Assembly: GCA_023130975.1 (NCBI GenBank)
Contig: JAGMAD010000005.1
Coordinates: 22,933 to 86,932, forward strand
DNA: 64,000 bases
Direction: 5' to 3'
From: Candidatus Parcubacteria bacterium
GTDB taxonomy: Bacteria; Patescibacteriota; Minisyncoccia; Minisyncoccales; JAGMDC01
Made by a program: the position numbers and the translations under genes
Shown here: in pieces, positions 1-64,000 of the stretch
How the letters are laid out: each line of letters opens with the position of its first letter
How positions within the stretch are numbered: the first letter of the stretch is position 1
Notes under the pieces: model-generated
The model's database searches: none
Told to the model about the DNA's origin: nothing
What the model saw: the letters and a program-made list of their open reading frames with translations, nothing else

Positions 1-386
1 TTTATCATATCTCGATCGAGGGCAGTCAAGCCGACATTAGCGTCAATAATTAAGAAAACTGCTTTTGGCCTCGCATCGGAAAACTCCACATACCAAAAAA
101 TCCTTTTAATCATTTTGTTGCGCTCCAACATCGAATGCTTCGCATATCCATATCCGGGAAAATCCACAAAATAAAAAGAATTATTAATGCGGAAAAAATT
201 CGCTTGACGTGTTTTCCCAGGTATCTTGCTTGTTTTTACAAGGTCTTTTTTGCCCACTAAAGAGTTAATCATGCTTGATTTTCCAGCATTGGAGCGGCCC
301 AAAAAAGCGATGTGCGGTAAATTGTCTTTCAAACCGTAATCGTCCCCGATAACACCTTTAGCAAATTCTGCTTTTGATATTTTCAT
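1..386 (-). CDS. engB: Ribosome-biogenesis GTPase EngB/YsxC, N-terminal ~128 aa (gene continues beyond window start)
   Basis: Not in the ORF track because it runs off the window edge. Hand translation from the ATG at 386-384 gives MKISKAEFAKGVIGDDYGLKDNLPHIAFLGRSNAGKSSMINSLVGKKDLVKTSKIPGKTRQANFF...VDFPGYGYAK. It carries the P-loop GRSNAGKS and the G3 motif DFPGYG that are typical of EngB. Confidence 0.85.
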   Translation of the reverse strand, partial: MKISKAEFAKGVIGDDYGLKDNLPHIAFLGRSNAGKSSMINSLVGKKDLVKTSKIPGKTRQANFFRINNSFYFVDFPGYGYAKHSMLERNKMIKRIFWYVEFSDARPKAVFLIIDANVGLTALDRDMI

Positions 387-397
387 AATCCTATTTA

Positions 398-406
398 ATT
401 CTACCA
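398..406 (-). promoter_or_regulatory. Extended -10 promoter element TGGTAGAAT upstream of engB
   Basis: The minus strand reads GCGGTTTTTTTGGTAGAATtaaataggattATG. The same TTTTTGGTAGAAT block recurs at 860-868. Confidence 0.45.
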
Positions 407-564
407 AAAAAACCGCTTTTCCGCCAACTGGCAGAGGCGATTTTTATCTGCCCTACCTCGTTGTTCGCTATCTCTGAAAAATAGAGATGACTCTGTTTTC
501 TTGACCTCTATTTTAGTATAATTTTGTCAAATTCAAATAGTTTAAAACCTGACCTTAAACATTT

Positions 565-852
565 TTAAGATTGGTCAATGTTGTTTTGTATTCTTCTTGC
601 TTCTTGTTCCACAACCTGTCCGGCATATTCTCCGCTATGCGCGCTTTCTCTGTCATAACTTGGTTTTTTTTGGTCAAGATGCAGGTTGAGAATATATTTT
701 TCATCTGTTTCGCTTGTATAAATATGGAACCGTGGATAACCGCTTGGAGCCAAAGCTCTTATATAACTGTCATGAAAAGGCATATATCCGCAATCTTTCA
801 TAAAGCTATATAAATTTTCATTAAATTTATTTTTTTCTATGTAAATTTTCAT
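565..852 (-). CDS. Hypothetical protein (95 aa)
   Basis: ORF-track ORF with an ATG start and its own promoter-like element. I recognise no family. The antisense ORF 571..813 is rejected. Confidence 0.6.
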   Translation of the reverse strand: MKIYIEKNKFNENLYSFMKDCGYMPFHDSYIRALAPSGYPRFHIYTSETDEKYILNLHLDQKKPSYDRESAHSGEYAGQVVEQEARRIQNNIDQS

Positions 853-859
853 TATTTCA

Positions 860-868
860 ATTCTACCA
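860..868 (-). promoter_or_regulatory. Extended -10 promoter element TGGTAGAAT, 7 nt from the ATG (leaderless candidate)
   Basis: The minus strand reads GGCGGTTTTTTGGTAGAATtgaaataATG. Confidence 0.45.
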
Positions 869-941
869 AAAAACCGCCTTCTTGGCGATAGATAAAAATG
901 GCCAAGCGCTGGACGGCTTAGTCACCTGACTTAGCATATGG

Positions 942-1015
942 TGGCTGCCGGGCTTGGATTCGAACCAAGATTCAATGCTCCAGGGGCATTTGGCCTACCA
1001 TTAGCCGACCCGGCA
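942..1015 (-). tRNA. tRNA-Gln (anticodon CUG), CCA encoded
   Basis: Hand-folded cloverleaf: acceptor UGCCGGG/CCCGGCA (U1:A72), discriminator G73, D stem GGCU/GGCC, anticodon stem AAUGC/GCAUU, loop CCCUGGA, T arm CUUGG-UUCGAAU-CCAAG. U1:A72 plus G73 are Gln identity features. Position 33 is C, which is unusual. Confidence 0.8.
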
Positions 1016-1034
1016 ATATTTAGCTTTTCAAAAA

Positions 1035-1949
1035 TTACACCTTTAAGTATTTTCTGATGGCGATTGAGCTGGAAATAACTCCTAAGCCAATGCCTACTAA
1101 GAGCTGAATTAAAAGAATCATAAAGAAATTGCTGGCAAAATATTCAAAGAGAATAAATCCTGGAACAATCTCTCCGATTTTAGGACTCAAAAAGAAAATA
1201 CCAAGACCAAAAATTAAAACACTGATGAAAACAGCGAATATTCCAGCGATTATTCCCTGAACTATAAAAGGTCCTCTGATAAACCAATTGGAGGCGCCAA
1301 CCAGACGTTGAATCTCAATTTCTTCTTTGGAATTCAGAATCGCCAAACGGACATGGTTAAAAACAATCAAAAGAGCAATAATAGAAAATATCAAACCTAA
1401 AATAAGACCAGTTATATTGATTTGAGAGCTTATGGAAAATATTTTTTCAATTACTGGTTTCTTCTGAAAATAATCAATCTTAGCTATTTGTCCTTCAAAT
1501 CCATTATTTTCTAAAAAATTGACCACTGAGGCGTATTGAGATGCCTGCCAGGATTTAATATTTAAAGAGGCTAAAAAAGGATTTGTTCCCAACTCATCTA
1601 ATGAGCTCATTAAAACTTCATCATCTTGATGCCTTTGTTGAAAACTTTCCAGCGCTTCTTCTCTGGAAACATATTCTACTCTTTTCACTTCAGAGATAGC
1701 TTCAACTTTTTCTTTAATGACTAAAATGTTTTCTTCTGGACAATCTTCTTTAAAGTAAACGGAAACATCAACTTTCTCTTGAAGGTCAGAAATCACGAAT
1801 TGAGTAGCATCTTTTATGATAAAAAGCGAGCTGGCTAAAGAGATAATAAGCACTAAAACAAAAACCGTGGCTACAGAGAGTCCAATGTTTTGGGAAAAAC
1901 TTTTCCAACCAGTATTAAATATCCGTTTTAAAGAAATTATTATAGGCAT
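1035..1949 (-). CDS. ftsX: Cell-division ABC transporter permease FtsX
   Basis: The 304-aa product has an N-terminal TM segment, a large extracytoplasmic loop and three C-terminal TM segments. It lies immediately downstream of ftsE. Confidence 0.85.
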   Translation of the reverse strand: MPIIISLKRIFNTGWKSFSQNIGLSVATVFVLVLIISLASSLFIIKDATQFVISDLQEKVDVSVYFKEDCPEENILVIKEKVEAISEVKRVEYVSREEALESFQQRHQDDEVLMSSLDELGTNPFLASLNIKSWQASQYASVVNFLENNGFEGQIAKIDYFQKKPVIEKIFSISSQINITGLILGLIFSIIALLIVFNHVRLAILNSKEEIEIQRLVGASNWFIRGPFIVQGIIAGIFAVFISVLIFGLGIFFLSPKIGEIVPGFILFEYFASNFFMILLIQLLVGIGLGVISSSIAIRKYLKV

Positions 1950-1958
1950 TTTCTTTGA

Positions 1959-2639
1959 TTAAAGTATAAAACGGCCCTTTTCTTCGTCTCTGATTATCCG
2001 GCCTTGTTCTAAAGTAACCACTCTTTTTTTTAAACCATTAACTATCTCTTTGTAATGAGTGGCTAAAATAACCGTTGTTCCTAATTCATTGATTTTTTCC
2101 AAAAGTTTTATAATATCCTGGGTGTGATAAGGGTCAAGATTACCAGTCGGTTCATCAGCAATTATCAATTGAGGCCTATGAATCAAAGCCCGGGCAATCG
2201 CTACTCTCTGCTTTTCTCCGCCAGAAAGCTGGACCGGGAAGTTTTCTCTTTTCTCGGTCAAACCCACAATTTCCAGAACCTGGGGCACATCTCTTTTAAT
2301 TTCTTCATTGCTGGCTCCCATAACCTCCATTACATAGGCAACATTTTCGTAAACATTTCGGGAAGAAAGCAGCTTATAATCCTGAAATATTACTCCAACT
2401 CTTCGCCGAAGTTCTGGAAGATGACGGGACTTAATTTTCTGAACATCATTATCCTGGAAAAAAACTTGTCCGGAATTCGGCTTCTCTTCCGCTAAAAGCA
2501 ATTTCAATAAAGTCGTCTTTCCTGCTCCGCATCTGCCAACAATAGAAACAAACTCCTTTTCCTTTATCTCTAAAGAAATATTATCAAGGGCGCAAATATC
2601 AGAATTATAGATTTTGCTTACATTTTGAAATTTAATCAT
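1959..2639 (-). CDS. ftsE: Cell-division ATP-binding protein FtsE
   Basis: Walker A GRCGAGKTT, ABC signature LSGGEKQR and Walker B LIIADEP. Adjacent to ftsX. Confidence 0.9.
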   Translation of the reverse strand: MIKFQNVSKIYNSDICALDNISLEIKEKEFVSIVGRCGAGKTTLLKLLLAEEKPNSGQVFFQDNDVQKIKSRHLPELRRRVGVIFQDYKLLSSRNVYENVAYVMEVMGASNEEIKRDVPQVLEIVGLTEKRENFPVQLSGGEKQRVAIARALIHRPQLIIADEPTGNLDPYHTQDIIKLLEKINELGTTVILATHYKEIVNGLKKRVVTLEQGRIIRDEEKGRFIL

Positions 2640-2642
2640 ATT

Positions 2643-3741
2643 TTAGCTTTTAATTTCTGCTTCAATAAACTTATCCAAATTTCCGTCTAAAACAGCTTCC
2701 ACATTAGAGGTTTCAATGCTGGTCCGCAAGTCCTTGACCATTTTATATGGATGCAGAACATAAGACCTAATTTGATTCCCCCACTCAGCAGAAACTGATT
2801 TTCCTTTCACTTCCTTGATTTCTTTTTGTCTTTCTTTTTCTTTCATTTGATAAAGCTTAGCATACAATAATTTCATTGCTTTTTCTTTATTCAAGCCCTG
2901 GAGGCGCTCACCCTGGCAGCTTACCACAATATTAGTTGGAAGATGAGTAATACGAATGGCTGATTCTCTTCTGTTGACATACTGGCCACCAGGACCAGAA
3001 GCCCGAAAAGCATCAATTCTTAAATCATCTGGACTGATTTTTATTTCTTTTTCGTCTATCCTTGAAATCTCTGGCAAAACTTCAATTAAAGCAAAAGAGG
3101 TATGGCGGAGTTTTTGTGGAGAAAAAGGAGAAATGCGAACCAAACGGTGAACCCCGGTCTCTTTCTTCAAAAATCCAAAAGCGTATTTTCCTTTAATTTC
3201 CAGAGTTGCTGATTTAGTTCCAATCCTTCCTTCTGGTCCTCCTCCTTCTCCAAAGGACTGATGTAAAATTTTTGTCTTAAATTCTTTTCCTGCGCAATAT
3301 CTTTCATACATCCGTAAAAGCATTGTTGCCCAGTCCTGGGCGTCCTGGCCGCCAGCACCAGAATATATGGATAAAACAGTATTTCCTTTATCGTATTTTC
3401 CGGAAAGAAAAGTTTTTTCTTCCTCTTTTTTTATTTCTTTTTCAAATTGAAAAATTCTTTCTTCTATTTCTTTTTCTAATGTTTCATCACTTAATTTAAT
3501 TATTTCTTTTAACTCCTCTAAATTTTCTTTAAGTTTTTCAAATTTCTCTTTTTCTTCTTTTAAATCCGCTAATTCTTGGGAAATCTCAGCTGCCTTTTCC
3601 TGGTTCTGCCAAAAATCCGGTTTCTGAATTTCTTTTTCTAATTCTTGAATTTTTTCTTGCTTTTTAATTAAGTCAAAGACAGTCCGCCAACTGGCGGAGT
3701 TTACCTTCTAAATCTTTGATTGTTTCTTCAAAACTTTTCAT
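2643..3741 (-). CDS. prfB: Peptide chain release factor 2, expressed through a programmed +1 frameshift (22 codons in frame 0, then 343 codons)
   Basis: Frame 0 from the ATG at 3741 reads MKSFEETIKDLEGKLRQLADCL then TGA. Shifting +1 at CTT-TGA-C continues DLIKKQEKIQELEKEIQKPDFWQNQ...SGAGGQDAQDWATMLLRMYERY, which joins ORF-track ORF 2643..3323. The SPF and GGQ motifs are present. Confidence 0.9.
3672..3690 (-). promoter_or_regulatory. RF2 autoregulatory +1 frameshift site (CTT TGA C) with an upstream GGCGGA purine-rich element
   Basis: The minus strand reads TTGGCGGACTGTCTTTGAC. CTT is 3678-3676, TGA is 3675-3673 and GAC is 3674-3672. The heptamer is identical to the E. coli prfB shift site. 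Confidence 0.85.
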
Positions 3742-3749
3742 ATAACCTT

Positions 3750-3758
3750 ATTATAGCA
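3750..3758 (-). promoter_or_regulatory. Extended -10 element TGCTATAAT, 8 nt upstream of the prfB ATG
   Basis: The minus strand reads GGAAATTTTTGCTATAATaaggttatATG. A near-identical block (TTTTTGCTATACT) precedes the gene at 4365. Confidence 0.45.
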
Positions 3759-3871
3759 AAAATTTCCAAAAATAAAAGAGGGTGAATAAAGTCCCCTCAA
3801 ATTTTCTAAACTTTGAAAAATTTGTCAAGAGTTATGAAAATCTGACTGCTGTTTTTTGAAAAAAATTTCTT

Positions 3872-3922
3872 AAAAAAACCGTCACAAAGTAGGACGATCG
3901 GTCTATTTTGTGACGGTTTTTT
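3872..3922. terminator. Bidirectional rho-independent terminator-like hairpin
   Basis: A-run, then CCGTCACAAA (3879-3888), an 18-nt loop, TTTGTGACGG (3907-3916), then a T-run. It lies downstream of the minus-strand gene 4072..4365. Confidence 0.6.
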
Positions 3923-4071
3923 ATTTTTAGAATACTTAAAACAATCCGCAGAGTTTGACGATAAATAAAATATAAATCAGAATATACATTGCTCCTTCCC
4001 AACAATGAATTCTACGAGATATTCCAGAAATCACAAAAAGTAAAGTAGCTACGATTAAAAAAGGAAGGCCT

Positions 4072-4365
4072 TTAGATATGAATGTCGCTTAATTTTTCTA
4101 AGTATCTGATTTTTCTGTCTATATTTGTTTTCTCGGTGCCGGTCTTTGCTATAAATTTTTTATGCCTTAACTCCCGAAGTTTCCGCTTAAACTCTACTTT
4201 ATCAATCATTTGACCATACTTTCTCCCAAACACTTCCTTTTCTAATTTCGCTCGCTCCTGACGACTAAACATTCTGCTGGAACCAGGAATATTCGGTGAG
4301 GATTTTCTTAATCTTTCTCTAAATTGGCTTCTGGTAAGATGTTCTTTTTTATCAAAAAGAGACAT
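4072..4365 (-). CDS. Hypothetical basic protein (97 aa)
   Basis: ORF-track ORF with an ATG start, Lys/Arg-rich, preceded by a TGCTATACT extended -10. No recognisable family. Confidence 0.5.
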   Translation of the reverse strand: MSLFDKKEHLTRSQFRERLRKSSPNIPGSSRMFSRQERAKLEKEVFGRKYGQMIDKVEFKRKLRELRHKKFIAKTGTEKTNIDRKIRYLEKLSDIHI

Positions 4366-4640
4366 AATTCTTAAAATTTTAAAATTAAAAATTTTCGACC
4401 TCTTAAATTAGTATAGCAAAAATTGCCAAAAAGAAAAGACCAAAGGTGCTTTCAGAGAACAGAGCTTTTCTTGCGAAAAGCAGAGGAGAGAGATTTCCCG
4501 TCCTGCAAAAGTGACTCTGGCCTTGTTGGGTTTTTTAAAGATACTATTTTTCCTTTTTCCAATGGGCAAATAAATTGTCCGCTGGAAAAAAGAAAAAAGG
4601 GAAGAAAAAAATAAATTTTTTTTATTTTTTAGAGTGGTTT

Positions 4641-4979
4641 CTATAAAAGAAAACTACTCTTTTGGAGATATATTTCATCGCCTTCCCATAGGGAGAAGCG
4701 AGAGAGAATATCTCCGAGGAGAAAGAGATCACTCTTTTCCTGTTCAACCCACGGTTCTCTTGTCCCATCTTCTCCAACAGGGAGTATGGAACGAACAAAC
4801 ACTCTGGTAAAGTGTTCACCGTAGGCCGGGACGATCCAAAATTCATTATCTGGATCGTTCATTCCAACCCCGTATGGGATTGGAGAATCCTTTACTGCCA
4901 CAAAGCGGTATATTTTGCCATTCACTTTCATCTTTTTTACCTCCTCTTCAATCGACCAATGGTCTGGTAAACTCACCAT
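4641..4979 (-). CDS. Hypothetical protein (112 aa)
   Basis: ORF-track ORF. The overlapping ORF 4622..4846 in another frame is rejected. A TTGACA-N17-TATACA promoter lies about 150 nt upstream. Confidence 0.55.
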   Translation of the reverse strand: MVSLPDHWSIEEEVKKMKVNGKIYRFVAVKDSPIPYGVGMNDPDNEFWIVPAYGEHFTRVFVRSILPVGEDGTREPWVEQEKSDLFLLGDILSRFSLWEGDEIYLQKSSFLL

Positions 4980-5135
4980 AAAATTTGATTAACTGAAGCG
5001 GAGGTAAAAAATTCCTCTCTCAATCACTAAACCACTTAACCACTCAATCACTTATTTTATTTTCTCCTTCCCTTTTTATTTGAGTGCTTTCAATGTGCTG
5101 TTCAAAGATGAAATTTGTCTTTCATCTTTACTTAT

Positions 5136-5164
5136 TGTATAACATACTCTGAAAAATTTGTCAA
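5136..5164 (-). promoter_or_regulatory. Sigma-70-type promoter TTGACA-N17-TATACA
   Basis: The minus strand reads CTCTTGACAaatttttcagagtatgtTATACA. The 18-mer CTCTTGACAAATTTTTCA is repeated exactly at 3814-3831. Confidence 0.5.
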
Positions 5165-5165
5165 G

Positions 5166-5236
5166 AGCCGATGGGCAGAATCGAACTGCCGTCGATGATT
5201 TACGAAACCATTGCTTTACCATTAAGCTACATCGGC
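5166..5236 (-). tRNA. tRNA-Thr (anticodon CGU)
   Basis: Hand fold: GCCGAUG-UA-GCUU-AAUGGUA-AAGC-A-AUGGU-UUCGUAA-AUCAU-CGAC-GGCAG-UUCGAUU-CUGCC-CAUCGGC-U. CCA is not encoded. Confidence 0.9.
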
Positions 5237-5293
5237 AAGTAAAGCGGGCCGCCCCTTCGGAGCGAGCCTCGCTCAATTTGCTTAAGCAAATTG

Positions 5294-5364
5294 AGCGGGA
5301 TACGGGAATTGAACCCGTGTCTTAACCTTGGGAAGGTCATGTTGGGCCACTCAACTAATCCCGC
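5294..5364 (-). tRNA. tRNA-Gly (anticodon CCC)
   Basis: Hand fold: GCGGGAU-UA-GUUG-AGUGGCC-CAAC-A-UGACC-UUCCCAA-GGUUA-AGAC-ACGGG-UUCAAUU-CCCGU-AUCCCGC-U. Confidence 0.9.
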
Positions 5365-5750
5365 TTGAATTTTTCTAAAAATTTATCTAAAAAACTTTTT
5401 TCTTTTTCTTCTTGATTTTCTTTTTCTTCTATTTCTTTTTTAATCACCACTGCCTCCTCGCCTGGTTTTTTATAACCCTGCTCCCTAATTTTTTCCTCCC
5501 AATACTCATCTTGGAAGGACTGGTAAACACCGGCCTCTAATTGTTCTTTCCTTGCTTCTAAAACCTCAATCTCTTCTGTCAATTCTTCTATTTTTAAACG
5601 AAGGTCAGCTCTTTTCTGGCTTATTCTCCAATTAGAAACAACCAAAAAACTAATTACTCCAAAAATAAACACTCCTAAAAGCACAAAATAAAATATTGAA
5701 CGCAAATCTTTCTTTCTGCTCTTTTTATATTTTCCAAATTTTGTTATCAT
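5355..5750 (-). CDS. Septum-formation-initiator-like (FtsB/DivIC-type) bitopic coiled-coil protein
   Basis: The 131-aa product has a basic N-terminus, one TM segment (FYFVLLGVFIFGVISFLVV), then the coiled coil RADLRLKIEELTEEIEVLEARKEQLE. Its last 10 nt overlap the 5' end of tRNA-Gly. Confidence 0.5.
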   Translation of the reverse strand: MITKFGKYKKSRKKDLRSIFYFVLLGVFIFGVISFLVVSNWRISQKRADLRLKIEELTEEIEVLEARKEQLEAGVYQSFQDEYWEEKIREQGYKKPGEEAVVIKKEIEEKENQEEKEKSFLDKFLEKFKRD

Positions 5751-5756
5751 AAAAGA

Positions 5757-5861
5757 ATGGCAAAACTTAAAGGAAAAACAATTCTAAAAGCGATCTGGAT
5801 TATTCTAATATCCTTAGTTGTTTTAGGTATGATTGGTTTTCTATTCGCTCCTCTCTTCTAA
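5757..5861 (+). CDS. Possible 34-aa membrane micro-protein
   Basis: Hand translation: MAKLKGKTILKAIWIILISLVVLGMIGFLFAPLF, with an ATG start and TAA stop. It is below the ORF-track length cutoff. It is one of the few plus-strand ORFs in this stretch, so support is weak. Confidence 0.3.
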   Translation: MAKLKGKTILKAIWIILISLVVLGMIGFLFAPLF

Positions 5862-5876
5862 TTTAATCTTAAAGAA

Positions 5877-7712
5877 TTAACTCAAAACTTTCAAGTAGAC
5901 ATCAGAAGGGATTTTAATTTTGCCTCTTTCCTTGAGTTTTTTCTTTCCCTTTTTCTGTTTTTCTAAGAGTTTTCTTTTTCTGGTATAGTCACCGCCGTAA
6001 AGAGGAGCAATAACGTCCTTGCCTCTTGCTCTAACTGTTTCCCGGGCAATAATTTTTCCATCAACAACAGCTTGAAGAGCAACGCTAAATTGTTGAGGAG
6101 GCAGAACTTCTTTTATTTTCTTTAAAAACTTCCTGGCTTCTGAATATGCCTTATTTCTGGGAACAATTTTAGAAAATACTTCTTCTTTTTTTTCAGCTAT
6201 CAATGTCTCTATTTTCTTTAAATCAGATTTTTGATATCCTAAAATTTCGTAATTCATAGAGGCATAACCCTGAGAAGCTGACATAAGCTTATCGTAAAAG
6301 CCAGTAATAATTTCTCTTAAAGGACAATAATGTATTAAAAGTAATTTATTTGGTCCCAGATATTCAGTCCCAATATATTTTGTTTCAAATTCATCCAACA
6401 CTTTCATTACTTTGCCTAAATAATCCGAGAGGGTAATAATTTCTAATTTAACATAGGGTTCTTGAATCTTTTTGCCTTCACCCTGCTTGCTTTTTGAGCC
6501 AGCGTAAAGGGAACCCGGCCAGTCAGCTGATGAATAAATTAAAGTTTCTTTATTATTTTCATCAATAATTTTATAAACTACTGAAGGCGAAAAAACTATT
6601 AATTCTAAATCAAACTCTCTGCGAAGACGCTCTACAGCAATTTCTAAATGTAAAGAGCCAAGAAACCCGCAGCGAAATCCTTGTCCAAAAATTTCTTTAT
6701 GCTCTGGCTCAAAATATAAAGAAGCATCATTTAGTTTTAATTTACTTAAAGATTCTTTCAATAAACCGTACTTTTTAGAATTTTCCGGATAAATACTTAC
6801 AAAAACAACCGGCTTCGGCTCCTTATAACCCGGCAAGGCCTCAATATCAACAACTTTTAACTTTTCACTTTTAACTTTTAACTTGGTTATGGTGTCTCCA
6901 ACTCGAACTTTGCCTGGTTCTTTAATGCCAGTAGCGATATAACCGATTTCACCAGCAGACAAAACATCTTTTGGTAAAAATTCTGGTTTAAAATAACCCA
7001 GCTCTTTTATTTTTGCTTCGGTTTCAGAAGCCATCAAGTATATTTCTTTATTAGTTTCTATCTGACCATCTACAACCCGAACATAAGCAATAACCCCTTT
7101 ATAGGCATCGTATTTGGAATCAAAAATCAAAGCCCGAAATGGCTTTTCTTTTTTTTCTATAGGCAAAGGCACCTTCTCTATTACTTTCTCTAAAACCTTC
7201 TCAACATTGGTGCCCTTTTTAGCTGAAATAGATAAAATATCCTGTTCTGAAATATCCAGAATTTTCGCTAATTCTTTTTTTGTTTCTTCAATTTTGGCCG
7301 TGGCTGGAAGCAAATCAATTTTGTTAATTACTGGAATAATGACCAAATCTTGTTTTTTAGCCAATTCTAAATTAGCTAAGGTCTGGGCTTGAATTCCCTT
7401 AATAACATCTACCAACAAAATTGCTCCCTCTACAGCTGCTAAAGAACGAGAAACTTCGTAAGAAAAATCCACATGGCCAGGAGTATCAATTAGATTCAGA
7501 ATGAATCCTTTATACTCCATTCGGCAAGGTTGAAGTTTGATGGTAATTCCTTTTTCTCTTTCTAAGTCCATCATATCTAAAAACTGCTCCTTCATTTTTT
7601 CTTCAGGAACAGCATTAGTTAGTTCTAAAAACCTATCAGCTAAAGTAGATTTACCGTGATCTACGTGCGAAATAATTACAAAATTGCGAATCTGTTTTTT
7701 TATTGTTTCCAT
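5877..7712 (-). CDS. lepA: Elongation factor 4 (LepA)
   Basis: METIKKQIRNFVIISHVDHGKSTLADRFLE...DTPGHVDF...NKIDL show the GTPase motifs. The product is 611 aa from the ATG at 7712. The ORF-track start at 7835 would overlap murJ by 136 nt and is rejected. Confidence 0.93.
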   Translation of the reverse strand: METIKKQIRNFVIISHVDHGKSTLADRFLELTNAVPEEKMKEQFLDMMDLEREKGITIKLQPCRMEYKGFILNLIDTPGHVDFSYEVSRSLAAVEGAILLVDVIKGIQAQTLANLELAKKQDLVIIPVINKIDLLPATAKIEETKKELAKILDISEQDILSISAKKGTNVEKVLEKVIEKVPLPIEKKEKPFRALIFDSKYDAYKGVIAYVRVVDGQIETNKEIYLMASETEAKIKELGYFKPEFLPKDVLSAGEIGYIATGIKEPGKVRVGDTITKLKVKSEKLKVVDIEALPGYKEPKPVVFVSIYPENSKKYGLLKESLSKLKLNDASLYFEPEHKEIFGQGFRCGFLGSLHLEIAVERLRREFDLELIVFSPSVVYKIIDENNKETLIYSSADWPGSLYAGSKSKQGEGKKIQEPYVKLEIITLSDYLGKVMKVLDEFETKYIGTEYLGPNKLLLIHYCPLREIITGFYDKLMSASQGYASMNYEILGYQKSDLKKIETLIAEKKEEVFSKIVPRNKAYSEARKFLKKIKEVLPPQQFSVALQAVVDGKIIARETVRARGKDVIAPLYGGDYTRKRKLLEKQKKGKKKLKERGKIKIPSDVYLKVLS

Positions 7713-9091
7713 TTTAACCGAGTTGAAAATATTAAAAGTAAAGCAAGTTGAAATATAGCTGAAAAAGACAGGGCTAAAGGCAAGCCAATGACTTGAATAT
7801 TTTCTAAATTTTGGATATTGAGAAAGCTGGTCCAAAATTGTTGAAAAGAATTATTAAAAGAAAGTAAATGAACGAAATAAAAACAAAGGAAAACATTTAT
7901 CAGGGTTGCTATTACGCTGGCAAAAGCCGGAATTTTAGTGTTTTGAACAGCATAAAATGCTTTAGCAATCAAAAGAACCAGGGACTGGGCGAAAATTCCA
8001 AAGCAAATCATAGCTAAACAAGCAGAAGTCAATTGGGCGTCTAACAAACTAAACTTCCCTACTCTCAGAATAATATTGACTACTTCTTCTTTAAAAATAA
8101 AAAGGAGAATACTTAAAAATAAACTTAAAAAAAGAATTTTATAAAAAACAGAAAAAAAGATATCATTGAATTTTTCTTTCTGCTTTTTGGCAAATGACAA
8201 ACTCAAGCTGGGAAAAGCAGCCGTGGAAAAAGAAATTGCCACTAAGGTTAAAAGAGGACGAGAAAGATTTTCTGCTAAATTAAAAACAGCTATGCTTCCA
8301 GCGCTCAAAGTAGAAGCAATAATGGTTACTACCACTAAATTAATTTGAGTGGCAGCTAATCCTATAGAGCGAGGAATAGTTAGTTTTATTGTTTTTTTAA
8401 AACCGGGTTCAGAAAAATTAAAAATTTTTTCATACTTAAATCCAGTTTTAAATAAAACCGGAATTTGAATCAAAAAGTGCAAAAGAGCTCCAAAAGCTAC
8501 TCCCCAAGCCAAACCTTTAATACCCATATAAGGAACAAAAAATAAAATGCCGAAAATAATACCAAGATTATACATTATCGGAGCCAAGGAAGTAATGAGA
8601 AATCTTCTAAAGACCCGTAGAATTCCAGAGATTATATTACTCATCCCTAAGATAATCGGGCTTAAAAGCATAATCCTGGTTAAAAGTGTTGTCAGGACTT
8701 TTTTTTCAGCCGAAAAGCCAGGGGCAATCAAAGAAATTAATTGGGGAGCAAATATAAACAAGACGAGAGAAGCGATTATTAAAATAAACAAAAATAAATT
8801 TAAAAGATTGGAGAGATATTGCCAGGCCTTGTCTTTGGAACTAATTAAATACTGGCTGAAAAGAGGAATAATGGCTGCGGAAATAGCACCGGTCATTAAG
8901 ACCATTGTTAAGAAATCCGGGATTTCAAAAGCAGCATAATATATGTCTAATTCGTCTCCAGCGCCGAATTTGCCAGCTAAAAGCCGGTCTCTAATAAAAC
9001 CCAAAAGAGCGCTAATTAAAAAAGCCCCGGCCAATATAAAAGCAGCTGAATTAATGTTTTTGGTTTGGAGGTTAAAAATTCTACGAAACAT
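7700..9091 (-). CDS. murJ: Lipid II flippase MurJ (MviN family)
   Basis: The 463-aa polytopic membrane protein has the N-terminus SAAFILAGAFLISALLGFIRDRLLAGKFGAGDELDIYYAAFEIPD, which is typical of MurJ. Confidence 0.85.
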   Translation of the reverse strand: MFRRIFNLQTKNINSAAFILAGAFLISALLGFIRDRLLAGKFGAGDELDIYYAAFEIPDFLTMVLMTGAISAAIIPLFSQYLISSKDKAWQYLSNLLNLFLFILIIASLVLFIFAPQLISLIAPGFSAEKKVLTTLLTRIMLLSPIILGMSNIISGILRVFRRFLITSLAPIMYNLGIIFGILFFVPYMGIKGLAWGVAFGALLHFLIQIPVLFKTGFKYEKIFNFSEPGFKKTIKLTIPRSIGLAATQINLVVVTIIASTLSAGSIAVFNLAENLSRPLLTLVAISFSTAAFPSLSLSFAKKQKEKFNDIFFSVFYKILFLSLFLSILLFIFKEEVVNIILRVGKFSLLDAQLTSACLAMICFGIFAQSLVLLIAKAFYAVQNTKIPAFASVIATLINVFLCFYFVHLLSFNNSFQQFWTSFLNIQNLENIQVIGLPLALSFSAIFQLALLLIFSTRLKWKQ

Positions 9092-9791
9092 AATTATCTG
9101 ATTTTCTCAAAATAATTATTGGTGTCTGTTCATTTGACTGGCCAGCAGGATTATCTTTTAGTATCTGAAGCAATAACTTATTTTTACTCTCTAAGTCATC
9201 GGTTTTTCCTAAAATATTTCCTCCTAAATCATTTATATCTGCTGCGACAAAAGAAAATCCATACTTTTCTTTTAATTTATTACAGAAATTGTCAAGATTC
9301 TTAAATCCTAATATGCCCATTTCAGCATATTGAGGAAATGCCTGGGCGTAAAATCCGTCTATTTGATTTATTTGATGACCAGCTATTCTGTAAAAAACTC
9401 CCTTAATGCCAAAAATCTTAGCAAAACCGCCTAAAAAACTGGCTAATAAAATTCTGGGCAGGCCAGCTAAGTTAATGGCTAATTGCATTTTTAAAGGATT
9501 GCCGACTGAAAAACCATAAGGGGTTTTTTGAACAAACTTAGACAAAAATTTAGCCCAATGGCTTACTTTAATATCTTTTTTATAAACTATCTTGCCTTGT
9601 GTGATGGCAACTATTTTCTGACATAAAACAATAATATCATTTTTTTGAGTAAAAGGAAGAATATATCTTTCAATAATATTTTCTAATCTATCTTTTGTTT
9701 CAATAAAATGTGTCTTTATGGGATAACGAGCCCATTTTTCTTTGTTAATATTTACAATAAGTTTTTTTTGAGGATTAGATAAAGGTTCCAT
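9081..9791 (-). CDS. CofE-like (F420-0:gamma-glutamyl ligase family) protein, tentative
   Basis: 236 aa. The motif DIIVLCQKIVAITQGKIV and the C-terminal NPAGQSNEQTPIIILR resemble the CofE fold family from memory. No search was run. Confidence 0.4.
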   Translation of the reverse strand: MEPLSNPQKKLIVNINKEKWARYPIKTHFIETKDRLENIIERYILPFTQKNDIIVLCQKIVAITQGKIVYKKDIKVSHWAKFLSKFVQKTPYGFSVGNPLKMQLAINLAGLPRILLASFLGGFAKIFGIKGVFYRIAGHQINQIDGFYAQAFPQYAEMGILGFKNLDNFCNKLKEKYGFSFVAADINDLGGNILGKTDDLESKNKLLLQILKDNPAGQSNEQTPIIILRKSDNYVS

Positions 9792-9830
9792 AGTTTAATT
9801 TTAACTTTTTTAAAGCAAATAAAAAAGCCC

Positions 9831-10220
9831 AAGCAGGCAATAAGCCGAATTCTGTCTTGGGCAATCATTTATCTATCGCCGAGCACTCAAAATTTTGAGT
9901 GCTCGGTCAAGCGAACTACTTTTTCACTTCGGCAAATCCGGAGATTGCCGAAATGCTTGTTCTTGCACCCGATAAGGATTTAGCCGTTTCACTTCTTCGA
10001 TTAACTCGAAGAACTCGCCAAGCACTCAGCAAACTGAGTGCTTGGCGCCTTAGCTCTTTCGAGCTTCGGCGTCTCTGTTCGCACCTCTAACCTTGCGGTC
10101 GACGGCTGTTAGCCGCTATCTTTTTAGACCAAGCACATAAATTATGTGCTTAAAATGGGTGTTCGGACTTTCCTCTAAGCACTCAGCGAACTGAATGCTC
10201 AGCGATTGCCTTGCCTACTT
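9831..10220 (-). ncRNA. rnpB: RNase P RNA (bacterial type A)
   Basis: The minus strand contains GAGGAAAGUCCGAACACC (CR-I) and ACAGAAUUCGGCUUA (CR-V). P1 is AAGUAGGCAA/UUGCCUGCUU and P2 is GGCAAUC/GAUUGCC. About 390 nt, followed by CUUGGGCUUUUUU. Confidence 0.9.
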
Positions 10221-10268
10221 AGACTGTTTCTATAGTAACAAAATAAAATCAACCTGTCAATGCTTTTA

Positions 10269-10712
10269 TCAAAATAATTTTCTGACTTTATTTTGGCTGT
10301 CTAATGCCTCGTTGACTAATCTGTCTGCTTCTTTGTTTTGTTCTCTGGGGATTGATTTAAATGTTAGTTTTTTAAAATCAATTTTTAAATTCCAGACCTT
10401 TAAAAACAAGGGCTGGATATTGGGCTCCAAAATCTTATATTCACCGTTCATTTGCTTGACTAATAATTGAGAATCAGAATTAATTTCAATCTCTGAATTA
10501 TAAGCTGTCTTTTTACCGAATAATAATTTAATTTTTTTCAAAGCAAAAATCACGGCCTGATATTCCGCCTCGTTATTGGTTAAATCATCGCCTAAATATT
10601 GGGAATATTCTTTTAATCTATTACCCTTTTCATCAGAAATTACTACTCCTATAGCTGATGGTCCTGGATTTCCCCGGGAACCGCCATCTGTGTAAATGAT
10701 AATTTTCTTCAT
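10269..10712 (-). CDS. rnhA: Ribonuclease HI
   Basis: MKKIIIYTDGGSRGNPGPSAIG...NNEAEYQAVIFALKK...SDSQLLVKQMNGEYK...REQNKEADRLVNEAL shows the DEDD catalytic residue context. Confidence 0.9.
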   Translation of the reverse strand: MKKIIIYTDGGSRGNPGPSAIGVVISDEKGNRLKEYSQYLGDDLTNNEAEYQAVIFALKKIKLLFGKKTAYNSEIEINSDSQLLVKQMNGEYKILEPNIQPLFLKVWNLKIDFKKLTFKSIPREQNKEADRLVNEALDSQNKVRKLF

Positions 10713-10739
10713 AAATTTTAATGTTTAGAGGCCGAACCT

Positions 10740-11978
10740 CTAAACATTTTTAAAGTATTTAATTAAACATTTTTTAAATTTTTCTAAATTCTCGTTTTTC
10801 ACAGTAAAGCCGGCAGCCGGCGCGTGGCCGCCAAAAGTCATTAAAAGCTTTTGACAGCTTTTCATTGCTTTTACAGCATCCATATTAGAAGGCACTCGCA
10901 CTGCGCCCATACTGTTTTCCTTTCTCTTTTTAAAAATAAAAGTGGGCTTTTTATGCTTATTGCAGACCCTCGAAGCTACCGAACCAATTAAGACATTAGG
11001 CCAGCCAATATCCCCTTCAAAAATTACAGAATCAGAGTTATCTAAAATTCTCTCTTCTACCTGTTCTACAATGTCTTTTATCTGAGAACGTCTTGCTTCA
11101 TTTCTGTCCAATAACTTTTCTACTAAATTTTTTGCTTTTCCCTTGTTCTGGCAAGTAAGAAGCAAGTATGCCTCGGTCAAATGGTCTTTAATTTCGCTTA
11201 CATTCAAAGCAGAAACAATTTTTTGAACTTTTTCTTTTTCTTTTAATCCGCCAGCTGGCGAATTTAGAGAGTTAATTTCAAAAAAAACTTTTAATCCTAT
11301 CCGTTGAGTGTCTTTTAGGGACTGAAGCCCTTTTTCAATATATGTTTTGTTATCTTCTTCTCGAACCATCATATCAGCGATAGTAGCTAAAGCCGCTAAT
11401 TCTAAAAAACTATTATCTAATGAATTGCTCATTTTGTCTTTAAGCATAACCTTCGTCAATTCATAAACAAGACCAGCAGCGGCAAATTCTTTAAAGGGAT
11501 AGTTATCGTCTTTTTGTTTTGGGTCAACGATAATTGAGGCATCTGGCAAAGAATCAATTACCTGATGATGGTCAATAATAATTGTTTCCAAACCAAGTTT
11601 TTTGGCTATTTTAACTTCTTCAAAGTTAGTGATACCCAAATCTAAGGCAATAAGCAGAGCTGGCGAGAGATGCTTTAAAAAAGCCAAGGCATTTTTATTG
11701 ATTCCATAACCTTCATTTTCTCGGTCCACAAAATAAACCTCCACACCATAACGAGGACTGACTTCGTCAGTTTTAGTGCCAAAGGCACTATGTCCTCGTT
11801 TGGTGTGGGGGTAAACAGCAGCAATATTCCCTTCCAAATTCTCAATAGCTTCCTCTAAAATAACTACTGAAGCAGTGCCGTCTAAATCAGCATCACCATA
11901 GATAATGATTTTCTCTTTATTTTTGATTGCCTTTAGAATTCTATTAGCTGCTTTTTTTAAATTTTTGATTTCAGGCAT
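10740..11978 (-). CDS. DHH-family phosphoesterase, RecJ-like
   Basis: IIIYGDADLDGTASVVILEE, the DHH motif (IIIDHHQV) and the DHHA1-like C-terminus GGHAPAAG. It contains a 26-codon insertion, listed as a mobile_element at 11738-11811. Confidence 0.8.
   Translation of the reverse strand: MPEIKNLKKAANRILKAIKNKEKIIIYGDADLDGTASVVILEEAIENLEGNIAAVYPHTKRGHSAFGTKTDEVSPRYGVEVYFVDRENEGYGINKNALAFLKHLSPALLIALDLGITNFEEVKIAKKLGLETIIIDHHQVIDSLPDASIIVDPKQKDDNYPFKEFAAAGLVYELTKVMLKDKMSNSLDNSFLELAALATIADMMVREEDNKTYIEKGLQSLKDTQRIGLKVFFEINSLNSPAGGLKEKEKVQKIVSALNVSEIKDHLTEAYLLLTCQNKGKAKNLVEKLLDRNEARRSQIKDIVEQVEERILDNSDSVIFEGDIGWPNVLIGSVASRVCNKHKKPTFIFKKRKENSMGAVRVPSNMDAVKAMKSCQKLLMTFGGHAPAAGFTVKNENLEKFKKCLIKYFKNV
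11738..11811. mobile_element. 74-nt palindromic MITE-like element inserted in frame in the recJ-like gene
   Basis: The terminal inverted repeats are CCTCCACACCATAACGAGGAC and GTCCTCGTTTGGTGTGGGGG. TAAA direct repeats flank it at 11734-11737 and 11812-11815. Element plus duplication is 78 nt. Confidence 0.7.
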
Positions 11979-11990
11979 ATTACCCCTTGA

Positions 11991-12073
11991 CCCCCCACCA
12001 CTTTGTCAAAAGTCAAAATAAATGAGGAAATATTTAGGAAATTTTAGATGGCGTTTTACAAAGTGGTGGGGGG
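11991..12073. mobile_element. 83-nt palindromic MITE-like element, intergenic copy
   Basis: Perfect 16-bp terminal inverted repeats CCCCCCACCACTTTGT (11991-12006) and ACAAAGTGGTGGGGGG (12058-12073). TTGA direct repeats flank it at 11987-11990 and 12074-12077. Confidence 0.7.
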
Positions 12074-12101
12074 TTGATAAGATTTTATGGTTGTGTATAA
12101 T
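12074..12101 (+). promoter_or_regulatory. Candidate plus-strand promoter TTGATA-N16-TATAAT with no downstream ORF
   Basis: TTGATA at 12074-12079 and TATAAT at 12096-12101. The -35 box overlaps the right flanking TTGA of the element. Confidence 0.4.
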
Positions 12102-12330
12102 GAAAATTGCCATGATAGGCACAATAGGAAAGTTTTGAAAACGCGTGAACCGGGACCATAAAAGTTGCCCATTTGGTAACTTTTGGAAAGGTAGCAATAG
12201 GAATGAGATAGGAGCAACTATCAAATGTATTTTTTAGGAGCCGTTTGGCTCAATGCAGATAGCATCCTATCCTTCTCCTATTGTCATATAGCACACTTAC
12301 AATTTCATAGATTTCATTTCTCACGATCAT

Positions 12331-12367
12331 AAGGTATTGCCATATTAGGAATACCTTCCTTTTTTTA
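12331..12367 (+). terminator. Candidate plus-strand intrinsic terminator
   Basis: AAGGTATT (12331-12338), a loop, AATACCTT (12350-12357), then CCTTTTTTT. It is oriented for the plus strand although both neighbouring genes are on the minus strand. Confidence 0.4.
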
Positions 12368-12390
12368 TTATAATGAGCGTCTCCTAAAAA

Positions 12391-13512
12391 TTACTTTCCC
12401 GAGCATATTGCTTCTATTCCTACCAACTTTTCATCAACTAAATAATCAAGCATTGCGCCGCCGCCAGTGGAAACAAAACTAAATTTTTTAATTAAACCAA
12501 CCCTGGTTAAAAACTCAATCGTCTCCCCTCCTCCAACTACTGAAAAAGCTTTACCTTTAACAACAGCTTTGGCAATCTCTCTTGTAGCTTTAGAAAATCT
12601 CTTTTCTTCAGTTTTTCCCAATGGACCATTCCAAAAAATGGTTTTTGCTTTTTTAATTTTTTCAATAAATATTTTTATTGTTTTTTCTCCAATATCACCG
12701 CTATCCACCCAGTCCACAGGAAGAATAATTTTTTCTGGATATTTAAATTTTACATTCTGCCATTCTATTTCTTTAGGTATCAGGCCGCCAATTAAAACAT
12801 AATCAGTTGTTTCAGAAAGTTTGTTAATCAATTTTACTTTTGTTTTTACTTTGGCGCCGCCAATTATTGCTATTAAAGGTTTTTTTGGCTTAAACATTAA
12901 TTGTTTCAATGTCTCTATTTCTTTTTCTACTGAAAAACCAATACCTGAAGGCAAAAACTTTGGCAGACCAGTAATTGAGGCATGGGAACGATGGCAAACA
13001 GCAAAAGCATCATTAATATAAACCCCGCACCTTTTGTCGGCTAACTTTCTTAATTTAGGTGCTGAAGGTACCTTGCTGACAAAAGGTGCGGGGTAAATAT
13101 CGCCTGTTAATTTTGCCAAGTCCTTCGCAAATTTTTCATTATTTTCTTTCTCCCCTTTGTAAAATCTTAAATTCTCCAAAACAACAATATCTCCTGATTC
13201 CATTTTTTCTATTTCCTTTTCAACCTTATCGCCAATACAATCCGAAAAAAACCTAACTTTTTTATTTAATAATTCTCCTAATCTATTGGCAATTGGTCTT
13301 AAGCTAAACTTTTCTTCTCTTTTTTCCGGCCTGCCGAGATGACTAATTATAATAATCTTAGCTTGATTTTTTGCCAAATATTCAATGCTGGGAATAGCTG
13401 CTTTAATCCGAAAATCATCTAAAATATCCCCTTGTTTTGACAAAGGGACATTAAAATCAGTTCTTAATAAAACTCTTTTTCCTTGAAAATCAAAATCTTT
13501 TAATGTCTTCAT
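12391..13512 (-). CDS. pgk: Phosphoglycerate kinase, carrying a 25-codon element-derived insertion
   Basis: KRVLLRTDFNVP, IIISHLGRP, INDAFAVCHRSHAS, GGAKVKTK and STGGGAMLDYL. The ATG overlaps the stop of the upstream ATPase gene (ATGA). Confidence 0.93.
   Translation of the reverse strand: MKTLKDFDFQGKRVLLRTDFNVPLSKQGDILDDFRIKAAIPSIEYLAKNQAKIIIISHLGRPEKREEKFSLRPIANRLGELLNKKVRFFSDCIGDKVEKEIEKMESGDIVVLENLRFYKGEKENNEKFAKDLAKLTGDIYPAPFVSKVPSAPKLRKLADKRCGVYINDAFAVCHRSHASITGLPKFLPSGIGFSVEKEIETLKQLMFKPKKPLIAIIGGAKVKTKVKLINKLSETTDYVLIGGLIPKEIEWQNVKFKYPEKIILPVDWVDSGDIGEKTIKIFIEKIKKAKTIFWNGPLGKTEEKRFSKATREIAKAVVKGKAFSVVGGGETIEFLTRVGLIKKFSFVSTGGGAMLDYLVDEKLVGIEAICSGK
13023..13093. mobile_element. 71-nt palindromic MITE-like element inserted in frame in pgk
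   Basis: Perfect 16-bp terminal inverted repeats CCCCGCACCTTTTGTC (13023-13038) and GACAAAAGGTGCGGGG (13078-13093). TAAA flanks lie at 13019-13022 and 13094-13097. The total of 75 nt equals 25 codons. Confidence 0.75.
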
Positions 13513-15101
13513 TTTTCGTCTTCTTCTTTTTTCAGGGACTCTTCTAAAACTTCTTTTAATTCTTTAGTATTGATTTCTTTTCTTTCGGGCTTTTCTCTTT
13601 TTTCTTGAACTTTTCTATGAGGAGAGAAAAAAATAGGTTCTTTTTCCACTGCTTCATTCAAGGACATACTCGGTTCTTTTTTATCTTCTGTTTTAGTTAT
13701 TTTTTCAAGGCAGGACTTGCAATAAACAGGCCTTACTCCATCCGGCTTAAAAGGAACTTTTATCAACCTACCGCATTCCTGGCATTGAGCATCATAAAGA
13801 ACTGGCAAGGGCCTGACTGGTTCAGCTTCTTTTATTGGTTCTGACCACTGGCTAATTTTTTCTTCAACGATTTTTCTTTCTGTACCGTATTTGGCCCGCG
13901 ATTTTTCAATAATCTCTTCTCTGTTTGAATCTTCTGGCTTTGATGCAGGCAACAGGGTTTCAGCAGAAAATGGCCTGCTGGCTACACCGTCAATCATTAG
14001 CTTTAGATAGATGTTATATTTGGCTAAATTAACTAAATCAGAGGCAAAAAATTCTGGCATAAATTCTCTTTCTAAAAATTGGGCGTCCTCTGCTCCTATT
14101 CGAAAAGAAGCAATAGTGCCTACGTTGCCAAAAACAGCATCTCTGACTGTTTCTTCCATTTGAGCAATATATTGATGAGCCAGAATTAAGGACAAGCGGT
14201 ATTTTCTGGCTTCAGATAAGATATTGACAAAGGACTCGGTGGCAAAGTTTTGAAATTCGTCTACATAAAGGAAAAAATCATTTCTTTTCTCTTCCGGCAT
14301 ATCCACTCTGGACATTGCTGCTAACTGTATTCTGGTAATTAAAAGGGCGCCCAACAAGCGAGAAGCATCCTCCCCTATTCTCCCTTTAGACAAGTTCAAT
14401 ATTAAAATCTTTCCTTTATCCATCACCTCTCTCATATCAATAGATGATTCAACCTGGCCAATAATGTTTCTAATTAAGGGCGCGGAAATAAACTGGCCAA
14501 TTTTGTTTTGAATAGCTGCTGTGGCCTCTATCTCATATCTTTGGGTATACCTGGCAAATTCTTGAACCCAAAATGCTTTTACTACCGGGTCAGTTACTTT
14601 CTCTATCACCTCTTTGCGGTAATCAGTATCAGCCAGCATTCGATTGATGCCCAAAAGAGTGGAACCAGGATATTCTAAAAGAGCTAAAATACAGTTATTT
14701 AAAATATATTCCATTCTGGCTGACCAAACATCAGGCCAAATCTTTTTAAAGACACCCATTAAGCCGCCAGCCACTAAATGCCGTTTTTCAAGAGCTACTT
14801 CTTCCATAATATTAAAAGCAATGGGATAATCTAAGTCAGCGGGATTGAAATAAACAACATCTTTAATTCTATCCTTGGGCACAAAATCAAGAAGATTTTC
14901 TGCTGCCTCGCCATGAGGGTCAACAAAACCTATTCCCTTACCGTCTCTGACGTCTTGGATAGCCATATTCTCCAGCATAGCTGTTTTGCCCATACCAGTT
15001 TTTCCAACTACATAAAGATGCCGACGTCTATCATCGGTCTTGATGCCAAATTTTTTTCTGATATTACGAAAGTTTGTTTCTCCGAAAAAATTAATGTCCA
15101 T
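13509..15101 (-). CDS. VirD4/TraD-like (type IV coupling protein family) P-loop ATPase with a C-terminal CxxC...CxxC zinc ribbon
   Basis: Walker A VVGKTGMGKTAML, Walker B FFLYVDEFQNF, AHQYIAQM, and the C-terminus CQECGRLIKVPFKPDGVRPVYCKSC. I chose the ATG at 15101 because the ORF-track start at 15110 is TTG. Confidence 0.7.
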   Translation of the reverse strand: MDINFFGETNFRNIRKKFGIKTDDRRRHLYVVGKTGMGKTAMLENMAIQDVRDGKGIGFVDPHGEAAENLLDFVPKDRIKDVVYFNPADLDYPIAFNIMEEVALEKRHLVAGGLMGVFKKIWPDVWSARMEYILNNCILALLEYPGSTLLGINRMLADTDYRKEVIEKVTDPVVKAFWVQEFARYTQRYEIEATAAIQNKIGQFISAPLIRNIIGQVESSIDMREVMDKGKILILNLSKGRIGEDASRLLGALLITRIQLAAMSRVDMPEEKRNDFFLYVDEFQNFATESFVNILSEARKYRLSLILAHQYIAQMEETVRDAVFGNVGTIASFRIGAEDAQFLEREFMPEFFASDLVNLAKYNIYLKLMIDGVASRPFSAETLLPASKPEDSNREEIIEKSRAKYGTERKIVEEKISQWSEPIKEAEPVRPLPVLYDAQCQECGRLIKVPFKPDGVRPVYCKSCLEKITKTEDKKEPSMSLNEAVEKEPIFFSPHRKVQEKREKPERKEINTKELKEVLEESLKKEEDEK

Positions 15102-15380
15102 AATTATCAACGAATAACGAATCAGTTACGAATTTACGAATTAATTGAGCGAGGCAAATAATTTTTGGGATATTAAAGCGAGGGGAATAATTTTTGGGAC
15201 AATCCGCAGCGAATTGGCTTGGTCCCCCTCCTTTTCGCGCTTGCGCAAAAGGAGGGGGCAATTCGCGAGTAGCAGTAAATTTCCGCTGGAGAAATTTGCG
15301 TGTACCAAAAGTTACTCCCTGAGCGAAATTCCTAAAAATCACTCTCTAAGCGGTATTCTCAAAAGTTATACTTCCGAGCG
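15102..15380. repeat. 279-nt repeat- and hairpin-rich spacer inside an otherwise tightly packed operon
   Basis: Four ATTCGT hexamers lie next to the ATG. CCCAAAAATTATT occurs twice. A 35-nt GC hairpin CCCCCTCCTTTTCGCGC-TT-GCGCAAAAGGAGGGGG spans 15224-15258. There are three degenerate units of about 27 nt, CGCT(C/T)NG(A/G)(A/G)AGT..TTTT.G. Confidence 0.6.
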
Positions 15381-16670
15381 CTATTCCGTGGGCAATTCGG
15401 GTGGAGCCTCACCTCTCTTGGCCTCAACCCGAGAAATAGAAGGCGCAGCTGTAACTCCTCTACCTGGAAAATGATATAAAGAAGCTAATTCTTCAATGTT
15501 AAGAATAAAATTACCACCTGGCCATGGAAAAAAAGGACTTAATCTTTCAATATAGTTCCTGAACATTTTCCTTTTTCGAACATAAACCCTTCTATTATCT
15601 AAAAACCAAAGCCAAACAGTATGAACCTTAGTGATAGTTCTTTTCATTGGTTTTAATCCATTAAGATCTGCTGTGCCAAAAAGGTCAAAAAAACCCATTG
15701 GGATAGCTTTGTTAGGAGAGAAAAAGACATCTCTTTTCCCTAACTGAAGAAACCTTATACAACATTTAAAAGCGTACTTGCTCGTTTTATCTTCAATGGC
15801 AGACACTACTTTTTTCTCCCCGGGCGTCAGCTCCATTTCCGGAAGAATAGCTCTTTCTTTTTCCTCTGCTTCTTTTGGCACTTCTCCAGTAACTAAGACA
15901 TCTATTGCTTCTTCAATTATTGGTTTTGAAATTGGCGGCTTAGGTCTGTTCACTAATTTATCTACTTCTTTCTTTCCTTTTTCTATAAAATATTTGCTTT
16001 CGTCAAGATGAGAAACCGGCACAGCCGTAATTTGAACCCATAACTGCTCGCCCGGTTTAAATTTTGCCATTCCTTCTAAAAGATTGGACATAGGATCAAT
16101 TCTTTTTTCTTCTTTTGCTACTTCTGGTCTTTCTTCAAAAAATTTAGAATATGTCTTAATGGGATAAACCTCATCTTTTAGCTGATCATAATCACAGCCC
16201 CATATTTCCCAGTCCTTATTAGGAACGTCTTGGGGAACATATTTGGTATAATCATCAACTTCTATAATTTCCAAGTCCGGATACTGGGAATAAAGTACTG
16301 ATTCCACTAAATTACGAGCATTTTCTGGAATTCGAATAAAAAAATGGGGCTCACCCCCAAAACAAGCGATTTCTAAAGAAAAACCTAATTGCGCTTTTCC
16401 TTCAAACCATTTTTCTCTATAATTGGGCGGATCGTAAAAATGCCATAAGCCATTAAAGACAGTTTCCATTGCTTTAATAGGCCTTAAAACCTCTTTGGGC
16501 GGTTTTATTTCCAATACAATGCATCTTATTTTACCAAACCAAACTTGATTTCTCCACCAAAGATAAAGAAATAAAAAGGGCTTAATAAAAATAAAGGGTA
16601 TAATCACCCACCACCAAGTCCTTAAAAAATCCCAAATAGTATTAGAAATTAGAAAAATTTGCTCTTCCAT
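15381..16670 (-). CDS. Membrane-anchored hypothetical protein (429 aa) partnered with the VirD4-like ATPase
   Basis: Trp-rich N-terminal TM region (WDFLRTWWWVIIPFIFIKPFLFLYLWW) followed by a large soluble domain. The C-terminal tail (KRGEAPPELPTE) runs into the GC-rich repeat spacer. Confidence 0.6.
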   Translation of the reverse strand: MEEQIFLISNTIWDFLRTWWWVIIPFIFIKPFLFLYLWWRNQVWFGKIRCIVLEIKPPKEVLRPIKAMETVFNGLWHFYDPPNYREKWFEGKAQLGFSLEIACFGGEPHFFIRIPENARNLVESVLYSQYPDLEIIEVDDYTKYVPQDVPNKDWEIWGCDYDQLKDEVYPIKTYSKFFEERPEVAKEEKRIDPMSNLLEGMAKFKPGEQLWVQITAVPVSHLDESKYFIEKGKKEVDKLVNRPKPPISKPIIEEAIDVLVTGEVPKEAEEKERAILPEMELTPGEKKVVSAIEDKTSKYAFKCCIRFLQLGKRDVFFSPNKAIPMGFFDLFGTADLNGLKPMKRTITKVHTVWLWFLDNRRVYVRKRKMFRNYIERLSPFFPWPGGNFILNIEELASLYHFPGRGVTAAPSISRVEAKRGEAPPELPTE

Positions 16671-16673
16671 TAA

Positions 16674-17759
16674 TTATGCTTCTTTTATGGTGTATTTTCC
16701 TTGAGAATCTCTTAGGAAATATTTTTTGTTCTGCAGATTCAATAGAATGGTATTTTTCTGAACAAAACGTTGGGAGAGAACTTGGTCAGCAATTTCTTTT
16801 GAAGACAGGGGCTTTTCTGATTTTTTTAATACATCAATAATAACATCTTTCACTACTCCTGGCTGATACCCCCAATCGCTCAAGGCATAAAGACCCCGGC
16901 CTACTAAAACAAATCTTGGATCTTTAATTAATTCATTATGAACCGTCTTGACCAGGCAGGGTTTCTCCTCTTGCTCTTGTGCTTCAATAAACTCTGCTAC
17001 TTTAGTAAAGTGTAATGGCTTGTTTTCTCTTTTTATCACTAAAAATGCTTTATCTTTAATTCCTCTCGGATTAATCTCCGGCCAAATAGAAAAGCCGTAT
17101 AATCCTTCTGGCCCTGCTAATATCTGTTTTGAGATTTCAATATAAGAACCTGCCTCTCTCTGCTTGGCAGAACCTTGCTGCCTTTGGTAGTAAGAACCTG
17201 CCTCGCTCTGCTCGACAGAACCTTGATTTTCACGGCTACGCCGTGAAAAATAAGAAGATGAAACACTGATATTTTTTAAAGACAGGGGCTGATTTTTTTT
17301 CTTCAGCTCTTTAATAAAGGAGTCTATAACTTGTTGGGCTGAATTCAAAGCATTTTTATCTATGGTCCAAAAAGGATAAAAATCTTCGGTTTCAGAAAAT
17401 CTTTCAAATTGTTCTCCCAAAGTCAATAAAAATAAAACTTGGGGTTTAAACTTTTTTCCTCCAAGTTTTTCTAAAAGTAAATCTTCTCTCTTTAGTCCAC
17501 CGCAATCCTTTAATTCTTTGGCAAAACCCTGAAAGGCCTCTTGAGATATCTGTTCTGCTTTTCCCTTGACTTTTTTAAGCCCATCTTCTTCTATCTGGCG
17601 CACTCTTTCCCGGGTAATATTATAACTTTTGCCAATTGATTCTAATGTCTCTTTTTTCTCTATTCCAAAACCAAAACGTCGGCTTATAATATCTTTAGTT
17701 CTTTCCTGCGGTAAATCTTTTAGAATATCATTACAAATTTTTTGATAATTAACAAACAT
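16674..17759 (-). CDS. DNA-binding protein: N-terminal sigma-70 region-4-like HTH plus C-terminal HARE-HTH-like domains
   Basis: RRFGFGIEKKETLESIGKSYNITRERVRQIEEDGLKKV matches the region 4.2 pattern. The C-terminal PRFVLVGRGLYALSDWGY pattern is HARE-HTH-like, from memory. Confidence 0.6.
   Translation of the reverse strand: MFVNYQKICNDILKDLPQERTKDIISRRFGFGIEKKETLESIGKSYNITRERVRQIEEDGLKKVKGKAEQISQEAFQGFAKELKDCGGLKREDLLLEKLGGKKFKPQVLFLLTLGEQFERFSETEDFYPFWTIDKNALNSAQQVIDSFIKELKKKNQPLSLKNISVSSSYFSRRSRENQGSVEQSEAGSYYQRQQGSAKQREAGSYIEISKQILAGPEGLYGFSIWPEINPRGIKDKAFLVIKRENKPLHFTKVAEFIEAQEQEEKPCLVKTVHNELIKDPRFVLVGRGLYALSDWGYQPGVVKDVIIDVLKKSEKPLSSKEIADQVLSQRFVQKNTILLNLQNKKYFLRDSQGKYTIKEA
17127..17222. 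repeat. Diverged 48-nt tandem duplication in the linker of the HTH protein
   Basis: It encodes GSVEQSEAGSYYQRQQ / GSAKQREAGSYIEISK. The 36-nt cores CAAGGTTCTG.C.AGCAGAG.GAGGCAGGTTCTTA match at about 30 of 36 positions. Confidence 0.65.
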
Positions 17760-17767
17760 ATTAAGTT

Positions 17768-17814
17768 TTTATATCATATTCCAAAAGAAGTGTCAAATTT
17801 TTTTCTGTGGATAA
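17768..17814 (-). promoter_or_regulatory. Promoter TTGACA-N17-TATAAA with upstream TTATCCACA, 8 nt from the ATG
   Basis: The minus strand reads TTATCCACAgaaaaaaatTTGACActtcttttggaatatgaTATAAAaacttaatATG. Confidence 0.5.
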
Positions 17815-18007
17815 ATATTGTCTAAAATTTACTGTCTAACTTTTATCTAACCATGTTGAATTTTTTTAAAAACCACAGCGAAAAATGGAGATAAAATGAA
17901 TAGCGGAAAAGCAAGAGATAGAGAAATTTTCCAGTGTTTGCACTTGCTTAATTCATCAAAAATTTGGTATAGTGAAATATAGTTAAAAGATAAAATTTTT
18001 TATTATT

Positions 18008-19036
18008 ATGCCATTCAGAGAATCAAAATTTAAAAAATCGCCTGAGATAGAGCTACAAAAAAAAGAGGAAAAAGTAGAACCAGAAATAGAAAAAGTTGAG
18101 AAAGAAGGAATAAAAAAAGAAAAAGAATTTAAAAAAACAGCAAAAGAAGATTTAGAAAAGGCGAGAGGAGAAGCAAATCAAGCGTATGAAAAAGAAGAAA
18201 ATATTTTTGAAAAAGAGCCATTAATATCTGAAAATTTTGAGATTTATTATAATAATGAGATAAAAAATATTTTAGAAGACGGCGATGAGAAAAGATTTGA
18301 TGAAGTAAAAGAATTTGTTGATAAGACATTGGGTTCAAAAAGAGATATGGGGGGCGAGAAATCAAAAATCTATTTATTTTCAGATAAAGAAAAATATTCT
18401 AAATTCTTAGAGGAAAATTTTCCAAATATAAGGCCAGAGCCGGCAACTTTTGATAAAGAAACTAAAAGCGTTTTTAAATATGTATCTGTTACAAGAAAAG
18501 AGGAAATAGAAAAATATAAGGATTTATTACAAGAAAAAGGAATTTCTGAGGAAGAAATCAAAAATACTACCCGCAGCGGTATATTTTCCGGAGTGGGTCA
18601 TGAACTTGGACATTTACATCCGTTTTTTGGCGGAGTTGGCAATGAGAAATCAGAGAGCAAATGGGAGCAAGAAATGGTCTGTATTTTCATTGGAGAAAAA
18701 ATTAGAACAGATTTTGGCAATAAGCGTTTTAGAAAACATCAATTTGAACAATCTCAAAAAGAATTTAGAGAATTAGAAAAGAAGAGTGAAAGTTTTTCAT
18801 GGGAAGAAACAGGGAAAGATTGGCAAGGTGAAATTAAAAATTGGGAGGGATTTGTTTATCCTTGGCTTGAGAAAAAATACGGATTAGAGAAATTACAAGA
18901 ATTTTGGCAAAAAATGTTTAAGGAAGGAAAAACCATAACTAAAGCAGTAGAAGATGTTTATGGCAAAGATATTGATAAATTAGAAGAAGAATTTCAAACG
19001 GATATATTGAAAGCGAAAGACTACTCTTTGAAATAA
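18008..19036 (+). CDS. Hypothetical HExxH protein (putative zinc metallopeptidase) with a Lys/Glu-rich N-terminus
   Basis: 342 aa with the GVGHELGHLH motif. No signal peptide is evident. One of the few plus-strand genes. Confidence 0.5.
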   Translation: MPFRESKFKKSPEIELQKKEEKVEPEIEKVEKEGIKKEKEFKKTAKEDLEKARGEANQAYEKEENIFEKEPLISENFEIYYNNEIKNILEDGDEKRFDEVKEFVDKTLGSKRDMGGEKSKIYLFSDKEKYSKFLEENFPNIRPEPATFDKETKSVFKYVSVTRKEEIEKYKDLLQEKGISEEEIKNTTRSGIFSGVGHELGHLHPFFGGVGNEKSESKWEQEMVCIFIGEKIRTDFGNKRFRKHQFEQSQKEFRELEKKSESFSWEETGKDWQGEIKNWEGFVYPWLEKKYGLEKLQEFWQKMFKEGKTITKAVEDVYGKDIDKLEEEFQTDILKAKDYSLK

Positions 19037-19089
19037 AAATTTGGTTTTTAGAGATAAAAAAAATAAGGGCGAGTGTTAATTAAATTTAA

Positions 19090-19287
19090 CTATCTCGTCC
19101 TAATATTGAGTTCCTCAAGTTCTTTTTCGAGTTTTTTATTGAATTTTTTGAGCCATTCTTCCTGTTCAGTCAGCACTTCTATCATATGATCTAACTGTTT
19201 GTTCGCTTTTCTTACTTCATAAACCGCGCTAATCAAAAAGACAGCGCAAACAATCAAAACAATAATACAATAACCACTTTCGAACAT
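19090..19287 (-). CDS. Small TM plus coiled-coil protein (65 aa)
   Basis: An N-terminal TM segment (CIIVLIVCAVFLISAVY), then a charged helix. It is preceded by AGAGGTGA, one of the rare Shine-Dalgarno-like sequences in the window. Confidence 0.4.
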   Translation of the reverse strand: MFESGYCIIVLIVCAVFLISAVYEVRKANKQLDHMIEVLTEQEEWLKKFNKKLEKELEELNIRTR

Positions 19288-19465
19288 TTTTTCTTTTTTT
19301 CACCTCTATATTTTTTATTGGCCGGTTTTTCTACCTTTGCTATCTTACTGAATTGTAATCTTTGTGGCCGAGAGCTGCTTATCAACTATTACATTGACAA
19401 ACAATTCTTAGCCACAAAGATTTTCTTTTCTTTCTCTATTTTGAGTATTTTAAAAAGCCATTTAT

Positions 19466-19493
19466 AGTATAGCATACTATCCAATTTTGTCAA
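19466..19493 (-). promoter_or_regulatory. Promoter TTGACA-N16-TATACT overlapping the secF stop codon
   Basis: The minus strand reads TTGACAaaattggatagtatgcTATACT. It is followed by a leader of about 170 nt containing a 12-bp inverted repeat, AATCTTTGTGGC (19360-19371) and GCCACAAAGATT (19411-19422). Confidence 0.5.
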
Positions 19494-20380
19494 ATCTTCT
19501 CTCGGCGTTTTAGCCAGTAGACCAGAACAGGGCTGGCTAAGAATAAAGAAGAATAAGTCCCGGCAATAATTCCCATTATCAGGGCTAAAGCAAAGTATTT
19601 TAAGGTTTCTCCGCCAAAAAAGAAAATAGCCGAAAGAACAAATAAAGTAGTTAAAGAAGTATTGATTGAGCGAGTAAGGGTTTGATGCAGGGAAATATTA
19701 ACTATTCCCTTAAAATCCTCTCCTCTCTGAGGATTTAAAATATTTTCTCTTATTCTGTCAAAAACAACTACCGTATTATTAATAGAATAACCAAGAATCG
19801 TAAGTAAAGCGACGATAATAGGAATAGAAATTTCTAAGCCGTAAAACTCTCCCAAAACAGCTAACACTCCCAATGGTATTAAAACATCATGGCCCAAGGC
19901 AATGAGCGCGGCTAATCCGTACTGCCAACTTTTTATTGGTCTTTGGATTTTTCTAAAAGCGAAAGCAATATACAAAACAATAGCTAAAAGAGAAACAGCA
20001 ATAATAGTTCTTGTTTTATCTTTTAACTCCTGGCCAATAACCGGCCCGATGTTTTCATATCTTTGCTGTTCTAATTCTTTACTTTCCTTTAACTTCTTAA
20101 TGACTTGCTGATGGGTTTCTTCAGTTATATCTTTCATTCTAATAATGACTCCTTTGTCTCCGGTTGGCTGAATAACTATTCCACCTAAATCAAAGCCAGA
20201 AAGCTGTTCTTGAATTTCTTGATTTGAAGGTCTTTCTTCGATATATTCTATTTCTAAAATACTTCCACCACTGAATTCAATACTGGGCTTCAAACCGAAA
20301 AGACCAAGACAAAGCAAACTGCCCAGAATCAGAATTCCAGAAAAAATGAAATAGATTTTTGTGTATTTAAGAAAATTCAT
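19490..20380 (-). CDS. secF: Protein translocase subunit SecF
   Basis: MNFLKYTKIYFIFSGILI...six-TM SecF topology. I chose the ATG at 20380. The ORF-track start at 20428 would overlap secD by 44 nt. Confidence 0.9.
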   Translation of the reverse strand: MNFLKYTKIYFIFSGILILGSLLCLGLFGLKPSIEFSGGSILEIEYIEERPSNQEIQEQLSGFDLGGIVIQPTGDKGVIIRMKDITEETHQQVIKKLKESKELEQQRYENIGPVIGQELKDKTRTIIAVSLLAIVLYIAFAFRKIQRPIKSWQYGLAALIALGHDVLIPLGVLAVLGEFYGLEISIPIIVALLTILGYSINNTVVVFDRIRENILNPQRGEDFKGIVNISLHQTLTRSINTSLTTLFVLSAIFFFGGETLKYFALALIMGIIAGTYSSLFLASPVLVYWLKRREKI

Positions 20381-20384
20381 AATA

Positions 20385-21809
20385 TTATCTCCACAAGCGC
20401 TTGAATTTTTCCAATCTTGTTCCTTCAAAGTATTGTAAAAAACTCTTGGTAATAAAAATAGCGGAAAACATACTTAAAAGAATTCCCAAACTCAAAGTCA
20501 AAGCAAAACCCTTGACAAAACTTGTTCCAAAAGAAAATAAAATGACTGCTACAATTAAAGTAGTTAAATTGCCGTCTCTAATAGAGGGCCAAGCTCTATT
20601 AAAGCCCTGCTCCACGCTTTGAGAAAAAGTTTTTCCTTCTTTTAATTCCTCTCTAAAACGGGAAAAAATCAAAATATTAGCATCCACAGCCATTCCAATA
20701 GATAAAATAAATCCGCCGATTCCAGCCAAAGTTAAAGTAACTGGTACTAGCTTAAACAAACTTAAAACCAAGATAACATAAATCAATAAAGCTAAAGAAG
20801 CCAAGATCCCTGGCAAGCGGTAGAAAAGTATTAAAAACAATAAAATAGCCAAAAACCCGAAAATTCCTGCTGTCAGGGATTTTTCTAAAGAAATCTTCCC
20901 TAAAGTGGGTCCTACTGTTTGCTGGGAAATCAAATTTATTGGAACCGGCAAGGCACCTGCTGAAAGATTGCGAGTCAATTCTTTTGCCTCATCTAAAGTA
21001 AACTTGCCAGTGATTTGAGCCCTTCCGCCAGAAATCTTTTCCTGAACAGTAGGGCTGGAAATCATAATTCCATCAATATAAATAGCTAAGGGCTTGCCAA
21101 TATTTTTTTCTGTCAAGTCCTCAAACATCTTTGAACCCTCTTCGTCAAACTGAAGCAAAATTAATGGCTCATAAGCGGTCTGGCCAAAACTCATTTCTGC
21201 TTTTTCAAGATATTTTCCAGTTAAATCAGTGGCTTTAAAAATGTCTTCAAAAGCTAATTCCCAATTTTCAATGGTTTGTATTTCTTCAAAAGTTTTTCCT
21301 GCTTGCATTTCTCTGTTTATCTCTTCTCTTTTAGCCATAATCTCTTCAATATTATCTTTTTGCTCTCTGAACTCTAAAAAAGGTGTTTTGCCAATCATCT
21401 CAATTGCTTTGGCTGGATCTTCTATACCAGCTAATTCTACGATTAAACGATGATGGCCAGGGGTTTTTTGAACTTGAACAACTGGCTCGGTAACTCCAAA
21501 AAGATTAACCCTTCTCTCAATAACATCTCTTAACCCCTGCAAAGAAGAACTATAGTCCTCTTCTTCTAATTGAGACATATCTGCCTCATAAACAAGATGA
21601 GTTCCTCCTTGTAAATCCAGGCCCAAGACAAAATCTTTTTGAGGCATTTGGGGAATATTTGTTAAACGCTCAACATATCTAATCTCATTTTTCTTGGCAT
21701 TAATAACATCAGCTGTGTTATTCCAATACTTCGGTTCAACAAAATTTCCAGCCAAAAAAGCCAGAATAAATATAAGAATAATAATGATGCGATTTCTTTC
21801 TTTGGACAT
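20385..21809 (-). CDS. secD: Protein translocase subunit SecD
   Basis: 474 aa with LGLDLQGGTHLVYEAD, VNLFGVTEPVVQ and the C-terminal six-TM block. Adjacent to secF. Confidence 0.9.
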   Translation of the reverse strand: MSKERNRIIIILIFILAFLAGNFVEPKYWNNTADVINAKKNEIRYVERLTNIPQMPQKDFVLGLDLQGGTHLVYEADMSQLEEEDYSSSLQGLRDVIERRVNLFGVTEPVVQVQKTPGHHRLIVELAGIEDPAKAIEMIGKTPFLEFREQKDNIEEIMAKREEINREMQAGKTFEEIQTIENWELAFEDIFKATDLTGKYLEKAEMSFGQTAYEPLILLQFDEEGSKMFEDLTEKNIGKPLAIYIDGIMISSPTVQEKISGGRAQITGKFTLDEAKELTRNLSAGALPVPINLISQQTVGPTLGKISLEKSLTAGIFGFLAILLFLILFYRLPGILASLALLIYVILVLSLFKLVPVTLTLAGIGGFILSIGMAVDANILIFSRFREELKEGKTFSQSVEQGFNRAWPSIRDGNLTTLIVAVILFSFGTSFVKGFALTLSLGILLSMFSAIFITKSFLQYFEGTRLEKFKRLWR

Positions 21810-21902
21810 ATTTAAATATTATCTTATTGTATCCTTTAAGTCCAAATTGTCAAATAAAAGAAGTCGGACTTTCTATGGAAGTCGGACTTCAAAAATATTG
21901 AT

Positions 21903-22550
21903 TTAAAAAGTTAATAACGACGAGACAATACCCACTAAGAAAATACCGTCAAAGACGCCAGCGCCGCCAATAGAAATAAAGCCCGGACTTAGTTTTTGGG
22001 CTTTTCTGATATTCAAAATATCAGCGCCGATTAAAGCTCCTAAAACGCCAGAGACAAAAGCGCAGGGAGCAGCAAATCCCGGGGCCAAGATTAAAGCAAA
22101 AATAGCTGAAAAAATCGGCGGAACAAAAAAGGGCAGAGTTATTCCTCTGCCCGGAACAATCCGAGCCAGATAATAGCAAATAATTATCATAAAAATAGTG
22201 GCTGCTAAAACCGGCTCAAAAGGAATTTTAGATAAAAAGAAAACACAAAGCAAGAGAGGAATAACCCCTCCGCCTAAATTAATAGCCAGGCCTTGAACCA
22301 TTAAATTTGGTTTGGCAAAAAAACCAAAAAAGCGATACTCTTTAACTTGAACTAATTTCTTTCTGGTCAAAGGGATATTTACTAAAGAGCCAAATAAAAT
22401 TAAAAGAAGCAGCAAAAATGTTGCTTCTGGCGAAATGCCTAATTTCCCAAAACCAATAGTAATAATATGAAAAAACCCCAAAATAAAAAGAAGGGGCAGA
22501 AAGAAAATAGCTAGAATTAAAATTAGGCATCCTGTTGGAAATAAAAACAT
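21903..22550 (-). CDS. DUF1614-like polytopic membrane protein
   Basis: 215 aa, highly hydrophobic, with the C-terminal motif GGAGVFDGIFLVGI. The family assignment is from memory. Confidence 0.5.
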   Translation of the reverse strand: MFLFPTGCLILILAIFFLPLLFILGFFHIITIGFGKLGISPEATFLLLLLILFGSLVNIPLTRKKLVQVKEYRFFGFFAKPNLMVQGLAINLGGGVIPLLLCVFFLSKIPFEPVLAATIFMIIICYYLARIVPGRGITLPFFVPPIFSAIFALILAPGFAAPCAFVSGVLGALIGADILNIRKAQKLSPGFISIGGAGVFDGIFLVGIVSSLLTF

Positions 22551-22674
22551 ATTATTTTATTCTTTTTGTAAATTCGCGGATTATATTTTCATAACCTTGT
22601 TTCCAAATTTGGTCATAGATTCATGAATATTTAAAAATTATTTTTGGATATTTTTCCATATTATTTTATTTTAC

Positions 22675-22710
22675 CAAAAAATCGCGGCTGGTGAAAGACA
22701 ACGCCGCGAT
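22675..22710 (-). terminator. Rho-independent terminator after the ImmA-like gene
   Basis: The minus strand reads ATCGCGGC-gttgtctttcacca-GCCGCGAT followed by TTTTTT, then a TGGTAAAAT extended -10 for the next gene. Confidence 0.7.
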
Positions 22711-22737
22711 GAATAATGTTTTATAAATCGATATCAA

Positions 22738-23358
22738 TTATGTTTTATTATTAATATCACTCAAAGCAATTTCTATAACCTCTTCAGAGACGCCGAATAT
22801 TTTTGATATTGGTATTGCAAGATAAGAATTTAATGTTTTAATGTCTATGTTCTTTAAATTGTATAATTTATTTTCTTTTATAGCCTTATTTCTTTCTTTA
22901 GTTAATTTATTTCTTGGAACAAGTAGATAATTTGCAAATTTATTTGCTTGAGCTTCAAGATAACCATATTGTTGTTGAGGAATTTTTTCAATTAATTTAT
23001 AGAAATCTTCAAGATTTTTTATACAAAAACTATTATAGACATTTTTATGTAAAATAAAATGCCCCAATTCGTGGGCGAATGAAAATCTTAAACGATTTTT
23101 GTAACGCTCATCTAAATACTTATCATAATCAACATATACCGCACTCCAATTTGAAGTAATTAATGCATCTGTGTCGCATAACTTTTGCAATTCCTTTTTA
23201 GGTATAATATCTAATTTCAATTTTAAATCTATAATTTCTTCGGTATCAACTGGGATAGAATTGTCCCAAAACTTTATCCTAAATAAATTGGCATTATCTT
23301 TAATTTTTGAGTTATTTAAAAAAGGAACAACAATACTCTTATAATTTATATTAGGCAT
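22738..23358 (-). CDS. ImmA/IrrE-family (M78) metallopeptidase
   Basis: HExxH in the context FSFAHELGHFILH. It is overlapped by 8 nt by the upstream XRE gene, which is the typical pairing. Confidence 0.75.
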   Translation of the reverse strand: MPNINYKSIVVPFLNNSKIKDNANLFRIKFWDNSIPVDTEEIIDLKLKLDIIPKKELQKLCDTDALITSNWSAVYVDYDKYLDERYKNRLRFSFAHELGHFILHKNVYNSFCIKNLEDFYKLIEKIPQQQYGYLEAQANKFANYLLVPRNKLTKERNKAIKENKLYNLKNIDIKTLNSYLAIPISKIFGVSEEVIEIALSDINNKT

Positions 23359-23725
23359 CTCGTATTAATTCTATCAATCTATCAATTTCTTTTTTGGTCG
23401 GCTTTTTATTGCGGAGGGTCCTAAAGAAGGCAGGTAAATACCCAACTGTATTACTCTGAGACAAAATATCTTGTGGAATGATACCTTGAGCTATAATTGC
23501 CTTGTCAATAAAATCCTGGATATCTTTTTTGTTTTTAATCCCTAAAATCTTTGCCCATTTAAGTAATATTTTCTCATCAGAGGGTGGAGACATTTTTCCT
23601 CTTTCTATTTTACTCCAATTACTCGGATCATAACCAGTTATTCGACATATTTTTCTTAAACTTAATTCTCTTTTAATTCTTAAATTTTTTAAAAATTTAC
23701 CAAATTTTTTAAAATTTTTAGACAT
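23351..23725 (-). CDS. XRE-family helix-turn-helix transcriptional regulator
   Basis: FGKFLKNLRIKRELSLRKICRITGYDPSNWSKIERGK shows the HTH_3 pattern. Confidence 0.75.
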   Translation of the reverse strand: MSKNFKKFGKFLKNLRIKRELSLRKICRITGYDPSNWSKIERGKMSPPSDEKILLKWAKILGIKNKKDIQDFIDKAIIAQGIIPQDILSQSNTVGYLPAFFRTLRNKKPTKKEIDRLIELIRDA

Positions 23726-23760
23726 AAAATTTAAATATTATAACTTATTAACTTTTATTA

Positions 23761-23817
23761 ACTGTGGTTTTAGTTTACCACACCCGCAAATGCTGTCAAT
23801 ACCTCAACTGTGGATAA
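23761..23817 (-). promoter_or_regulatory. Promoter/operator region of the XRE-ImmA pair
   Basis: The minus strand reads TTATCCACAGTTgaggtaTTGACAgcatttgcggGTGTGGTaaactaaaACCACAGTT. It contains the palindrome TGTGGT-N8-ACCACA and CCACAGTT twice. Confidence 0.4.
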
Positions 23818-23846
23818 TTTTTCATATTTCTATTCTAATTAAAAAT

Positions 23847-24557
23847 TTAAAATTGAATTATGTAAAATCCTTTTTTAAGGTCGCTAATTATTTTTAAGAA
23901 TCTATTTTTATCTTTTAAGTTTTCTAAAACAAAATCAGCGCCTGATTTCTCTAAATCTTCTTTTGAATAAATACCAGTTGCTACTCCAATTGTTTTCACT
24001 CTTGCTTCTTTCCCTGCTTTTATATCTCGAGGAGTATCTCCGACAAGAAAAACATTATCACTAAATCTAAAATCAAAATCATCTTCTGCTTTTTTGATTG
24101 CTATTTTTACTAAGTTAGTTCTATTCACATCATCACTACCAAATCCACCGACTTTAAAATAATAATCCACGCTGACTTTTTTAAGTTTGCTTTTGGCTAT
24201 AGGTTCTAAACTGCCGGTAACTAATCCCAATAAAACATTATTCTCTCTTAATTCTTCTAATAATTCTTTGACACCGTCTAATAAAACAATCCTATTCTTG
24301 TCAACGATTTTGTTAAAAGAATCTATCATTGCTTTCGTACAATCTTTTAATTTTAATTTTATCGTATTATCATCAAGTCCGTTCTTCTTTAGAACTTCAA
24401 TTATTATAAGTTGATCTGTTAATCCATCGTAATTAATAACATCAATACTACTATTTATGCCATATACTTTTTTAAGAGCTTCAGAAAATGCCAATATGTG
24501 AGCATTAGAGTGTTTAATTAATGTTTTATCTATGTCAAATAAAACTAATTTTTTCAT
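23847..24557 (-). CDS. HAD-superfamily hydrolase (subfamily IA phosphatase-like)
   Basis: Motif I is LFDIDKTL. Also present are LVTGS and GDTPRDIKAGKEA. Confidence 0.8.
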   Translation of the reverse strand: MKKLVLFDIDKTLIKHSNAHILAFSEALKKVYGINSSIDVINYDGLTDQLIIIEVLKKNGLDDNTIKLKLKDCTKAMIDSFNKIVDKNRIVLLDGVKELLEELRENNVLLGLVTGSLEPIAKSKLKKVSVDYYFKVGGFGSDDVNRTNLVKIAIKKAEDDFDFRFSDNVFLVGDTPRDIKAGKEARVKTIGVATGIYSKEDLEKSGADFVLENLKDKNRFLKIISDLKKGFYIIQF

Positions 24558-24609
24558 AAAATTTTTAGTTTAAGTTTCAAGATTTATCCGTATTTGGGCC
24601 AGCAAGCAG

Positions 24610-24639
24610 CCCGCACCGAAACTTTTGGTTTGGTGCGGG
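24610..24639 (-). terminator. Hairpin downstream of secA (terminator candidate, no clear T-run)
   Basis: The minus strand reads CCCGCACCAAACC-aaaa-GTTTCGGTGCGGG. It starts with the same CCCGCACC core as the palindromic-element termini. Confidence 0.45.
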
Positions 24640-24658
24640 ACTTCGCTTCGCTCGTTTT

Positions 24659-27190
24659 TTATCCATATTTAGGATAACAACATTTTTTATATTTTTTGCC
24701 GCTACCGCAGGGGCAAGGATCGTTCCGGCCTGGTTTGTTTTTACGAGCCCCGTCTTCATAACGAGGCCCGACCTCGTTATGAGATGGCACAGAAGTAGAT
24801 GGCTGGCTGAATGCCGGTGCTGAAACTGTTGCTTTTTCTTCTGGTTTAACCAAACTAACCCGGAAAAGAGTATCAACAATATTGGTCTCAATCATATTAA
24901 GAAGCTGGCGAAACATTTTATGGCCTTCATTTTTGTATTCTACTAATGGATCCTGCTGTCCATAAGCGCGTAAGCGAACAGAATCTCTTAAATACTCCAT
25001 ATTTTCCAAATGGTCCATCCAAAGGAAATCCAAACTCCGCAAACTAATAATTTTTTCCACTTTTCTCATATTCTCTTCGCCTATTTCTTTTTCTTTTTTC
25101 TCATAATCTTGCTCTGTCTTCCCCTGTTTCTTAACCATTTCTATAATTTTGGCTTTTCGCTCCTCGCTTTTCGCTTCTAAGATTTCTCTTCGCTTTTTAT
25201 AGATTACTTCCCTGTGTTTGTTTAAAACATCATCATAGTCCAATAAATGTTTTCTCAAATCAAAATTCATTCCTTCAATTTTCTCCTGCGCTGATTCAAT
25301 CACTCCTGAAACCATTTTAGCTTCAATTGCCTGGTCCTCTGGAATTTTCAGCATTTCCATCATTTTCTGGATTCTTTCACCGCCGAAAATTCTTAATAAA
25401 TCGTCTGCCAAAGAAACAAAGAATTGAGAAGAACCAGGATCGCCCTGCCTGCCAGACCGGCCCCGCAATTGATTGTCAATTCTTCTGGCTTCATGCCTTT
25501 CTGTACCGATAACGGAAAGCCCTTTGCTTTTAACAACTTTTTCTGCTTCTTCTTTATTAGGAGGATTGCCGCCTAAAATTATATCCACTCCCCTGCCAGC
25601 CATATTAGTAGCAATAGTCACTGCCTTATATCTGCCTGCCTGAGCAATAATTTCTCCTTCTTTCTGGTGATGCTTGGCATTTAAAATCTGATGAGGAACT
25701 CCTTCTCGATCTAACAGCTTTCCTAAATATTCATTTTTCTCAATAGAAGTAGTGCCAACCAAAACCGGCTGTCCTTTTTGATGCCTTTCTTTAATCTCTG
25801 CCACCACTGCCTTAAATTTTCCGCTTTCTGTTTTGTAAATTCTATCTGGCAATACCTCGCGAATCATTGGCTTGTTTGTCGGTATTATCACCACCTCTAA
25901 ACCATAAACCTTGTCAAATTCTTCTGCTGAAGTGGCAGCTGTTCCAGTCATCCCAGCTAATTTATCGTAAAGCCGAAAGTAATTCTGAAAAGTAATTGAA
26001 GCTAATGTTTTTGATTCTGGCTGAACTGCTACCCCTTCTTTTGCCTCAATGGCTTGATGAAGACCCCCGGAATAGCGCCTGCCAGGCAAAAGCCGTCCAG
26101 TGAAATCATCAACAATAATAACTTGACCATCCTTTACCACATAGTCCCTATCTTTCTTGAAAAGAGCTTGGGCGCGGAGAGATTGCTCTAAGTGATGTAA
26201 ATATTTTATGCCTTTTTCCTGATAAATATTATCCATACCTAAGATTTTCTCTATTTTTTCAATGCCCGGCTCAGTTAAGGTAACAGCTTTCATCTTTTCA
26301 TCAATTTCATAATCAGATTCCTTTTTTAATTGAGGAATAATTTTGGCAAACTCTCCATACGCTTTCGTTGCTTCCATATCCGGAGCAGAAATAATCAAAG
26401 GGGTTCTGGCCTCGTCAATTAAAATTGAGTCAACTTCATCAACAATCGCAAAATTAAATTCACGCTGAGCTTTATCTTTTAAGTCATAAACCATATTATC
26501 CCTTAAATAATCAAAACCGAATTCATTGTTAGTGCCATAAGTAATATTCGCTTGGTATGCCTCTTTTCTTGAACAAGGCCTTAAATAACTTTCAATAACT
26601 TTAAATCCGCCCAAAGTGTCTCTTTCTTCATCTCTTTCACTATTAGATTCTTGATTCTTGATTCTTGATTCTTGATTTTTTTCTTGAAATTCTGGATCAT
26701 AAATACAGGCTGTATCATGCACTAGACAACCAACTGACAAGCCGAGCAAGTGATAAATCTGTCCCATCCAAACTGTGTCTCTTTTAGCTAAATAATCATT
26801 AACTGTTACTACATGAACACCCTTATCTGTTAAAGCATTTAAATAAATTGGCATAGTAGATGCCAATGTTTTTCCTTCACCGGTTTTCATTTCTCCAATT
26901 CTTCCTTGGTGCAATATAATACCGCCGATTAATTGAACATCAAAATGCCTTTGGTTTAAAGTCCTTTTTGCTGCTTCTCTTGTTAAAGCAAATGCTTTTG
27001 GTAATATATCATCAAGCGTCTTACCCTTTTTTAATTCTTCTTTGAGTTTTTCTGATTCTAAACGAAGCTTTTCATCAGAAAAACCCTCGAACTCTTGTTC
27101 GAGGTTATTTATCTGCTCAACGATTGGCTGAATTTTCTTTAAATACTTCTCGTTAGCATCGCCAAAAAGTTTAGACAAAACCTTCATCAT
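24659..27190 (-). CDS. secA: Preprotein translocase ATPase SecA
   Basis: 843 aa with [44 protein letters not shown] and the C-terminal zinc motif [13 protein letters not shown]. Confidence 0.95.
26646..26680. repeat. Heptanucleotide microsatellite (GATTCTT)4 plus a partial unit, inside secA
   Basis: Four perfect tandem units span 26646-26673. Translated on the minus strand they give [12 protein letters not shown]. Confidence 0.85.
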
Positions 27191-27228
27191 ATCTAATTTG
27201 ATTTTAACAAATTTTTATAAAAAAACAA

Positions 27229-27296
27229 CCCCGCACCTTTTCTAGACAGCTTTGAATTTTTGAAGCCTTTGGCTTCTGTCCAGAAAAGGTGCGGGG
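27229..27296. mobile_element. 68-nt palindromic element copy forming a 23-bp stem with a T-run upstream of secA
   Basis: AACCCCGCACCTTTTCTAGACAG ... CTGTCCAGAAAAGGTGCGGGGTT. The terminal 13 nt CCCCGCACCTTTT are identical to the pgk copy. On the minus strand it is followed by GTTTTTTTTAT. Confidence 0.7.
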
Positions 27297-27312
27297 TTGG
27301 AGAAGAAATTTA

Positions 27313-27339
27313 CTTCTTTTTCTTCTTTTTCTTCTTTTT
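27313..27339. repeat. (CTTCTTTTT)3 perfect 9-nt tandem repeat
   Basis: Three exact copies. On the minus strand the repeat sits inside the ATG-GCA-(AAG/AAA)10-TAA micro-ORF at 27310-27348. Confidence 0.85.
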
Positions 27340-27519
27340 CTTTGCCATTTTATTTAATTATTTCAGAAAGCACATATTTTATGCTTTCAGAAATAACTAT
27401 CTTACATTAAGGCAAATATTCGACTTCTTATTTGCCCGTCCGCCAAAATTTTTTAAAAATTAGGCGGGCAAAAATTTTAAAGAAAATTCATTACTTTATT
27501 TTTTCATTTTAAAAAAGTT

Positions 27520-27534
27520 TGTCAATGTGGATAA
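27520..27534 (-). promoter_or_regulatory. TTATCCACA directly abutting a TTGACA -35 hexamer
   Basis: The minus strand reads agTTATCCACATTGACAaactttttt. The -10 box is unclear (AAAAAT). Confidence 0.35.
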
Positions 27535-27544
27535 CTGTAATTAA

Positions 27545-27620
27545 AAATTTTCAATTATCAATTTTCAATTTTCATTAAATTTTCAATTCTTTAATTTTCA
27601 ATAATTAGAAATTAGAAATT
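27545..27620. repeat. Degenerate TTTTCAA-rich tract downstream of murB
   Basis: ATTTTCAATTATCAATTTTCAATTTTCATTAAATTTTCAATTCTTTAATTTTCAAT. This is the reverse complement of the TTGAAAA heptamer repeated inside murB. Confidence 0.5.
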
Positions 27621-27621
27621 T

Positions 27622-28581
27622 CTATTGTAGATATTTTATCTCTTCTTTCAGTTTAATTCCGAATTTTTCTTTTACTTTTCCTTTTGCTAAATTTATTAAT
27701 TTCAAAACATCTTTTGCCTTGGCATCACCTAAATTGACAATGAAATTAGCATGCTTTTCAGAAATCTGGGCTTTGCCAGCCTTCTTTCCTTTTAGTCCGC
27801 ATTTCTCAATCAGCCAACCAGCAGGATGTTTCTTGGGGTTTTGGAATATTGAGCCAGCTGAAGGAAAATTTAAGGGTTGATTGTCTTTTCGCCATTTTAG
27901 ATTCTCTCTTACTCTTTTTTTGATTTCTTCTTTATCTCCTTTTTTTAATTCAATTTCTGCTGAAAGAATTATCAAGTTCTTGTTGTGTTTAAAAATACTA
28001 TCCCTGTATTTAAACTTACAATCTTTTTTCTTCAAAATTCTGGTTTGGAATTTGGAGTTTGGAATTTGGGATTTGTTTGGGATTTGGGATTTGGGATTTG
28101 GGATTTCCAAAACCGTTACGGTTTTGGTTATATCTTTCATTGACTGTTCAAAAGCGCTAGCATTCCCTCTAATAGCACCACCAACTGTTATTCCCGGAAT
28201 TCCTACTGCCCATTCCATACCAATTAATCCATTTTTTGTCGCTTCTAAAACTAACAAAGATAGAGGTGCCCCTGCTCCAACATTAATTTTTGTAATTTGA
28301 GATTTGGGATTTGATTGAAAATTGAAAATTGAAAATTGAAAATTTATAACTAGTCCCTGGTATCCCTCATCTGCCACAAGAACATTGCTTCCACCACCTA
28401 AAACAAAAAAAGACAGCTTTAATTCATTTGCTGTCTTAATAGCTTTGATTAAATCATCTTTATTTTTTGCTGTATAAAAATATTTTGCCGGGCCGCCAAT
28501 CTTAAAGGTTGTATAATTTTTCAATAAAATGTTTTTCTTAAACTTTTTAAAAATTTTAGATTTTGATTTGTCATTTTGCAT
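27622..28581 (-). CDS. murB: UDP-N-acetylenolpyruvoylglucosamine reductase MurB
   Basis: NYTTFKIGGPAKYF, FVLGGGSNVLV, GIPGTVGGAIRGNA and GSIFQNP. Two heptamer-repeat tracts interrupt it in frame. Confidence 0.88.
   Translation of the reverse strand: MQNDKSKSKIFKKFKKNILLKNYTTFKIGGPAKYFYTAKNKDDLIKAIKTANELKLSFFVLGGGSNVLVADEGYQGLVINFQFSIFNFQSNPKSQITKINVGAGAPLSLLVLEATKNGLIGMEWAVGIPGITVGGAIRGNASAFEQSMKDITKTVTVLEIPNPKSQIPNKSQIPNSKFQTRILKKKDCKFKYRDSIFKHNKNLIILSAEIELKKGDKEEIKKRVRENLKWRKDNQPLNFPSAGSIFQNPKKHPAGWLIEKCGLKGKKAGKAQISEKHANFIVNLGDAKAKDVLKLINLAKGKVKEKFGIKLKEEIKYLQ
28042..28108. repeat. Heptanucleotide array (GATTTGG-type, about 9 units, imperfect) inside murB
   Basis: GGTTTGG AATTTGG AGTTTGG AATTTGG GATTTGT TTGG GATTTGG GATTTGG GATTTGG GATTTCC. 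It encodes EIPNPKSQIPNKSQIPNSKFQT. Confidence 0.85.
28295..28343. repeat. Heptanucleotide array (ATTTGNG x3, then TGAAAAT x4) inside murB
   Basis: ATTTGAG ATTTGGG ATTTGAT TGAAAAT TGAAAAT TGAAAAT TGAAAAT. It encodes NFQFSIFNFQSNPKSQI. Confidence 0.85.
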
Positions 28582-28759
28582 TTTGATTTTTAATTTTTGA
28601 TTTTTTTAAAATGGCCGGGAGAGTTGACTCCAATTCTAAGTCTTTAGTGAGTGCTGCCTCCCGACCTTTTTTATTGTAGCAAATTTTTAAAAAATATGCT
28701 ACCATAAGAACATGGCAAGGCCATAACCTTGATTTCTTGCTTCGCTCGAAATTTAAAAA

Positions 28760-30529
28760 ATGACCATGAACTCAAAGATAAAAATTATTTTTTTCATAGC
28801 TATACTATTCTTTCTTTACCTGCCTTTTTCTGCTTCAGCTGTTTTTTTAGGCGAGAAACAGTCCTTTTTTGTTGATTCTTCTTATGACTCATCTGAAAGA
28901 GAAGAAATATCTGCCCTCCTTCAAAGAATAGGAAAAGAAATCTATTTTTTTATTGACAACGACTACTGGGATTCTTTAAATCTTGAGGAAAAAAATAAAA
29001 CAAGACAATCTCTTCAAGATTTAGATAATGAATTTCACGGCAAAATATATCCAACCTTAACTTCTTTTTACGGCTCTGAATGGAAACCGGGAATTGATAA
29101 AGACAGCCGTCTGACAGTTCTAATTCATCCAATGATTGAAGAAGCCGGAGGATATTTTAGGAGCGCTGACGAATATGAAAAAATACAAGTTCCTAACTCA
29201 AATGAAAAAGAAATGGTTTATCTCAACTCTCTTTATATTAACCAACCAGGGTCTAAAAACTTGCTGGCTCATGAATTCACTCATTTAATCACTTTTTATC
29301 AAAAGAATGTAAAACAAGAAATAGAAGAAGAAATATGGCTCAACGAAGCCAGGGCAGAATATGCTCCTACTTTACTCGGTTATGATGATATCTATGAAAA
29401 CAGTAATCTTGAAAATAGGGTCAAAATCTTCTTAGCCAACCCGACTGACTCCGTTACCGAATGGCAGAACGCTCTTTCTGATTACGGAGTTCTTAATCTT
29501 TTTACCCAATATTTAGTTGAACAATATGGAATAGAAATTTTGACAGATTCAATGAGAACAGAAAAAAAAGGGATTAACAGCTTAAATTATGCTTTAAAGA
29601 AAAACGGGTATGAAGAAAACTTTACTGATGTCTTTACTAATTGGACGATTACTGTTTTAGTTAACGATTGTGATTTAGGAAAAGAATACTGTTATCAAAA
29701 TGAGAATTTAAAAAATTTGAAAATAACTCCTTCTTTTAATTTTCTGCCCCTAATAGGCAAAAGTAGTTTAGGAGTCAGCCAGACAACTAAAAACTGGGCC
29801 GGCAATTGGTATAAATTTATCGGCGGAGAAGGAAATCTGAAAATAAGTTTTTTGGGCGATCCTGAAAGTTTATTTAAAATACCTTGCATTACCAAAAATT
29901 CCTCTGGAAAATACGAGATTGACTTTTTTCAATTAGATGAAAATCAAAGGGGAGAAATTTTTGTTTCAGATTTTGGAAAAGAAATTACTTCTGTTGTTAT
30001 TATTCCCTCTATTCAAAGCAAAATGTCTGGATTTTTAAATCCAGAACCAAGTTTCCCATTTTTCTGGGAGGCCTCTGCTACTGCTGTTGAAGAAAAGGAA
30101 AAAGAAGAAAAGCCAAACTTTTTGGAAAAGCCGATTTCGGAAATGACCAAACAAGAAATTATTTTCAAAATTGAAGAGATTCAGAATATCTTAAATCAGC
30201 TTCAAGCCCAGCTTACTGAATTAAACAAAGAAAATGTTGAAGAGAACCAAGAAAATCTTAGCTGCCAAAGATTTGAAGAAAATCTCTCTTATGGATTATT
30301 AAATGATGAGAGGGTTCGCTGCCTTCAAGAATTTTTGAAATCAGAAGGAAAAGCAATTTATCCAGAAGGACTAGTCACCGGGAATTTTTTTAAATTAACT
30401 AAAGCGGCTGTAATTCACTTCCAAGAAAAATACCAAGAGGAAATTTTAGCACCCTGGGGATTAGAAAAAGGAACTGGTTTTGTCGGTTCTCTAACCAGAA
30501 AAAAAATCAACCAGCTCTTAAACAGCTAA
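28760..30529 (+). CDS. Secreted zinc metallopeptidase-like protein with a C-terminal coiled coil and a peptidoglycan-binding-like domain
   Basis: Signal peptide IIFFIAILFFLYLPFSASA. HExxH motif LLAHEFTHL with a downstream NEARAEY. The C-terminus is homologous to the N-terminal anchor of the 1248-aa protein. Confidence 0.6.
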   Translation: MTMNSKIKIIFFIAILFFLYLPFSASAVFLGEKQSFFVDSSYDSSEREEISALLQRIGKEIYFFIDNDYWDSLNLEEKNKTRQSLQDLDNEFHGKIYPTLTSFYGSEWKPGIDKDSRLTVLIHPMIEEAGGYFRSADEYEKIQVPNSNEKEMVYLNSLYINQPGSKNLLAHEFTHLITFYQKNVKQEIEEEIWLNEARAEYAPTLLGYDDIYENSNLENRVKIFLANPTDSVTEWQNALSDYGVLNLFTQYLVEQYGIEILTDSMRTEKKGINSLNYALKKNGYEENFTDVFTNWTITVLVNDCDLGKEYCYQNENLKNLKITPSFNFLPLIGKSSLGVSQTTKNWAGNWYKFIGGEGNLKISFLGDPESLFKIPCITKNSSGKYEIDFFQLDENQRGEIFVSDFGKEITSVVIIPSIQSKMSGFLNPEPSFPFFWEASATAVEEKEKEEKPNFLEKPISEMTKQEIIFKIEEIQNILNQLQAQLTELNKENVEENQENLSCQRFEENLSYGLLNDERVRCLQEFLKSEGKAIYPEGLVTGNFFKLTKAAVIHFQEKYQEEILAPWGLEKGTGFVGSLTRKKINQLLNS

Positions 30530-30530
30530 T

Positions 30531-31691
30531 ATGTATTTTGTTCATCCCCAAATAAATTTAAACAAAAAAAATTTTCAGAAAATATTCTCTTCTTTTTTCC
30601 GAACTCCTGATTCAAAGGGCTTAAACAAAAAGCTCTCTTCTTTCTTTCCGGAAAAGCAGATTGTTTTTACTGACATGGGCAGGTCGGCTTTTCAAATCAT
30701 AATTGAAAAAATGAATTTAAGAAACAGCCAGATGCTTTTTCCTGCTTACATCTGCGATATCTTCCTGCCCATTTTTAAGAAATATAATATTAAACCGATT
30801 TTCTTAGATGCTGATATTAAGACCTTTAATTTAAAAATTGAAGAAATGGAAAAGAAAACCAGTCCCCAAACCAAATCTATTTTTGTTTCCCATATTTACG
30901 GCCTGCCTAATAACATAAATAAGATATTGTTTATCGCTAAAAAACATAATTTAAAAGTCATTGAGGACTGCGCCCATAGTTTTGGGATAAAAAAGGGAAA
31001 AAGATATTTAGGAAATTTTGGTGAGGCCTCTTTGTTCAGTTTATACAAATTTCTTCCGGTTGCTAGAGGAGGAATGCTGGTCTGTCCCAAGAACTGGAAA
31101 ATAGATTTAGAAGAAACATCTTTCAGTCCCCGTGATTTTATTTCTTTCTTAAACCATTTTCCTTTTTGGGCTTTTCTGTTTAAAAAATTTGGCGGCTTCG
31201 TTTCTCCAAAAATAATAAGAAAAGAAAAGCTGTCTAAGACCGGAGGAATTAACAAGGTCTCTTTGAATCTATTTTCTTCTCTCTTTGAAGAACACCAGAA
31301 AAATTTAAAAAAAAGAATAAATCTTGGCTTGTTTTTTCAAAAAGAACTTAAAAATTTAGGCTTTGAGACCCGGGAAGGAAAAGAGAATGGTTTTTGCTAT
31401 CTTTCTGTTTTAATGCCAAAAAAATTGAGAGAAAAAAGAGATGATTTTATAAAAGGACTGAGAAAAGAAGGTGTCCATTGTACAAGAATGTGGTATAGTC
31501 CTATAGTTCTTAATCCGGAAGCGCAAAAAAAATACAAATTAGACCTAAATGAATTTCCAAATACCATAGAGATAAGCCAAAGAGTTATTAATTTTCCTTT
31601 GCAGGATTTCTTTCAGAAAAAAGACATAAAAGAAATGATTGGAAAAATAAAGAAAGTGCTTAATTCACTTGACCCCGTAGTGAAAATTTGA
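30531..31691 (+). CDS. DegT/DnrJ/EryC1/StrS-family protein (aminotransferase-like)
   Basis: PAYICDIFLPIFKKYNIKPIFLDAD, VSHIYGLP, VIEDCAHSFG and SLYKFLPVARGG. The last codons and the stop lie inside a palindromic element. Confidence 0.6.
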   Translation: MYFVHPQINLNKKNFQKIFSSFFRTPDSKGLNKKLSSFFPEKQIVFTDMGRSAFQIIIEKMNLRNSQMLFPAYICDIFLPIFKKYNIKPIFLDADIKTFNLKIEEMEKKTSPQTKSIFVSHIYGLPNNINKILFIAKKHNLKVIEDCAHSFGIKKGKRYLGNFGEASLFSLYKFLPVARGGMLVCPKNWKIDLEETSFSPRDFISFLNHFPFWAFLFKKFGGFVSPKIIRKEKLSKTGGINKVSLNLFSSLFEEHQKNLKKRINLGLFFQKELKNLGFETREGKENGFCYLSVLMPKKLREKRDDFIKGLRKEGVHCTRMWYSPIVLNPEAQKKYKLDLNEFPNTIEISQRVINFPLQDFFQKKDIKEMIGKIKKVLNSLDPVVKI

Positions 31692-31748
31692 CAAAGTTTT
31701 CTTTTGGAAAACTCATATCGCAAAGCGAGTCAAATTTCTACTACGGGG
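31673..31748. mobile_element. 76-nt palindromic MITE-like element overlapping the 3' end of the DegT-like gene
   Basis: The arms are CCCCGTAGTGAAAATTTGAC and GTCAAATTTCTACTACGGGG. TTGA flanks lie at 31669-31672 and 31749-31752. The stop codon at 31689-31691 lies inside the element. Confidence 0.65.
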
Positions 31749-31834
31749 TTGACACAAGTTCTTGAATTTGCTAACATTAGATTAGTGAGTGTGAGATCCT
31801 ATGAGAAATCAAAGGAACTCCATTCTTTGTCGGC

Positions 31835-31875
31835 AAAAGACCCCGGTTTCCGGGGTCTTTTGCTTTCTCTTTTTT
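31835..31875. terminator. Bidirectional rho-independent terminator between convergent genes
   Basis: AAAAGACCCCG-gtttc-CGGGGTCTTTT followed by GCTTTCTCTTTTTT. Confidence 0.75.
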
Positions 31876-31902
31876 GAAAAAAATCTTTGAACCAAAATTT
31901 GA

Positions 31903-33783
31903 TCAATTAAGCAAAGAATATGTTGGGACAAGTTCTTTTAGAATGCTTTTTATTTCTTTCTGGTCAAATTTTTTGATTGCTTTTTCTAGCCTTCTTAAAC
32001 TTTCGTTTATTTTCTCTTTATCTGCTTCTGAAAGTTTTGCCATAAAAATTTTTTCATTTTGAGTAGCAATAGTTCCTTCTTCAGCGGTTAAAATTTCTTC
32101 AAAAAGTTTTTCTCCTGGTCTAATACCTGTAAAAACAATGGGAATATCTTTATCCGGTTCATGACCGGAAAGACGAATTAATTCTTTTGCTAAGTCCACA
32201 ATCTTTATTGGCTTCCCCATATCTAAAACAAATACCTCTCCACCTCTTCCCATAGCTCCGGCTTGCATTACTAAAAGACAGGCCTCAGAAGTAACCATAA
32301 AATATCTTTTCATCTCGGAGTGGGTAATTTCTATCGGACCTCCTCTTTTTATTTGTTCTCTAAAAATAGGTATTACGCTTCCCCGGCTGTTTAAAACATT
32401 ACCAAATCTCACAGAAATAAATTTTGTAGAATTTTCTTGATTTAGAGACTGACAAAGCATCTCTCCCACTCTTTTTGTTGCACCCATTATTGAACTTGGG
32501 TTCACTGATTTGTCAGTAGAAATAAAAATAAATTTTTCTACATTATGCTTTAGGGCAACATCAGCAATAGTTTTTGTCCCAAAAATATTATTTTTCACTG
32601 CCTCATCCGGTTGACTCTCCATTAAGGGAACGTGCTTATAAGCAGCAGCGTGAAATATTATCTCTGGCTTAAATTTTTCAAAGATCTGTATTATTTTTTG
32701 TTCATCTCTGATGTCAGCGACAATAAAGGAAAAATTTAGTGTTGGAAATTTGTTTTTAATTTCTTCTGAAATATTAAAAATCCCTGTTTCATCTTGATCT
32801 AAGAGCAAAAGAAGATATGGTTCAAATTTAGCTATTTGACGACAAAGTTCAGAACCAATAGAACCAGCAGCACCAGTAATTAAAACACGTCTTCCTTGAA
32901 TAAAACTTGTAATAGCTGCTTTATTCAAAGATACTTGTTTTCTTCCTAATAAATCCTCCATTTGAACATTTCTTAAATCTCTAATAGAAACTTTTCCATT
33001 AATTATTTCTGTAATTGAAGGAATAATCTTAATATTTTTAAGACCTGACATTCTTCCAACTTCTACTGCTTTCTTTATAATACTTGAATCTGCTGAAGGT
33101 AAAGCGATAATTATTCCTTTAATATCTTGCTTTTTCACTATATCCGGAATATCTTTAACCTTTCCTAAAACACGGACACCGTGAATTAAATTTCCCTGTT
33201 TTAATTCATTATCATCAATAAAACCAACGGGCTCATAAGGAGCGTCAAAAGAACTCTGAATGCTTCTTAAAATTTGTTCACCGGCATCACCTGCCCCGAC
33301 AATTAAAGTTTTCTCTTTGCCTCTTGTTTCTTTTTTTTGAAAAAGATAAAAATAGATTCTTTTAGAAAAACGAGCAGCTCCGCAGAATATAAAAATTAAA
33401 AAATAACTAATAAAAAGAACAGAACGGGGAAAACCGCTAAAAACCGTGTAATCCTTTAAAACAAAATAAAAAGCTGTTAAGAGTAAAAAACTCAAGATTG
33501 TAGCCTTGAATAAAGAAATTAACTCTTCCAAACTCACATAAGACCAACTGAAATAATAAAGCTTAAAAAAGTAAAAAATAGGAATAGTAATTATTAAAGC
33601 TAAAATGATAATTCCTCCAATGTTTAAAAAATAACAGTCAGGTATTTGTCCCTCAAACCTAATCAAAAAAGCCAACCAAACTGAAAAAGAAATCAGTATA
33701 ATATCACTAACTAAAAAGAAAATCATTCGCTTTTTCGGCGTCCGCTCCATTAATTTTTTTAGCAAGAATTTAAAATCAGGCAT
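31903..33783 (-). CDS. Membrane-bound NDP-sugar 4,6-dehydratase (CapD/PglF/WbpM family polysaccharide biosynthesis protein)
   Basis: 626 aa with four N-terminal TM segments, two Rossmann motifs (IVGAGDAGEQ and ITGAAGSIGSEL) and a Polysacc_synt_2-like core. Confidence 0.88.
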   Translation of the reverse strand: MPDFKFLLKKLMERTPKKRMIFFLVSDIILISFSVWLAFLIRFEGQIPDCYFLNIGGIIILALIITIPIFYFFKLYYFSWSYVSLEELISLFKATILSFLLLTAFYFVLKDYTVFSGFPRSVLFISYFLIFIFCGAARFSKRIYFYLFQKKETRGKEKTLIVGAGDAGEQILRSIQSSFDAPYEPVGFIDDNELKQGNLIHGVRVLGKVKDIPDIVKKQDIKGIIIALPSADSSIIKKAVEVGRMSGLKNIKIIPSITEIINGKVSIRDLRNVQMEDLLGRKQVSLNKAAITSFIQGRRVLITGAAGSIGSELCRQIAKFEPYLLLLLDQDETGIFNISEEIKNKFPTLNFSFIVADIRDEQKIIQIFEKFKPEIIFHAAAYKHVPLMESQPDEAVKNNIFGTKTIADVALKHNVEKFIFISTDKSVNPSSIMGATKRVGEMLCQSLNQENSTKFISVRFGNVLNSRGSVIPIFREQIKRGGPIEITHSEMKRYFMVTSEACLLVMQAGAMGRGGEVFVLDMGKPIKIVDLAKELIRLSGHEPDKDIPIVFTGIRPGEKLFEEILTAEEGTIATQNEKIFMAKLSEADKEKINESLRRLEKAIKKFDQKEIKSILKELVPTYSLLN

Positions 33784-34903
33784 TTAATATTCGTTTTAAG
33801 GTCTTTACAATATAATTTATTTCTTTTTCTGTTAAATTATTATAGAAAGGCAAAGCAATGGTTCTCTGGCTAATACTTTCAGTAATTGCAAAATCACCGG
33901 GTTTATAGCCAAACTTTTTTCTATAAAATGGCTGTAAATGAATTGACTGAAAATAATCGCTGCATTGAATTCCCTTTCTTGCCATTTTTTCAATAATTTT
34001 ATCTCTGTCTTTTTTTGAGTATTTTTTTTGAAGCTGAACCACATAAACAAACCAACTTATTTTAACATTTGAAGTAATATATGGAATTTTAATTTCAGAA
34101 AAATTTTTTAATTTCTTATTATACATTTTAGCCACCTTATCCCGTTTTTCAAGAATTTTGTTTAGTCGTTCCATTTGAGTAACCCCTATTGTTGCACAAA
34201 TTTCCGGCATTCTATAATTGTAACCTAATCGAATATGCTCTAACCATTTTCCGTCTTTATTTCTACGTCCCTGATTAGCCATACTGCGACATAAATCTGC
34301 AATTTTTTTATTATTCGTCAAAACTACACCTCCTTCACCAGCAGTAGTGATTTGTTTATTTGGATAAAAAGCAAAAACCCCTGCATCCCCAAAAGAACCA
34401 CACTTTTTACCTTTGTACTCCGAACCCAATGCTTCGGCTGAATCCTCAATTAAAAAAAGTTTATGTTTCTTAGCAATTTTTTCTAATTGAGCCCAATTTG
34501 CTGGATGACCAAAAGCATCTATTGCTAAAATTGCTTTAGCTCTTTTAGTAATTTTTTTTTCAATTTTTTCTGGATCTATATTTAAGGTCAGGGGGTCAAT
34601 ATCTACAAAAACCGGCTTTGCTCTTTCAAATAAAATACAATTTGCAGAAGCAATAAAAGAAAAAGGAGTAGTGATTACTTCGTCTCCTTTTTTGATTCCC
34701 AGTGCCCGAATTATTAAATGCAAAGCACTGGTTCCGCTATTTACTCCAACAGCATATTTCACTCCTGTATATTTAGCAATTTTCTTCTCAAATTCCTCTA
34801 ATTTCGGTCCTAAAGATAAAACAGGTGTTTTTAGAACCTCTAAAACCGCCTTTCTTTCTAAATTTGTAATATCCGGCTGTGCCAAAGGAATTTTCCAGTT
34901 CAT
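33776..34903 (-). CDS. DegT-family PLP-dependent sugar aminotransferase
   Basis: VNSGTSALHLII, IEDSAEALG, and FYPNKQITTAGEGG with the PLP lysine present. Confidence 0.88.
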   Translation of the reverse strand: MNWKIPLAQPDITNLERKAVLEVLKTPVLSLGPKLEEFEKKIAKYTGVKYAVGVNSGTSALHLIIRALGIKKGDEVITTPFSFIASANCILFERAKPVFVDIDPLTLNIDPEKIEKKITKRAKAILAIDAFGHPANWAQLEKIAKKHKLFLIEDSAEALGSEYKGKKCGSFGDAGVFAFYPNKQITTAGEGGVVLTNNKKIADLCRSMANQGRRNKDGKWLEHIRLGYNYRMPEICATIGVTQMERLNKILEKRDKVAKMYNKKLKNFSEIKIPYITSNVKISWFVYVVQLQKKYSKKDRDKIIEKMARKGIQCSDYFQSIHLQPFYRKKFGYKPGDFAITESISQRTIALPFYNNLTEKEINYIVKTLKRILNA

Positions 34904-34958
34904 TTATTTATTATAGCAAATTCAAATATCTTATCAAAAAAACAGAGAGCAAAATTTC

Positions 34959-35975
34959 TTACTCTCTTTTTAATTCTTTTAGCCAACCCATTACTCTCTC
35001 GAAACTTTTCTTAGATTCTTCAAGTTTTATGAAATCCTTATCGTCTATTTCCAAAACAATACCTAAGTCCTGTTTCTCTGAAAATTCCAGAAGATAAGCC
35101 AGAATTTTCTTATATACACTCTCTCCAATTCTTCCATCACCAGGAATTACGCCTTCCTCGGCTAAACTAATAAATGGCTGCCATATATTGCCCAAATCAC
35201 TAAGATGAATATGACCAAGCCCTCTGCCTAACTTTTTAATTCGGCTAAGTAGTTGAGAAGAATCGTAGACTTGCGCTAAATGGCAGACATCAATCGTGGC
35301 AAAGATATTATTCTCTGGCTCTACAATTTGTAGAAAGTCCTCCGGGTCAACAAAACAAAGTTCATAAATGATTTCTTGAGGGTCAAGCACTGTGTCTGCG
35401 GTAAGGCAATAAGGCATATTCTCTACGCATATTTTTATTTCTGGGGATGTAGTTTGCCTTAATTTTTGAAGATCTCTTTTTACTCTTTGTATCGATGCTT
35501 TATTAAAACTCTCAAGCTTGTCACTCTGTTCCATCTTTCTCAATTCATCGTAGGAAACAAATAAATGGGCGTGAATATTTATCAAATCTGCTTCTATCTC
35601 CTCGGCGAATTCAACTGTTTTAGCTAGGTTTTTAAAACCCTGCTTAGAGCTGAAAAAATTTCTCTTAGAACTCTCTTTTAGCTCAAATGGTCCATGGAGA
35701 GAAAGAAATATCGGTTCTTGTAGTTTTTCAAGATTTGCCTTAGTTTTTTCGAGAACGAGAGGATTATAAATATCATCCATCTCAATTCTAATTTCCAGCC
35801 CAATAGGATATTCGTCTCCCACCAACTCTCTAAAAACTCCAATCTTTGCCTTAAGTTGTCTTTCATCGCTCACTCGACAAGGACTCATCAACCTTAACGT
35901 TTTATTGCTTTCTTCTTTGCTCTTCTCATTTTTTAAGGTGCCTTTTCTTCTTTTCATACTTCCTGTATATGCCAT
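34959..35975 (-). CDS. Sugar phosphate isomerase/epimerase (xylose-isomerase-like TIM barrel) family protein
   Basis: The pattern LSLHGPF...INIHAHL...ENMPY...HIHLSD matches the AP_endonuc_2 fold family from memory. The true start may be an internal Met. Confidence 0.55.
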   Translation of the reverse strand: MAYTGSMKRRKGTLKNEKSKEESNKTLRLMSPCRVSDERQLKAKIGVFRELVGDEYPIGLEIRIEMDDIYNPLVLEKTKANLEKLQEPIFLSLHGPFELKESSKRNFFSSKQGFKNLAKTVEFAEEIEADLINIHAHLFVSYDELRKMEQSDKLESFNKASIQRVKRDLQKLRQTTSPEIKICVENMPYCLTADTVLDPQEIIYELCFVDPEDFLQIVEPENNIFATIDVCHLAQVYDSSQLLSRIKKLGRGLGHIHLSDLGNIWQPFISLAEEGVIPGDGRIGESVYKKILAYLLEFSEKQDLGIVLEIDDKDFIKLEESKKSFERVMGWLKELKRE

Positions 35976-35988
35976 AACTAAACATCTG

Positions 35989-36924
35989 TCAATAATAGAT
36001 CAATATTCCAATTGCTACTGATATAATTTGAAGAGAAAAACAAATCAAAAGGGTTTTTTTGGTTGAAATTCCTCTTTGCAAAATTCGGTCATAAAAATGC
36101 CTTCTATCTCCTAAAAATATGGATTTTTTACTAAACAAACGCCTTATATTAGTGAATACTCCATCAAAAATAGGTATTCCGACAATGAAAATAGGGCCTA
36201 AAATACTTAAAAAATTATAGGATTTGGAGAAAATCATTGCCAAAACCGCTAAAATAAATCCTAAAAAATAAGCACCGGAATCACCCATAAAAATTTTAGC
36301 TGGGGGAAAATTAAAAATTAAAAAACCAAAAACCGCTCCCAATAAAATAAAAGAAAGAATTAAAGCAAAATCATTGCCTGAAATTAGAGCTAAAACAAAA
36401 AAACCTATTAAAGAAATTGCCACCAAACCGCCAGCCAATCCATCCATTCCATCTTGATAATTGATTCCATTCATAAAGACAAAAATATAAGAAAAAGTCA
36501 AAAAACCGGCTAAGTAAATTCCTGGAAAAAAATTTATTTTTATTCCTGAAGCCAAAAGAATAATGGTAGCGATTAGAGGAAATATAATTAAAAGAGAGAA
36601 CTTCTGATAGGGTTTTATTTGAGAAATATGTTTCCATTTTAAATCATCCCAAAATCCAAGTAAAAAAACAATCAAAGAACCAAGAATAATACCAGCAATT
36701 CTCCAATCAAAAACCTGTCTCTGAAAAACAAAAAACAAAAGTCCAATTATTACAGCAATGAGCATTGCCAGACCACCAAAAACAGATATTGGTTTTTTGT
36801 GAATTTTCAAAACATCACCTTTGGCAATATCATAAAGGTGATATTTTTCAGCAGTTTTTTTAAAAAGAGGAGTTAAGATCAAGGAGGTTAAAAATGGTAT
36901 AAAGAATATAAAAAGGTAAAACAT
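35989..36924 (-). CDS. Polyprenyl-phosphate sugar-1-phosphate transferase (WecA/MraY family)
   Basis: 311-aa polytopic protein with FWDDLK, INYQDGMDGLAGG and the MGDSGAYFLGF motifs. Confidence 0.8.
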   Translation of the reverse strand: MFYLFIFFIPFLTSLILTPLFKKTAEKYHLYDIAKGDVLKIHKKPISVFGGLAMLIAVIIGLLFFVFQRQVFDWRIAGIILGSLIVFLLGFWDDLKWKHISQIKPYQKFSLLIIFPLIATIILLASGIKINFFPGIYLAGFLTFSYIFVFMNGINYQDGMDGLAGGLVAISLIGFFVLALISGNDFALILSFILLGAVFGFLIFNFPPAKIFMGDSGAYFLGFILAVLAMIFSKSYNFLSILGPIFIVGIPIFDGVFTNIRRLFSKKSIFLGDRRHFYDRILQRGISTKKTLLICFSLQIISVAIGILIYY

Positions 36925-36925
36925 A

Positions 36926-37513
36926 TTAGTTTATTGGATAAACATAAACTCGGGAAGCTTGCTTGTTATGGATACTAATTTTTTTAAGGAATTGAAAACC
37001 ATTTTTTTCGTAAAATTTAATAGCAGGTTTAAGTTCTTCTCCAACTATAACCTTAAAAATCCCTACTTTTCTGTTTTTTATCTCTGAAACAAATTTTTCA
37101 AACATTTGCTTAGCTATTCCTTGACCTTGAAATTCTTTTTTAACAGCAATAGTTAAAAGTTCTGCTTTTGGTAAGTTATTTTCTTTTTTGGGGTAAAACA
37201 AACTTTCAAAAATCTTTTTTAATTTTTTGAAATTAAAAATTTGAGGCAAAAGCATTAAAACCGACTGAAAAAAATACTTTTTCAAGAAATAACCATAAAA
37301 TTTATTAATGTCCAATACGCCAGCAATAAAACCCACAACCCGACCATCTTTTTCAGATACGACACAAAAACTAAATTCCGACTCAATAATGGCTGAATAA
37401 AGATTTGTTAAAAAAGGCCCTCTCAAAGAACTTAAAAATCCCTTTTTTATTTCTGTTTTATGAATCTCAGCGATTTGTTCGGCTTCTTTTTTTTCGGCTA
37501 AGCGAATTTTCAT
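36926..37513 (-). CDS. GNAT-family N-acetyltransferase
   Basis: The acetyl-CoA binding pattern KEFQGQGIAKQMFE. The start overlaps the upstream GT stop (ATGA-type coupling). Confidence 0.75.
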   Translation of the reverse strand: MKIRLAEKKEAEQIAEIHKTEIKKGFLSSLRGPFLTNLYSAIIESEFSFCVVSEKDGRVVGFIAGVLDINKFYGYFLKKYFFQSVLMLLPQIFNFKKLKKIFESLFYPKKENNLPKAELLTIAVKKEFQGQGIAKQMFEKFVSEIKNRKVGIFKVIVGEELKPAIKFYEKNGFQFLKKISIHNKQASRVYVYPIN

Positions 37514-38676
37514 AATTTCTCTTTAATTAGCCGTTGGTATTCTGTTTTTATTCTACCAAAGACCAATCTTTCGTCAAATTCTTTTTCTGCTCTTTTTCTC
37601 CCTTCTTCGCCCATCTTTTTTGCTTTTTCTGGATTTCTAAGTAAATAAATTATGGCTTGAGATAAGCTTTCTGGATTTTTCAGAGGAACTAAAATCCCGC
37701 TTTTATCATCATCTACTGCCTCTCGACACCCTCGAATATCAGTAGCTATTACTGGCTTTTTCATCGCTGATGCCTCTAAAATTGAAACACCAAGTCCCTC
37801 CCGCCAAGATGGCAAAACAAATATATCTATTAATGGATATATTTTCTCAACATCTTCTTTTTCTCCTAAAAATAGAACATTTTTTTCTACATCGTAATTT
37901 TTAATAATATCGGGATTTACCGCATCTTTTTTTTCTGGCTCCAATGGCCCTATTATTAAAAGTATTGTTTCTGGAAAAATCCTGAGAACTTTTTTAAGTG
38001 CTTCAAAAAGATCCAAATATCCCTTTTCTTTAACTAATCTGGCTACAATTCCAATAACTTTTTTTTCTGAACCAATACCTAATTCTTTTCTTTTAATTAA
38101 AATAAACTCTTCAGAAAACCTGTTTAAATTAAATCGAGAAAGGTCAATACCGCCACTGAGATATTTAATTAAATCAGAATTACAAATCTTCTCTCGAGCC
38201 ACGGTATCCATGTCTTCTTTATTAACAAAGAAAATAAGATTAGAACATTTTGCTGATATTTTTTCAATAAAAATAAAAAACTTTCTTTTAAAGAAAGAAG
38301 AGTTTTCATCAAAATAAAACCCGTGAATAGTATTTATAATGATTGGAACTCCGGCAAACTTTGCCGCTAATTGTCCTAAAAGCCCTGGTTTTGGAGTATG
38401 AGTATGGATAATATCAAACTTTTCTTTCTTAAAATAAAAAAATAATTTTAAGAGACAAATTAAATCAGCAATCGGACTAATTTTCCTCTTAAAATTAATT
38501 ATTTTTATTTTTATTCCTTGTTTCTCAATATCTTTAATAAATTTGCCATTAGAACAAACAGCAAAAATCTCATATCCTTCATTCTTTAAAAATTTTAATT
38601 GGTTAAGTAATATAAACTTTATTGATTTATCTATATTAGTAACATAACAAATTTTAATTTTTTTTACTTTTTGCAT
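37510..38676 (-). CDS. Glycosyltransferase, GT-B fold (Glycos_transf_1 / GT4 type)
   Basis: The C-terminal motif FVLPSWREGLGVSILEASAMKKPVIATDIRGCREAV. Confidence 0.85.
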   Translation of the reverse strand: MQKVKKIKICYVTNIDKSIKFILLNQLKFLKNEGYEIFAVCSNGKFIKDIEKQGIKIKIINFKRKISPIADLICLLKLFFYFKKEKFDIIHTHTPKPGLLGQLAAKFAGVPIIINTIHGFYFDENSSFFKRKFFIFIEKISAKCSNLIFFVNKEDMDTVAREKICNSDLIKYLSGGIDLSRFNLNRFSEEFILIKRKELGIGSEKKVIGIVARLVKEKGYLDLFEALKKVLRIFPETILLIIGPLEPEKKDAVNPDIIKNYDVEKNVLFLGEKEDVEKIYPLIDIFVLPSWREGLGVSILEASAMKKPVIATDIRGCREAVDDDKSGILVPLKNPESLSQAIIYLLRNPEKAKKMGEEGRKRAEKEFDERLVFGRIKTEYQRLIKEKL

Positions 38677-38772
38677 TATTATTTTAGGTAAAACAAAGTT
38701 TTTGTAATTTACATTCTAATTGGTTTATATTGAGAACCATTATATATATTATTACTATTTTGATAAGCTTTT

Positions 38773-41124
38773 TTATGTTCTTTCCAAAAATAGCTCAAAA
38801 ACATTATCTTTGAACTTTGGTAAATGCTGAAGAAATGCATCAATAGGAATATCATAATTTACTAAAGAATTGTTTAATAGATAAAAACGTTTACGAAAGA
38901 GAAAATCATACAAAGAAATAATTAAATCATCTTCTCTCGTTAATAAACTCAAGCGTTCCTTAAACACTGCTTTGATTGTAAAATCTGCATCACGCAGAGT
39001 ATGTAAAAGTTCATACCCTCCGTTTTCCAAGAGAGGGCAATGAAATTCTATAAACATCTTAAGAGGTTTTTTCTGCGCAAGAATATGCCTCATGCCTTTA
39101 ATGACCTCTTCTTCGTATCCCTCAACATCCATCCGTACAAATTGAGGATATGGCTTATCTTGCAAAAAGGTGTCAAGAGCCATAATTTTAACTTGCTCTG
39201 TTTTACCCGAAAAATCTAAGTTAGCATTAACAAATGAATGTCGATTTGAACCCCGAGACAATTTAATATTACCAAGGCAATTTTTAGAACCAACAGCTCC
39301 TCGATATGATACAATATTATCGTATTGATTCAGCGCTATATTTTTATTTAATAATTTAATGTTATCGTACGATGGCTCTATGGCGAATATTTTTCCATTT
39401 TTTCCCACCAATCGTGCTTCTAATAATGCATAATACCCTATATTTGCCCCTATATCTACACACATGTCTCCCGGATTAAGAAAAGCCCTCAAAAATTCAG
39501 TTGAACGATTTTCTCTGATACCTACATATAAAAGCTCCCAAGAAATGCCCTTATCGGCACTATCTAATATCATAATGCTTTCATTCACTCGTTTTTTAAA
39601 CCATCTTTTGCCTCTATTTCTATTTTGAAAAACAAAAACCCAAACACGAAATTTTATTCTAAGATATAAAACCAAAAAATATAATCCTATACCTGCAAAG
39701 AATTGCTGTATTACATCCTCGTATTTTGAAACTAAAGACCGTCTAGTTGCCTTCCACTTTATTCCTTGTTCTGCTTGAAAATGAAGAGCAATAAAAGGTA
39801 AAAGAGCAAGAAAAGCTGGCATGCGAATTCTGGTCACTATTCCAAAATTACTTAAAAAAAGAGTTAAAACAGCAAGAACTCCAAAACTAAAAATAACTAA
39901 AGGAATGGCAATTCTATATTTTTTAAAAGAGATTAAGATTCCTTTAATTATGAAAAAAAGCAGAAAATACCAAGGAATAGTTTCAAGCAGAGCAAAAAGC
40001 TGCCTTTGATGTTTTATCTGCCAAGGCAAGGGACCTAATAGAACATAGGTAAAAGATTCAAAATAATTTCTTGCAAAGGTCAGGGGATTATCAAATCCTG
40101 TTTCTACTACTATTGAAGAACCCTCTCCAATAGCAGGACCCTGAGCAGAAAGGGGTTGTTCAGCAATAGGATTGTTGTCGGAAATCTGAGCAGAATGAAG
40201 CCGCAAAGACGGAGGAGCGTAAGCAACTTCTCTATAGAAAGTAATGGTCTTTATACTGATATAATGCCTCATCGTAGATATTCCATAATACCCATAACCT
40301 GAAATTTGAGGCAAAAATCCTAAAAGAAGAATAATTATTATTGCGTAAATAAACTTTTTTTTGAAATCTAACTTAGCAAGTATCAACCAGCAGAAAATAA
40401 AAGTGAAAAGTAAAACATAGCCGATATAAAATCTGAAGTGAATCAAACCAGCTAAAATTATATAGAAAACCAAAAAGTTTTTCCATGAAAAATTTTTTAT
40501 TAATCTCAAACAAAATAAAAGCCCTGCCAAAGCCAAGGGAACAACTAAAACATCTTTAAGCAACAAACTCCCGAAAAAAAGATAACTCGGATAAATACTC
40601 GCAATTAATCCTATTAAAAAAGCCCAATTTTTACTTCCTCCAATCTCAAGAACTATTAAATAAACCAAAATAACTGAAAGGGCCGCTAGCCAAACGCCAA
40701 ATAATTGGCCAATCAACATTTCCGGCAAAGTTAAAGCATAAATACAGCCAATGATGACCGGGTAATAATGACCCATACTTAATCCTTGTAAAGAAAAATT
40801 TCCCTGAAGAATTCTTTGGGCTACTTCTTGGGCTTCTTGGTGATAACGCACATAATCTCCTTGACCACCACTAAATGGTTGAAAATGAGCATAGTGAATA
40901 AATAACACTACTCCGAAATGAATTAAAAGAGCAATTAAAAAAAGCAAAAATATTCTTTTACTTTCCATTCCAATTTTAGAAAGAATCAAAAAAGTAATTG
41001 AGCTTAAAAATACCAGTAAAATAATTCCAATTGCTAATGTTTTATCAAAAAAAGCAACGCTTCCAACAACAGATAAAAATAAAATTATTCCAATTAATTT
41101 TTTTTTAGAATCTAAAAAATTCAT
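38773..41124 (-). CDS. Fusion protein: polytopic membrane domain (about 12 or more TM, GT-C/polymerase-like) plus C-terminal FkbM-family methyltransferase
   Basis: The C-terminus has DIGANIGYYALLEARLVGKNGKIFAIEP...VRMDVEGYEEEV, the FkbM pattern. The N-terminal ~480 aa is highly hydrophobic. Confidence 0.65.
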   Translation of the reverse strand: MNFLDSKKKLIGIILFLSVVGSVAFFDKTLAIGIILLVFLSSITFLILSKIGMESKRIFLLFLIALLIHFGVVLFIHYAHFQPFSGGQGDYVRYHQEAQEVAQRILQGNFSLQGLSMGHYYPVIIGCIYALTLPEMLIGQLFGVWLAALSVILVYLIVLEIGGSKNWAFLIGLIASIYPSYLFFGSLLLKDVLVVPLALAGLLFCLRLIKNFSWKNFLVFYIILAGLIHFRFYIGYVLLFTFIFCWLILAKLDFKKKFIYAIIIILLLGFLPQISGYGYYGISTMRHYISIKTITFYREVAYAPPSLRLHSAQISDNNPIAEQPLSAQGPAIGEGSSIVVETGFDNPLTFARNYFESFTYVLLGPLPWQIKHQRQLFALLETIPWYFLLFFIIKGILISFKKYRIAIPLVIFSFGVLAVLTLFLSNFGIVTRIRMPAFLALLPFIALHFQAEQGIKWKATRRSLVSKYEDVIQQFFAGIGLYFLVLYLRIKFRVWVFVFQNRNRGKRWFKKRVNESIMILDSADKGISWELLYVGIRENRSTEFLRAFLNPGDMCVDIGANIGYYALLEARLVGKNGKIFAIEPSYDNIKLLNKNIALNQYDNIVSYRGAVGSKNCLGNIKLSRGSNRHSFVNANLDFSGKTEQVKIMALDTFLQDKPYPQFVRMDVEGYEEEVIKGMRHILAQKKPLKMFIEFHCPLLENGGYELLHTLRDADFTIKAVFKERLSLLTREDDLIISLYDFLFRKRFYLLNNSLVNYDIPIDAFLQHLPKFKDNVFELFLERT

Positions 41125-42110
41125 ACTATCTTTTTAATTAGATTTAGCCATTCTTTTTTAAATTTTTCAAAAGTAAAATTTTTAGCAAAGTCGTAACCAT
41201 TTTCCCCCATCTTTTCTCTTGTCCCGGGATGATCTAATAAATATTCTACTTTTTCTTTTAGACATTTGAAGTCTTGACAAACTATCTGTTTCCCTCCTTC
41301 TAATAATTCTCTCATTCCTCCAAGACCAGAGCCGACTACCGGAGTTTTTAATAACATTGCTTCATGAGCGGTTCTACACCATCCCTCTTTAAATTTAGAC
41401 ATAGCTAATACTAAGGAAGAACTTTTTAACAAACATAAATAATCCTTATATTCTAAATTCAAATTTATGGTTGGAATTTTGACTTGAGGTCTTCCTGAAG
41501 TAACTAAATATACATCCAAATCTTTTAGCGACTGATATGCCTCAACTACACCTTTTATTCTCTGGCAATTTCCAAGATAAACAATTGGTTTTCTTTTAAG
41601 ATGAAATCTTTCTTTTAATTCTACAACTTCTTGCCTTGAAATGTCAAAATTAGATAAATTAAAACCATTATAAATTTTGTAAACATTCCTGTAGCCCTTT
41701 TCTAAAAAATGATTCCTCCAATATTCTGAGACCGTTATAATTGCATCTGCTTTTTTTAAATTATGATAAAAGATTTTTTTGAAGAAGAAAAAAAAGGGAC
41801 GAGAAATTAAAGGAAATCCAGAAAAACTGATTTGATGAATCATAACCAAATTTTTACCTTTAGTTTTATCTAAGGGCAAAGTAATTGTAGAATAAAAATC
41901 TCTTATCCATAAGTCCTTCTTGCCTCTTAATTTTAATAAATAAAAAAATGACTCCGGGATTTTCAAATATCTTATTTTTCTAAAATATCTCGGTTCACAA
42001 ATTATTAAGTCCAAATCAAAATCTTTAGATAAGGTCCCTCTTGCTTGTTCATTATAAACAATACCTCCATATTTTTTTTTACTGATTTCAATCCAAGCAA
42101 TAGTTTTCAT
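41121..42110 (-). CDS. Glycosyltransferase, GT-B fold (GT1/GT4-like)
   Basis: The C-terminal pattern SKFKEGWCRTAHEAMLLKTPVVGSGLGGMREL. Confidence 0.7.
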   Translation of the reverse strand: MKTIAWIEISKKKYGGIVYNEQARGTLSKDFDLDLIICEPRYFRKIRYLKIPESFFYLLKLRGKKDLWIRDFYSTITLPLDKTKGKNLVMIHQISFSGFPLISRPFFFFFKKIFYHNLKKADAIITVSEYWRNHFLEKGYRNVYKIYNGFNLSNFDISRQEVVELKERFHLKRKPIVYLGNCQRIKGVVEAYQSLKDLDVYLVTSGRPQVKIPTINLNLEYKDYLCLLKSSSLVLAMSKFKEGWCRTAHEAMLLKTPVVGSGLGGMRELLEGGKQIVCQDFKCLKEKVEYLLDHPGTREKMGENGYDFAKNFTFEKFKKEWLNLIKKIV

Positions 42111-42964
42111 AACTCTACTCCTTGTTTCTTTAAAACTTCCTTTGTTTTTTTTATCTGTTGTTTAAGTTCTGGATGAAGAAAAAGTTTAAAAATAGTAATA
42201 AGCCGGTGTTTCAAAACTGAAAGCCCCACATAAAACCTAACTGGGAAAAATCTAAGTATGAATACACCGTGTTTTACTGCCCTGGGAGAGAAACGTTGCG
42301 TTACAGACTGATGAAGTTCCATGTGGGAAAGAGAGAGCCGAGAAAGATGCTTATTTTTTTGAACCCGAATAACAAAAAGAATTTTGGGAACAAAATCAAA
42401 ACGATACTTCTCCGCCACTCTTAAATAAAAATCGTGGTCATAGTTGCTTTTGATGGTCTCGTCATAATATCCAACATCTTCAAATACTTTTTTTTTGAAG
42501 AGAATATTTGTGAAAACCTGGTCTTTCAAAATAGCATTAAATAATTTTCCCTTTTTTTGATAATTGGTGAATTTGAGTGTTTGACCATCATTATATACCC
42601 ACCACGACCAAGCATATACACCAGCAAAATCCTTCTCTTTACTGGTTCCCGCCTTTTTCACAAGTTCTTCAAACGCCCACGGCACCATAAGGTCATCATC
42701 ATCTAAAGAAATAATATATTCTCCTTGAGCCGCTCTTATCCCGGTATTTTTCGCAGCCGCATCCCCCATATTCCTTTTATGTTTCAGATAGAAAATTCGC
42801 TTATCTCGAAATTTTCTTACTACATTTTCGGTATCATCCGACGAACAATCATCTACTACAATTAATTCAAAATCTTGAAAACTCTGGCACAATATACTTT
42901 TGATAGCATCCCTCAATATGTTCGCACGATTATATGTAGTAATAATAACAGTTATCTTTGGCAT
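42107..42964 (-). CDS. Glycosyltransferase family 2
   Basis: ITVIITTYNRA...LIVVDDCSSDDT...ISLDDDD (DxD). Confidence 0.85.
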   Translation of the reverse strand: MPKITVIITTYNRANILRDAIKSILCQSFQDFELIVVDDCSSDDTENVVRKFRDKRIFYLKHKRNMGDAAAKNTGIRAAQGEYIISLDDDDLMVPWAFEELVKKAGTSKEKDFAGVYAWSWWVYNDGQTLKFTNYQKKGKLFNAILKDQVFTNILFKKKVFEDVGYYDETIKSNYDHDFYLRVAEKYRFDFVPKILFVIRVQKNKHLSRLSLSHMELHQSVTQRFSPRAVKHGVFILRFFPVRFYVGLSVLKHRLITIFKLFLHPELKQQIKKTKEVLKKQGVEL

Positions 42965-42970
42965 ATTGAA

Positions 42971-43828
42971 TTAATTTCTAAGGGATGTATTTTTAGTGGC
43001 AATAATAAGTAATGTTTTCCGAGAGTTTTTTAAAAAAAACGATAAAAAGTCTATAATTCTATACATTAAACGCTTGGTCAAAAATTTCTCGCTAGGACCA
43101 TATCCGTATGTAAATGTATAGGCATTGTTAATCTTATAGCCAATGTCGTGCATTAACCTTTTTAATCGATTAATATCATAATTAACGATATGCCCATAAA
43201 ATCCTTTTCTATTTTTAGTAGTCTGCGGAGTATCACCCCAATAAGGACCGTCTCCGTTACCAAAAAGAATTCTTATCCTGTTTTTAACATCTACTAAGTT
43301 TGGTGTGGTAATAATCAAAATACCATCTTTTTTTATTTTATTTCTTATTTCAGCAAATAGATTAAGAAGGGTCGAGTGGTCCAAGTGCTCTGCAATCTCA
43401 GTAAATATTACAATATCGTATAAGTCTTCTCCTTCTCCATATGGTCTATCTGTTTTTGAAAAGTCTGAAAATTCTAGCTTTATTTTCAGATCTTTTATGT
43501 ATTTTCTAAACAAATCACGTGTGAGAAATCCGCTATTAGGACTATCAAACGCCACCCAATCTGGCTTGATATTTGTATTGTTTCGCAAAAAACTAACGAT
43601 TGAAAAATCTTGGTGGCCACAACCTAGTCCAGAGGCGTTAAGAATTTTTACGGTTTTCTTGTTATTTTGATATGCATAATTCAATATAGCCCTAATCGTA
43701 TGTGCATGCCTAACCGCATTAGCTCTAGCCCAAAGAGTAGCGTCAATTTCAGAATATCCGGTTATATGTCTATCTACATTGAAGCATGTTTCATATATGC
43801 TATTTGCAATAGATTTCAATGTTTTCAT
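42971..43828 (-). CDS. Class I SAM-dependent methyltransferase
   Basis: Motif I-like ILNASGLGCG and post-I/II YDIVIFTEIAEHLD. Confidence 0.6.
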   Translation of the reverse strand: MKTLKSIANSIYETCFNVDRHITGYSEIDATLWARANAVRHAHTIRAILNYAYQNNKKTVKILNASGLGCGHQDFSIVSFLRNNTNIKPDWVAFDSPNSGFLTRDLFRKYIKDLKIKLEFSDFSKTDRPYGEGEDLYDIVIFTEIAEHLDHSTLLNLFAEIRNKIKKDGILIITTPNLVDVKNRIRILFGNGDGPYWGDTPQTTKNRKGFYGHIVNYDINRLKRLMHDIGYKINNAYTFTYGYGPSEKFLTKRLMYRIIDFLSFFLKNSRKTLLIIATKNTSLRN

Positions 43829-43951
43829 ATTGACTCCTAAGTTGCCACAAACTTCGCTCCAGTGCTGCGACAGTTTAGAATGAATATTTGTTATAAATTA
43901 GTTGTGAGCTTTTAATTAAATGAAGGGGTCACAAACTTTTCCCTCTTTATG

Positions 43952-44809
43952 TTATGTTTTACCTACGAAAGATTTATAACCTGGGTGGCCAAAAATTATT
44001 CTTCTTAATTTCGAAAAAATCGGTTTCAATGCTATTCGAAAAGGTAAAAAAGTATAAATATATTGGGCCCAACCAAGAATATAAGCTTTCCAGAAATTGG
44101 GATAATCATTTCGGTATTTTTTTCTTAGCTTGATATTGAGCCTTGCGTTATGCTGTATATTATAATTAGATTTATTTTGTCGGTCCTGCAAATAACGAAC
44201 AAAATATTGCTGAAAATTATAAAATTTGCCTATTTTCCCAAATCTCAGCCATAAATCCCAATCTTCAGAAAAATCAAGACTTTCATCAAACCCACCTACC
44301 ATTTCCCAAATTTCTTTTTTAAATACCACAGTACTATGAACAAAGGAATTGTTTAGAAGCATCGAATTTTTAAGATCTTTATCATTTTCCGAAAGTAAAT
44401 GCCTTGAGGTTTCTTTTCCAGTCGCATCCACCCTAATTACTCCTCCGCCGACTGCCACATAACTGGGATTGTTCTCAAGAAATTTAACTTGTTTTTCTAA
44501 TTTTCCTTTGTCGCACCAAAAATCATCATCGTCTAATCGAGCAATATATTTACCTTGTGCATTTTTCACTCCCTTATTTAAACTCTTAACAAGCCCGATA
44601 TTCGGCTTATTGGTCATACACTTCACTCTTGCATCTTTTCTTTTAAATTCAGAGATAATCTTAGGAGTTTCATCTGTCGAACCGTCATCAATGATAATAA
44701 GTTCAAACCCCCTATAAGTTTGACTTAGAACACTTTCTATTGCTTTTCTTATATATGTTGCTCTATTATAGGTCGGTAAAATAATAGAAACGAGTAATGG
44801 GTAGCTCAT
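43952..44809 (-). CDS. Glycosyltransferase family 2
   Basis: VSIILPTYNRA...LIIIDDGSTDET...ARLDDDD. The ATG at 44809 gives an ATGA overlap with the upstream gene. The ORF-track start at 44830 is rejected. Confidence 0.85.
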   Translation of the reverse strand: MSYPLLVSIILPTYNRATYIRKAIESVLSQTYRGFELIIIDDGSTDETPKIISEFKRKDARVKCMTNKPNIGLVKSLNKGVKNAQGKYIARLDDDDFWCDKGKLEKQVKFLENNPSYVAVGGGVIRVDATGKETSRHLLSENDKDLKNSMLLNNSFVHSTVVFKKEIWEMVGGFDESLDFSEDWDLWLRFGKIGKFYNFQQYFVRYLQDRQNKSNYNIQHNARLNIKLRKKYRNDYPNFWKAYILGWAQYIYTFLPFRIALKPIFSKLRRIIFGHPGYKSFVGKT

Positions 44810-45621
44810 GATATTTTTGTTGCAACGCAACCATAATTTATTGTCCGATAATCGCCACGAAGATCTGGAAGTTGATATTCAATTTTAAAGCCTATATTCT
44901 CAAGAAAATTCTGAAAGCTTTTTTTATCTTTTGTGATATCCCTGTGTTTTTCATCATGGCCCCAGAGATGATAGAGATCTGTCCAAAGAAGTAGAATGCA
45001 CCCCGGTTTTGCATATCGCGCAATGTTTTGAAGGACCAAATAGGGATTTCCACAATGATCAAGCGTATTGCGACATATAATACAGCCGTCAATACTCTTG
45101 CCGAGTCCATCAATAAATATCTCAGCCGGCTTTTCATACAACACAAGATTAGATGAAAAGAGTTCGTTAGCACCGAACTCCGATGCTAATTTTTCATATT
45201 GTAAAATCAGGGGATCAATGATGATTCTTTTTTTAACCCAATGCCATAGCAGTAAGTATCCTGCGGGCCCGGAACCCACCTCAAGACAGGTCTTGTTATG
45301 AATGGTATCAGCAAAAGTTCGCCACTCACTTTCATTATTATGGAAAAAATCGCTAATTACATTATGCCCGTTAGCATCGTGAGGACCGGACCAAAAATCT
45401 CCTTTTTGTTTAGATAAAAGAAACTCTCCATAAAACCATTTAAGGTTATCATGTGCCCAATTGTATGCACTACGAAATTCGTAGATTTGGGCTTGTTTAT
45501 GATTAAAAACTCGTGGAATCCAAAATATTTTCCTGCATTTACGTAGGATATAAACTGTCCATTTTGGTAACCATGTTCTTGCCCATCTTTTTATTTTCAC
45601 TATAGTTCGATACTTAGTCAT
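44806..45621 (-). CDS. Probable SAM-dependent methyltransferase
   Basis: Motif I-like CLEVGSGPAGYLL. The call is otherwise weak. Confidence 0.45.
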   Translation of the reverse strand: MTKYRTIVKIKRWARTWLPKWTVYILRKCRKIFWIPRVFNHKQAQIYEFRSAYNWAHDNLKWFYGEFLLSKQKGDFWSGPHDANGHNVISDFFHNNESEWRTFADTIHNKTCLEVGSGPAGYLLLWHWVKKRIIIDPLILQYEKLASEFGANELFSSNLVLYEKPAEIFIDGLGKSIDGCIICRNTLDHCGNPYLVLQNIARYAKPGCILLLWTDLYHLWGHDEKHRDITKDKKSFQNFLENIGFKIEYQLPDLRGDYRTINYGCVATKIS

Positions 45622-45622
45622 A

Positions 45623-46372
45623 TTAAGATTTTAACCACAACCAAGGTTCTTTGGTTTGAAATAATCCTAATGAATTTAAATAATTTCCTGCATTAAACCC
45701 TATCTTAAAATGCATCGGGTGTTTGATTTCCTGAATGTTTAAATTTGTTATAATTAATTTCCCATTGTTGTTTAAATGGCAAGCTAAATCTTTCAATAAC
45801 TTCTGAGGATCGCTCACATGTTCAATTACATCAATACATAAAATAGTATCATAACTTTTAGATAAACTTTCCTTAGTTAAATTTATTGCCTCTATTCCGT
45901 ATCCCCTTTTTTTAAATAACCACTTTGCAAATTCAAATGTTTTTCCATAAATATCTGCATATGTTACATTTAACCCCTTTTTTGCAAGTTCAAGACATAG
46001 GTCGCCAATTCCTCCCCCATAATCTAAAATATCTCCTTCACATAGTTTAATTACATTGTTCCTGAGATCTCTTTGCGCTCTCAACATATGCCAATATGCC
46101 AAATCAAATATGTAATAAGGTGTGAGTTCATAAAATTTTTTAATTTCTTCCTCTGTCTTTGGATTTAGGAAGTACCAAAAATCATTATTTAATTTTTTTC
46201 CTGATTTAAGCATCCAAATAATTTTTTTTTGATCCAAAGCAAAATATTCTGCTAAATCTTTTACAATATTTTTATCCAACCTAACCTTTAAACTCCATCT
46301 ATGATACAGCCATGCAAGAACTTTTTGAATTGGTTTTGGGAATTTTTTTCCTATTTTAAGAATTATTCTCAT
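45623..46372 (-). CDS. Class I SAM-dependent methyltransferase
   Basis: ILDYGGGIGDLCLELAKKG...DTILCIDVIEHVSDP. Confidence 0.7.
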   Translation of the reverse strand: MRIILKIGKKFPKPIQKVLAWLYHRWSLKVRLDKNIVKDLAEYFALDQKKIIWMLKSGKKLNNDFWYFLNPKTEEEIKKFYELTPYYIFDLAYWHMLRAQRDLRNNVIKLCEGDILDYGGGIGDLCLELAKKGLNVTYADIYGKTFEFAKWLFKKRGYGIEAINLTKESLSKSYDTILCIDVIEHVSDPQKLLKDLACHLNNNGKLIITNLNIQEIKHPMHFKIGFNAGNYLNSLGLFQTKEPWLWLKS

Positions 46373-46376
46373 GTTT

Positions 46377-47444
46377 TTATCCTATAAAATTAAATATTTC
46401 ATTAAATCTTTTTTCGTAAGTATGATTTCGCAAAGTACGCTCATAACCAGCCTGAGCAATAAGCTCTCTTTCTTTATCGTGTTTTAAATAATATCCTATT
46501 CTCTCAATAAGATCGTTGACATTTTTATAAATAATAATTTCCTTATCATTTTCATAGTAATCACCCAAATTGTCAGCATTGCCAGTTACTAAAAAACCTT
46601 TACACCCTGGAATTTCAAAATTTCTAGTCTTGATTTGTTCTCGTTTCTTTCCTAAAAGCGATTTTGAATTATCAATCCAATAACGAGGATTGCCTATTTG
46701 AATTGATTTATGCTTTTTTCTTTTTAAAAATATCTTAGCAATTGATTTTAAGGTATTGCCGCTAGAACTTTTTGTTAAATTAAGATTAATTTTGCTCTGA
46801 GAGAATATCCTTATCATCTTTTCCTGAGGAACTTTTCCGTTCGGCCATCCTCTGCCCCAACATTCAATTTTTACTCCTGCTTTTTTCATTTTCTCTATAA
46901 TCTTTTTTCTATTACTATGGGGTTGACCAACAAAGCTAACATCGTAAATCTTTGGCAGCTTAAGAGGTTTATACAAAAAATGATTACAGGCCCATTGACT
47001 TTTAATAACATTCTTATAGCCAATTTTATGATATTTTTGAATTGCTTGAGAATCAGTAGTTACTATCCAATTAAAACAGGGAGCCCAATATTTAGAATAA
47101 TTATCAAATCGCCAATGGTCATCATTAAACCAGTTCAATGTTACGGTCCCACTTTTATTAGTAATTTCTCTTATCGTTTCTTTTTTTATCTCATCAGTGA
47201 ACAGAGAAAAGAAACAAATATCCGGCTTTTCTTTAGAAACGGTTTCAATAAGCATTTTGTTCATTTTATCCCTTCCTTTCTCAAGCATTATCTTATCAAA
47301 TGGAAAATGGAGCACCTGATACCGCCTATTATTTATTAAAGAATCATAGAAGTTGCAGTGTTCATAACTAAGACCTCTTTGAGGATCACCGTAATCATAT
47401 TTAAATGCGATATATAAAATTTTCATCTCTTTTTTGGTTAACAC
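46377..47444 (-). CDS. CgeB/YkvP-like glycosyltransferase family protein
   Basis: The C-terminus RNFEIPGCKGFLVT...ELIAQAGYERTLRNHTYEKRF resembles the Glyco_trans_1_2 family from memory. Confidence 0.55.
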   Translation of the reverse strand: MLTKKEMKILYIAFKYDYGDPQRGLSYEHCNFYDSLINNRRYQVLHFPFDKIMLEKGRDKMNKMLIETVSKEKPDICFFSLFTDEIKKETIREITNKSGTVTLNWFNDDHWRFDNYSKYWAPCFNWIVTTDSQAIQKYHKIGYKNVIKSQWACNHFLYKPLKLPKIYDVSFVGQPHSNRKKIIEKMKKAGVKIECWGRGWPNGKVPQEKMIRIFSQSKINLNLTKSSSGNTLKSIAKIFLKRKKHKSIQIGNPRYWIDNSKSLLGKKREQIKTRNFEIPGCKGFLVTGNADNLGDYYENDKEIIIYKNVNDLIERIGYYLKHDKERELIAQAGYERTLRNHTYEKRFNEIFNFIG

Positions 47445-47450
47445 GCCTTT

Positions 47451-48752
47451 TCATAAATTTTTTAAGAATCGTTTCTTGAGTGTGTGTTTTTCTAAAAAAT
47501 CTTGAAGAACCTTAGTGATAAACTTTTGAGCATCTAAATCAATAGCTGGATGGCAACCAATAAAAAATGCTTGGTCCCGTAACCAACGCGACACTGGAAG
47601 ATTTCCTACTACTCGTTTAGGAACCATTCGAAAACCAGGTTGGTCAGGCAAACAGCCGGCAAAAAAGGGTCTGGTCTCAATATTGTTTTTCTCTAAATAC
47701 TTAACTAATTGAAGACGGGAAAAAGGCGCCTCTTTTTTAATTACTATCAGAAACCCATAATATGAGTGAAAATAATCTGGTAATTTTTCTGGTAGTTGAA
47801 TAAAATCTTTATATTTTTTTAAATATTTCACAAAAAAACTTACAATTTTGCGTCTTTTTTGGTTTAGATAATCTAATTTTTTTAATTGCTCTATCCCTAA
47901 AGAAGCAGCAAGATCTGTCATTCTTACATTATATCCAGCTCTTTCAAAAATATATTTTTTATCATAGTTTTTTAAATATTTATCGTAATAAGAAAATCTA
48001 TTAGAGGGAGCAATATCCTCGCTAAATCTACCGAACTCACGAAGTGAACGAACTATTTTTGCATAACGAGGATTATTAGTTAAGACAATTCCCCCTTCAC
48101 CAGTGGTAATATTATGAGCTACATAAAAACTAAATGTTGCTAAACCACCAAAACTTCCGACTTTTCTATTTTTATAGCTCGCTCCATGCGCTTCGCAGCA
48201 ATCCTCAATTATTTTTAATTTGTAATGTTTGGCAATTCTTAAAAGCTCGGATAAGTTGGCCGGATGACCCAAAGAGTGAACTATTATTAAAAGTTTAGTT
48301 TTGGAAGATATGGCTTTTCGCACCTCGTTCGGGTCAAGATTATAAGTCAGAGGATCAACATCAACATAAACTGGTTTCAGCCCAAGTTGAATAATTGGTG
48401 AGGCAACTGAAGAGAAAGTAGCGGCTGGTAATATAACCTCATCACCTCTTTCTAACTCTCCTGCTTCTAATAAAGTGGCTATGGCTAAAATATTGGCTGA
48501 AGTGCCGGAATTTACTGCGATACCATATCGAGTACCAATATATTCAGAAAAAGCCTTTTCAAACTCTTTCGTTACTGGTCCCAATGAGAGTCTACCGCTA
48601 AGTAAAGTAGCAATTAAATGATTGGCTTCATGATAGTCATAAATAGGAGCACTTATCCCAATATAAGTTTTACCTGGTTCAAATTTAGAAGATGGAATTC
48701 GATAAAACTCTTTTACTAATCTATGAATTTTTTTAAGAATAGTTTGCTTCAT
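47451..48752 (-). CDS. DegT-family enzyme with His replacing the PLP lysine: RfbH/ColD-like NDP-4-keto-6-deoxyhexose 3-dehydratase candidate
   Basis: VNSGTSANILA, IEDCCEAHG, and SFYVAHNITTGEGG where aminotransferases have K at the H position. At 433 aa it is of RfbH-like length. Confidence 0.7.
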   Translation of the reverse strand: MKQTILKKIHRLVKEFYRIPSSKFEPGKTYIGISAPIYDYHEANHLIATLLSGRLSLGPVTKEFEKAFSEYIGTRYGIAVNSGTSANILAIATLLEAGELERGDEVILPAATFSSVASPIIQLGLKPVYVDVDPLTYNLDPNEVRKAISSKTKLLIIVHSLGHPANLSELLRIAKHYKLKIIEDCCEAHGASYKNRKVGSFGGLATFSFYVAHNITTGEGGIVLTNNPRYAKIVRSLREFGRFSEDIAPSNRFSYYDKYLKNYDKKYIFERAGYNVRMTDLAASLGIEQLKKLDYLNQKRRKIVSFFVKYLKKYKDFIQLPEKLPDYFHSYYGFLIVIKKEAPFSRLQLVKYLEKNNIETRPFFAGCLPDQPGFRMVPKRVVGNLPVSRWLRDQAFFIGCHPAIDLDAQKFITKVLQDFLEKHTLKKRFLKNL

Positions 48753-48756
48753 AATT

Positions 48757-49752
48757 TTATATTTTAGTTTTAGTGTTGGTTATCATCAGATTAGCTAAAT
48801 CTTTTTTATACCAATCAAAAGTTTTTTTAACACCTTTTTTAATGTCTGTTTTGCATTCATAGCCGGTTAATTTTTTTAAGAGCTTAACATCAGGATATCG
48901 CCTCTTAGTTGAACCTTTTGGAGAATCTTTATAAATAACTTTTTTAGGCCTAAAATCAGCGAGTTTAAAAATCTCTTTGTAAATATCACCTATCTTTGTT
49001 TCTTCACCTCTGCCAATGTTAATAATTTTACTGTCAGTTTTATTGGAAGTAGCAACTTTCCATAGTGCCTCCATTCCATCTTTAATGTAGCAGAAACTTC
49101 TTGTTTCGTTTCTTCCAAAAATTTCAAAGGGGTTTTGCTTTTCAAAAATTCTTTTTATTATTCCGGGAATAACATGCTCATACCCCATCCTTTCTCCGTA
49201 AATATTGTGGAACCTTACGATCGAATACCGAAACCCATATTTTTTAGCTCCATGAATGAAAAGTTGTTCGCCAACAATTTTGCTTCCAGCATAACTCCAT
49301 CTTGGATTAAATACATCTGCTATACTCGTTCGCACCACTTCCGGGGTTGGCAAGGGAAGGTTTTCATTACCACTATAAACTTCTGAGGTTGAAGTAAATA
49401 ATAATTTACCTTTAAAATTTTTAAAGAATTCTATCAAATTAATAGTGGTTTGAAGATTATTTAAAAGTGTATAGTATGGTTTCTCATAAAAAAGACGGGT
49501 TCCACAAACAGCAGCACAATGAAAAATATAATTAAAATTCTTTTCAGAAAGTTTCTTCAACACATCAGGTTTTTTAATATCTTTCTTGAAAAAGAAGACA
49601 TTATTTTTTTTAAGCAATTTAGAAAAATTATTATCTATTTTACCTCTAGATAAATCATCAATAATATAGATTTGTAAATTTTGGTTTTGAGAGAGCAGTT
49701 CTGCTAAATGATAACCTACAAAACCTGCTCCTCCTGTTATTAATGCTTTCAT
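48757..49752 (-). CDS. NAD-dependent NDP-sugar epimerase/dehydratase (extended SDR)
   Basis: MKALITGGAGFVGYHL and YAGSKIVGE (the YxxxK motif). Confidence 0.85.
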   Translation of the reverse strand: MKALITGGAGFVGYHLAELLSQNQNLQIYIIDDLSRGKIDNNFSKLLKKNNVFFFKKDIKKPDVLKKLSEKNFNYIFHCAAVCGTRLFYEKPYYTLLNNLQTTINLIEFFKNFKGKLLFTSTSEVYSGNENLPLPTPEVVRTSIADVFNPRWSYAGSKIVGEQLFIHGAKKYGFRYSIVRFHNIYGERMGYEHVIPGIIKRIFEKQNPFEIFGRNETRSFCYIKDGMEALWKVATSNKTDSKIINIGRGEETKIGDIYKEIFKLADFRPKKVIYKDSPKGSTKRRYPDVKLLKKLTGYECKTDIKKGVKKTFDWYKKDLANLMITNTKTKI

Positions 49753-49756
49753 AATT

Positions 49757-50527
49757 TTAATAAATTGAATCTAAATTAGGATATTTTTTTCTATGTATTT
49801 CATTTGTTTTATTAGTAATAGTAAGAAATAAAAAATGCGGATACTCTTTAAGATAGGCCTGAACATCTTTTGGAAGACAGTGTCCTGCAAAAGCATTTCC
49901 CCATTTTAGATATTTTTGTTTTTTGAAAAAGAAATCTATTACATTTTCCTTTTTAATTCCTTCTTTCTCTAAATTATCACCGAACTCATTAACAAAAGCA
50001 ATTCTCATCGCATTATAGATATTACTTAGATATTTAATATGGCTGGCTTCTTCAGGAGTACAGTAACACAATGGATTAAAATGTTTTTCAAATGGAAATT
50101 TGTCTTCAGTATATCTTCCGACTACAACCATCTCCGGATTTGAAAACTCCTCTACGGCTTTTTTCTCATGTAAAAATTCTACCCAATAGAAATCAAATTT
50201 TAAACCTGCCACTAATCTTGGTAACATTGTGGTTCTTAGAATTATTATCCCTTTGCCCTTTAATCTATTTAACACTTCCGCGATATGTCCAATCTCTTGT
50301 CTGCCATCATCTAAAACCTTATCAGCAATACAGACAATATTAATGCCTGAATCTGGTGATTTTTTGCCAACAACCAACGGAATTTTATCAAAATCCTTCT
50401 CTTGATAAATATTCTCTTTCTGTTGAATGTCATAAGCGATTACATTATAACCTAATCTTTTCAACCCAATACCCGTGGCTTGTCCAACATATCCATAACC
50501 AATGATATTAATCTTTTTAGTATCCAT
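49757..50527 (-). CDS. Short UDP-glucose/GDP-mannose dehydrogenase-family protein (N-terminal and central domains only)
   Basis: INIIGYGYVGQATG Rossmann motif and the catalytic-Cys context AGHCLPKD. At 256 aa it lacks the C-terminal domain. I chose the ATG at 50527. Confidence 0.55.
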   Translation of the reverse strand: MDTKKINIIGYGYVGQATGIGLKRLGYNVIAYDIQQKENIYQEKDFDKIPLVVGKKSPDSGINIVCIADKVLDDGRQEIGHIAEVLNRLKGKGIIILRTTMLPRLVAGLKFDFYWVEFLHEKKAVEEFSNPEMVVVGRYTEDKFPFEKHFNPLCYCTPEEASHIKYLSNIYNAMRIAFVNEFGDNLEKEGIKKENVIDFFFKKQKYLKWGNAFAGHCLPKDVQAYLKEYPHFLFLTITNKTNEIHRKKYPNLDSIY

Positions 50528-52010
50528 AAATTTTTCGCAATAAATTAATTCTAAATAAGAATTTATAAAAAAGGAATAGTGCGGCAAAGTAAACTAATAT
50601 TCCTATAATAATTGTGAGAATAACATTAAGATTATAAACCACAGATTGACTAATAACAACAAACATTATTATGCTGGAGAAAATGCCTATAAGTAGGATT
50701 TTAAATAATCTTGAATCAAAAAGAGAAATAAGCGCAAATCTCTTTGAAAATTCTATTCCTAAGAAGAGTATAACAAGATAAGTTATTACAGCAGCTACCG
50801 CAGCACCATAAAGGCTAAAAATAGGAATTAAAATAAGATTTAAGGCAACATTTGTTATAGCAGCAATTAAATTAATCCAAAGATATTTTTTTTGTTGATT
50901 AAAAACAATTAATATCATTAAATAAGGATTATAAAGAAAATTTATTCCTGCCATTATAATTAAAATTTGAAAGGCAAAAATCGAAGGGGCAAAACTCGAA
51001 CCATAAAGAAAATCAATAATTCTTGGGGCAAGAAACAAACCTCCCACCATTATAGGCATAGCCAAAATAATCATTATTTCCATATAATGATTCCATGCTC
51101 TCTGAAGTTTTTCATTTGATTCTTTAAAAAACTTACTTAAAACAGGAAAAAAACTCATAAAAATCAATGTAGCGGGGATTATAGTAACGCCAACAATTCT
51201 TCGAGCAGCATTATACCAACCGGTTTCAGTAATTTGCCCTAGACAACCCATCATTACCGAAGCCACATTTATGAAAATAGTGCCAAAGACGGCAGCTAAA
51301 CCTAAGGGCCAAGAAAGTTTAAAAAATTTTTGCCAGACAGCTTTGTTCCAGCTTAAATTTAAAGAGTGAATGCGGAAATGAAAAAACAATAGAATAAAAC
51401 TTAAGGCAATTAAATTAGTAAATAAATAGCCGTAACTTAAATTCTCAATCGAAGGAAATTTAAAAAGAATAAAAAGAACTATACTAACTATTATTAGGGA
51501 TTGAAAAATCTTAGCCCCACATTCATATTCCATTCGCTGACGAGCTCGCAAAAAAGCATAAATAATACTAAAAAAATTACTAATTAGAACATAAACTCCT
51601 AAAAGCAAGATGATTTTTTGGATGACAGGATCTGGAGTAATAAAAAATGAACTAATTAGGATTAAAAGCAACGCCCCAATACTTAAAAGAATTTTTAAAG
51701 AAAGGATTGCTGAATATTCTTTTTCGGTTTCTTTATCTCGAGAAAATTCCCGAATAGTAATTTCAGAAAGCCCAAACTCAGAGATAATGGCAAGCATTGA
51801 AACAAAAGATAAGGCAAAAGTAAATTTTCCAAATTCAGTTGCTCCTAAAATCCGAGCGATATAAATAATCAAAATTAACCCTAAAAGGCGAGACACTCCT
51901 TCAGCTGCAGCCAACCAAAAAGTGTTTTTTAAAATCGTTTGCCTAACAGTTTTATTATCAAAGAACAATGATTTCAATGACTTAATATCTGTAAAATTTT
52001 TAATGTCCAT
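50517..52010 (-). CDS. Wzx-type polysaccharide flippase (MOP superfamily)
   Basis: 497 aa with about 14 TM segments. The N-terminus TILKNTFWLAAAEGVSRLLGLILIIYIARILG is typical of Polysacc_synt. Confidence 0.8.
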   Translation of the reverse strand: MDIKNFTDIKSLKSLFFDNKTVRQTILKNTFWLAAAEGVSRLLGLILIIYIARILGATEFGKFTFALSFVSMLAIISEFGLSEITIREFSRDKETEKEYSAILSLKILLSIGALLLILISSFFITPDPVIQKIILLLGVYVLISNFFSIIYAFLRARQRMEYECGAKIFQSLIIVSIVLFILFKFPSIENLSYGYLFTNLIALSFILLFFHFRIHSLNLSWNKAVWQKFFKLSWPLGLAAVFGTIFINVASVMMGCLGQITETGWYNAARRIVGVTIIPATLIFMSFFPVLSKFFKESNEKLQRAWNHYMEIMIILAMPIMVGGLFLAPRIIDFLYGSSFAPSIFAFQILIIMAGINFLYNPYLMILIVFNQQKKYLWINLIAAITNVALNLILIPIFSLYGAAVAAVITYLVILFLGIEFSKRFALISLFDSRLFKILLIGIFSSIIMFVVISQSVVYNLNVILTIIIGILVYFAALFLFYKFLFRINLLRKIYGY

Positions 52011-52016
52011 ATTGTT

Positions 52017-52823
52017 TTAAACTCTCCATTTTCTCAAAGCTCCAGAATACCTCTCCCAGGTTCCGCAGTCTGTCCATCTACCTTGAAATTTCAAAGCGTT
52101 TAATTTTTTTTCTTGGACTAATTTAGGAAAGATATCTGTTTCAATCATAGTGAATTTAGGGACAGTATAACCCGCCTTGACGCGATAGCGAGGCAGGTAA
52201 TTAAAAATTTCCGGAGACAACAAATAAAGCCCTGAATTAATATAGTTCGTAGGCGGATTCCCTGCCCATCCAAATTTTTTCAAAATTTGGGAGGGTGAAG
52301 GTTTTTCCAAAAACTCTTTAACTTTTTCTTTCTCGCAAACTACTACTCCATAATCCTGAGGATGAGGAACCTTTACTAAAGCAATAGTTGCTGGCTCTTG
52401 ATTGCTTTGATGAAAACTTGCCATTTTATTCAAATCTATTTCTTTTAATTCATCACCATTAGTCAAAAAAAATGAACTACTTGAAAGCCAGTCCTTTAAA
52501 AGAAAAACTCCGCCGAAAGTGCCTAATGGTTTTTCTTCCTCAAAAATTTTAATTTTATTTTTAGGATAATATCTTCTTTTCCACCAATCAAAGTCCTCTC
52601 TAAATTCTTTATTGATTAAAACAGCAATTTCCTTGACTCCTTGTTCTCTAAATAAATCAACTAAATAATTGATAATTGGTTTTTTCCTAATAGGAAGTAA
52701 GGGTTTTGGGATTTCCTTTGTTACTGGATATAACCGGGTTCCTTTTCCTCCAGCTAATATTATTGCTTTATAATTTGATAAATTATTTTTTACCATAATA
52801 GACACTGATTTATATTCTACCAC
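52017..52823 (-). CDS. Sugar-phosphate nucleotidyltransferase
   Basis: AIILAGGKGTRLYPVTKEIPKPLLPI signature. The start is ambiguous (52823 or the internal Met at 52796). Confidence 0.8.
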   Translation of the reverse strand: MVEYKSVSIMVKNNLSNYKAIILAGGKGTRLYPVTKEIPKPLLPIRKKPIINYLVDLFREQGVKEIAVLINKEFREDFDWWKRRYYPKNKIKIFEEEKPLGTFGGVFLLKDWLSSSSFFLTNGDELKEIDLNKMASFHQSNQEPATIALVKVPHPQDYGVVVCEKEKVKEFLEKPSPSQILKKFGWAGNPPTNYINSGLYLLSPEIFNYLPRYRVKAGYTVPKFTMIETDIFPKLVQEKKLNALKFQGRWTDCGTWERYSGALRKWRV

Positions 52824-53062
52824 TTTTCAATGGTTCTTACAGCTTTTCTTTTTATTTTTTGATATGCTCTTATAGCTTTGTTCTCTGCTTGAGGCGAAAC
52901 CAATCTTAAAATCTCCTTACCCCAGATCCTATATCTGCCGCCAACTTTATTAGCTTTAAGAATGCCATTTTTTAAATGGCGTTTAATAGTGCTTTCGCTT
53001 ATCTTTAAAAAACTCCGAGCTTCTTCGGTTGTATATATTTCATTGGGATTTATTTCTTTCAT
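52817..53062 (-). CDS. Excisionase/MerR-type helix-turn-helix DNA-binding protein
   Basis: YTTEEARSFLKISESTIKRHLKNGILKANKVGGRYRI shows the HTH_17 pattern. Confidence 0.65.
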   Translation of the reverse strand: MKEINPNEIYTTEEARSFLKISESTIKRHLKNGILKANKVGGRYRIWGKEILRLVSPQAENKAIRAYQKIKRKAVRTIEKW

Positions 53063-53068
53063 TGTCTT

Positions 53069-53097
53069 ATTATATTAAAAGCAAAAGACCCTGTCAA
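53069..53097 (-). promoter_or_regulatory. Canonical promoter TTGACA-N17-TATAAT, 6 nt from the ATG (leaderless)
   Basis: The minus strand reads TTGACAgggtcttttgcttttaaTATAATaagacaATG. Confidence 0.6.
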
Positions 53098-53194
53098 TAG
53101 GGGTCAATAAGGTTCAAATGAATTTGCTCATCTTAGAAATAAGATTTTTCTTAAAATCTTTCAAATTTAAAAATTTTTGCAAGCACTCATTCTA

Positions 53195-53203
53195 TGCTAT
53201 AAT
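53195..53203 (+). promoter_or_regulatory. Extended -10 TGCTATAAT, 6 nt from the yraN ATG (leaderless)
   Basis: The plus strand reads tctaTGCTATAATttcaatATG. Confidence 0.5.
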
Positions 53204-53209
53204 TTCAAT

Positions 53210-53623
53210 ATGATAATCTCTAAGAAACAAACAGGAGAAATTGGAGAAAGAATTGCCGAGAATTTTTTAAAGAAAAAAGGATATAAAATTTTGGACAGGA
53301 ATTTTTTCACTCGTTTGGCTTTGGGCCCTAAAACCGGAGAAATTGATATTATTGCTGAGAAAGAAGAAACAATCTCATTCGTAGAAGTTAAAACAATAGA
53401 AATCTCCCCTCGCGGCTTCGCCGCAAGGGGAGATTTTATCCCACCAGAGCAAAAAGTTAATTTCCAAAAACAAAGAAAAATAATAAAAACTGCTCAAATC
53501 TGGCTTTCCAAAAACAAAATGCCCCTGAATAAAAAATGGCAGATTGATGTAATCTCAATAAAAATAGATTTAGATTTGAAAAAAGCTGAAATTAAACACT
53601 TTCAAAACGCTTTTGGAGAATAA
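53210..53623 (+). CDS. yraN: YraN-family (UPF0102) endonuclease-like protein
   Basis: GEIGERIAENFLKKKGYKILDRNF...GEIDIIAEKEETISFVEVKT. I chose the ATG at 53210 because the ORF-track start at 53177 is TTG. Confidence 0.75.
   Translation: MIISKKQTGEIGERIAENFLKKKGYKILDRNFFTRLALGPKTGEIDIIAEKEETISFVEVKTIEISPRGFAARGDFIPPEQKVNFQKQRKIIKTAQIWLSKNKMPLNKKWQIDVISIKIDLDLKKAEIKHFQNAFGE
53401..53435. repeat. 35-nt GC-rich palindrome in frame inside yraN
   Basis: AATCTCCCCTCGCGGC-ttc-GCCGCAAGGGGAGATT, with 15 of 16 bp paired. It encodes ISPRGFAARGDF. Confidence 0.65.
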
Positions 53624-53627
53624 CTTA

Positions 53628-53646
53628 TTAGCTTAGTTAGCTTGCT
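53628..53646. repeat. 19-bp direct repeat copy 1 (TTAGCTTAGTTAGCTTGCT) at the 3' end of the epimerase gene
   Basis: Identical to 54612-54630. It overlaps the epimerase stop codon region. Confidence 0.8.
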
Positions 53647-54587
53647 AACTTATTCCTGAACCACTCCACTGTCTCTTTCAATCCCCTATCTAAATTATAT
53701 TTCGGCTGACAGCCAAGCTCTTTTTTTGCTTTTTTAAAATCTAAACAGCTTCTTTTCTGCTCACCAGGTTTTTCAGGAATATGAATCTCTTTACAATTTA
53801 AATCAGCCAACTTTCTAATTTTTCTAAAAATAGTATTAATACTGGTTTCATTTGCTGTCCCAATATTAAAAACCCCGATTTTGTTTTTCTTCAAAGCCAA
53901 TATATTCGCTTCAACCACATCATTAATATAAACAAAATCCCGGGTTTGTTTTCCATCACCGTTTATTGTTGTTTCTTTACTATTTAGCATTTTATCGCAG
54001 AAAATGGCAATTACTCCTGCCTCTCCTTTTGAATTTTGTCTGGGTCCATAAACATTTGACAAACGCAAAGATACATAAGACAGACCAAAAACTTTATAAT
54101 AATAATTTAAGTATTTATCAAAAACCAATTTTTCAATCCCATATGGCGAAACAGGCATTTCAGGATATGTTTCTGGAGTAGGAATAATATCAGCGTCGCC
54201 ATAAATGGCACCGCCAGTAGAAGCAAAGATTATTTTAGAAGCGAATCTATGCGAACGATTAGGCGAAAGAACGCGAATAAAATTCTGAATTATATTTAAA
54301 GAACCGAGAATATTAATTTTGGCATCTTCAATTGGATCCTCAACTGATTTTCTTAAATCAATTTGAGCCGCTAAATGAAAAACTGTTTCTGGTTTTTCTT
54401 TTTTAAAAACATCGGAAATTTTAGGACTCCTGATGTCCAATTTATAAAATTTGGCTTTAGGATTCAAGTTTTTTTTAGTTCCGGTAGATAAATTATCAAT
54501 CACCACCACTTTATGATTTTCTTTGATTAATCTATCTACTAAATGACTTCCGATAAAACCAGCTCCCCCAGTGACTAATATCTTCAT
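53637..54587 (-). CDS. NAD-dependent NDP-sugar epimerase (GalE-like extended SDR)
   Basis: MKILVTGGAGFIGSHLVDRL, and SPYGIEK (the YxxxK motif). Confidence 0.88.
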   Translation of the reverse strand: MKILVTGGAGFIGSHLVDRLIKENHKVVVIDNLSTGTKKNLNPKAKFYKLDIRSPKISDVFKKEKPETVFHLAAQIDLRKSVEDPIEDAKINILGSLNIIQNFIRVLSPNRSHRFASKIIFASTGGAIYGDADIIPTPETYPEMPVSPYGIEKLVFDKYLNYYYKVFGLSYVSLRLSNVYGPRQNSKGEAGVIAIFCDKMLNSKETTINGDGKQTRDFVYINDVVEANILALKKNKIGVFNIGTANETSINTIFRKIRKLADLNCKEIHIPEKPGEQKRSCLDFKKAKKELGCQPKYNLDRGLKETVEWFRNKLAS

Positions 54588-54589
54588 AC

Positions 54590-54629
54590 TTAGTTAGCTT
54601 AGTTAGCTTAGTTAGCTTAGTTAGCTTGC
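54590..54629. repeat. (TTAGTTAGC)4 perfect 9-nt tandem repeat plus TTGC, in a divergent promoter region
   Basis: The units are 54590-98, 54599-607, 54608-16 and 54617-25. It starts 3 nt from the epimerase ATG and is followed by TTATAAT and the plus-strand Wzy_C gene. Confidence 0.9.
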
Positions 54630-54662
54630 TTATAATCTTTATTTTTTATATCATAAAACAAT

Positions 54663-57035
54663 ATGGAAAACAATATCGTTGAAAATAAAATAAAATGGGT
54701 TTATCTTCTGGGCTTTTTTTTAATTTTGGCCTTACCGCTTTTGAATCTACCGCCCTGGTTCTCGCCGCCTGACTGGGGGAAAACCATTGTTTTTAGGATT
54801 ATTCTATCTCTAATGATTTTTGTTTTTCTATGGCAAGTCCTTTTCCAGAAATTAAATGATAATTTATCATTGATCATTAAAAATATATTAAATAAGCAAA
54901 GTAAGGTTTTTTTAAGTTTCTGGCTCTTGATTGCTTTCTTAGGAGTTTACTTCTTGGCTACCCTATTTTCTCAAGACCCATATTTCAGCTTTTGGGGATC
55001 TCCTTACCGTGCCGGTGGATTTCTTAATTTCGCTTTCTGTATAATTTTTGCTATTTTAGCTTTTTTAATTCTCCGAAAATCTGACTGGCAAAAAATCTGG
55101 GATTTTAGTATAATTATTGGAATTTTTGTCTCATTTATTGCTATCTTTCAGCAACTCGGTCTTTTTAGTAAGGTAGTTATTCCTTTTTCCGGTAGAGCGC
55201 CTTCTACTATCGGCGGACCAATATTTTTGGCAATTTATCTTTTGCTTTTATTTTTTCCTATCTTATTTTTTGGTATTAGAGAAAAAAATCTTGTTAAGAA
55301 GTTTTTTTATTTTTTTGCTCTTTTATTATTTTTTTATGTTATCTTAAATACTGGAAGCCGAGCCGCTTATTTTGGATTATTAATTGGAATCTTTTATTTT
55401 GTTCTTTTCTACCCTGTTAAATTCCACTTTGCGGCACCCAGCCTTTTACAGAAAGGCGGGGTATTTAACAGGGTGGACCCCCACACCAAAAAGCTTTTTT
55501 TAGTCAAAATCTTTTTTGGAATCCTTTTGGTTTTAGGAATTTTGGGAGTTTATTATTTGAATGCTGATTACCAAGTCCCTCAATCTTTTCAAGAAAACAA
55601 GATTTTTAAAACAGTCAATTCAAGATTATCTATCAGTTTAGCCATAAAAGATCCTCGTTTCTCCAGTTGGGAAATTGCTTTCAGGGCAATGAAAAAAAAA
55701 CCGATTTTGGGTTATGGGCCGGAAAATTTTTCAATTGGTTTTGATAAGCATTATGACCCTTCTTTGCCATACATTGATCCGGATTGGGGCAGTTGGTATG
55801 ACCGTGCCCATAATTTTATTTTTGATATTGGGGTTACTGTAGGAATTTTAGGTCTGATTATTTACCTTTCCCTTTTTGCAGTTTTATTCTCTGGATTACA
55901 AAAACTAAAAAAAATTAAACCAGAAAAAATAATAATATATCATGGAATTCAAGCTGCTTTCTTAGCTTATTTGGCAGCTAATTTCTTTAGTTTTGATACT
56001 TTTTCAACCTACTTAATATCGTTTTTAATAATTGCTTATAGTTTAACTTTAATAAATCAATCAGAAAAAAAGCAAAATGAAATCATTAAACCAAAAATTA
56101 GAAGTGTCCAAAAACTCACGATCGTGAAAATTTGGACACTTTTAAAAAAATATAAAAAAGCAATTATTGTTATTTTATTTTTATTCTTAATCTGGTTTAT
56201 CTGGGCTTGTAATATCAAACCTTTTTGGATTAACAAAGAAATCCGTTCTACTAAAACTCAATCTCAAATTGGGAATTATCAACAAGGCCTGAAACAATTA
56301 GAAAGCGTCTTGGATTCTCACACTTATTTAGACAGTTATTTAAGATTAAATTATGTTGAGCTTATTAGCCAAAACCTAGAAAAAACTCCGCCGGCTTTTC
56401 AGGGAATTTTAGTGGAAAAAGCAATCAATGCTTTAAAGGAAAATACTGAAATCAGACCTTATTATACCAGAAACTGGTTATTGCTGGGAAATTATACCAA
56501 TGTTTTGATTGAGAAAGGAAAAAAAAACCTAAGAGGAGAAGCATATTACTATTTTGAAAAAGCTCTTCAATTAAGCCCTAAGCACTTAGAAATTTTCATT
56601 GGTCTGGCAAAAACCGATTTATTAACCAATGATTATTTAGGAGCAAAAAATAATGCCCAAAAATGCATCAATTTAAATTCAAAAGTTGGAGAATGCTGGT
56701 GGTTAATGGCTATAACTAATATCTATTTGAATAACATTGAAGAAGCCCAGGGAAACATAGAAGCAGCAAGAAAAGCAATATATCCTGTTGGCTCAAAATC
56801 CTCTACTGCTCAACTTATAAATGCCTATAATTACATCAAAAACTATGAAGAAATAGTTAAAATTTATCAAACATTAATTTTGCAAGAACCAAACAATGCT
56901 CAATATCATTTCTCCTTAGCAGTTTATTATAAAGAACTGGGTAATAATGAAAAAGCAAAAAAAGAAGCTCTAAGGGCTTTAGAGCTAATGCCAGAAGCAA
57001 AGAAACAAATAGAAGAGTTTTTAAAAACTCTTTAA
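54663..57035 (+). CDS. O-antigen-ligase-like (Wzy_C domain) polytopic membrane protein fused to C-terminal TPR repeats
   Basis: NTGSRAAYFGLLIG and YDRAHNFIFDIGVTVGILGL show the Wzy_C pattern. The C-terminal ~250 aa has TPR-like repeats (YYFEKALQLSP, AVYYKELGNNEKAKKEALRALEL). Confidence 0.75.
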   Translation: MENNIVENKIKWVYLLGFFLILALPLLNLPPWFSPPDWGKTIVFRIILSLMIFVFLWQVLFQKLNDNLSLIIKNILNKQSKVFLSFWLLIAFLGVYFLATLFSQDPYFSFWGSPYRAGGFLNFAFCIIFAILAFLILRKSDWQKIWDFSIIIGIFVSFIAIFQQLGLFSKVVIPFSGRAPSTIGGPIFLAIYLLLLFFPILFFGIREKNLVKKFFYFFALLLFFYVILNTGSRAAYFGLLIGIFYFVLFYPVKFHFAAPSLLQKGGVFNRVDPHTKKLFLVKIFFGILLVLGILGVYYLNADYQVPQSFQENKIFKTVNSRLSISLAIKDPRFSSWEIAFRAMKKKPILGYGPENFSIGFDKHYDPSLPYIDPDWGSWYDRAHNFIFDIGVTVGILGLIIYLSLFAVLFSGLQKLKKIKPEKIIIYHGIQAAFLAYLAANFFSFDTFSTYLISFLIIAYSLTLINQSEKKQNEIIKPKIRSVQKLTIVKIWTLLKKYKKAIIVILFLFLIWFIWACNIKPFWINKEIRSTKTQSQIGNYQQGLKQLESVLDSHTYLDSYLRLNYVELISQNLEKTPPAFQGILVEKAINALKENTEIRPYYTRNWLLLGNYTNVLIEKGKKNLRGEAYYYFEKALQLSPKHLEIFIGLAKTDLLTNDYLGAKNNAQKCINLNSKVGECWWLMAITNIYLNNIEEAQGNIEAARKAIYPVGSKSSTAQLINAYNYIKNYEEIVKIYQTLILQEPNNAQYHFSLAVYYKELGNNEKAKKEALRALELMPEAKKQIEEFLKTL
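55411..55474. repeat. 64-nt nested palindrome in frame inside the Wzy_C gene
   Basis: The outer 12-bp inverted repeat is ACCCTGTTAAAT and ATTTAACAGGGT. The inner one is GCCTTTT/GAAAGGC. It is followed by CCCCCACACCAAA, which is identical to the recJ element terminus. Confidence 0.6.
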
Positions 57036-58180
57036 AGCTGGCTAATCTGCGACTGGATTAAAATAATTAGCTGATTTAGAAGTTCAATAATCATTTGTTG
57101 AACTTCTTTTATTTTTGCTTTAAGTTCCTGTTCGTTCATTTCGGAAATCGGTTTTTCTTCCTCTTCTTCCTCTTCTTCCTCTTCTTCGTCAATAGGTGGG
57201 TATTCACAAGAACCATCATCTCTTGTTGCTTCAGGATTGTAGTTTAAGGCATTAGAATCTATGCAACCTTCTATCACTAATTCTGGGAAATTAACTTCTA
57301 CGGTAATAGAATCTCCATCTGTTTCAGTATTATTGAGCCAATCAGCTGATTTTGTTTTAAGAATATAATCACCTTCTGTAATATCCTGCCATTGATATTC
57401 CCAGGTTCCATAATTGGAACTAGTTGAATCAACTTCATACCAAACATTATTGATGCCTATCTTTACCCAAGAAGGAGTTGAACCGCCTTGGTCACGAGCT
57501 ACGCCTTTGATAGTATAATTCTCAGTATCAATGATTGAATTATTTTCTGGTTCAGTAATAACTGTTTTTGGAGCAAGATTATCAATAACAAAATCGCGGA
57601 TTGTTTGAGAATAGGAATTAACAATGGCTTCGTCACTGGGACCATTGTTTTTTGATTCCATAAAGATGCCTAAGTCCCCTATATCAAAATCGCCATTGCT
57701 GTTTTCATCGTATAATATTGGTATTCTTAATTGGATAGAGCGATTAGCAGTGGCATGTTTCCATATCTCAACGCTTACAAAAATTCTTAAGCCCTCTAAG
57801 GACACTAGCTCTTCTAAATTATCTAAATACCAGTTATTATTTAAACCATTAAAAGTAAAAGTGCCTAATTCTTTATCTTTTTCTAAACCTTGAAAACCAG
57901 GAGTGTCATCATCTTTCCAAAGTTTAAATCTTTCAATATCATAAAAATCTTTAGCTGTCCCTATATTTTCCAAAGCAATGGCTAAAAGTTTATCTTCTCC
58001 ATTTCTTCCTGAAGGAATTGTCAAATCCATTACCAATTTATCAAACTCTTGAGGATAACAATAACTACTTGGCGCTTGATGATTGGTAAAATCACTGTTT
58101 ATTAATGCCTTAGCAGAACTGGTTCCGAAAAAAGAAAAAATAATAAAACTAACAATTAAAATTTTATAAGAATTTTTCAT
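57032..58180 (-). CDS. Secreted protein with beta-sandwich-like regions, a poly-Glu linker and a C-terminal PISEM coiled coil
   Basis: Signal peptide ILIVSFIIFSFFGTSSAKA. Cys-bracketed motif CIDSNALNYNPEATRDDGSCEY, then EEEEEEEEEEEKPISEMNEQELKAKIKEVQQ. Confidence 0.5.
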   Translation of the reverse strand: MKNSYKILIVSFIIFSFFGTSSAKALINSDFTNHQAPSSYCYPQEFDKLVMDLTIPSGRNGEDKLLAIALENIGTAKDFYDIERFKLWKDDDTPGFQGLEKDKELGTFTFNGLNNNWYLDNLEELVSLEGLRIFVSVEIWKHATANRSIQLRIPILYDENSNGDFDIGDLGIFMESKNNGPSDEAIVNSYSQTIRDFVIDNLAPKTVITEPENNSIIDTENYTIKGVARDQGGSTPSWVKIGINNVWYEVDSTSSNYGTWEYQWQDITEGDYILKTKSADWLNNTETDGDSITVEVNFPELVIEGCIDSNALNYNPEATRDDGSCEYPPIDEEEEEEEEEEEKPISEMNEQELKAKIKEVQQMIIELLNQLIILIQSQISQL

Positions 58181-58191
58181 AGAGATGAAAA

Positions 58192-58866
58192 TTATTTAAG
58201 TTTTTTTAATTCTTCAAGGTCTATTTTAGCACCTTCATTGTTCGGATCCAACTCTAAAACTTTTTCATAATACGGGATAGCCTTTTCTTTTTGGCTAGTA
58301 TCTTTGTAATAAACAGCTAACATTGAATAAAAATCTACCGGCGCTTCTCCAAATACTTTTTTATTGTCTTCTATAGCTTTTAATAAAAATCCTTCAATCT
58401 GGGGATACTTTTCTTTTAGATGAAAACGATATAAAGTTTTCAACTCTCGGTAAGCATTTCTCCAGTTAGGATTAACTTCGATTATCTTTAAATACATCTT
58501 TTCAGCATTTTCATATTCTTTCTGTTGATTATAAATATCTCCTAAATTATTAAGTATTAAAGTATTAGTAGGCTGTATTTCCAAAGCCATTAGATAAACC
58601 TTTTCTGCTCCGTCTAAATCCTGCACTTGATATTTTACCTGGGCAATAGCTATTAAAGCTAAATGGTCATTAGGGTTTGCTTTTAAACTATTTTTTGCAT
58701 CATCAAATTTAATTTGCTGGTTTTCAGTTAAAATTACTCCTTCAGGCAGAGAAAAAATTTCATTTTCTTCTGAAGCTGGCTGGTGCCTTTGATAAAGAAA
58801 AAATCCTGCTACTGCTATAAGCAGAATTAAAACAATAAGAAAAAAGATTTGATATTTTTTTGACAT
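58192..58866 (-). CDS. Membrane-anchored TPR-repeat protein
   Basis: An N-terminal TM segment (IFFLIVLILLIAVAGFFLY), then several 34-aa TPR-like repeats (AEKVYLMALEIQP, AEKMYLKIIEVNP, AIPYYEKVLELDP). Confidence 0.7.
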   Translation of the reverse strand: MSKKYQIFFLIVLILLIAVAGFFLYQRHQPASEENEIFSLPEGVILTENQQIKFDDAKNSLKANPNDHLALIAIAQVKYQVQDLDGAEKVYLMALEIQPTNTLILNNLGDIYNQQKEYENAEKMYLKIIEVNPNWRNAYRELKTLYRFHLKEKYPQIEGFLLKAIEDNKKVFGEAPVDFYSMLAVYYKDTSQKEKAIPYYEKVLELDPNNEGAKIDLEELKKLK

Positions 58867-58939
58867 ATTTTTGTTCTTTATATTTCAATCTTCTATTTTA
58901 TATCAGCATATTTATATTACCATAAGTAAAAAATAAAAC

Positions 58940-58969
58940 AAATCCCGCCCCGAATTCGGGGCGGGATTT
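58940..58969 (-). terminator. Strong rho-independent terminator after the 1248-aa protein gene
   Basis: Perfect 30-nt palindrome AAATCCCGCCCCGAATTCGGGGCGGGATTT. On the minus strand it is followed by GTTTTATTTTTT. Confidence 0.8.
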
Positions 58970-59025
58970 TAACCCATTCAGCTCACAAGGAAGCCAAATG
59001 AGAAATCAAACAGAATTAACAGAAT

Positions 59026-62000
59026 TTAGTAGATCAACGAACCACCGGTAACTGGCAATTTCTTAGTAAGAGTGCTATCAATTTCAACAGCTGCGCTATT
59101 ATTCTCCCATTCTATACCCGAAGTAGTAGCATTATAACTACTACTAGAGTGCGGCCCTAAAGTCAACTGGATACTAAGTGTAGTCAGGGCACCGGTAGTA
59201 TCACCAAAGATTCTGATAGTCTTGGTAGTCCCTTCAGCAATCTGTAGGGTAGTTGAGAAGGCAACTATATCGTTGTGGGCTAAAGCACCACTATTATCAC
59301 CAACTGAGAAGCAATAGGCATTAGCGTCAGTTGGAGTTGGATCAAGTATAGTGTAGGTATTACTAGTGCTTAAAACTGCATCCCAATAGGCATCAAAGCC
59401 GGATTGGGTTATCGTAGCATAGGTTGTACCAAGATCAGAACTCTTAATGGTTAAACTACCTGTACCAGAAACAGTCGCTGTACCAGCTACACAGAACTCC
59501 ATTTCGTTAATAGTAATGTCATCACCAACAGCCTCAAGGTCTAATTCCATTACCTCTTTATTAGCGCCAGCTGTCTGGGCACCAGAAGGTGAACCAGAAG
59601 CAAGACTGGCTACTAAAACACCGTCATAGAGGTATTGAGTGTAGGAGGCAGCAATTGTTCCGGCTGTAGTAGCAGTGCTGTTTATCCAACCAGAAGTTCC
59701 ATCATTAACAATTGTCGTACCAGAAGAAACTCCATTAGCAGTCATATAGTAACGAATAGTGCCAGCAGATGAGGCAGCACCATTTGCTCCCCACTCACTG
59801 TAATCACCATCTGAATCACCCAAACCAACCTCTACTGTATCGGCATCAGTTAGAGAAATCTTATCAACCAAATCAACTTTCATAGTTAAGGTCTTGTAAG
59901 TTGATTTTGGTACGGTCAATGTCCCGGATGTTAGTGAGATAAGTTTTTTCCCGTTGTTTGTTGCGTCTAATGTGTAACCAGCAGAATTACCCAGTATGTC
60001 TCCATCCAAGTATAACTTTACCTTGGCGACATTGGCACCACTCCTGGTTCCTTCAGTAGCAATATAGAAGTTAGTTATTGTGATGTCTTCATTGACGGCG
60101 TACAACCTGTATTCCATCATTGAATTACCAGTTGCGCCAGCAACGAATTGAGCTGCAGCTGGCCTGTCAGCAGAAACAGTTATTTTCAATGTTCCTACAG
60201 AACCAATTGTCTGTTCCTGACCTGTGCCAGTGTAGGTCTCGCCAATTGCAGAGCCGGTTGACCAACCAGTTGAAACAACGTGATCAGTGGTATTAGCAAT
60301 CTTGAAGGTGTGAGTAGTACTAGCTGTATTATTAACCACATCTGCCTTCAAGGCTAACCTCTCAGTTGTTCCTGCAGTAATTCTCAAAGGAGTCCTTAAG
60401 GTGAAAGTAACTATATTGGCATTAGTGGCTGTTGAGTTAGTGGTTTCCAGTTTAGTATCCCCATCAAATAATTCTAGGTTGTTAATTCCTGTATATGTGG
60501 TCGTACCTCCTGTTACTGTATCTGTGGTTTTTATAGTAGTCACTTTTACATCCTCACCTGAAGCACTAGCGTCTAAGTCAAAGTAGGCAAAGACTGCGTC
60601 TTGGGCACTAATTACTATTGTTCCGGCAATCGGAACAGAAGCAGTAACGACTGCTAAAGCAGGTCCTAGAATTGTCATCGTGTTAGCAGTAACTGCGCTA
60701 GTACCCGGAGGCACATCAGTTCCGGAGGAAGTTGTATAAGTTGTCTTTCCAGAAGTAGCTCCTTTGGCAGTAATACTACTAGCTGGCAGATTAACAACAA
60801 CTGTTGTGCTAGTAAGAGTATCAGTACTATAAGAACTGGCAACATTAGCCTTAATATGGACAGTAGTAGTTCCAACCGGAAGCGAGTAGGAATCAGTGAA
60901 AGTTAAGTTTTGATTACCATTTTGGGTAGTTGTAGTACAATCTTGCGGACCAAATAAAGCATTTCCGCTGTCGTCGTAACCAGTTACATTGGTGTAGTAA
61001 ATTGGCCTACCACTACTGGCAGCGGTCAACGTAACCTGAGTTGAGGTCACATTAACTCCTTCACCACCAGCAACAAAGTCAAAAGCGGCTAATTCTTCTT
61101 GACTACCGCCTAAAGCAATGTTTCCAGTAGCTGGAGTTTTGCTTGATTTAGAAACTGTCAAATAACCCTGATTAATGGTTTGGGGCGTACAATAATAAGT
61201 TGTAAGACAGAAATTGTTGCAAGTAGGAGTAATTCCAAAACCATAAGTTATCCCAACCATATCAATTGTATACGCGGATCCATCCCATAAATCAAAGGTT
61301 AAAGTTCTTCCAGATCCTGCAACCAAGGAAGCTAAAATGCTTAATTCAACATAACCACCTTTTGCAACTTCAATATTTAAGTTGCTGAAGACAGCTTTTC
61401 CATCAGCAGGAAGAGTGGCTAAAGTGCCTATAGTTGTACCAGTAGTGTCATTGACTAATTTTAAGTCTTTAACATCAGTGGTAGCGGCAGTACCATTCTT
61501 AATTGCTGTTACTTGGGTAATCTTTAGACCCTCGGCAGAACCAGCCATTATTTTAACCTGAGTAAATCTGATGTCTGCTTCAGACGGATCCACGGTTAAA
61601 TCGCTATCGTTTCTAGTTCCGCTTGATCCATCGTATAAAACGGCTGTGCCAATGGTTATAGTGGAGATGTAAGCCATGCTATTCCCAATAATTGGGAAAG
61701 TTCCGGTAACTGCAGCAGTAGTAGTAATATCAGAAGCTGAGTCAATAGATAACTGGATTATATTTCCATTGTAGGTTGCTGAAGCAGCAATCATAGTTGC
61801 GGCTAAGGTAATGGTTTTAGTAGTACCAGCCGGAACATTAATAGAAATATTACTAAAGGTTGCCTTATGGTTTGAACCTAAGCTCTGGCTTGTTCCAATC
61901 TGAATTGAGCCATCATATAGCTTGACATTAGAAACAGCTGCGTCTAGGCTTAATCCTTTCCTAACAACTTTTAAGCCGGTAATCGTAACGTCACCATCAG

Positions 62001-62772
62001 TTCCGGCAGTAAAGTTTACTTTCGTAAATGGTACATTAGCAGAACCACCAGGAACACTAGTCATAGCTGGAGTGTCATCAGCTAAGCTTACATTTAAACC
62101 AGCACCAACAACACAACTGGCGTCAGCCACACACTGGGTGGTGGCCACTCCGTCACAAGCATCGGTTGCAGCGCCTTCCTCTGGAGTACAGGTTCGGGTT
62201 TGCTGCATTTGGGTGGCAGTACAATCACCGCCTCCGCAAGCAACATTTGCCCAATCAGTACAATCACAACCAGTAGGAGTTACGTCGCCCTCTAAAAGCT
62301 CATTAAGTTTAGTTCTGGTAGTTGAACCAACATAACCGGTTCCAGAAGTTAAACCCCAAGAAGCTAATACTTCATCAGCGTATTTTTCCTGGAATTTAAT
62401 AACTCCTGCTTTGGTCAAAGGACCAAAATAAGAAGTTTCATTTCCTGGAGAACCAGCGCCAGTATCACCTAACTTTGTGTCAGAAGCAGTGTTCAAAACA
62501 ATCTGTAAACATTTAACATCGTCGCCAGTCATTCCTTGACTTAAATTGCGGTCAAAGCTTGTGATTTCACAACCTTCAACGGTTGGAGTTATGTCGCCGC
62601 CAAGATCAGCTAACTGCTCCTGTAATTCAGTCAATTGAGCCAATAAAGCATCAATTTGAACCTGCAATTCTTCAGCAGTTATTGCTTGAGCCGGCATTAC
62701 AACCATACCCATCATCATTGATGCGCAAGCCAAAGTAGTAAAACTAGCAACGATTTTTTTCATTTTAGACAT
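59026..62772 (-). CDS. Giant secreted cell-surface repeat protein (S-layer/surface-array candidate) with an N-terminal coiled coil and a PG-binding-like anchor
   Basis: Signal peptide ending PAQA. Coiled coil AEELQVQIDALLAQLTELQEQL and a PG_binding-like segment. A Cys-rich knot is followed by at least 6 repeats of about 110-130 aa rich in T/A/G/S/V. Composition and GC content differ from all neighbouring genes. Confidence 0.7.
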   Translation of the reverse strand: MSKMKKIVASFTTLACASMMMGMVVMPAQAITAEELQVQIDALLAQLTELQEQLADLGGDITPTVEGCEITSFDRNLSQGMTGDDVKCLQIVLNTASDTKLGDTGAGSPGNETSYFGPLTKAGVIKFQEKYADEVLASWGLTSGTGYVGSTTRTKLNELLEGDVTPTGCDCTDWANVACGGGDCTATQMQQTRTCTPEEGAATDACDGVATTQCVADASCVVGAGLNVSLADDTPAMTSVPGGSANVPFTKVNFTAGTDGDVTITGLKVVRKGLSLDAAVSNVKLYDGSIQIGTSQSLGSNHKATFSNISINVPAGTTKTITLAATMIAASATYNGNIIQLSIDSASDITTTAAVTGTFPIIGNSMAYISTITIGTAVLYDGSSGTRNDSDLTVDPSEADIRFTQVKIMAGSAEGLKITQVTAIKNGTAATTDVKDLKLVNDTTGTTIGTLATLPADGKAVFSNLNIEVAKGGYVELSILASLVAGSGRTLTFDLWDGSAYTIDMVGITYGFGITPTCNNFCLTTYYCTPQTINQGYLTVSKSSKTPATGNIALGGSQEELAAFDFVAGGEGVNVTSTQVTLTAASSGRPIYYTNVTGYDDSGNALFGPQDCTTTTQNGNQNLTFTDSYSLPVGTTTVHIKANVASSYSTDTLTSTTVVVNLPASSITAKGATSGKTTYTTSSGTDVPPGTSAVTANTMTILGPALAVVTASVPIAGTIVISAQDAVFAYFDLDASASGEDVKVTTIKTTDTVTGGTTTYTGINNLELFDGDTKLETTNSTATNANIVTFTLRTPLRITAGTTERLALKADVVNNTASTTHTFKIANTTDHVVSTGWSTGSAIGETYTGTGQEQTIGSVGTLKITVSADRPAAAQFVAGATGNSMMEYRLYAVNEDITITNFYIATEGTRSGANVAKVKLYLDGDILGNSAGYTLDATNNGKKLISLTSGTLTVPKSTYKTLTMKVDLVDKISLTDADTVEVGLGDSDGDYSEWGANGAASSAGTIRYYMTANGVSSGTTIVNDGTSGWINSTATTAGTIAASYTQYLYDGVLVASLASGSPSGAQTAGANKEVMELDLEAVGDDITINEMEFCVAGTATVSGTGSLTIKSSDLGTTYATITQSGFDAYWDAVLSTSNTYTILDPTPTDANAYCFSVGDNSGALAHNDIVAFSTTLQIAEGTTKTIRIFGDTTGALTTLSIQLTLGPHSSSSYNATTSGIEWENNSAAVEIDSTLTKKLPVTGGSLIY

Positions 62773-62796
62773 TTATCTAATTTATCACTAATATTT

Positions 62797-62824
62797 TTAC
62801 TTGTTTCTTTATAGAAACAAGTAA
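62797..62824. promoter_or_regulatory. Perfect 11-bp-arm palindrome about 25 nt upstream of the giant gene ATG
   Basis: TTACTTGTTTC-tttata-GAAACAAGTAA. It could be an operator or a 5'-UTR stem-loop. Confidence 0.4.
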
Positions 62825-63008
62825 TTCTATTAGCGATTTTCAACTTTTTTTCACTGTTATCGACCTTAAACATCTTTTGAATATAAAGAATTCTTTTTTG
62901 CTTTTAGCAAATATTCAGAAAATGTCTTTAATAACAGTTTCTTTTGTTTTTTTTGTCGACCTTTTTCACAACCTTATTAAAATTGGTTGTTTTTAAAATA
63001 ATAAAAAA

Positions 63009-63212
63009 CTATTTTTTAATAGCTAATGCTTCTTCTAATATCTTAACTCGCATTTCTAACTTTTCAAACTCATTTTTATGAACAAGATTTTCTAATCTTG
63101 TTTCAATTCTTTCTAATCTATTATCCACTAAATCAAACCTTTCATCTACTTTATCAAAACCCCTTTTTATCATTCCAGCCAAATCTTCAATTGTAATATT
63201 TTCGTTTGCCAT
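63009..63212 (-). CDS. Small coiled-coil hypothetical protein (67 aa)
   Basis: ORF-track ORF with an ATG start and a heptad-rich sequence. No recognisable family. Confidence 0.4.
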   Translation of the reverse strand: MANENITIEDLAGMIKRGFDKVDERFDLVDNRLERIETRLENLVHKNEFEKLEMRVKILEEALAIKK

Positions 63213-63244
63213 AACAAAAGATTAGAAGTATTCTTCCTATGTTC

Positions 63245-64000
63245 TTAATAACTCAAAAATAGTATTTTGGCAAGCGCCTCCTGGTAATTCTCATCATCAA
63301 AAAGCTCTTTTGCTTCCTTAAGCAATTCTTCCTGTTCAGAATTCAGCGCTCTATCTTCCAATTCTTTAATTTCTCGCTCAACTAAGGTTTTATAATAAGA
63401 ATTTATTGATTCATCGTATTCTTCACTATCAATTTTTGTAGCTAATATCTCTTCTACTGTTTCTTTTTGTTTTTCTATTGCTTCAACTTTTTCTTTAATT
63501 TCTTTGGCTATTTCACCATCATTTTCTACTATTGCCACTTTTTTCAAGCTTTCAGCTGTTTCTCTCATAACTTTTTCTACTTCTTGAACAGCTGAGGCCA
63601 GATTTTTGCCTCTATTTTCTTCAGCTATCTTTGTTAATTCATCTAATTTCTTTTGAGTTAATTCCAATTGGACTTTAGGTTTTTCTGTTTCTGAAGCTAA
63701 ACTGACTTTTGCTTGCTCGCTAATTTTCTTTACTGAATAAAGTAAGTCGCCAGGCAAAGCATTTTGAGCAAAACTGAAAACACCTATTAAAAAACAAAAA
63801 CAAACCGCTGTGGCTAAAGCCGGCTTTAAAAAAGGCCTAAACCTAAAAATTGAAAATGCTTCTAAGAACCGTTCTCCAATTGTAACAGAGGCCTGTTTTT
63901 CGCTTATTAATGGTTCTGACAAAATCTTTGCTTTTGTCAAAATAACCCAGTCCTTTCTGGGTTTAATTTGCTGGAGTTCTTTAATTTTTCTAATAACTTC
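63245..64000 (-). CDS. DUF5667-like membrane-anchored protein, 5'-partial (the frame stays open to the window end)
   Basis: The ORF-track start at 63940 is TTG. The same frame reads EVIRKIKELQQIKPRKDWVI from 64000 without a stop. A TM segment is followed by the PGDLLYSVKKISEQAKVSLA motif, typical of DUF5667 from memory. Confidence 0.5.
   Translation of the reverse strand, partial: EVIRKIKELQQIKPRKDWVILTKAKILSEPLISEKQASVTIGERFLEAFSIFRFRPFLKPALATAVCFCFLIGVFSFAQNALPGDLLYSVKKISEQAKVSLASETEKPKVQLELTQKKLDELTKIAEENRGKNLASAVQEVEKVMRETAESLKKVAIVENDGEIAKEIKEKVEAIEKQKETVEEILATKIDSEEYDESINSYYKTLVEREIKELEDRALNSEQEELLKEAKELFDDENYQEALAKILFLSY

Follow-up and report, generated by a model that had tools for sequence, protein, structure and literature searches.

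A 74-nt imperfect palindrome, here called E1, has recently been inserted into the recJ-like gene of the 64-kb window (the whole stretch of DNA analysed here), together with a 4-bp target duplication and with the reading frame kept. With a probability of roughly 70%, E1 belongs, as a MITE-like element that is not autonomous, to a mobile family that has C-rich terminal inverted repeats, duplicates TTKA-type targets and is mobilised by a GIY-YIG partner. The host gene and the parts of the insertion are:

10740-11978, minus strand: host gene, a DHH/DHHA1 phosphoesterase (RecJ-like) of 412 aa, with the Pfam domains DHH and DHHA1
11738-11811, unstranded: E1, a 74-nt non-coding imperfect palindrome within the recJ-like gene
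11734-11737, unstranded: left copy of the E1 target-site duplication, TAAA on the plus strand and TTTA in the mRNA sense
11812-11815, unstranded: right copy of the E1 target-site duplication, TAAA
11738-11758, unstranded: left terminal inverted repeat of E1 with its extended arm, CCTCCACACCATAACGAGGAC
11792-11811, unstranded: right terminal inverted repeat of E1 with its arm, GTCCTCGTTTGGTGTGGGGG
11759-11790, unstranded: E1 interior, with two mini-hairpins, TGAC-TTC-GTCA and TAGTGCC-AAA-GGCACTA

The palindrome, its arms, the flanking TAAA and a 26-codon in-frame insert had already been described correctly in the first-pass annotation, and the two internal mini-hairpins reported there are seen in the single-stranded DNA fold as well (at about 11759-11769 and 11774-11790). 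The stability of this fold, -25.6 kcal/mol, compares with -7.55 +/- 1.86 in shuffled sequences (n=200; z = -9.7), none of which folds as stably (0/200). E1 adds 78 nt (74 + 4), that is 26 codons, and the protein reads ...AAVY[PHTKRGHSAFGTKTDEVSPRYGVEVY]FVDRENEGYG across it.

In a 91%-identical relative the recJ-like gene presents a precise empty site, GCTGCT|GTTTAT, where the sequence GCTGCTGTTTATTTTGTG contains one TTTA only and the gap in the DNA equals exactly the element plus one TTTA. On account of this empty site, a recent insertion of 74 nt with a 4-bp target duplication can be stated plainly, the target being the TTTA in the Val-Tyr codons (GTT TAT). The 26-aa peptide and the palindrome are missing from all 17 aligned orthologues, including those of 88-91% identity, and E1 is not present in the DNA of the relatives L002 and L003 at the recJ-like locus. 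An orthologue comparison had been proposed with the first annotation, and its outcome, relatives without the palindrome that are also without the peptide, favours insertion. The identical 412-aa protein is found on 7 contigs, four of them from four separate ENA/Logan samples; since E1 is found in independent assemblies, it is not an assembly artefact. That the 26-aa segment is an ancestral or adaptive loop of the RecJ-like protein, with a palindrome arisen in place, or else an artefact of assembly, is accordingly extremely improbable: the segment is translated in frame, and nothing more speaks for such an origin, against which stand the 17 orthologues, the exact gap, the independent assemblies and the copies of E1 parts elsewhere that are described below.

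The source organism is a tiny groundwater bacterium. In its RecJ-like protein the insert corresponds to residues 56-81, between a helix (32-47) and a strand (79-83), and directly precedes FVDRENEGYG; its boundary is ambiguous by two residues because Val-Tyr is duplicated. The duplicated Val-Tyr restores the beta-strand that runs into the conserved FVDRExEGYG motif. In the AlphaFold2 model of the protein (pTM 0.81) the pLDDT falls below 50 in residues 53-77 only, and for the remaining 24 insert residues a loop of low confidence is predicted, set on a DHH domain that is well folded elsewhere. The model supports tolerance of the insert by the RecJ-like fold.

Five members of the family (E1-E5) were recognised in the window; the other four, and a solo copy of one E1 terminus, are:

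11987-12077 including the duplication (element 11991-12073), unstranded: E2, an 83-nt member with a TTGA duplication, 13 nt upstream of the recJ ATG
13019-13097 including the duplication (element 13023-13093), unstranded: E3, a 71-nt member with a TAAA duplication, in frame in pgk
27229-27296, unstranded: E4, a 68-nt member 39 nt upstream of secA, with inverted flanks (CAA/TTG) and no direct repeat
31669-31752 including the duplication (element 31673-31748), unstranded: E5, a 76-nt member with a TTGA duplication
55478-55490, plus strand: exact solo copy of the 13-nt E1 terminus, CCCCCACACCAAA, adjoining a 64-nt palindrome (55411-55474) in an O-antigen-ligase gene

The pgk element is as it was first described: E3 and its TAAA make up 75 nt, or 25 codons. 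At the pgk site the window and L002 carry the insertion, and L008, L009 and L010 show the empty sequence GATATTTATATT. Since the pgk copy is common to a relative, it is older than the recJ copy; the two insertions are independent, as had been suggested, but they are of different ages. E2 falls in the -35 box of a promoter-like site of divergent orientation (12074-12101; 11/12 match). Relatives read uninterrupted at the E2 site (..CTTGTCAAG..), and copies of E2 with 92-96% identity lie at two other loci of GCA_049642725.1, in which the syntenic site is empty. E5 provides the final 5 codons and the stop of a DegT-type aminotransferase gene (30531-31691; Pfam), and there is a promoter-like site at 31749-31777.

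The interior of E1 is common to an element in a Nealsonbacteria relative (L079; GACTGACTTCGTCA, GTGC(C)AAAG(G)CAC). Its ancestral terminus was CCCCCACACC, a variant that recurs in mini-elements at two loci (L009 and L122) and in a GIY-YIG element at a third (L163). The solo terminus in the window is an exact match, where 0.64 matches are expected even with up to 2 mismatches. Two candidates were not counted as family members, namely an AT-rich imperfect repeat within an epimerase gene (53869-53947) and a hairpin in a UPF0102 gene (53400-53436) which encodes a normal part of the protein. With Rfam gathering thresholds the whole window yielded RNase P RNA and three tRNAs only; in E-value mode far-sub-threshold matches to microRNA hairpins were obtained for E2 and nothing meaningful near E5. 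As Rfam matches are absent or far below threshold, no known RNA family accounts for the elements.

The first-pass annotation did not recognise that E1 is part of a large mobile family which has a protein-coding partner. The pattern ACCCCNCACCNNTT-N35-65-AANNGGTGNGGGGT, with 22 fixed bases and about 2 chance matches expected by our own estimate, was found at no fewer than 119 loci (a lower bound) in a collection of species-representative genomes, the hosts being Patescibacteria, Omnitrophota, Planctomycetota and other phyla. The short elements measure 61-88 nt, run from CCCCNCACC to GGTGNGGGG and are flanked by direct repeats of TTKA type; even smaller mini-elements of 28-38 nt exist. The termini are rich in C (CCCC-N-CACC... 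/ ...GGTG-N-GGGG), and E1 carries the variant named above. Terminus positions 1-13 are paired in 94-100% of copies, and the three free positions of the termini are paired in 94-98%, with 2-4 pair types. Of 124 copies, 56 have identical direct flanks of 4 bp, where 11 would be expected (at most 22 in 1000 shuffles), and just 4 have matching inverted flanks. A perfect flanking repeat is missing from about half of the copies, and in a few (E4 and the copy at L122) the flanks are inverted. The target consensus is R-TTKA-Y; the flanking tetranucleotide is the same at both ends and differs among copies (TTTA, TTGA, TGGA, TTCA and others).

Family members occupy many insertion sites across many genomes, empty sites are found in relatives at three loci (recJ, pgk and the E2 site), and near-identical copies are shared by genomes with only about 75% identity in their housekeeping proteins. 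Three traits of a MITE are seen: terminal inverted repeats, a target duplication with an empty site, and small, non-coding elements in many copies. The terminus pattern had 0 matches in viral contigs and the nuclease described below one distant relative only, so there is no sign of carriage by phages.

In-frame copies of the family are found elsewhere in RecG, topoisomerase I, YchF, UvrC and HIT genes, and many of the in-frame inserts bear the peptide signature [N/Y/D]PAPF...K[R/W]CGV. From the lengths of the recJ and pgk inserts, either selection on insert length or a frame-neutral design of the element had been proposed. Selection stands as a filter on survivors: the length plus 4 is divisible by 3 in 12 of 15 copies inside long open reading frames, and the 86 copies without a long open frame split 34/27/25 among the three length classes (about 40% in frame). 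Frame preservation is thus mostly a matter of survivorship. The recJ copy would have survived because, by chance, it was a multiple of three, had no stops and lay in a loop, and out-of-frame insertions into recJ-like genes would have been lost. For the frame-neutral design the support is weak. Elements of 61-71 nt cluster at 62, 65, 68 and 71 nt, also outside open reading frames (19/5/5), which hints at a frame-neutral bias in this shortest class; stop-free frames are slightly in excess (1.82 per element against 1.55 +/- 0.08 in controls with shuffled interiors), both figures being drawn from non-independent copies and the effect being gone in longer elements.

The candidate partner is encoded by elements about 280-320 bp long that have the family termini and the same type of flanking repeat, whose single open reading frame specifies a GIY-YIG nuclease of about 85 aa (L050, L041, L036 and L125). 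When 13 GIY-YIG loci were retrieved on protein similarity alone, with a two-sequence alignment as query, family termini were found at about 9-10 of them, tight around the reading frame; they are present at the nuclease loci L149, L159 and L163 too. The proteins (77-98 aa) match Pfam GIY-YIG (PF01541) with E = 1e-9 to 1e-15 as the sole significant domain, and the catalytic residues (Tyr, Tyr, Arg, His, Glu) do not vary. Among proteins of solved structure the best relative is SLX1; the alignment with YhbQ of E. coli is confined to the N-terminal motif, and an NCBIfam search of the nuclease gave nothing useful. In about a third of the nuclease clade the gene is fused to a type IV prepilin gene. 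Some GIY-YIG genes of the same clade are without family termini and are located inside tRNA genes (L144, L161). The proteins P0333 and P0280 are on 17-18 contigs each, which reflects repeated sampling of one locus and not several copies in a genome. Within the 64-kb window no nuclease gene was found.

It can be supposed that the nuclease-coding elements are the autonomous partners, and that their nuclease, like the single-domain GIY-YIG enzymes of the Ssn type, would recognise the hairpin that the paired termini make and act in trans to move the short elements. GIY-YIG enzymes are hydrolases and are not known to carry out strand transfer or transposition; cleavage of single-stranded DNA alone, of the Ssn type, would not obviously produce a 4-bp duplication. 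The lack of a known strand-transfer activity also speaks for an unlikely alternative, in which the short elements are ordinary MITEs of an unsampled conventional transposase (of the DDE class, for example) and the GIY-YIG genes are passengers, or a second parasite with acquired or shared ends. A 4-bp duplication made through a staggered double-strand cut is a classic DDE signature, and the terminus variants of nuclease elements often differ from those of neighbouring short elements, matching on 2 of the 5 contigs which hold both. Against the DDE alternative, paired termini spaced 150-7000 bp apart in the roughly 119 loci (each covered to at most 8 kb) enclose GIY-YIG reading frames only (L050, L041), apart from one terminus-like pair (L022), 1360 bp apart around an unrelated 315-aa reading frame, which is unconvincing and was treated as chance because its ends are poor and it has no flanking repeat. 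Most GIY-YIG loci retrieved by protein similarity have their termini tight around the reading frame, as noted, and no transposase domain was found in the 42 reading frames of the window that were scanned or covered by the gene table.

A quite improbable reading is that the repeats are sites of a host-domesticated Ssn-like nuclease, serving for instance the control of transformation or recombination as has been proposed for the NTS of Neisseria, that they spread mainly via recombination, and that the recJ copy is a neutral by-product. Such a role has been shown for NTS/SsnA and domestication proposed (PMC11893778), and the prepilin fusion in a third of the nuclease clade fits a link to DNA uptake. 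Against this reading stand precise empty sites with 4-bp duplications at unrelated loci, copies within essential coding sequences and near-identical copies across diverged genomes, all of which argue for active insertion; the repeats may have a host function, but it would leave the arrival of the recJ copy unexplained.

A mobile family served by a GIY-YIG partner remains the preferred reading, and a bolder version of it may be put forward tentatively, at somewhat less than even odds. The units of about 300 bp, with inverted repeats and an 85-aa GIY-YIG protein, could be autonomous transposons of an unrecognised class. Their movement would depend on an Ssn-like, structure-specific nuclease that works by hydrolysis on the hairpin of the units' own ends, and they would have derivatives of 28-88 nt in promoters, in prepilin leader codons and, with the frame kept, in essential genes. 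The prepilin fusion could then be an expression strategy, the fused nuclease forming an oversized leader peptide that would be freed by prepilin peptidase. If this is true, the units would be the smallest autonomous transposable elements known; a full element of about 300 bp is, to our knowledge, far below the size of any known insertion sequence. Should the nuclease prove to do the mobilising, the chemistry of transposition would be a new one and the mobile element a minimal one.

Several known systems share traits with this family. The homing endonucleases of the GIY-YIG type (I-TevI and Seg proteins, free-standing or intron-borne) also place the catalytic domain on a selfish element, but they have extra DNA-binding domains, act through double-strand-break repair into one cognate site and are without inverted-repeat ends or target duplications. 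Palindromes derived from IS200/IS605 have subterminal hairpins and insert on the 3' side of a fixed tetranucleotide with no duplication, unlike the present elements, in which the inverted repeats reach the ends. REPs are extragenic palindromes of 20-40 nt without target duplications. The REP/BIME systems with RAYT (an IS200/IS605-type Y1 enzyme) resemble the present family in their dispersed short palindromes and a small nuclease gene flanked by repeats; here, however, the termini begin with CCCC, the GTAG/CGTC head is absent, duplications are present, copies are intragenic and the enzyme has a GIY-YIG fold instead of HUH/Y1. Bacterial MITEs (Correia/CREE, ERIC, RUP, MITEAba12) are likewise small, non-coding elements with terminal inverted repeats, target duplications, many copies and longer relatives that share their ends, yet the longer relatives here encode a GIY-YIG nuclease and not a DDE transposase.

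The closest published system is Ssn/SRM, the only relevant result of a literature search for GIY-YIG elements with inverted repeats and target duplication or for the terminus sequences. Ssn proteins are single-domain GIY-YIG nucleases for single-stranded DNA whose genes lie between hairpin repeats (Chenal et al. 2025, Nat Commun, PMC11893778); the characterised enzymes bind these repeats and cleave single-stranded DNA only, and the repeat-gene-repeat layout was likened to an insertion sequence by the authors. Common to both are a single-domain protein (about 85-95 aa), a gene bracketed by hairpin-forming inverted repeats, and repeats that are also dispersed genome-wide in many copies and in several phyla. 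The repeat sequence is unrelated: the SRM motif HGTCWYN(0-2)YYVSBRHN(0-5)WNVSBRGN(0-2)RNCYNB, which bears a GTC tag, occurs in none of the 124 elements and at none of the 13 nuclease loci, and its single match in the whole window is at an unrelated site. The present family differs also in its clear 4-bp target duplications, documented empty sites and recurrent in-frame genic copies; in the Ssn paper (PMC11893778) the terms "target site" and "duplication" have 0 occurrences, neither being analysed there, and Patescibacteria go unmentioned. For a pairing of nuclease and hairpin repeat of the Ssn type, whose insertion-sequence-like nature was only suggested in the 2025 description, evidence of mobility is supplied by the empty sites, by the 4-bp duplications and by the near-identical copies found in diverged genomes.

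The closest behaviour is that of the Rickettsia palindromic elements, which, as far as they are described in PMC10969869 (after Ogata et al. 2000, 2002), measure about 150 bp and encode conserved peptides specific to each family. Both are short, palindromic, selfish repeats which stand in frame in unrelated housekeeping genes, with a peptide apparently tolerated by the fold. By that description the present elements differ in length (61-88 nt), host phyla, C-rich termini, TTKA duplications and a candidate protein-coding partner. In-frame insertion of palindromes is not confined to Rickettsia; it recurs in the reduced genomes of the candidate phyla radiation, where core genes (recJ-like, pgk, recG, topA, ychF and uvrC) are hit, and the inserts, being recognisable, can be masked or used as strain markers.

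The source organism is a Parcubacteria/Minisyncoccales-type member of Patescibacteria (G+C ~33%), and its recJ-like gene carries E1, a real element and one of many copies in a mobile family. The palindrome, its TAAA flanks and the 26-codon in-frame insert described in the first-pass annotation were borne out by sequence, fold and translation. The host gene, E1 and the other family copies in the window (E2 to E5) are located as follows.

Family copies in the window.
10740-11978, minus strand: recJ-like host gene of E1, 412 aa, DHH and DHHA1 domains
11734-11737, plus strand: TAAA repeat
11738-11811, plus strand: E1, 74 nt
11812-11815, plus strand: TAAA repeat
11991-12073: E2, flanks TTGA, 13 nt upstream of the recJ start codon
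13023-13093: E3 (the pgk element), 71 nt, with its TAAA duplication 75 nt in total
27229-27296: E4, upstream of secA
31673-31748: E5, flanks TTGA

The outer arms of E1, CCTCCACACCATAACGAGGAC and GTCCTCGTTTGGTGTGGGGG, are complementary but for one mismatch and one bulge, and as single-stranded DNA the element reaches -25.6 kcal/mol vs -7.55 +/- 1.86 for 200 shuffles (z = -9.7), with two internal mini-hairpins in the predicted fold. The 78 added bases are translated into 26 residues (...AAVY[PHTKRGHSAFGTKTDEVSPRYGVEVY]FVDRENEGYG), where the duplicated Val-Tyr restores the strand leading into the conserved FVDRExEGYG. In the AlphaFold2 model (pTM 0.81) pLDDT is below 50 only at residues 53-77, between helix 32-47 and strand 79-83, which is expected because no aligned homologue carries the insert; the model is compatible with a tolerated loop, though no proof of it.

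The orthologue alignment proposed in the same annotation was run, and the 26 residues were found in the window protein only, the other 17 of 18 aligned sequences, orthologues 88-91% identical among them, lacking them; the best 120 homologues are mostly 379-393 aa long. The relative GCA_030612885.1 (locus L002, with L003) has an empty site, GCTGCT joined to GTTTATTTTGTG, while the window reads GCTGCTGTTTA-[element]-TTTATTTTGTG, the difference being 74 nt plus a duplicated TTTA. Judged from these sequences, E1 is a recent insertion. An assembly artefact was ruled out, since 7 contigs carry the identical 412-aa protein and the four listed each derive from a different sample. Window and L002 both have the pgk insertion, their orthologous copies differing at 7 of 71 positions, and the site is empty (GGCGATATTTATATT) in L008, L009 and L010; this element is of the same kind as E1, but older.

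Either selection on insert length or a frame-neutral design had been suggested for the in-frame inserts, and the corresponding check for multiples of three was run on 124 family copies (loci L011-L129 and the window).

Gene context of family copies and (length + 4) mod 3 = 0/1/2.
Inside long ORFs (n = 15): 12/2/1
At an ORF edge (n = 23): 14/4/5
Without a long open frame nearby (n = 86): 34/27/25

With 12/15 copies in frame inside long ORFs vs 34/86 where no long open frame is near, the first suggestion stood, and most of the bias is accounted for by selection against insertions that break the frame. The second did not gain the same support: the lengths of 61-71-nt elements cluster with a three-nucleotide period (62, 65, 68, 71), also in copies outside ORFs (19/5/5), and stop-free frames per element number 1.82 vs 1.55 +/- 0.08 in shuffled-interior controls, but because the copies are non-independent these signals are no proof of frame-neutral design. 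In other genomes in-frame copies lie in RecG, topoisomerase I, YchF, UvrC and HIT genes and are mostly read in one frame, giving [N/Y/D]PAPF...K[R/W]CGV; this signature is present in the pgk insert, and the recJ insert reads YPHTK...YGVEVY in the same frame.

The family is dispersed within and between genomes. One genome per GTDB species (596 Gb) was scanned with ACCCCNCACCNNTT-N(35-65)-AANNGGTGNGGGGT (22 fixed bases, ~2 chance matches expected by our own estimate), yielding at least 119 loci; among the matches listed are many Patescibacteria lineages, Omnitrophota, Planctomycetota, Verrucomicrobiota, Latescibacterota, Gammaproteobacteria and Bdellovibrionales, and 2.9 million viral contigs gave 0 matches. 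The ends are matched inverted repeats: three free terminus positions are complementary in 94-98% of copies, with 2-4 pair types, therefore every copy keeps matched ends. Insertion at TTKA is accompanied by a 4-bp duplication, the flanks being identical direct repeats in 56/124 copies (11 expected; maximum 22 in 1000 partner shuffles) and perfectly inverted in only 4/124. Duplications are TTTA/TAAA and TTGA/TCAA, with a few TGGA, TTCA and TCCA; the reconstructed target is R-TTKA-Y, and the two kinds of site hit repeatedly are GGN-TTT-ACN and -35 boxes resembling TTGACA.

E1 has termini of the CCCCCACACC/GGTGTGGGGG variant, in which one substitution arose later, and the same variant ends a 32-nt mini-element in L009 (CCCCCACACCTAATTCAGATTAGGTGTGGGGG between TTGA repeats), a 30-nt mini-element in L122 and a ~294-bp protein-coding element in L163. 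Its interior (GACTGACTTCGTCA ... GTGCCAAAGGCAC) is common to L079, a different locus of the L002 genome. E1 belongs to this cross-phylum family. Copies 92-96% identical to E2 occur at two other loci (L033, L118) of GCA_049642725.1, a genome with an empty syntenic spacer and a RecJ-like protein sharing only 74-79% identity with that of the window, a combination that indicates recent movement or transfer.

Mini-elements of 25-38 nt, hardly more than two termini and some with TTGA duplications, were also noticed (L009 288-317 and 12035-12069; L012 6942-6973; L122 3975-4004; L028 1165-1194), and a hairpin with nothing else may be the smallest unit able to move. Tandem arrays of truncated ~36-nt units (GTTTACCCCTCACCTTTTTTCC-loop-GGAAAAAAGG; L012 4466-4620, L116 2111-2270) end in one complete terminus ahead of a prepilin gene; they suggest that the GGGTTTAC junction, which the element itself recreates, was either a repeated insertion target or a point of slippage.

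E2, E4 and E5 share the family architecture (C-rich termini, 14-21 bp stems, 68-83 nt). In relatives the E2 site is uninterrupted (..CTTGTCAAG..) and makes up the -35 hexamer in a promoter-like site of divergent orientation; after insertion the right-hand TTGA again begins an 11/12 promoter match (12074-12101). In the region 11987-12400 (plus strand) this site is directed away from recJ into a ~300-nt spacer, parts of which are conserved in L009 and L010; with no ORF and no Rfam match, the spacer may be an unannotated RNA gene. The flanks of E4 prolong the palindrome (CAA...TTG) without a direct repeat, as in a few other copies (L122, L025). In the region 31669-31870, E5 replaces the last residues of a DegT-type aminotransferase (...LD/PVVKI-stop vs inferred ...LDTSS-stop). 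After it come a promoter-like site at 31749-31777 (10/12) and, at 31832-31864, a strong hairpin of terminator type, between which a small transcript of ~60-90 nt, with no Rfam match, may be made.

A 64-nt palindrome (ACCCTGTTAAAT...ATTTAACAGGGT) in an O-antigen-ligase gene (54663-57035) is followed by an exact solo copy of the E1 terminus, CCCCCACACCAAA, translated DPHTKK, the two together spanning 55411-55490. Both lie in a loop that varies in length and connects membrane helices; a loop of similar length with ..HHPKK.. occurs in one orthologue (P0123), and the pair may be what remains of an ancient in-frame insertion. A 342-aa ORF (18008-19036, plus strand, opposite to its neighbours) has only a sub-threshold Peptidase_MA match. 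The window population (L004) carries it and the syntenic region of L002 does not, and insertion of a gene in this lineage alone may account for it.

Of the window ORFs, 42 were scanned or are covered in the gene table, and none of these showed a transposase domain; no GIY-YIG ORF lies within the 64 kb. Nuclease-coding relatives in other genomes carry the same ends as the short elements, a single small ORF lying between paired termini 285-330 bp apart.

Fetched nuclease-coding loci.
L050, 2340-2637: termini CCCCTCACC..., flanks TTTA/TTTA
L041, 7344-7628: termini CCCCCCACCAC..., ORF frameshifted, no flanking repeat
L036, about 70-400: termini CCCCGCC[C/T]CCATTTTTT, flanks TTTA/TTTA
L125, about 4490-4790: termini CCCTTCACCCT, flanks TCAA/TCAA

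All four ORFs are GIY-YIG domains (Pfam E = 1e-9 to 1e-15) with invariant Tyr, Tyr, Gly, Arg, His and Glu, SLX1 being the nearest solved relative. Family-type termini tightly bracket the ORF in about 9-10 of 13 metagenome loci found via protein similarity alone, and likewise in L149, L159 and L163 from a separate protein search; the clade comprises 965 representatives (50%-identity clusters) at E <= 1e-10. Two genes of this clade without C-rich termini lie inside tRNA genes (L144 900-1400; L161 500-1000) with the 5' tRNA part duplicated on both sides, which is a different insertion mode.

Among the 149 best representatives of the clade (P0361-P0509), 48 have at least 190 aa, and at least 38 of these run directly into a type IV prepilin motif (...KSGAG/FTLIE...). 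At the loci concerned (L132-L134, L050, L116/L136) the element sits in GGN-TTT-ACN (Gly-Phe-Thr) codons of the prepilin leader, and the nuclease ORF continues through the right terminus, which encodes K-(S)-G-(A/E)-G, as far as the pilin. A single ORF of L133 (1474-2634), adjoining a T2SSF gene, combines GIY-YIG, N_methyl and GspH domains. Cleavage by prepilin peptidase would presumably set the two parts free.

The nuclease would recognise the hairpin or cruciform of the paired ends and mobilise short copies in trans. Such a hydrolytic nuclease, possibly specific for single-stranded DNA, may produce the 4-bp duplication by cut-and-ligate via cohesive TTKA ends or by a single-strand route like that of IS200/IS605. 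The closest known system, taken as a mechanistic lead only, is Ssn/SRM (Chenal et al. 2025, PMC11893778): its single-domain GIY-YIG proteins of ~94 aa (CDD cd10448) attach to a hairpin repeat (NTS/SRM), next to which they cleave single-stranded DNA. The repeat stands on both sides of 42% of Ssn genes, NTS are reported to be rare inside genes, and the authors likened repeat-gene-repeat to an insertion sequence and compared it with REP/RAYT (PMC11893778). The published SRM motif matched 0/124 elements and 0/13 nuclease loci, and that paper holds no analysis of target sites or duplications, whereas 4-bp duplications mark the present family. In-frame palindromes are otherwise known from Rickettsia, as RPEs of ~150 bp (PMC10969869). 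The family of E1 is like MITEs and RPEs in behaviour and like Ssn in its partner, and there is a substantial chance that it points to an unrecognised transposon class.

What the first reader, a model, noticed from the sequence alone, without database searches (positions are those of the whole stretch)
11987..12077. Intergenic copy of the element with perfect 16-bp termini, whose flank creates a -35 box
An 83-nt element has perfect terminal inverted repeats, CCCCCCACCACTTTGT and ACAAAGTGGTGGGGGG, and a TTGA/TTGA duplication. It lies 13 nt upstream of the recJ-like ATG.

Its right flank, TTGA plus TA, forms TTGATA. That hexamer lies 16 nt from a perfect TATAAT (12096-12101) on the opposite strand. 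The insertion may therefore have created or modified an outward-facing promoter.

Together with the copies at 13023, 11738, 27229 and 31673, this makes five elements of about 70-85 nt in 64 kb, which is a high density.
Basis: seen in the sequence. Interest (0 to 1): 0.6.

Follow-up and report, generated by a model that had tools for sequence, protein, structure and literature searches.

The report
Tiny hairpin transposon at a promoter
The 83-base palindrome is a real miniature mobile element that landed on the first four bases of an existing promoter (it did not create it), and it belongs to a widespread family, apparently undescribed, whose roughly 290-base full-length members carry only one 85-residue GIY-YIG nuclease gene.

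Summary
Observation confirmed. Window 11991-12073 is an 83-nt element with perfect 16-nt terminal inverted repeats and TTGA/TTGA direct repeats. Its right flank reads TTGATA-16-TATAAT.

Interpretation partly right. The window comes from a Parcubacteria (CPR) genome. Three relatives with no element here keep the same promoter (TTGACA, near-identical spacer, TATAAT). It drives a conserved unannotated unit on the + strand. So the promoter predates the insertion, and TTGA is a target-site duplication that regenerates the -35 box.

The family is large. One scan for the sister terminus CCCCGCACCTTT...AAAGGTGCGGGG hit at least 119 genomic stretches across CPR, Omnitrophota, Planctomycetota, Elusimicrobiota and others. 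54 of 124 copies have perfect 4-bp duplications of the form T-N-N-A. 21 of 22 copies with a TTGA/TCAA duplication abut a correctly oriented -35/-10 promoter. Two window copies sit in frame inside PGK and a recJ-like gene, and orthologues supply exact empty sites.

Elements of 281-327 nt with the same termini enclose one 83-100-aa GIY-YIG (UPF0213/Slx1-like) gene; 63 of 70 such genes are bracketed this way. Best reading: a non-autonomous element mobilised by that nuclease (inferred). Closest known is the Ssn/NTS system (2025). I found no description of this family.

The parts
11987..11990 (.). Left copy of the 4-bp target-site duplication, TTGA.
   Evidence: Identical to 12074-12077. The family flank logo carries information only at the 4 positions next to each end, as T-N-N-A.
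11991..12006 (.). Left terminal inverted repeat, CCCCCCACCACTTTGT.
   Evidence: Perfect complement of 12058-12073. The same CCCCCACCACTTT terminus brackets GIY-YIG genes in L137, L154, L155 and L182.
12007..12057 (.). A+T-rich interior of the element. It has no ORF and no similarity to other copies.
   Evidence: no similarity to the full-length elements beyond the termini.
12058..12073 (.). Right terminal inverted repeat, ACAAAGTGGTGGGGGG.
   Evidence: hairpin at -32.7 kcal/mol, z = -6.5.
12074..12077 (.). Right copy of the duplication, TTGA. It is also the first four bases of the -35 hexamer.
12074..12101 (+). Sigma-70-type promoter, TTGATA-16-TATAAT. It is ancestral and was not made by the element.
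   Evidence: 11 of 12 consensus matches. Conserved as TTGACA-16-TATAAT in L203, L204 and L002, which lack the element.
12108..12368 (+). Conserved unannotated transcription unit (candidate small RNA) driven by that promoter. It ends in a hairpin (12331-12357) and a T-run (12360-12366).
   Evidence: The 3' part and the terminator are conserved in relatives, with compensatory stem changes. The fold has z = -4.1. No Rfam family matches. The transcription start is inferred.
10740..11978 (-). recJ-like DHH/DHHA1 gene. Its start lies 12 nt from the element.
   Evidence: Orthologues carry PF01368 and PF02272.
11734..11815 (.). In-frame copy inside the recJ-like gene. The element is 11738-11811 and the TAAA duplications are 11734-11737 and 11812-11815. 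It adds 26 residues.
   Evidence: The 26-residue insert is absent from orthologues, including one 91% identical. The hairpin folds at -43.5 kcal/mol.
13019..13097 (.). In-frame copy inside phosphoglycerate kinase. The element is 13023-13093 and the TAAA duplications flank it. It adds 25 residues.
   Evidence: Empty site GCGATATTTATATTAATGA in L002 and L203, against TTTA[element]TTTA in the window and L001.
27229..27296 (.). Intergenic copy of the CCCCGCACC subfamily, 38 nt upstream of the 843-aa ORF. It has no clean duplication.
   Evidence: -49.6 kcal/mol, z = -12.
31669..31752 (.). Copy at the 3' end of the ORF 30531-31691, which it supplies with a stop codon. It has TTGA/TTGA duplications, and its right flank is again a promoter-like site, TTGACA-17-TAACAT (31749-31777).
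55412..55495 (.). Degenerate in-frame copy (55412-55473) and a solo CCCCCACACC terminus (55479-55495) inside the ORF 54663-57035.

Best explanation
The feature is a non-autonomous miniature mobile element, a MITE-type hairpin. Its family has termini that begin CCCC-N-CAC and makes 4-bp target duplications of the form T-N-N-A.

It inserted into the TTGA of the -35 hexamer of a promoter that already existed. That promoter drives a conserved small + strand unit between the recJ-like and PGK genes. The duplication rebuilt the hexamer, so the promoter probably still works. Everything upstream of -35 was replaced by a G+C-rich 83-nt palindrome, which now also lies 12 nt from the recJ-like start codon.

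The full-length relatives are 281-327-nt elements with the same termini. They contain a single gene for an 83-100-residue stand-alone GIY-YIG nuclease of the UPF0213/Slx1-like kind.

My inference is as follows. This nuclease, supplied in trans, recognises the terminal motif in a hairpin or cruciform and makes the cuts that move the element. A 4-nt staggered break at T-N-N-A is then filled in by host repair.

Shown:
- The anatomy of the element.
- The duplications and the orthologous empty sites.
- The family's distribution across phyla.
- The association with promoters.
- The enclosure of GIY-YIG genes by the same termini.

Inferred:
- That the nuclease is the mobility enzyme.
- The cutting geometry.
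- That the copies inside genes are translated.
For: Anatomy and more-than-chance status.

Insertion proven for sister copies by orthologous empty sites.
- PGK: a single TTTA in L002 and L203, against TTTA-element-TTTA in the window and L001.
- recJ-like gene: a 26-residue insert only in the window, absent from a 91%-identical orthologue.

Family.
- At least 119 stretches in many phyla.
- 54 of 124 copies have perfect 4-bp duplications, against 0 of 124 at a control offset.
- 52 of those 54 are T-N-N-A.
- The flank logo is informative only at the 4 adjacent positions.

The promoter is ancestral.

The -35 association.
- 23 of 25 TTGA-flanked copies have a -10-like hexamer at the right distance.
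- 21 of 22 copies with a perfect TTGA/TCAA duplication have it in the correct orientation, against 4 of 22 in the wrong orientation.
- The intergenic background is 31% (p = 2e-9).
- The window's own second TTGA copy shows the same arrangement.

Partner gene.
- L039, L049, L024 and L067 carry a GIY-YIG ORF (PF01541, E = 1e-14 to 1e-16) inside the same termini.
- 63 of 70 metagenomic homologues with enough flank are bracketed by inverted repeats, nearly all beginning CCCC-N-CAC. These include CCCCCACCACTTT, which is this element's own terminus.
- No longer partner with such termini was found in 1.12 Mb of loci.
- Y5, Y16, R26, H30 and E62 are invariant in the protein alignment. I take these to be the GIY-YIG catalytic residues from my own knowledge of the fold.
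- The closest solved structures are UPF0213 proteins and SLX1.

Precedent: single-domain GIY-YIG Ssn nucleases bind and cut single-stranded DNA next to the hairpin repeats that flank their genes (PMC11893778).
Against: - The window holds no GIY-YIG gene (tblastn). I could not read the rest of the genome, so a cognate partner in this organism is unproven.
- No clean empty site exists for this particular copy. Relatives have an unrelated 45-nt spacer between the recJ-like ATG and the -35 box, where the window has 8 nt plus the element.
- The interior of this copy shows no similarity to the full-length elements.
- The four full-length elements that share its exact terminus type lack 4-bp duplications, and only 17 of 56 full-length elements have one.
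- As far as I know, GIY-YIG nucleases have no strand-transfer activity, and the characterised ones leave 1-2-nt 3' overhangs, not 4-nt staggers.
- Other assemblies of the same population are identical, so no presence/absence polymorphism was seen.
Confidence: 0.6

Rival explanations
1. It is an ordinary MITE moved by a conventional DDE transposase, for example an IS1380/piggyBac-like or IS5-like enzyme, which also combine C-rich ends with 4-bp duplications. The small GIY-YIG genes found between the same termini would then be passengers or an unrelated addiction module.
For: Terminal inverted repeats plus a fixed-length duplication are the classical signature of DDE transposition. GIY-YIG enzymes are not known to join DNA (own knowledge). 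Many full-length copies lack a clean duplication.
Against: No ORF other than GIY-YIG was ever found between such termini in 1.12 Mb of element-rich sequence, and every termini pair more than 420 nt apart was simply two separate elements. 63 of 70 GIY-YIG genes of this clade are bracketed, which is far too regular for passengers. The inner stems vary in sequence yet stay complementary. That points to a structural requirement rather than a protein-binding sequence.
Confidence: 0.15
2. The hairpins are no longer (or not mainly) mobile. They would be genomic recognition sites for a host-domesticated single-stranded-DNA nuclease, as proposed for NTS/SsnA in Neisseria, acting on incoming or replicating single-stranded DNA. 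Their spread would be ancient history.
For: The precedent of PMC11893778. The PGK copy is shared by lineages whose PGKs are only 78% identical, with both 19-nt stems unchanged. No polymorphism was seen between assemblies.
Against: The recJ-like copy is absent from a 91%-identical orthologue, so insertion is recent on that scale. Duplications are perfect in 44% of copies. The dRS3 core of the NTS motif is absent from the window. This reading also does not conflict with a mobile origin.
Confidence: 0.15
3. One reading: the insertion brought or created the -35 box and so made a new outward promoter.
For: The TTGA abuts the element and completes TTGATA, 16 nt from TATAAT.
Against: The same promoter, with TTGACA, is present and nearly identical in three relatives without the element. 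TTGA is duplicated on both sides, so it came from the target. The spacers and -10 boxes next to other copies are all different, so they are host sequence and not cargo.
Confidence: 0.04
4. It is a locally evolved regulatory RNA hairpin, such as a 5'-UTR structure, attenuator or terminator of the recJ-like gene, and not an insertion.
For: It forms a strong hairpin just upstream of the recJ-like ribosome-binding site. A weak minus-strand promoter-like site at 12141-12112 would place the hairpin in the 5' UTR.
Against: The same kind of element sits inside two coding sequences with exact empty sites in orthologues. It has direct-repeat flanks. No T-run follows the stem. Only generic microRNA-hairpin matches far below threshold appear in Rfam.
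Confidence: 0.03

Closest known systems
Ssn nucleases and their NTS/SRM hairpin repeats (Chenal et al. 2025, Nat Commun, PMC11893778)
   Same: A very small single-domain GIY-YIG nuclease gene is flanked by hairpin-forming repeats that are also scattered through the genome in many copies. The authors themselves note that NTS-ssnA-NTS looks like an insertion sequence. The spacing of the conserved residues is similar: Y5/Y16/E62 here against the Y6/Y17/E64 they mutated.
   Different: - In the Ssn system each repeat is its own 20-50-nt hairpin with a conserved oriented tag (CGTCATTCCCGCG...GCGGGAAT).
- Here the two ends are one inverted-repeat pair spanning the whole element, with a different motif (CCCC-N-CAC).
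- There are 4-bp T-N-N-A duplications, short gene-less derivatives, a preference for -35 boxes, and in-frame copies in genes.
- None of this is reported for Ssn.
- The dRS3 core of the NTS motif is absent from the window.
- Ssn is CDD family cd10448. These proteins match UPF0213/Slx1 structures. I could not test whether they fall in the same subfamily.
Bacterial MITEs with outward promoter effects, such as the Correia elements of Neisseria (own knowledge)
   Same: Short size, terminal inverted repeats, a target duplication, many copies, and positions next to genes where they can touch promoters.
   Different: As I recall, Correia elements duplicate TA, carry promoter-like hexamers within their own ends, and have conserved interiors. 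Here the promoter hexamer belongs to the target, the interiors are unrelated between copies, and the presumed partner is not a DDE transposase.
Rickettsia palindromic elements (RPE; Ogata et al. 2000, own knowledge)
   Same: Palindromic elements inserted in frame in essential protein-coding genes of a small-genome bacterium and carried as extra peptide segments. Here that means 25 residues in PGK and 26 in the recJ-like protein.
   Different: There is no sequence relationship. As I recall, RPEs are longer (about 100-150 bp), and no duplication rule or partner gene was established for them. Here only about 11% of copies are inside ORFs.
REPIN/RAYT and IS200/IS605 with their palindromic derivatives (own knowledge; discussed in PMC11893778)
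   Same: Hairpin-dependent small repeats tied to one small nuclease-like gene that is flanked by the same repeats, with a likely single-stranded DNA intermediate.
   Different: Those systems use HUH/Y1 transposases, insert next to a fixed tetra- or pentanucleotide, and make no target duplication. Here the protein is GIY-YIG and a 4-bp duplication is made.
piggyBac / IS1380 type ends (own knowledge; a resemblance only)
   Same: Ends that begin CC(C), with 4-bp duplications of a T...A tetranucleotide (TTAA for piggyBac).
   Different: No DDE transposase is associated here. The elements are ten times smaller.

Membership tests
MITE (miniature inverted-repeat transposable element) | Small size (well under 500 bp) with no coding capacity. 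| tested here: met
   83 nt, with no ORF of its own.
MITE (miniature inverted-repeat transposable element) | Terminal inverted repeats. | tested here: met
   16 of 16 nt complementary.
MITE (miniature inverted-repeat transposable element) | A target-site duplication of fixed length. | tested here: met
   TTGA/TTGA in this copy. 54 of 124 family copies are perfect, against 0 of 124 in the control. Exact empty sites exist for the PGK and recJ-like copies. No clean empty site exists for this copy itself.
MITE (miniature inverted-repeat transposable element) | Multiple dispersed copies. | tested here: met
   5 to 7 copies in the window and at least 119 stretches in other genomes.
MITE (miniature inverted-repeat transposable element) | A longer coding element that shares the termini. 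| tested here: met
   Elements of 281-327 nt with the same termini enclose a GIY-YIG gene. Whether this organism itself has one: none in the window, and the rest of the genome could not be read.
Ssn / SRM (NTS) system | A repeat matching the NTS/SRM consensus (CGTC-tagged ATTCCC-N8-GGGAAT core). | tested here: not met
   The dRS3 core of that motif (ATTCCC-N8-GGGAAT) has 0 matches in the window with 1 mismatch allowed. The family motif here is CCCC-N-CAC.
Ssn / SRM (NTS) system | A single-domain GIY-YIG gene flanked by the repeats. | tested here: met
   63 of 70 genes are bracketed, and the proteins are PF01541 only.
Ssn / SRM (NTS) system | Protein in CDD family cd10448, with site-specific single-stranded-DNA cleavage. 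| not testable with these tools
   No CDD library or SsnA sequence was available. The nearest solved structures are UPF0213 proteins (E = 1e-8) and SLX1.
IS200/IS605-type hairpin elements (PATE, REPIN) | No target duplication, with insertion 3' of a fixed short target. | tested here: not met
   A 4-bp duplication of variable sequence is present.
IS200/IS605-type hairpin elements (PATE, REPIN) | A Y1/HUH transposase partner. | tested here: not met
   The only enclosed ORF is GIY-YIG.
Sigma-70-type promoter (the flank) | -35 and -10 hexamers close to consensus at a 16-18-nt spacing. | tested here: met
   TTGATA-16-TATAAT, 11 of 12 matches.
Sigma-70-type promoter (the flank) | Conservation in relatives, with a transcribed unit downstream. 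| tested here: met
   The promoter and a terminator with compensatory stem changes are conserved in L203, L204 and L002.
Sigma-70-type promoter (the flank) | A mapped transcription start. | not testable with these tools
   This needs 5'-RACE or metatranscriptome reads.

The most novel reading that the evidence does not exclude
The 281-327-nt units are autonomous transposons, by far the smallest known. Their only protein would be an 85-residue stand-alone GIY-YIG nuclease that recognises its own ends as a hairpin or cruciform. They would home to the TTGA of promoter -35 hexamers, a safe site that the duplication repairs. They would shed gene-less hairpins, which spread across CPR, Omnitrophota, Planctomycetota and other phyla and are even carried in frame inside essential genes. 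That would add a new enzyme class to DNA transposition with target duplications.
Probability: 0.4. Interest if true: 0.85.

Novelty: new variant of a known kind. Interest (0 to 1): 0.68.

Why it matters
- If the nuclease link holds, this is a new and extremely compact way of moving DNA: about 290 bp and one 85-residue protein. It is present in several poorly known phyla and close to a nuclease class of current biotechnological interest (Ssn).
- Copies with a TTGA duplication mark real promoters with about 95% reliability. They could serve as natural markers of sigma-70-type promoters in uncultivated lineages such as CPR, where promoters are hardly mapped.
- The in-frame copies in PGK and the recJ-like gene show one source of the many lineage-specific 20-40-residue inserts seen in CPR proteins.
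- They also warn annotators that such inserts are mobile DNA.
- For this locus, the promoter points to a conserved, unannotated small transcription unit.

Tried and rejected
- **Rfam on the element and the intergenic region.** Only generic microRNA-precursor hairpin matches appeared, far below threshold. Nothing matched the + strand unit.
- **A GIY-YIG gene in the window.** None found by tblastn.
- **A longer partner of transposase size with these termini.** Unpaired termini and a scan for pairs 421-6000 nt apart in 1.12 Mb of loci gave only pairs of separate small elements.
- **This copy as an internal-deletion derivative of the full-length elements with the same terminus.** No similarity beyond about 13 nt.
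- **A clean empty site for this copy.** Relatives have a different 45-nt spacer on the recJ-like side. I first read the GTGGGGG next to TTGACA in L002 as a remnant terminus. L203 shows AAAGGGC at that place, so it is probably ancestral sequence.
- **Presence/absence polymorphism.** Two other assemblies of the same population are identical over 3.1 kb.
- **Structure prediction of PGK with its insert.** Residues 137-194 have pLDDT below 50, but the alignment had only 19 sequences, so the result is inconclusive.
- **A promoter association for copies with TTTA/TAAA duplications.** None.
- **The inverted repeat at 53869-53947.** It is ordinary coding sequence of the epimerase-like gene and not a copy.
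- **A promoter next to the 27229 copy.** Only a weak TTGTTT-16-TAAAAT by eye, which the scan does not call.
- **Literature.** Ten searches, including the terminal motif itself, found no description of this family.
Full report
**1. The observation**

- TTGA lies at 11987-11990.
- The arm CCCCCCACCACTTTGT lies at 11991-12006.
- A 51-nt A+T-rich interior follows.
- The arm ACAAAGTGGTGGGGGG lies at 12058-12073.
- TTGA follows again at 12074-12077.

The 16-mer occurs only at these two places, once on each strand. Shuffles give a mean of 0.23 matches even with three mismatches allowed. The element folds at -32.7 kcal/mol (z = -6.5).

TTGATA (12074-12079), a 16-nt spacer and TATAAT (12096-12101) lie on the + strand. 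Together they are the best promoter-like site of the neighbourhood, with 11 of 12 consensus matches.

All are strong hairpins, with z from -7.2 to -12. A relaxed scan adds a degenerate copy at 55412-55473 and a solo terminus at 55479. Shuffled windows give 0-2 weak hits each.

**2. Where the window comes from, and proof that these elements are insertions**

The PGK encoded at 12391-13512 is 100% identical to a protein that NCBI names from a Candidatus Parcubacteria bacterium. The nearest relatives are Nealsonbacteria MAGs. G+C content is about 33%.

Two copies lie inside genes, in frame and free of stop codons.

The PGK copy:
- It adds 25 residues just before the conserved YINDAF strand.
- Only the window and one relative with 78% identical PGK (P0002, on L001 and L104) have it. 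Orthologues at 69-73% identity lack it.
- At the DNA level the empty site GCGATATTTATATTAATGA (L002, L203) becomes ...TTTA-[element]-TTTA.... That is an exact 4-bp duplication.

The recJ-like copy:
- It adds 26 residues.
- It is absent from all three orthologues examined, including one that is 91% identical.

So these are true insertions with target-site duplications. Some are old (PGK) and some comparatively recent (recJ-like).

**3. The promoter predates the element**

Syntenic loci from the sister lineage (L002/L003, L203, L204) have no element between the PGK and recJ-like genes. They do have TTGACA-agattttatRgttRtg-TATAAT on the strand opposite to both genes. The spacer matches the window's almost base for base.

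Downstream, the 3' part of a 260-400-nt stretch and a terminator hairpin are also conserved. The stem changes in a compensatory way: AAGGTATT/AATACCTT in the window, GGGTAATG/CATTACCC in L203, and GGGCAATG/CATCGCCC (one mismatch) in L002.

The promoter therefore belongs to an ancestral, unannotated small transcription unit (window about 12108-12368, + strand). No Rfam family matches it.

TTGA flanks the element on both sides, so it was part of the target. The insertion did not create the hexamer; the duplication rebuilt it. The window's -35 box reads TTGATA where relatives have TTGACA.

One caveat applies. On the recJ-like side the window has only 8 nt (ATTACCCC) where relatives have an unrelated 45-nt spacer. 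This particular site has been remodelled and gives no clean filled-versus-empty comparison. L001, the closest relative, has lost the whole small unit.

**4. The family is large and follows rules**

One scan of species-representative genomes used the terminus of the two sister copies in the window (CCCCGCACCTTT, 35-65 nt, AAAGGTGCGGGG). The hits came from:
- CPR groups: Saccharibacteria, Falkowbacteria, Peribacteria, Portnoybacteria, Doudnabacteria, Nealsonbacteria and Tagabacteria.
- Other lineages: Omnitrophota, Planctomycetia, Elusimicrobia, Latescibacterota, Nitrospira and other MAGs.

Among 124 distinct copies:
- 54 have perfect 4-bp direct repeats, against none at a control offset.
- 52 of those are T-N-N-A. 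The counts are TTTA 14, TTGA 12, TCAA 11 and TAAA 6.
- The flank logo carries information only at the four positions next to each end.
- Interiors are unrelated between copies.
- Stem positions 14-19 are near maximal entropy yet paired in 42-73% of copies, against 25-44% expected. This suggests that hairpin or cruciform formation itself matters.
- About 11% of copies (12 of 113) lie inside ORFs that span them. The rest are intergenic, although these loci are about 88% coding.

**5. A systematic link with -35 boxes**

Of 25 copies with TTGA on a flank, 23 have a -10-like hexamer 16-18 nt beyond TTGAxx. Fourteen of the hexamers are exactly TTGACA.

Restricted to copies with a perfect duplication:
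- 11 of 11 TCAA copies have a promoter facing left.
- 10 of 11 TTGA copies have one facing right.
- Only 4 of 22 have one in the wrong orientation.

Other intergenic TTGAC sites in the same loci reach 31%, and sites inside ORFs reach 10% (Fisher p = 2e-9). The spacers and -10 boxes all differ, so they are host sequence and not cargo. Copies with TTTA/TAAA duplications show no such link.

Both TTGA copies of the window obey the rule. The second has TTGACA-17-TAACAT at 31749-31777, followed by a 15-bp terminator at 31832-31864.

I cannot separate two explanations. One is a true insertion preference for promoter DNA. The other is a TTGAC preference combined with selection. The excess over intergenic TTGAC sites argues that plain retention in non-coding DNA is not enough.

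**6. The partner gene**

Among the loci, pairs of the same termini about 300 nt apart enclose a single small ORF. That ORF is a GIY-YIG domain (PF01541, E = 1e-14 to 1e-16).

In L039 such an element and a gene-less hairpin with the same first 13 nt (CCCCGCACCTTTT) lie 58 nt apart.

A profile of four of these proteins retrieved 80 metagenomic loci.
- Of 70 genes with enough flank, 63 are bracketed by inverted repeats.
- Nearly all of those begin CCCC-N-CAC.
- The ATG lies 17-50 nt from the left end.
- Total length is mostly 281-327 nt.
- Four elements (L137, L154, L155, L182), plus the variant L178, carry CCCCCACCACTTT...AAAGTGGTGGGGG. That is the terminus of the element under study.

No longer element and no other kind of ORF lies between such termini in 1.12 Mb of loci.

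The proteins keep Y5, Y16, R26, H30 and E62 invariant. From my own knowledge of the fold, these correspond to the GIY-YIG catalytic residues. The proteins are annotated only as "GIY-YIG nuclease family protein", "putative endonuclease" or, wrongly, "excinuclease ABC subunit C". They have 9,605 relatives among 50%-identity cluster representatives at E up to 0.001, and 869 at E up to 1e-10. The nearest solved structures are the UPF0213 proteins BH0048 and EF2693, followed by SLX1, a structure-specific endonuclease.

**7. How it most likely works**

Shown:
- The element is an insertion-type hairpin with a 4-bp T-N-N-A duplication.
- It sits on an ancestral promoter's TTGA.
- Its terminus type brackets GIY-YIG genes elsewhere.

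Inferred:
- The nuclease acts in trans on the terminal motif presented in a hairpin or cruciform.
- It makes the breaks needed for movement, and a 4-nt stagger at the target is filled in by the host.

Two points make this plausible. The first is the Slx1/UPF0213 relationship. The second is the precedent of Ssn nucleases, which bind and cut single-stranded DNA next to the hairpins that flank their genes (PMC11893778).

The weak points:
- There is no partner gene in the window.
- No joining activity is known for GIY-YIG enzymes (own knowledge).
- Characterised family members leave 1-2-nt overhangs (own knowledge).
- Only 17 of 56 full-length copies have a clean 4-bp duplication, and none of the four with this exact terminus has one.
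- One subfamily (CCCCTCAC) instead shows 7-bp repeats at tRNA-like 5' ends.

Consequences at this locus (inferred):
- The -35 and -10 boxes are intact, so the small + strand unit is probably still expressed. Its upstream region is now a G+C-rich palindrome.
- A weak minus-strand promoter-like site lies at 12141-12112. If the recJ-like gene is transcribed from there, or by read-through from PGK, the hairpin sits in its 5' leader, four bases from the AAGGGG ribosome-binding site.

The in-gene copies are most simply read as translated, as with the Rickettsia palindromic elements.
- They are in frame and free of stops.
- The PGK insert is 88% identical at the protein level between lineages whose PGKs are 78% identical. 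The six nucleotide changes are three synonymous and three not, and none falls in the two 19-nt stems.
- The structure prediction was uninformative.

**8. Comparison with what is known, and novelty**

By definition the element is a MITE, and every defining feature was met.

The closest described system is Ssn/NTS (2025). Its authors noted the insertion-sequence-like gene architecture. That system differs in several ways:
- It has self-contained tagged hairpins on each side of the gene rather than one inverted-repeat pair.
- No target duplications or gene-less element-length derivatives are reported.
- No promoter targeting or in-frame copies are reported.
- Its motif is different, and the dRS3 core of that motif is absent from the window.

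The IS200/IS605, REPIN and RAYT systems are excluded by the duplication and by the protein class.

Ten full-text searches, including one for the terminal motif itself, found no description of this family. The library lacks most subscription journals, so prior description cannot be ruled out.

I rate it a new variant of a known kind. It is a MITE family whose presumed mobility protein is a minimal GIY-YIG nuclease and whose insertions mark -35 hexamers.

**9. Verdict**

The element is real, the promoter is real and the family is widespread. The promoter was not created by the insertion.
- Interest 0.68.
- Confidence in the composite explanation is 0.6. It is about 0.85 for "a mobile hairpin inserted at a pre-existing promoter" and about 0.5 for "mobilised by the GIY-YIG nuclease".

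Noticed in passing
window 12108-12368 (+): A conserved, unannotated transcription unit between the recJ-like and PGK genes. It has a near-consensus promoter, a fold with z = -4.1, and a terminator hairpin with compensatory changes in three relatives. The middle part varies in length (260-400 nt). No Rfam family matches it. It is a candidate CPR small RNA.
   Followed up: partly
window 31749-31864 (+): TTGACA-17-TAACAT (with an extended TG), followed about 55 nt later by a 15-bp G+C-rich terminator. This is a possible small unit of about 85 nt, lying convergent with the gene that ends at 31903.
   Followed up: no
window 10015-10048 and 10177-10205, inside the RNase P RNA gene 9826-10221 (-): A perfect 13-bp hairpin, GCCAAGCACTCAG-CAAA-CTGAGTGCTTGGC, and a related half-copy lie within the RNase P RNA. 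That RNA only just passes its Rfam threshold (105 bits against 100). Near-identical hairpins (GAGCACTCAAC..GTTGAGTGCTC) lie downstream of PGK in L001, L104 and L203. This may be a second small palindromic repeat family.
   Followed up: partly
alignment A2 (PGK homologues P0008, P0009, P0045, P0054, P0055, P0067, P0073, P0077, P0120): Other CPR PGKs carry different 10-40-residue inserts at several other positions. One example is the NPKSQIPNKSKIPN-like segment after HLGRP. Lineage-specific inserts in this essential enzyme are therefore common, and some may be other mobile elements.
   Followed up: no
window 55412-55495, in the ORF 54663-57035 (+): A degenerate in-frame hairpin (CCCTGTTAAATTCC...GGTATTTAACAGGG) is directly followed by a solo CCCCCACACC terminus. 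That terminus reads DPHTKK, much like the PHTKRG encoded by the recJ-like copy. Elements appear to decay into ordinary coding sequence.
   Followed up: partly
L125, L126, L129, L136, L141, L150, L153, L164, L165 (metagenome loci): The CCCCTCAC subfamily of GIY-YIG elements sits at GGGCCnnTAGCTC-like sequences that resemble tRNA 5' ends. It has 7-bp rather than 4-bp direct repeats, which suggests a different target rule in that subfamily.
   Followed up: no
window 11751-11795; L020, L085, L111 interiors: Several copies carry small internal G+C hairpins with TTCG or CAAAG loops. On the other strand the loops read CGAA or CTTTG. As I recall, the GCGAAGC type is a very stable DNA mini-hairpin. This gives a Y-shaped fold, which may hint at a single-stranded DNA intermediate.
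   Followed up: no
one search hit list (for example P0257, P0268, P0291, P0338): Many relatives of the 85-residue nuclease are 210-650 residues long, with the GIY-YIG domain at the N-terminus. These may be true fusions, or read-through of the element's right end into host genes.
   Followed up: no

Follow-up and report, generated by a model that had tools for sequence, protein, structure and literature searches.

The window, the whole 64-kb stretch of Parcubacteria (CPR) DNA that was analysed, carries an intact phosphoglycerate kinase gene, pgk (12391..13512, minus strand), whose product of 373 amino acids has a Pfam PGK match at 2.9e-113. Inside this gene lies a palindromic element of 71 nt, E3 (13023..13093, no strand assigned), with terminal inverted repeats that are perfect over 16 nt (CCCCGCACCTTTTGTC / GACAAAAGGTGCGGGG). 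It is flanked by a target-site duplication, TAAA, at 13019..13022 and 13094..13097, which reads TTTA on the gene strand. The G+C content of E3, counted from the sequence, is ~52% vs ~33% in the surrounding window, and the element forms a long hairpin with a DNA folding energy of −25.3 kcal/mol vs −7.75 for shuffles (z = −9.1). Its 16-mer occurs four times in the window with up to 3 mismatches, against an expectation of 0.17. E3 has no ORF of its own, and together with one copy of the duplicate it amounts to 75 nt, or 25 codons without a stop. A preliminary description, made from the sequence alone, had claimed the element, its perfect repeats, its TAAA flanks, its GC-richness, its 25 stop-free codons in pgk and the uninterrupted passage of other PGKs, such as that of Thermotoga, through this point; all of these claims held in every detail.

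In the protein, the insert comprises residues 139-163, and the sequence across it reads ...LTGDIY-PAPFVSKVPSAPKLRKLADKRCGVY-INDAF.... Once these 25 residues are removed, the PGK aligns without gaps to the Thermotoga maritima enzyme (1vpe, ...SLADIHVNDAFGTAHR), to 1php and to all but one of the 26 other Parcubacteria PGKs aligned; the segment is missing from the next closest PGKs (69-73% identity) and from 25/26 aligned homologues. Parcubacteria PGKs hold many other lineage-specific insertions, that of L127 being made of tandem heptamers and not a palindrome. The insertion of E3 in pgk is not an assembly artefact: an identical PGK protein is encoded on six independent contigs in assemblies from NCBI, ENA and Logan; the two whose DNA was compared, an ENA scaffold and a contig of SRR13892598 from Logan, match the window letter for letter throughout pgk; and a diverged copy is present in a second lineage. 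The ORF is unbroken and retains the PGK family motifs despite the insert, and dN/dS is 0.25 between two insert-bearing pgk genes and 0.23-0.25 between pgk and an insert-free orthologue. These data show that the enzyme has been under purifying selection since the insertion, and we conclude that it is still functional.

The element is tolerated in pgk because, with its duplication, it adds 75 nt and no stop in the pgk frame, and for the same reason the insert is most likely translated, although this is an inference without transcript or peptide data. The resulting 25-residue excursion would be located between a helix and the β-strand leading to the NDAF..HR substrate-binding motif, where the duplicated TTTA would restore the V/I-Y start of the strand, so that the fold would be preserved and the PGK functional. 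An AF2 model keeps helix 126-134 and the strand at 165-166 that flank the insert, with pLDDT < 50 at residues 138-157; the model, of only moderate quality with a mean pLDDT of 75.9, carries little information on the insert, which is predicted to be a loop and probably is one.

In the syntenic pgk orthologues of two related genomes, L002 and L003, the site is empty and reads GATATTTATATTAAT, with a single TTTA; in the window the occupied site reads GATATTTA-CCCC..GGGG-TTTATATTAAT, with TTTA doubled. These two uninterrupted genomes prove the 4-bp target duplication at pgk. The alignment with PGKs of sister genomes that the preliminary description had proposed as a check also revealed the same insert at the same pgk site in three genomes (L001, L219 and L220), the PGK of the sister lineage being 78% identical. 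In P0002/L001 and GCA_030612885.1 (L219) the element is identical to E3 at 65 of 71 nt with both repeats unchanged and TTTA doubled as in the window, and the inverted repeats, perfect over 16 nt in the window, extend to 19 nt in the sister lineage. We place the insertion of E3 at TTTA in pgk, with its duplication of 4 bp, in an ancestor shared by this Parcubacteria lineage and its sister lineage. Between the two insert-bearing lineages pgk differs at 17% of positions and both 16-nt repeats are unchanged, with a synonymous divergence of 0.19 in the insert vs 0.52 outside. A constraint on the repeats was considered and dropped, since such conservation is ordinary for the gene (21% of 71-nt pgk windows are at least as conserved) and the low value in the insert comes from only 25 codons.

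Further elements in the window

E3 is accompanied in the window by at least five further elements, two of them in frame and one rewriting a C-terminus, which brings the total to six elements and one lone arm. E1 (11738..11811, 74 nt) lies in frame in a DHH/DHHA1 phosphoesterase gene (10740..11978, minus strand), between TAAA at 11734-11737 and TAAA at 11812-11815; E1 and TTTA together make 78 nt and add 26 amino acids (YPHTKRGHSAFGTKTDEVSPRYGVEV). The E1 site is empty, with a single TTTA, in L001, L002 and L003, and because E1 is missing from all three it is younger than the pgk insert. E2 (11991..12073, 83 nt) lies in the intergenic stretch that separates pgk from the DHH gene, stopping 12 nt short of the DHH start codon, and is flanked by TTGA at 11987-11990 and 12074-12077. 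No clean empty site was found for E2, the spacer being unalignable in L219 and L001; L002 has an apparent half-element at this position.

E4 (27229..27296, 68 nt) lies between genes, upstream of secA, and no duplication can be recognised around it; its termini are the same 13 nt as those of E3 (CCCCGCACCTTTT), and these are the only two elements in the window to have them in common. Read along the minus strand, E4 gives way to a run of T. E5 (31673..31748, 76 nt, termini CCCCGTAGTG), with TTGA on either side (31669-31672 and 31749-31752), provides the final codons and the stop of a DegT-family aminotransferase ORF (30531..31691), whose C-terminus, as read from the sequence, changes through E5 from ...LDTSS-stop to ...LDPVVKI-stop. 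TTGAC is found at the edge of two copies, E2 and E5.

E6 (55412..55473, 62 nt, termini CCCTGTTAAAT / ATTTAACAGGG) lies in frame in a Wzy_C/TPR ORF (54663..57035, plus strand), where it encodes YPVKFHFAAPSLLQKGGVFNRV; its flanks differ (TCTA vs TGGA), and the Wzy_C Pfam match around it takes up 185 residues for 149 profile positions. That E6 is an in-frame insertion in this Wzy-like gene is inferred from the sequence, without an empty-site comparison. Elements with termini of the E6 type are inserted in other Parcubacteria PGKs. Directly after E6, a lone arm (CCCCCACACCAAA, 55478..55490, plus strand) is identical to the arm of E1 and is likely to be the remnant of another copy. Two other palindromes were left out: the hairpin at 53873-53943 is native coding sequence of an epimerase that aligns end to end with its Pfam profile, and the palindrome at 4940-5004 has inverted, not direct, flanks and ends that are not CCCC.

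A family of short elements and its GIY-YIG coding relatives

A scan of species-representative genomes with the pattern CCCCGCACCTT N32-62 AAGGTGCGGGG returned at least 119 matching loci vs about 1 expected by our own estimate, mainly in Patescibacteria and Omnitrophota and also in other phyla. What defines the family are its CCCC...GGGG termini, for which CCCCGCACC and CCCCCACACC are common forms, together with T-N-N-A duplications of 4 bp, sometimes 5 bp; its short elements measure 55-85 nt and their interior is highly variable throughout. Direct repeats of ≥4 bp flank 78 of 128 copies vs about 9.5 with permuted flanks, with T at position −4 in 93% and A at position −1 in 94%, and 35 of the 128 short copies lack a recognisable duplication. 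Eleven copies lie inside long ORFs, and in ten of these the length plus 4 is divisible by 3. The pattern had no match among 2.9 million viral contigs, in which phage carriage was sought, and Rfam 15 returned no family at gathering score, only generic sub-threshold hairpins and nothing of substance to E 10. Clustering of ORFs of ≥180 aa in about 800 kb around the 128 copies revealed neither a transposase nor a recurrent neighbour gene, no HUH gene was seen near copies, and no transposase was present among the ORFs inspected between long-range terminus pairs in L045, L075 and L087.

The sole ORF ever found between such termini encodes a GIY-YIG nuclease. Four genomes (L040, L061, L075 and L107) carry the same termini around one such ORF, with Pfam PF01541 matches at 1e-14 to 1e-16; at 54-61 bits vs a cut-off of 22.6, the coding relatives belong to the GIY-YIG superfamily, which the pgk element does not. 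The proteins are 83-94 aa (~85 aa) and consist of the catalytic domain only, the nearest solved structures being the UPF0213 proteins 1zg2 and 1ywl, and SLX1. CCC..GGG inverted repeats bracket 59 of 80 metagenomic GIY-YIG homologues, with a median unit of 296 bp, and this pairing persists in diverged subfamilies, to protein identities as low as about 45%; the coding units are about 290-320 bp long with a single ORF. Direct repeats of ≥4 bp were found at 29 of the 59 bracketed units vs 2.4 with permuted flanks, 24 units have no recognisable duplication, and one coding subfamily has 7-bp repeats. The units are 85-96% identical in unrelated flanks with different duplications, and the dN/dS of the ORF, 0.09-0.25, shows that the nuclease is under purifying selection. 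P0161 was set aside as proof of copies at multiple loci, the places compared all having the same neighbour genes.

The short copies are linked to these units by their termini: the arms of E1, E2, E3 and E4 match GIY-YIG unit arms over 14-18 nt, those of E1 matching the element in L189, with the same left/right asymmetry, and the E2 arm CCCCCCACCACTTT being that of the element in L184. A unit of the GIY-YIG type and a short copy are separated by 58 nt on the Parcubacteria contig VMFS01000001. The 64-kb window itself has no GIY-YIG ORF, and a source of the enzyme in the rest of the genome is not shown.

Taken together, E3 is very likely a non-coding derivative, a MITE, of a small transposable-element family with terminal inverted repeats, and we put the probability of the whole explanation, including the family and its nuclease, at about 0.8. 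E3 meets the criteria for a MITE in its size (<~500 bp, without a transposase gene), inverted repeats, target duplication with empty site, multiple copies within the 64 kb and longer coding partner in other genomes; its mobilisation in trans by the partner enzyme is inferred, there being no transposition data. The preliminary description had called the element MITE-like and likened its in-frame behaviour to that of Rickettsia palindromic elements, which the empty sites, the copies in the window and the loci in other genomes support. It had also suggested novelty for this lineage; the family proved wider than that, spanning Patescibacteria, Omnitrophota and other phyla, and the coding relatives with a minimal GIY-YIG nuclease and no classical transposase go beyond what had been claimed. 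The three observations that it had named as refuting the element, namely a homologous segment without palindromic DNA in PGKs of unrelated lineages, absence of further copies of the termini and an assembly chimera, were all negative. No description of the terminal sequence, of a MITE in CPR/Patescibacteria or of a link between GIY-YIG and bacterial inverted-repeat elements was found in open-access papers and bioRxiv; the family and its likely mobilising enzyme thus appear undescribed in the literature searched, and an earlier description is not excluded.

Likeness to known systems

The closest behavioural parallel is with the Rickettsia palindromic elements (RPE; Ogata et al. 2000, summarised in PMC10969869). 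Like these, the elements are short palindromes in frame in unrelated housekeeping genes of a small-genome bacterium, the extra peptide segments are tolerated and, by inference here, translated, no transposase lies in the same region, and the criterion of in-frame insertion into ORFs that remain functional is met. Unlike RPE, they measure 55-85 nt instead of about 100-150 bp, differ in host phylum and sequence, have clear terminal inverted repeats and a proven 4-bp duplication, cross phyla and have GIY-YIG coding relatives. The resemblance is therefore in behaviour only: they work like RPE, and membership is not shown, without a comparison to RPE sequences. With the bacterial MITEs derived from insertion sequences (Correia/NEMIS, RUP, ERIC, Coxiella QMITE1 and Anabaena MITEs, reviewed in PMC10969869) they share small size, inverted repeats, target duplication, many copies, hairpin-forming transcripts, occasional in-frame fusion with host ORFs and termini common to longer coding elements. 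Here, however, the longer partners have no DDE, HUH, serine or tyrosine transposase, and are GIY-YIG units of ~296 bp instead.

The nuclease resembles the stand-alone Slx1-like/UPF0213 (YhbQ-type) proteins BH0048 (1zg2) and EF2693 (1ywl) in having a GIY-YIG domain and no accessory domain. Dunin-Horkawicz et al. 2006 (PMC1564403) treated the Slx1/UPF0213 family as vertically inherited repair proteins, whereas the gene described here is bracketed by inverted repeats and duplications, recurs at 85-96% identity in surroundings that are unrelated, and is accompanied by non-coding derivatives. The eukaryotic Slx1 enzyme cleaves hairpin and branched DNA, an activity that, by analogy, would suit a palindromic substrate. 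Like the GIY-YIG homing endonucleases (I-TevI, phage Seg proteins), the units are a selfish gene built on a GIY-YIG catalytic domain, and the short, degenerate cleavage motif of I-TevI, CNNNG, is comparable in style to T-N-N-A. Homing endonucleases, however, have large DNA-binding domains, act at one cognate site via repair and lack inverted repeats and duplications, whereas the proteins here have about 85 aa and the units many insertion sites, inverted repeats and duplications. In keeping with this, TIGR01453 scores 21.7 and 28.9 bits on the GIY-YIG proteins, well under its 56-bit cut-off, so that the homing-endonuclease criterion is not met.

Yeast mitochondria contain mobile G+C-rich palindromic clusters, one of which, in var1, is translated in frame. 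These clusters and the byp elements are likewise short GC-rich hairpins in an AT-rich genome, with coding insertions and short target repeats; unlike the present family they are organellar and of other sequence, byp elements are bypassed instead of translated, and neither is known to contain a nuclease gene. REP/RAYT and IS200/IS605-derived palindromes lack a target duplication and are marked by a conserved 5' tetranucleotide and an HUH (Y1) partner; membership was rejected on account of the duplications in 78 of 128 copies and the absence of an HUH gene near copies.

Proposed mobilisation and rival explanations

In the mechanism that we propose, the GIY-YIG nuclease, supplied in trans, would mobilise the short copies. 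It might, for instance, recognise the palindromic ends or an extruded hairpin and cleave T-N-N-A with a stagger of 4 nt, the gaps being filled by host repair. Both the nuclease as mobility enzyme and the chemistry of transposition are inferred: to our knowledge there is no transposase of the GIY-YIG type and no experiment in which an 85-aa GIY-YIG domain carried out transposition, and it remains possible that the nuclease is a passenger, or a separate selfish gene inside the element. A bolder reading, which could as well prove wrong as right, is that the ~290-320 bp units are autonomous transposons with a minimal Slx1-like GIY-YIG nuclease as their mobility enzyme. If true, they would form a superfamily of transposons that belongs to none of the five known enzyme classes (DDE, HUH, serine, tyrosine and Cas1) and would be the smallest autonomous mobile element by far. 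In Patescibacteria and Omnitrophota their hairpin-only derivatives would then be spreading into intergenic DNA, into stop codons and the starts of tRNA genes and also, in frame, into housekeeping proteins.

The combination of inverted repeats, duplications and a minimal GIY-YIG nuclease is a testable candidate for a new, extremely compact transposon class, and it suggests what some small, widespread proteins that bear no annotation beyond 'GIY-YIG nuclease family protein' may do. In the hosts, CPR proteins, a central glycolytic enzyme included, are remodelled by in-frame insertions of mobile hairpins; such hairpins may explain part of the many lineage-specific inserts in CPR protein alignments and are relevant to annotation, structure prediction and the choice of phylogenetic markers. 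Patescibacteria and Omnitrophota are ultra-small and often co-occur, and gene exchange between them has been inferred (PMC12455944); the family is common to both and is therefore a marker of DNA flow between them.

The rival that survives best, unlikely as we consider it, derives the short elements, as MITEs, from a conventional DDE insertion sequence and regards the GIY-YIG ORF as cargo, or as a selfish gene nested in some copies. In its favour, staggered cuts by DDE enzymes typically go with 4-5 bp duplications and a T-N-N-A target, no GIY-YIG enzyme is known to us to have been shown to catalyse strand transfer, and the nuclease gene is missing from the 64-kb window. Against it, there is no transposase or recurrent neighbour in about 800 kb around 128 copies, GIY-YIG alone is found as an ORF between the termini, 59 of 80 independently retrieved GIY-YIG homologues across diverged subfamilies have such termini, and the ORF is under purifying selection. 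The criterion for a DDE insertion sequence (IS1380, IS5 and similar), a DDE gene between the same termini, is not met. One putative candidate within this rival is the IS1380 family, which is related to piggyBac. IS1380 has CC ends and 4-5 bp duplications, and piggyBac CCC...GGG ends and a TTAA target. The likeness extends to ends starting CC(C), 4-5 bp duplications and targets of the T...A type; no DDE transposase was found with these termini, however, the coding members have GIY-YIG, and the lead was superseded by the GIY-YIG finding. The terminus of IS5 is GGAAGGTGCG; a 9-mer shared with it lies in the opposite orientation relative to the terminus and was set aside as coincidence.

Much less probable is that E3 is removed from the mRNA, or skipped by translational bypassing with the duplicated TTTA as matching take-off and landing sites beside a strong hairpin, and is thus not in the mature PGK. 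Translational bypassing occurs in phage T4 gene 60 and at the byp elements of Magnusiomyces mitochondria, and CPR bacteria excise insertions from rRNA. The hairpin is very stable, and identical tetranucleotides in the same codon phase flank E3 in pgk and E1 in the DHH gene. However, all copies in real genes are stop-free and frame-preserving (75, 78 and 66 nt in the window, 10 of 11 elsewhere), which counts against skipping because a skipped or spliced element would be under no such constraint. E3, at 71 nt, is also far too short for a group I/II intron, and 25 aa for an intein, the Rfam search returned no ribozyme or intron, and E5 supplies the stop codon that its ORF actually uses.

We give scarcely more credence to the view that the palindrome has ceased to be a passive insertion and is kept for host use as a structured DNA or RNA signal within and between genes. 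It might then be a site of recombination or replication pausing, a TTGAC box that creates a promoter, or a terminator or attenuator. The unchanged 16-nt repeats in a gene that differs at 17% of positions, the lower synonymous divergence of the insert (0.19 vs 0.52), the run of T after E4 and the TTGAC at the edge of two copies would fit it. Against this, the conservation is not statistically unusual and the low dS comes from only 25 codons, copies lie in unrelated genes and positions, the nearest relatives without the insert manage without the palindrome, and the family interior is highly variable. That E3 is an ordinary lineage-specific loop, a local duplication or inversion, or an assembly artefact, for which only the other lineage-specific PGK insertions of Parcubacteria (L127 with its tandem heptamers among them) would speak, is all but excluded by its exact boundaries, the empty sites with a single TTTA, the recurrence of the same termini in the window and at the loci in other genomes, and the identical gene on six independent contigs.

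Insertion of a short inverted-repeat element within pgk

The pgk gene (12391..13512, minus strand) encodes a phosphoglycerate kinase (PGK) of 373 aa (Pfam PGK at 2.9e-113) and contains a 71-nt palindromic element, E3, at 13023-13093. The first 16 nt of the element (CCCCGCACCTTTTGTC) and its last 16 nt (GACAAAAGGTGCGGGG) are perfect reverse complements, and TAAA immediately adjoins it on both sides. The single strand forms one long hairpin of −25.3 kcal/mol, where shuffles give −7.75 (z = −9.1), and the 16-mer occurs four times in the window with up to three mismatches, where 0.17 occurrences are expected. Together with one TAAA the element makes up 75 nt that are open in the pgk frame, and the protein reads ...LTGDIY-PAPFVSKVPSAPKLRKLADKRCGVY-INDAF.... 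Alignments with the solved PGKs 1vpe and 1php are interrupted exactly at this insert and become gapless once the 25 residues are left out. The preliminary description of the element (size, repeats, TAAA flanks and reading frame) held in every detail, and its interpretation as a palindromic, MITE-like element inserted in frame, behaving like the Rickettsia palindromic elements, is supported.

PGK homologues were collected and 27 were aligned. The insert is present in only one other aligned protein (P0002, 78% identical), at the same position; the site is uninterrupted in every other aligned PGK, including the next closest, P0003-P0007 (69-73% identical). The gene order TrwB-like, PGK, DHH, RNase H is shared by the window and two insert-free relatives, L002 (GCA_030630045.1) and L003 (GCA_023131895.1), in which the empty site reads GATATTTATATTAAT; the filled site in the window reads GATATTTA-CCCC...GGGG-TTTATATTAAT. 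One TTTA at the empty site and two at the filled site show a 4-bp target-site duplication, and the pgk segment arose by transposition of a short inverted-repeat element into the gene. The exact window protein is found on six contigs from NCBI, ENA and Logan assemblies, and the pgk DNA of the two contigs that were fetched (an ENA scaffold and a Logan contig of SRR13892598) is identical to that of the window. Since all six contigs encode the identical protein and a sister lineage carries its own diverged copy, misassembly is excluded, within the limits of sequence data alone. A TrwB/TraG-like ATPase gene (13509..15110), whose product has a treble-clef zinc finger at its C-terminus, shares 4 nt (13509-13512) with the start of pgk and lies ahead of pgk in all related Parcubacteria loci seen (L002, L003, L125, L127, L219), an unexpected conserved pair.

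In the sister lineage (L001, L219 (GCA_030612885.1) and L220) the element shows 6 differences in 71 nt, all of them central, and both repeats are unchanged; outside the element, pgk is 82.9% identical between the two lineages. As equal or greater conservation is seen in 21% of the 71-nt windows across pgk, the conservation of the element is unexceptional for this gene and allows no conclusion on selection for the hairpin. Outside the insert, dN/dS between the two insert-bearing genes is 0.25 (dS 0.52), and each of them gives 0.23-0.25 (dS 0.67-0.68) against the insert-free orthologue in L002; these ratios show that purifying selection on PGK has been maintained since the insert was gained.

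An AlphaFold2 model built from the 27-sequence alignment (mean pLDDT 75.9) retains the helix at 126-134 and the strand at 165-166; pLDDT falls below 50 at residues 138-157, and a short helix is predicted within the insert at 151-160. The element entered where the strand running into the NDAF..HR motif begins, at its N-terminal end. Because ligand-binding loops in alpha/beta folds come after the C-terminal ends of strands, the insert would form an excursion away from the active site, as inferred from general fold topology. The duplicated TTTA, as read from the sequence, yields V-Y in place of I-Y at the strand start, and the strand is thus regenerated.

Inserts of other kinds interrupt further Parcubacteria PGKs elsewhere in the alignment. 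Those of L125 and L126 are palindromes of 48-52 nt with ACCCYGTTAAAT at their ends, the terminus type of the window element E6; that of L128 has a 10-nt inverted repeat; and that of L127 (P0008) consists of tandem heptamers (AAATCCG and AAATTCA repeats) translated in frame, a microsatellite-like expansion. The L127 insert follows the HLGRP motif, as do inserts in P0009, P0045, P0054 and P0060.

Related copies in the window

Scanning the window for hairpins with CCCC...GGGG ends revealed five further elements. E1 (74 nt, 11738-11811) lies in frame in the DHH/DHHA1 gene, flanked by TAAA on each side; E2 (83 nt, 11991-12073) lies between pgk and the DHH gene, flanked by TTGA on each side; E4 (68 nt, 27229-27296), upstream of secA and without a duplication, has 13-nt termini identical to those of the pgk element; E5 (76 nt, 31673-31748), with TTGA on both sides, supplies the final codons and stop of a DegT-family aminotransferase ORF at its 3' end; and E6 (62 nt, 55412-55473; flanks TCTA and TGGA) is in frame in a Wzy_C/TPR ORF, with a solitary arm of E1 sequence after it at 55478. 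The E1 insertion comprises 78 nt (74 nt plus TTTA), and L001, L002 and L003 have an empty site instead. It is younger than the pgk insertion, because L001 has the pgk insert and an empty E1 site, and the element family has been repeatedly active in the lineage of the window. Along 21 kb of synteny, the pgk copy is the only one in the sister genome, and no copies were found in L002 or L003. The elements in the pgk, DHH and Wzy-like genes share one codon phase (xTN NA/C CC. ...), hence the inserted peptides start with Y-P.

Several minor features were also observed. At the position of E2 (window 11979-12090), L002 has TCAA followed by CCCCCAC... at ~11420-11468, a sequence resembling one half of an element; earlier occupation of the site or a hot spot could explain it. 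A CCCCG...CCGGG hairpin at 53873-53943, in an NAD-dependent epimerase ORF, was rejected as a family member and regarded as native coding sequence, because the epimerase matches its Pfam profile over the full length (residues 3-243, profile positions 1-240). A tiny ORF, ATGGCAAAGAAAAAGAAGAAAAAGAAGAAAAAGAAGTAA (MAKKKKKKKKKK and stop), lies between murB and secA at 27310-27348 on the minus strand, just upstream of E4. The RNase P RNA (9826-10221, minus strand) scores 105.4 in Rfam, barely over the threshold of 100, and measures 396 nt against a 367-position model; it contains paired 29-nt inverted-repeat arms (AAGCACTCAG... motifs) at 10015-10043 and 10177-10205, possibly an insertion.

Short copies across phyla

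The pattern CCCCGCACCTT N32-62 AAGGTGCGGGG was scanned in one genome per species (GTDB), and at least 119 loci matched, where by our own estimate about one is expected by chance. The matching records are mostly Omnitrophota and Patescibacteria, the latter comprising Saccharibacteria-labelled, Falkowbacteria, Peribacteria, Portnoybacteria, Doudnabacteria and Parcubacteria genomes, and there are scattered matches in MAGs labelled Planctomycetia, Nitrospira, Elusimicrobia, Latescibacterota and Proteobacteria, some of these labels perhaps being loose. No viral contig matched the pattern. A family common to Omnitrophota and Patescibacteria fits the gene exchange independently inferred between them (PMC12455944).

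The short copies are 54 to 84 nt long with highly variable interiors. Direct repeats of at least 4 bp flank 78 of 128 copies, against ~9.5 with permuted flanks, being exactly 4 bp in 70 and 5 bp in 6. A T-N-N-A target emerges from the flanks, with 93% T at position -4 and 94% A at position -1. Eleven copies lie inside long ORFs, and in 10 of these the length plus 4 is divisible by three. In-frame copies persist because they are stop-free multiples of three, and this constraint favours translation over splicing out or bypass; that they are translated is thus inferred from the frame constraint.

In Omnitrophota the usual duplication is TGAA, which flanks nearly every copy with that label, and in 8 of 26 TGAA-flanked copies an ORF of at least 80 codons terminates at the left TGA. 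This suggests that gene ends are targeted or that copies survive there. Examples of TGAA-flanked copies are L007, L020, L023, L040, L079, L080, L086 and L118, nearly all labelled Omnitrophota. Many Omnitrophota copies (L008 2624-2693, L009, L039, L040 and others) also have a third, internal, degenerate right arm (e.g. GAAGCGTGGGGTTTGAA), in the order left arm, internal right arm, right arm; nested or tandem insertions could account for it, or the basic unit could be a ~45-nt hairpin.

GIY-YIG coding relatives and proposed mobility

Longer units with the same kind of termini were found at four loci: L040 (TATA-CCCCACACCTTTTCT...AAAAGGTGTGGGG-TATA, 339 bp), L061 (CCCCGCACCTTTTCAGGAC...GTCCTGAAAAGGTGCGGGG, 300 bp, on a Parcubacteria contig with a short copy 58 nt away), L075 (TTTA-CCCCTCACC...AAGGTGAGGGG-TTTA, within 2340-3504) and L107 (CCCCGTTAGAGATTT...AAATCTCTAACGGGG). 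Each has one ORF of 85-94 aa, a GIY-YIG catalytic domain (PF01541, E = 1e-14 to 1e-16), whose nearest solved relatives are the UPF0213 proteins BH0048 (1zg2) and EF2693 (1ywl), and SLX1; the ORFs fall in the minimal Slx1-like branch of the superfamily survey of 2006 (PMC1564403). In L075 the reading frame runs from the unit straight into the N-terminus of a type IV pilin-like ORF, and the resulting in-frame chimera spans 382 aa.

With the four aligned proteins as a query, relatives were retrieved from metagenomes; 451 of 600 candidate stretches encode one, and the best 80 were kept. CCC...GGG inverted repeats, typically 14-25 nt (score ≥9), bracket 59 of these 80, with a median unit size of 296 bp, and direct repeats of at least 4 bp are present in 29 of the 59, against 2.4 with permuted flanks. 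The termini include the element types of the window: CCCCGCACCTTTT matches E3 and E4, CCCCCCACCACTTT matches E2, and CCCCCACACC(A)TAACGAG / CTCGTTTGGTGTGGGGG match E1 over 18 and 17 nt, left/right asymmetry included. Units 85-96% identical occur in unrelated flanks with differing duplications, and the ORF has a dN/dS of 0.09-0.25, with a premature stop in one copy. The pgk element belongs to a large family, the longer members of which have a single gene, a conserved GIY-YIG nuclease under selection. Public data contain a great many homologues of 84-89 aa, named at source only 'GIY-YIG nuclease family protein' or 'putative endonuclease'; no ORF of this type lies within the 64-kb window.

We infer that the nuclease is the mobility enzyme and that the short copies are non-autonomous derivatives mobilised in trans. 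It would recognise the palindromic ends, perhaps as extruded hairpins or cruciforms, a possibility considered because Slx1-type enzymes are structure-specific; it would then make a 4-nt (sometimes 5-nt) staggered break at T-N-N-A, after which the ends would be joined and the gaps filled by host enzymes. The scheme is plausible, and DNA joining by a catalytic domain of ~85 aa is its unexplained step. The rival explanation, that an unseen DDE transposase moves the elements, is possible but unlikely; neither a transposase nor a recurrent neighbouring gene was found around the copies.

In structure the pgk element matches a MITE, and its behaviour is that of the Rickettsia palindromic elements (PMC10969869), in-frame selfish DNA in housekeeping genes, here in a new phylum. 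Family tests failed for a DDE insertion sequence, a REP/RAYT element, an IS200/IS605-derived element and a homing endonuclease gene, and membership of any Rfam family was likewise rejected, none being matched by the element. The finding is real; the pgk insertion alone is an in-frame MITE, an already known type of element, and novelty rests on the wider family with the GIY-YIG nuclease as its sole gene. To our knowledge, no prokaryotic transposon class combines inverted repeats and a target duplication with a minimal GIY-YIG nuclease as the only gene. Such a unit is absent from the 2024 MITE review (PMC10969869) and from the 2006 GIY-YIG survey, and no description was found in the open-access and bioRxiv full text searched, which does not exclude a prior one. 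The family could represent a new class of transposon.

One subfamily of GIY-YIG units (termini CCCCTCAC...GTGAGGGG) is located exactly where tRNA-Ala or tRNA-Val genes begin (L131, L132, L135, L142, L147, L156, L159, L170 and L171) and duplicates a 7-bp repeat, CNNNTAG. The predicted tRNA starts in the terminal G run of the element, 3-5 nt before the element end (3 nt in L131, within the terminal GGG, the element ending at ~1768); together with the CNNNTAG duplication, this implies that the tRNA 5' end is regenerated and not destroyed.
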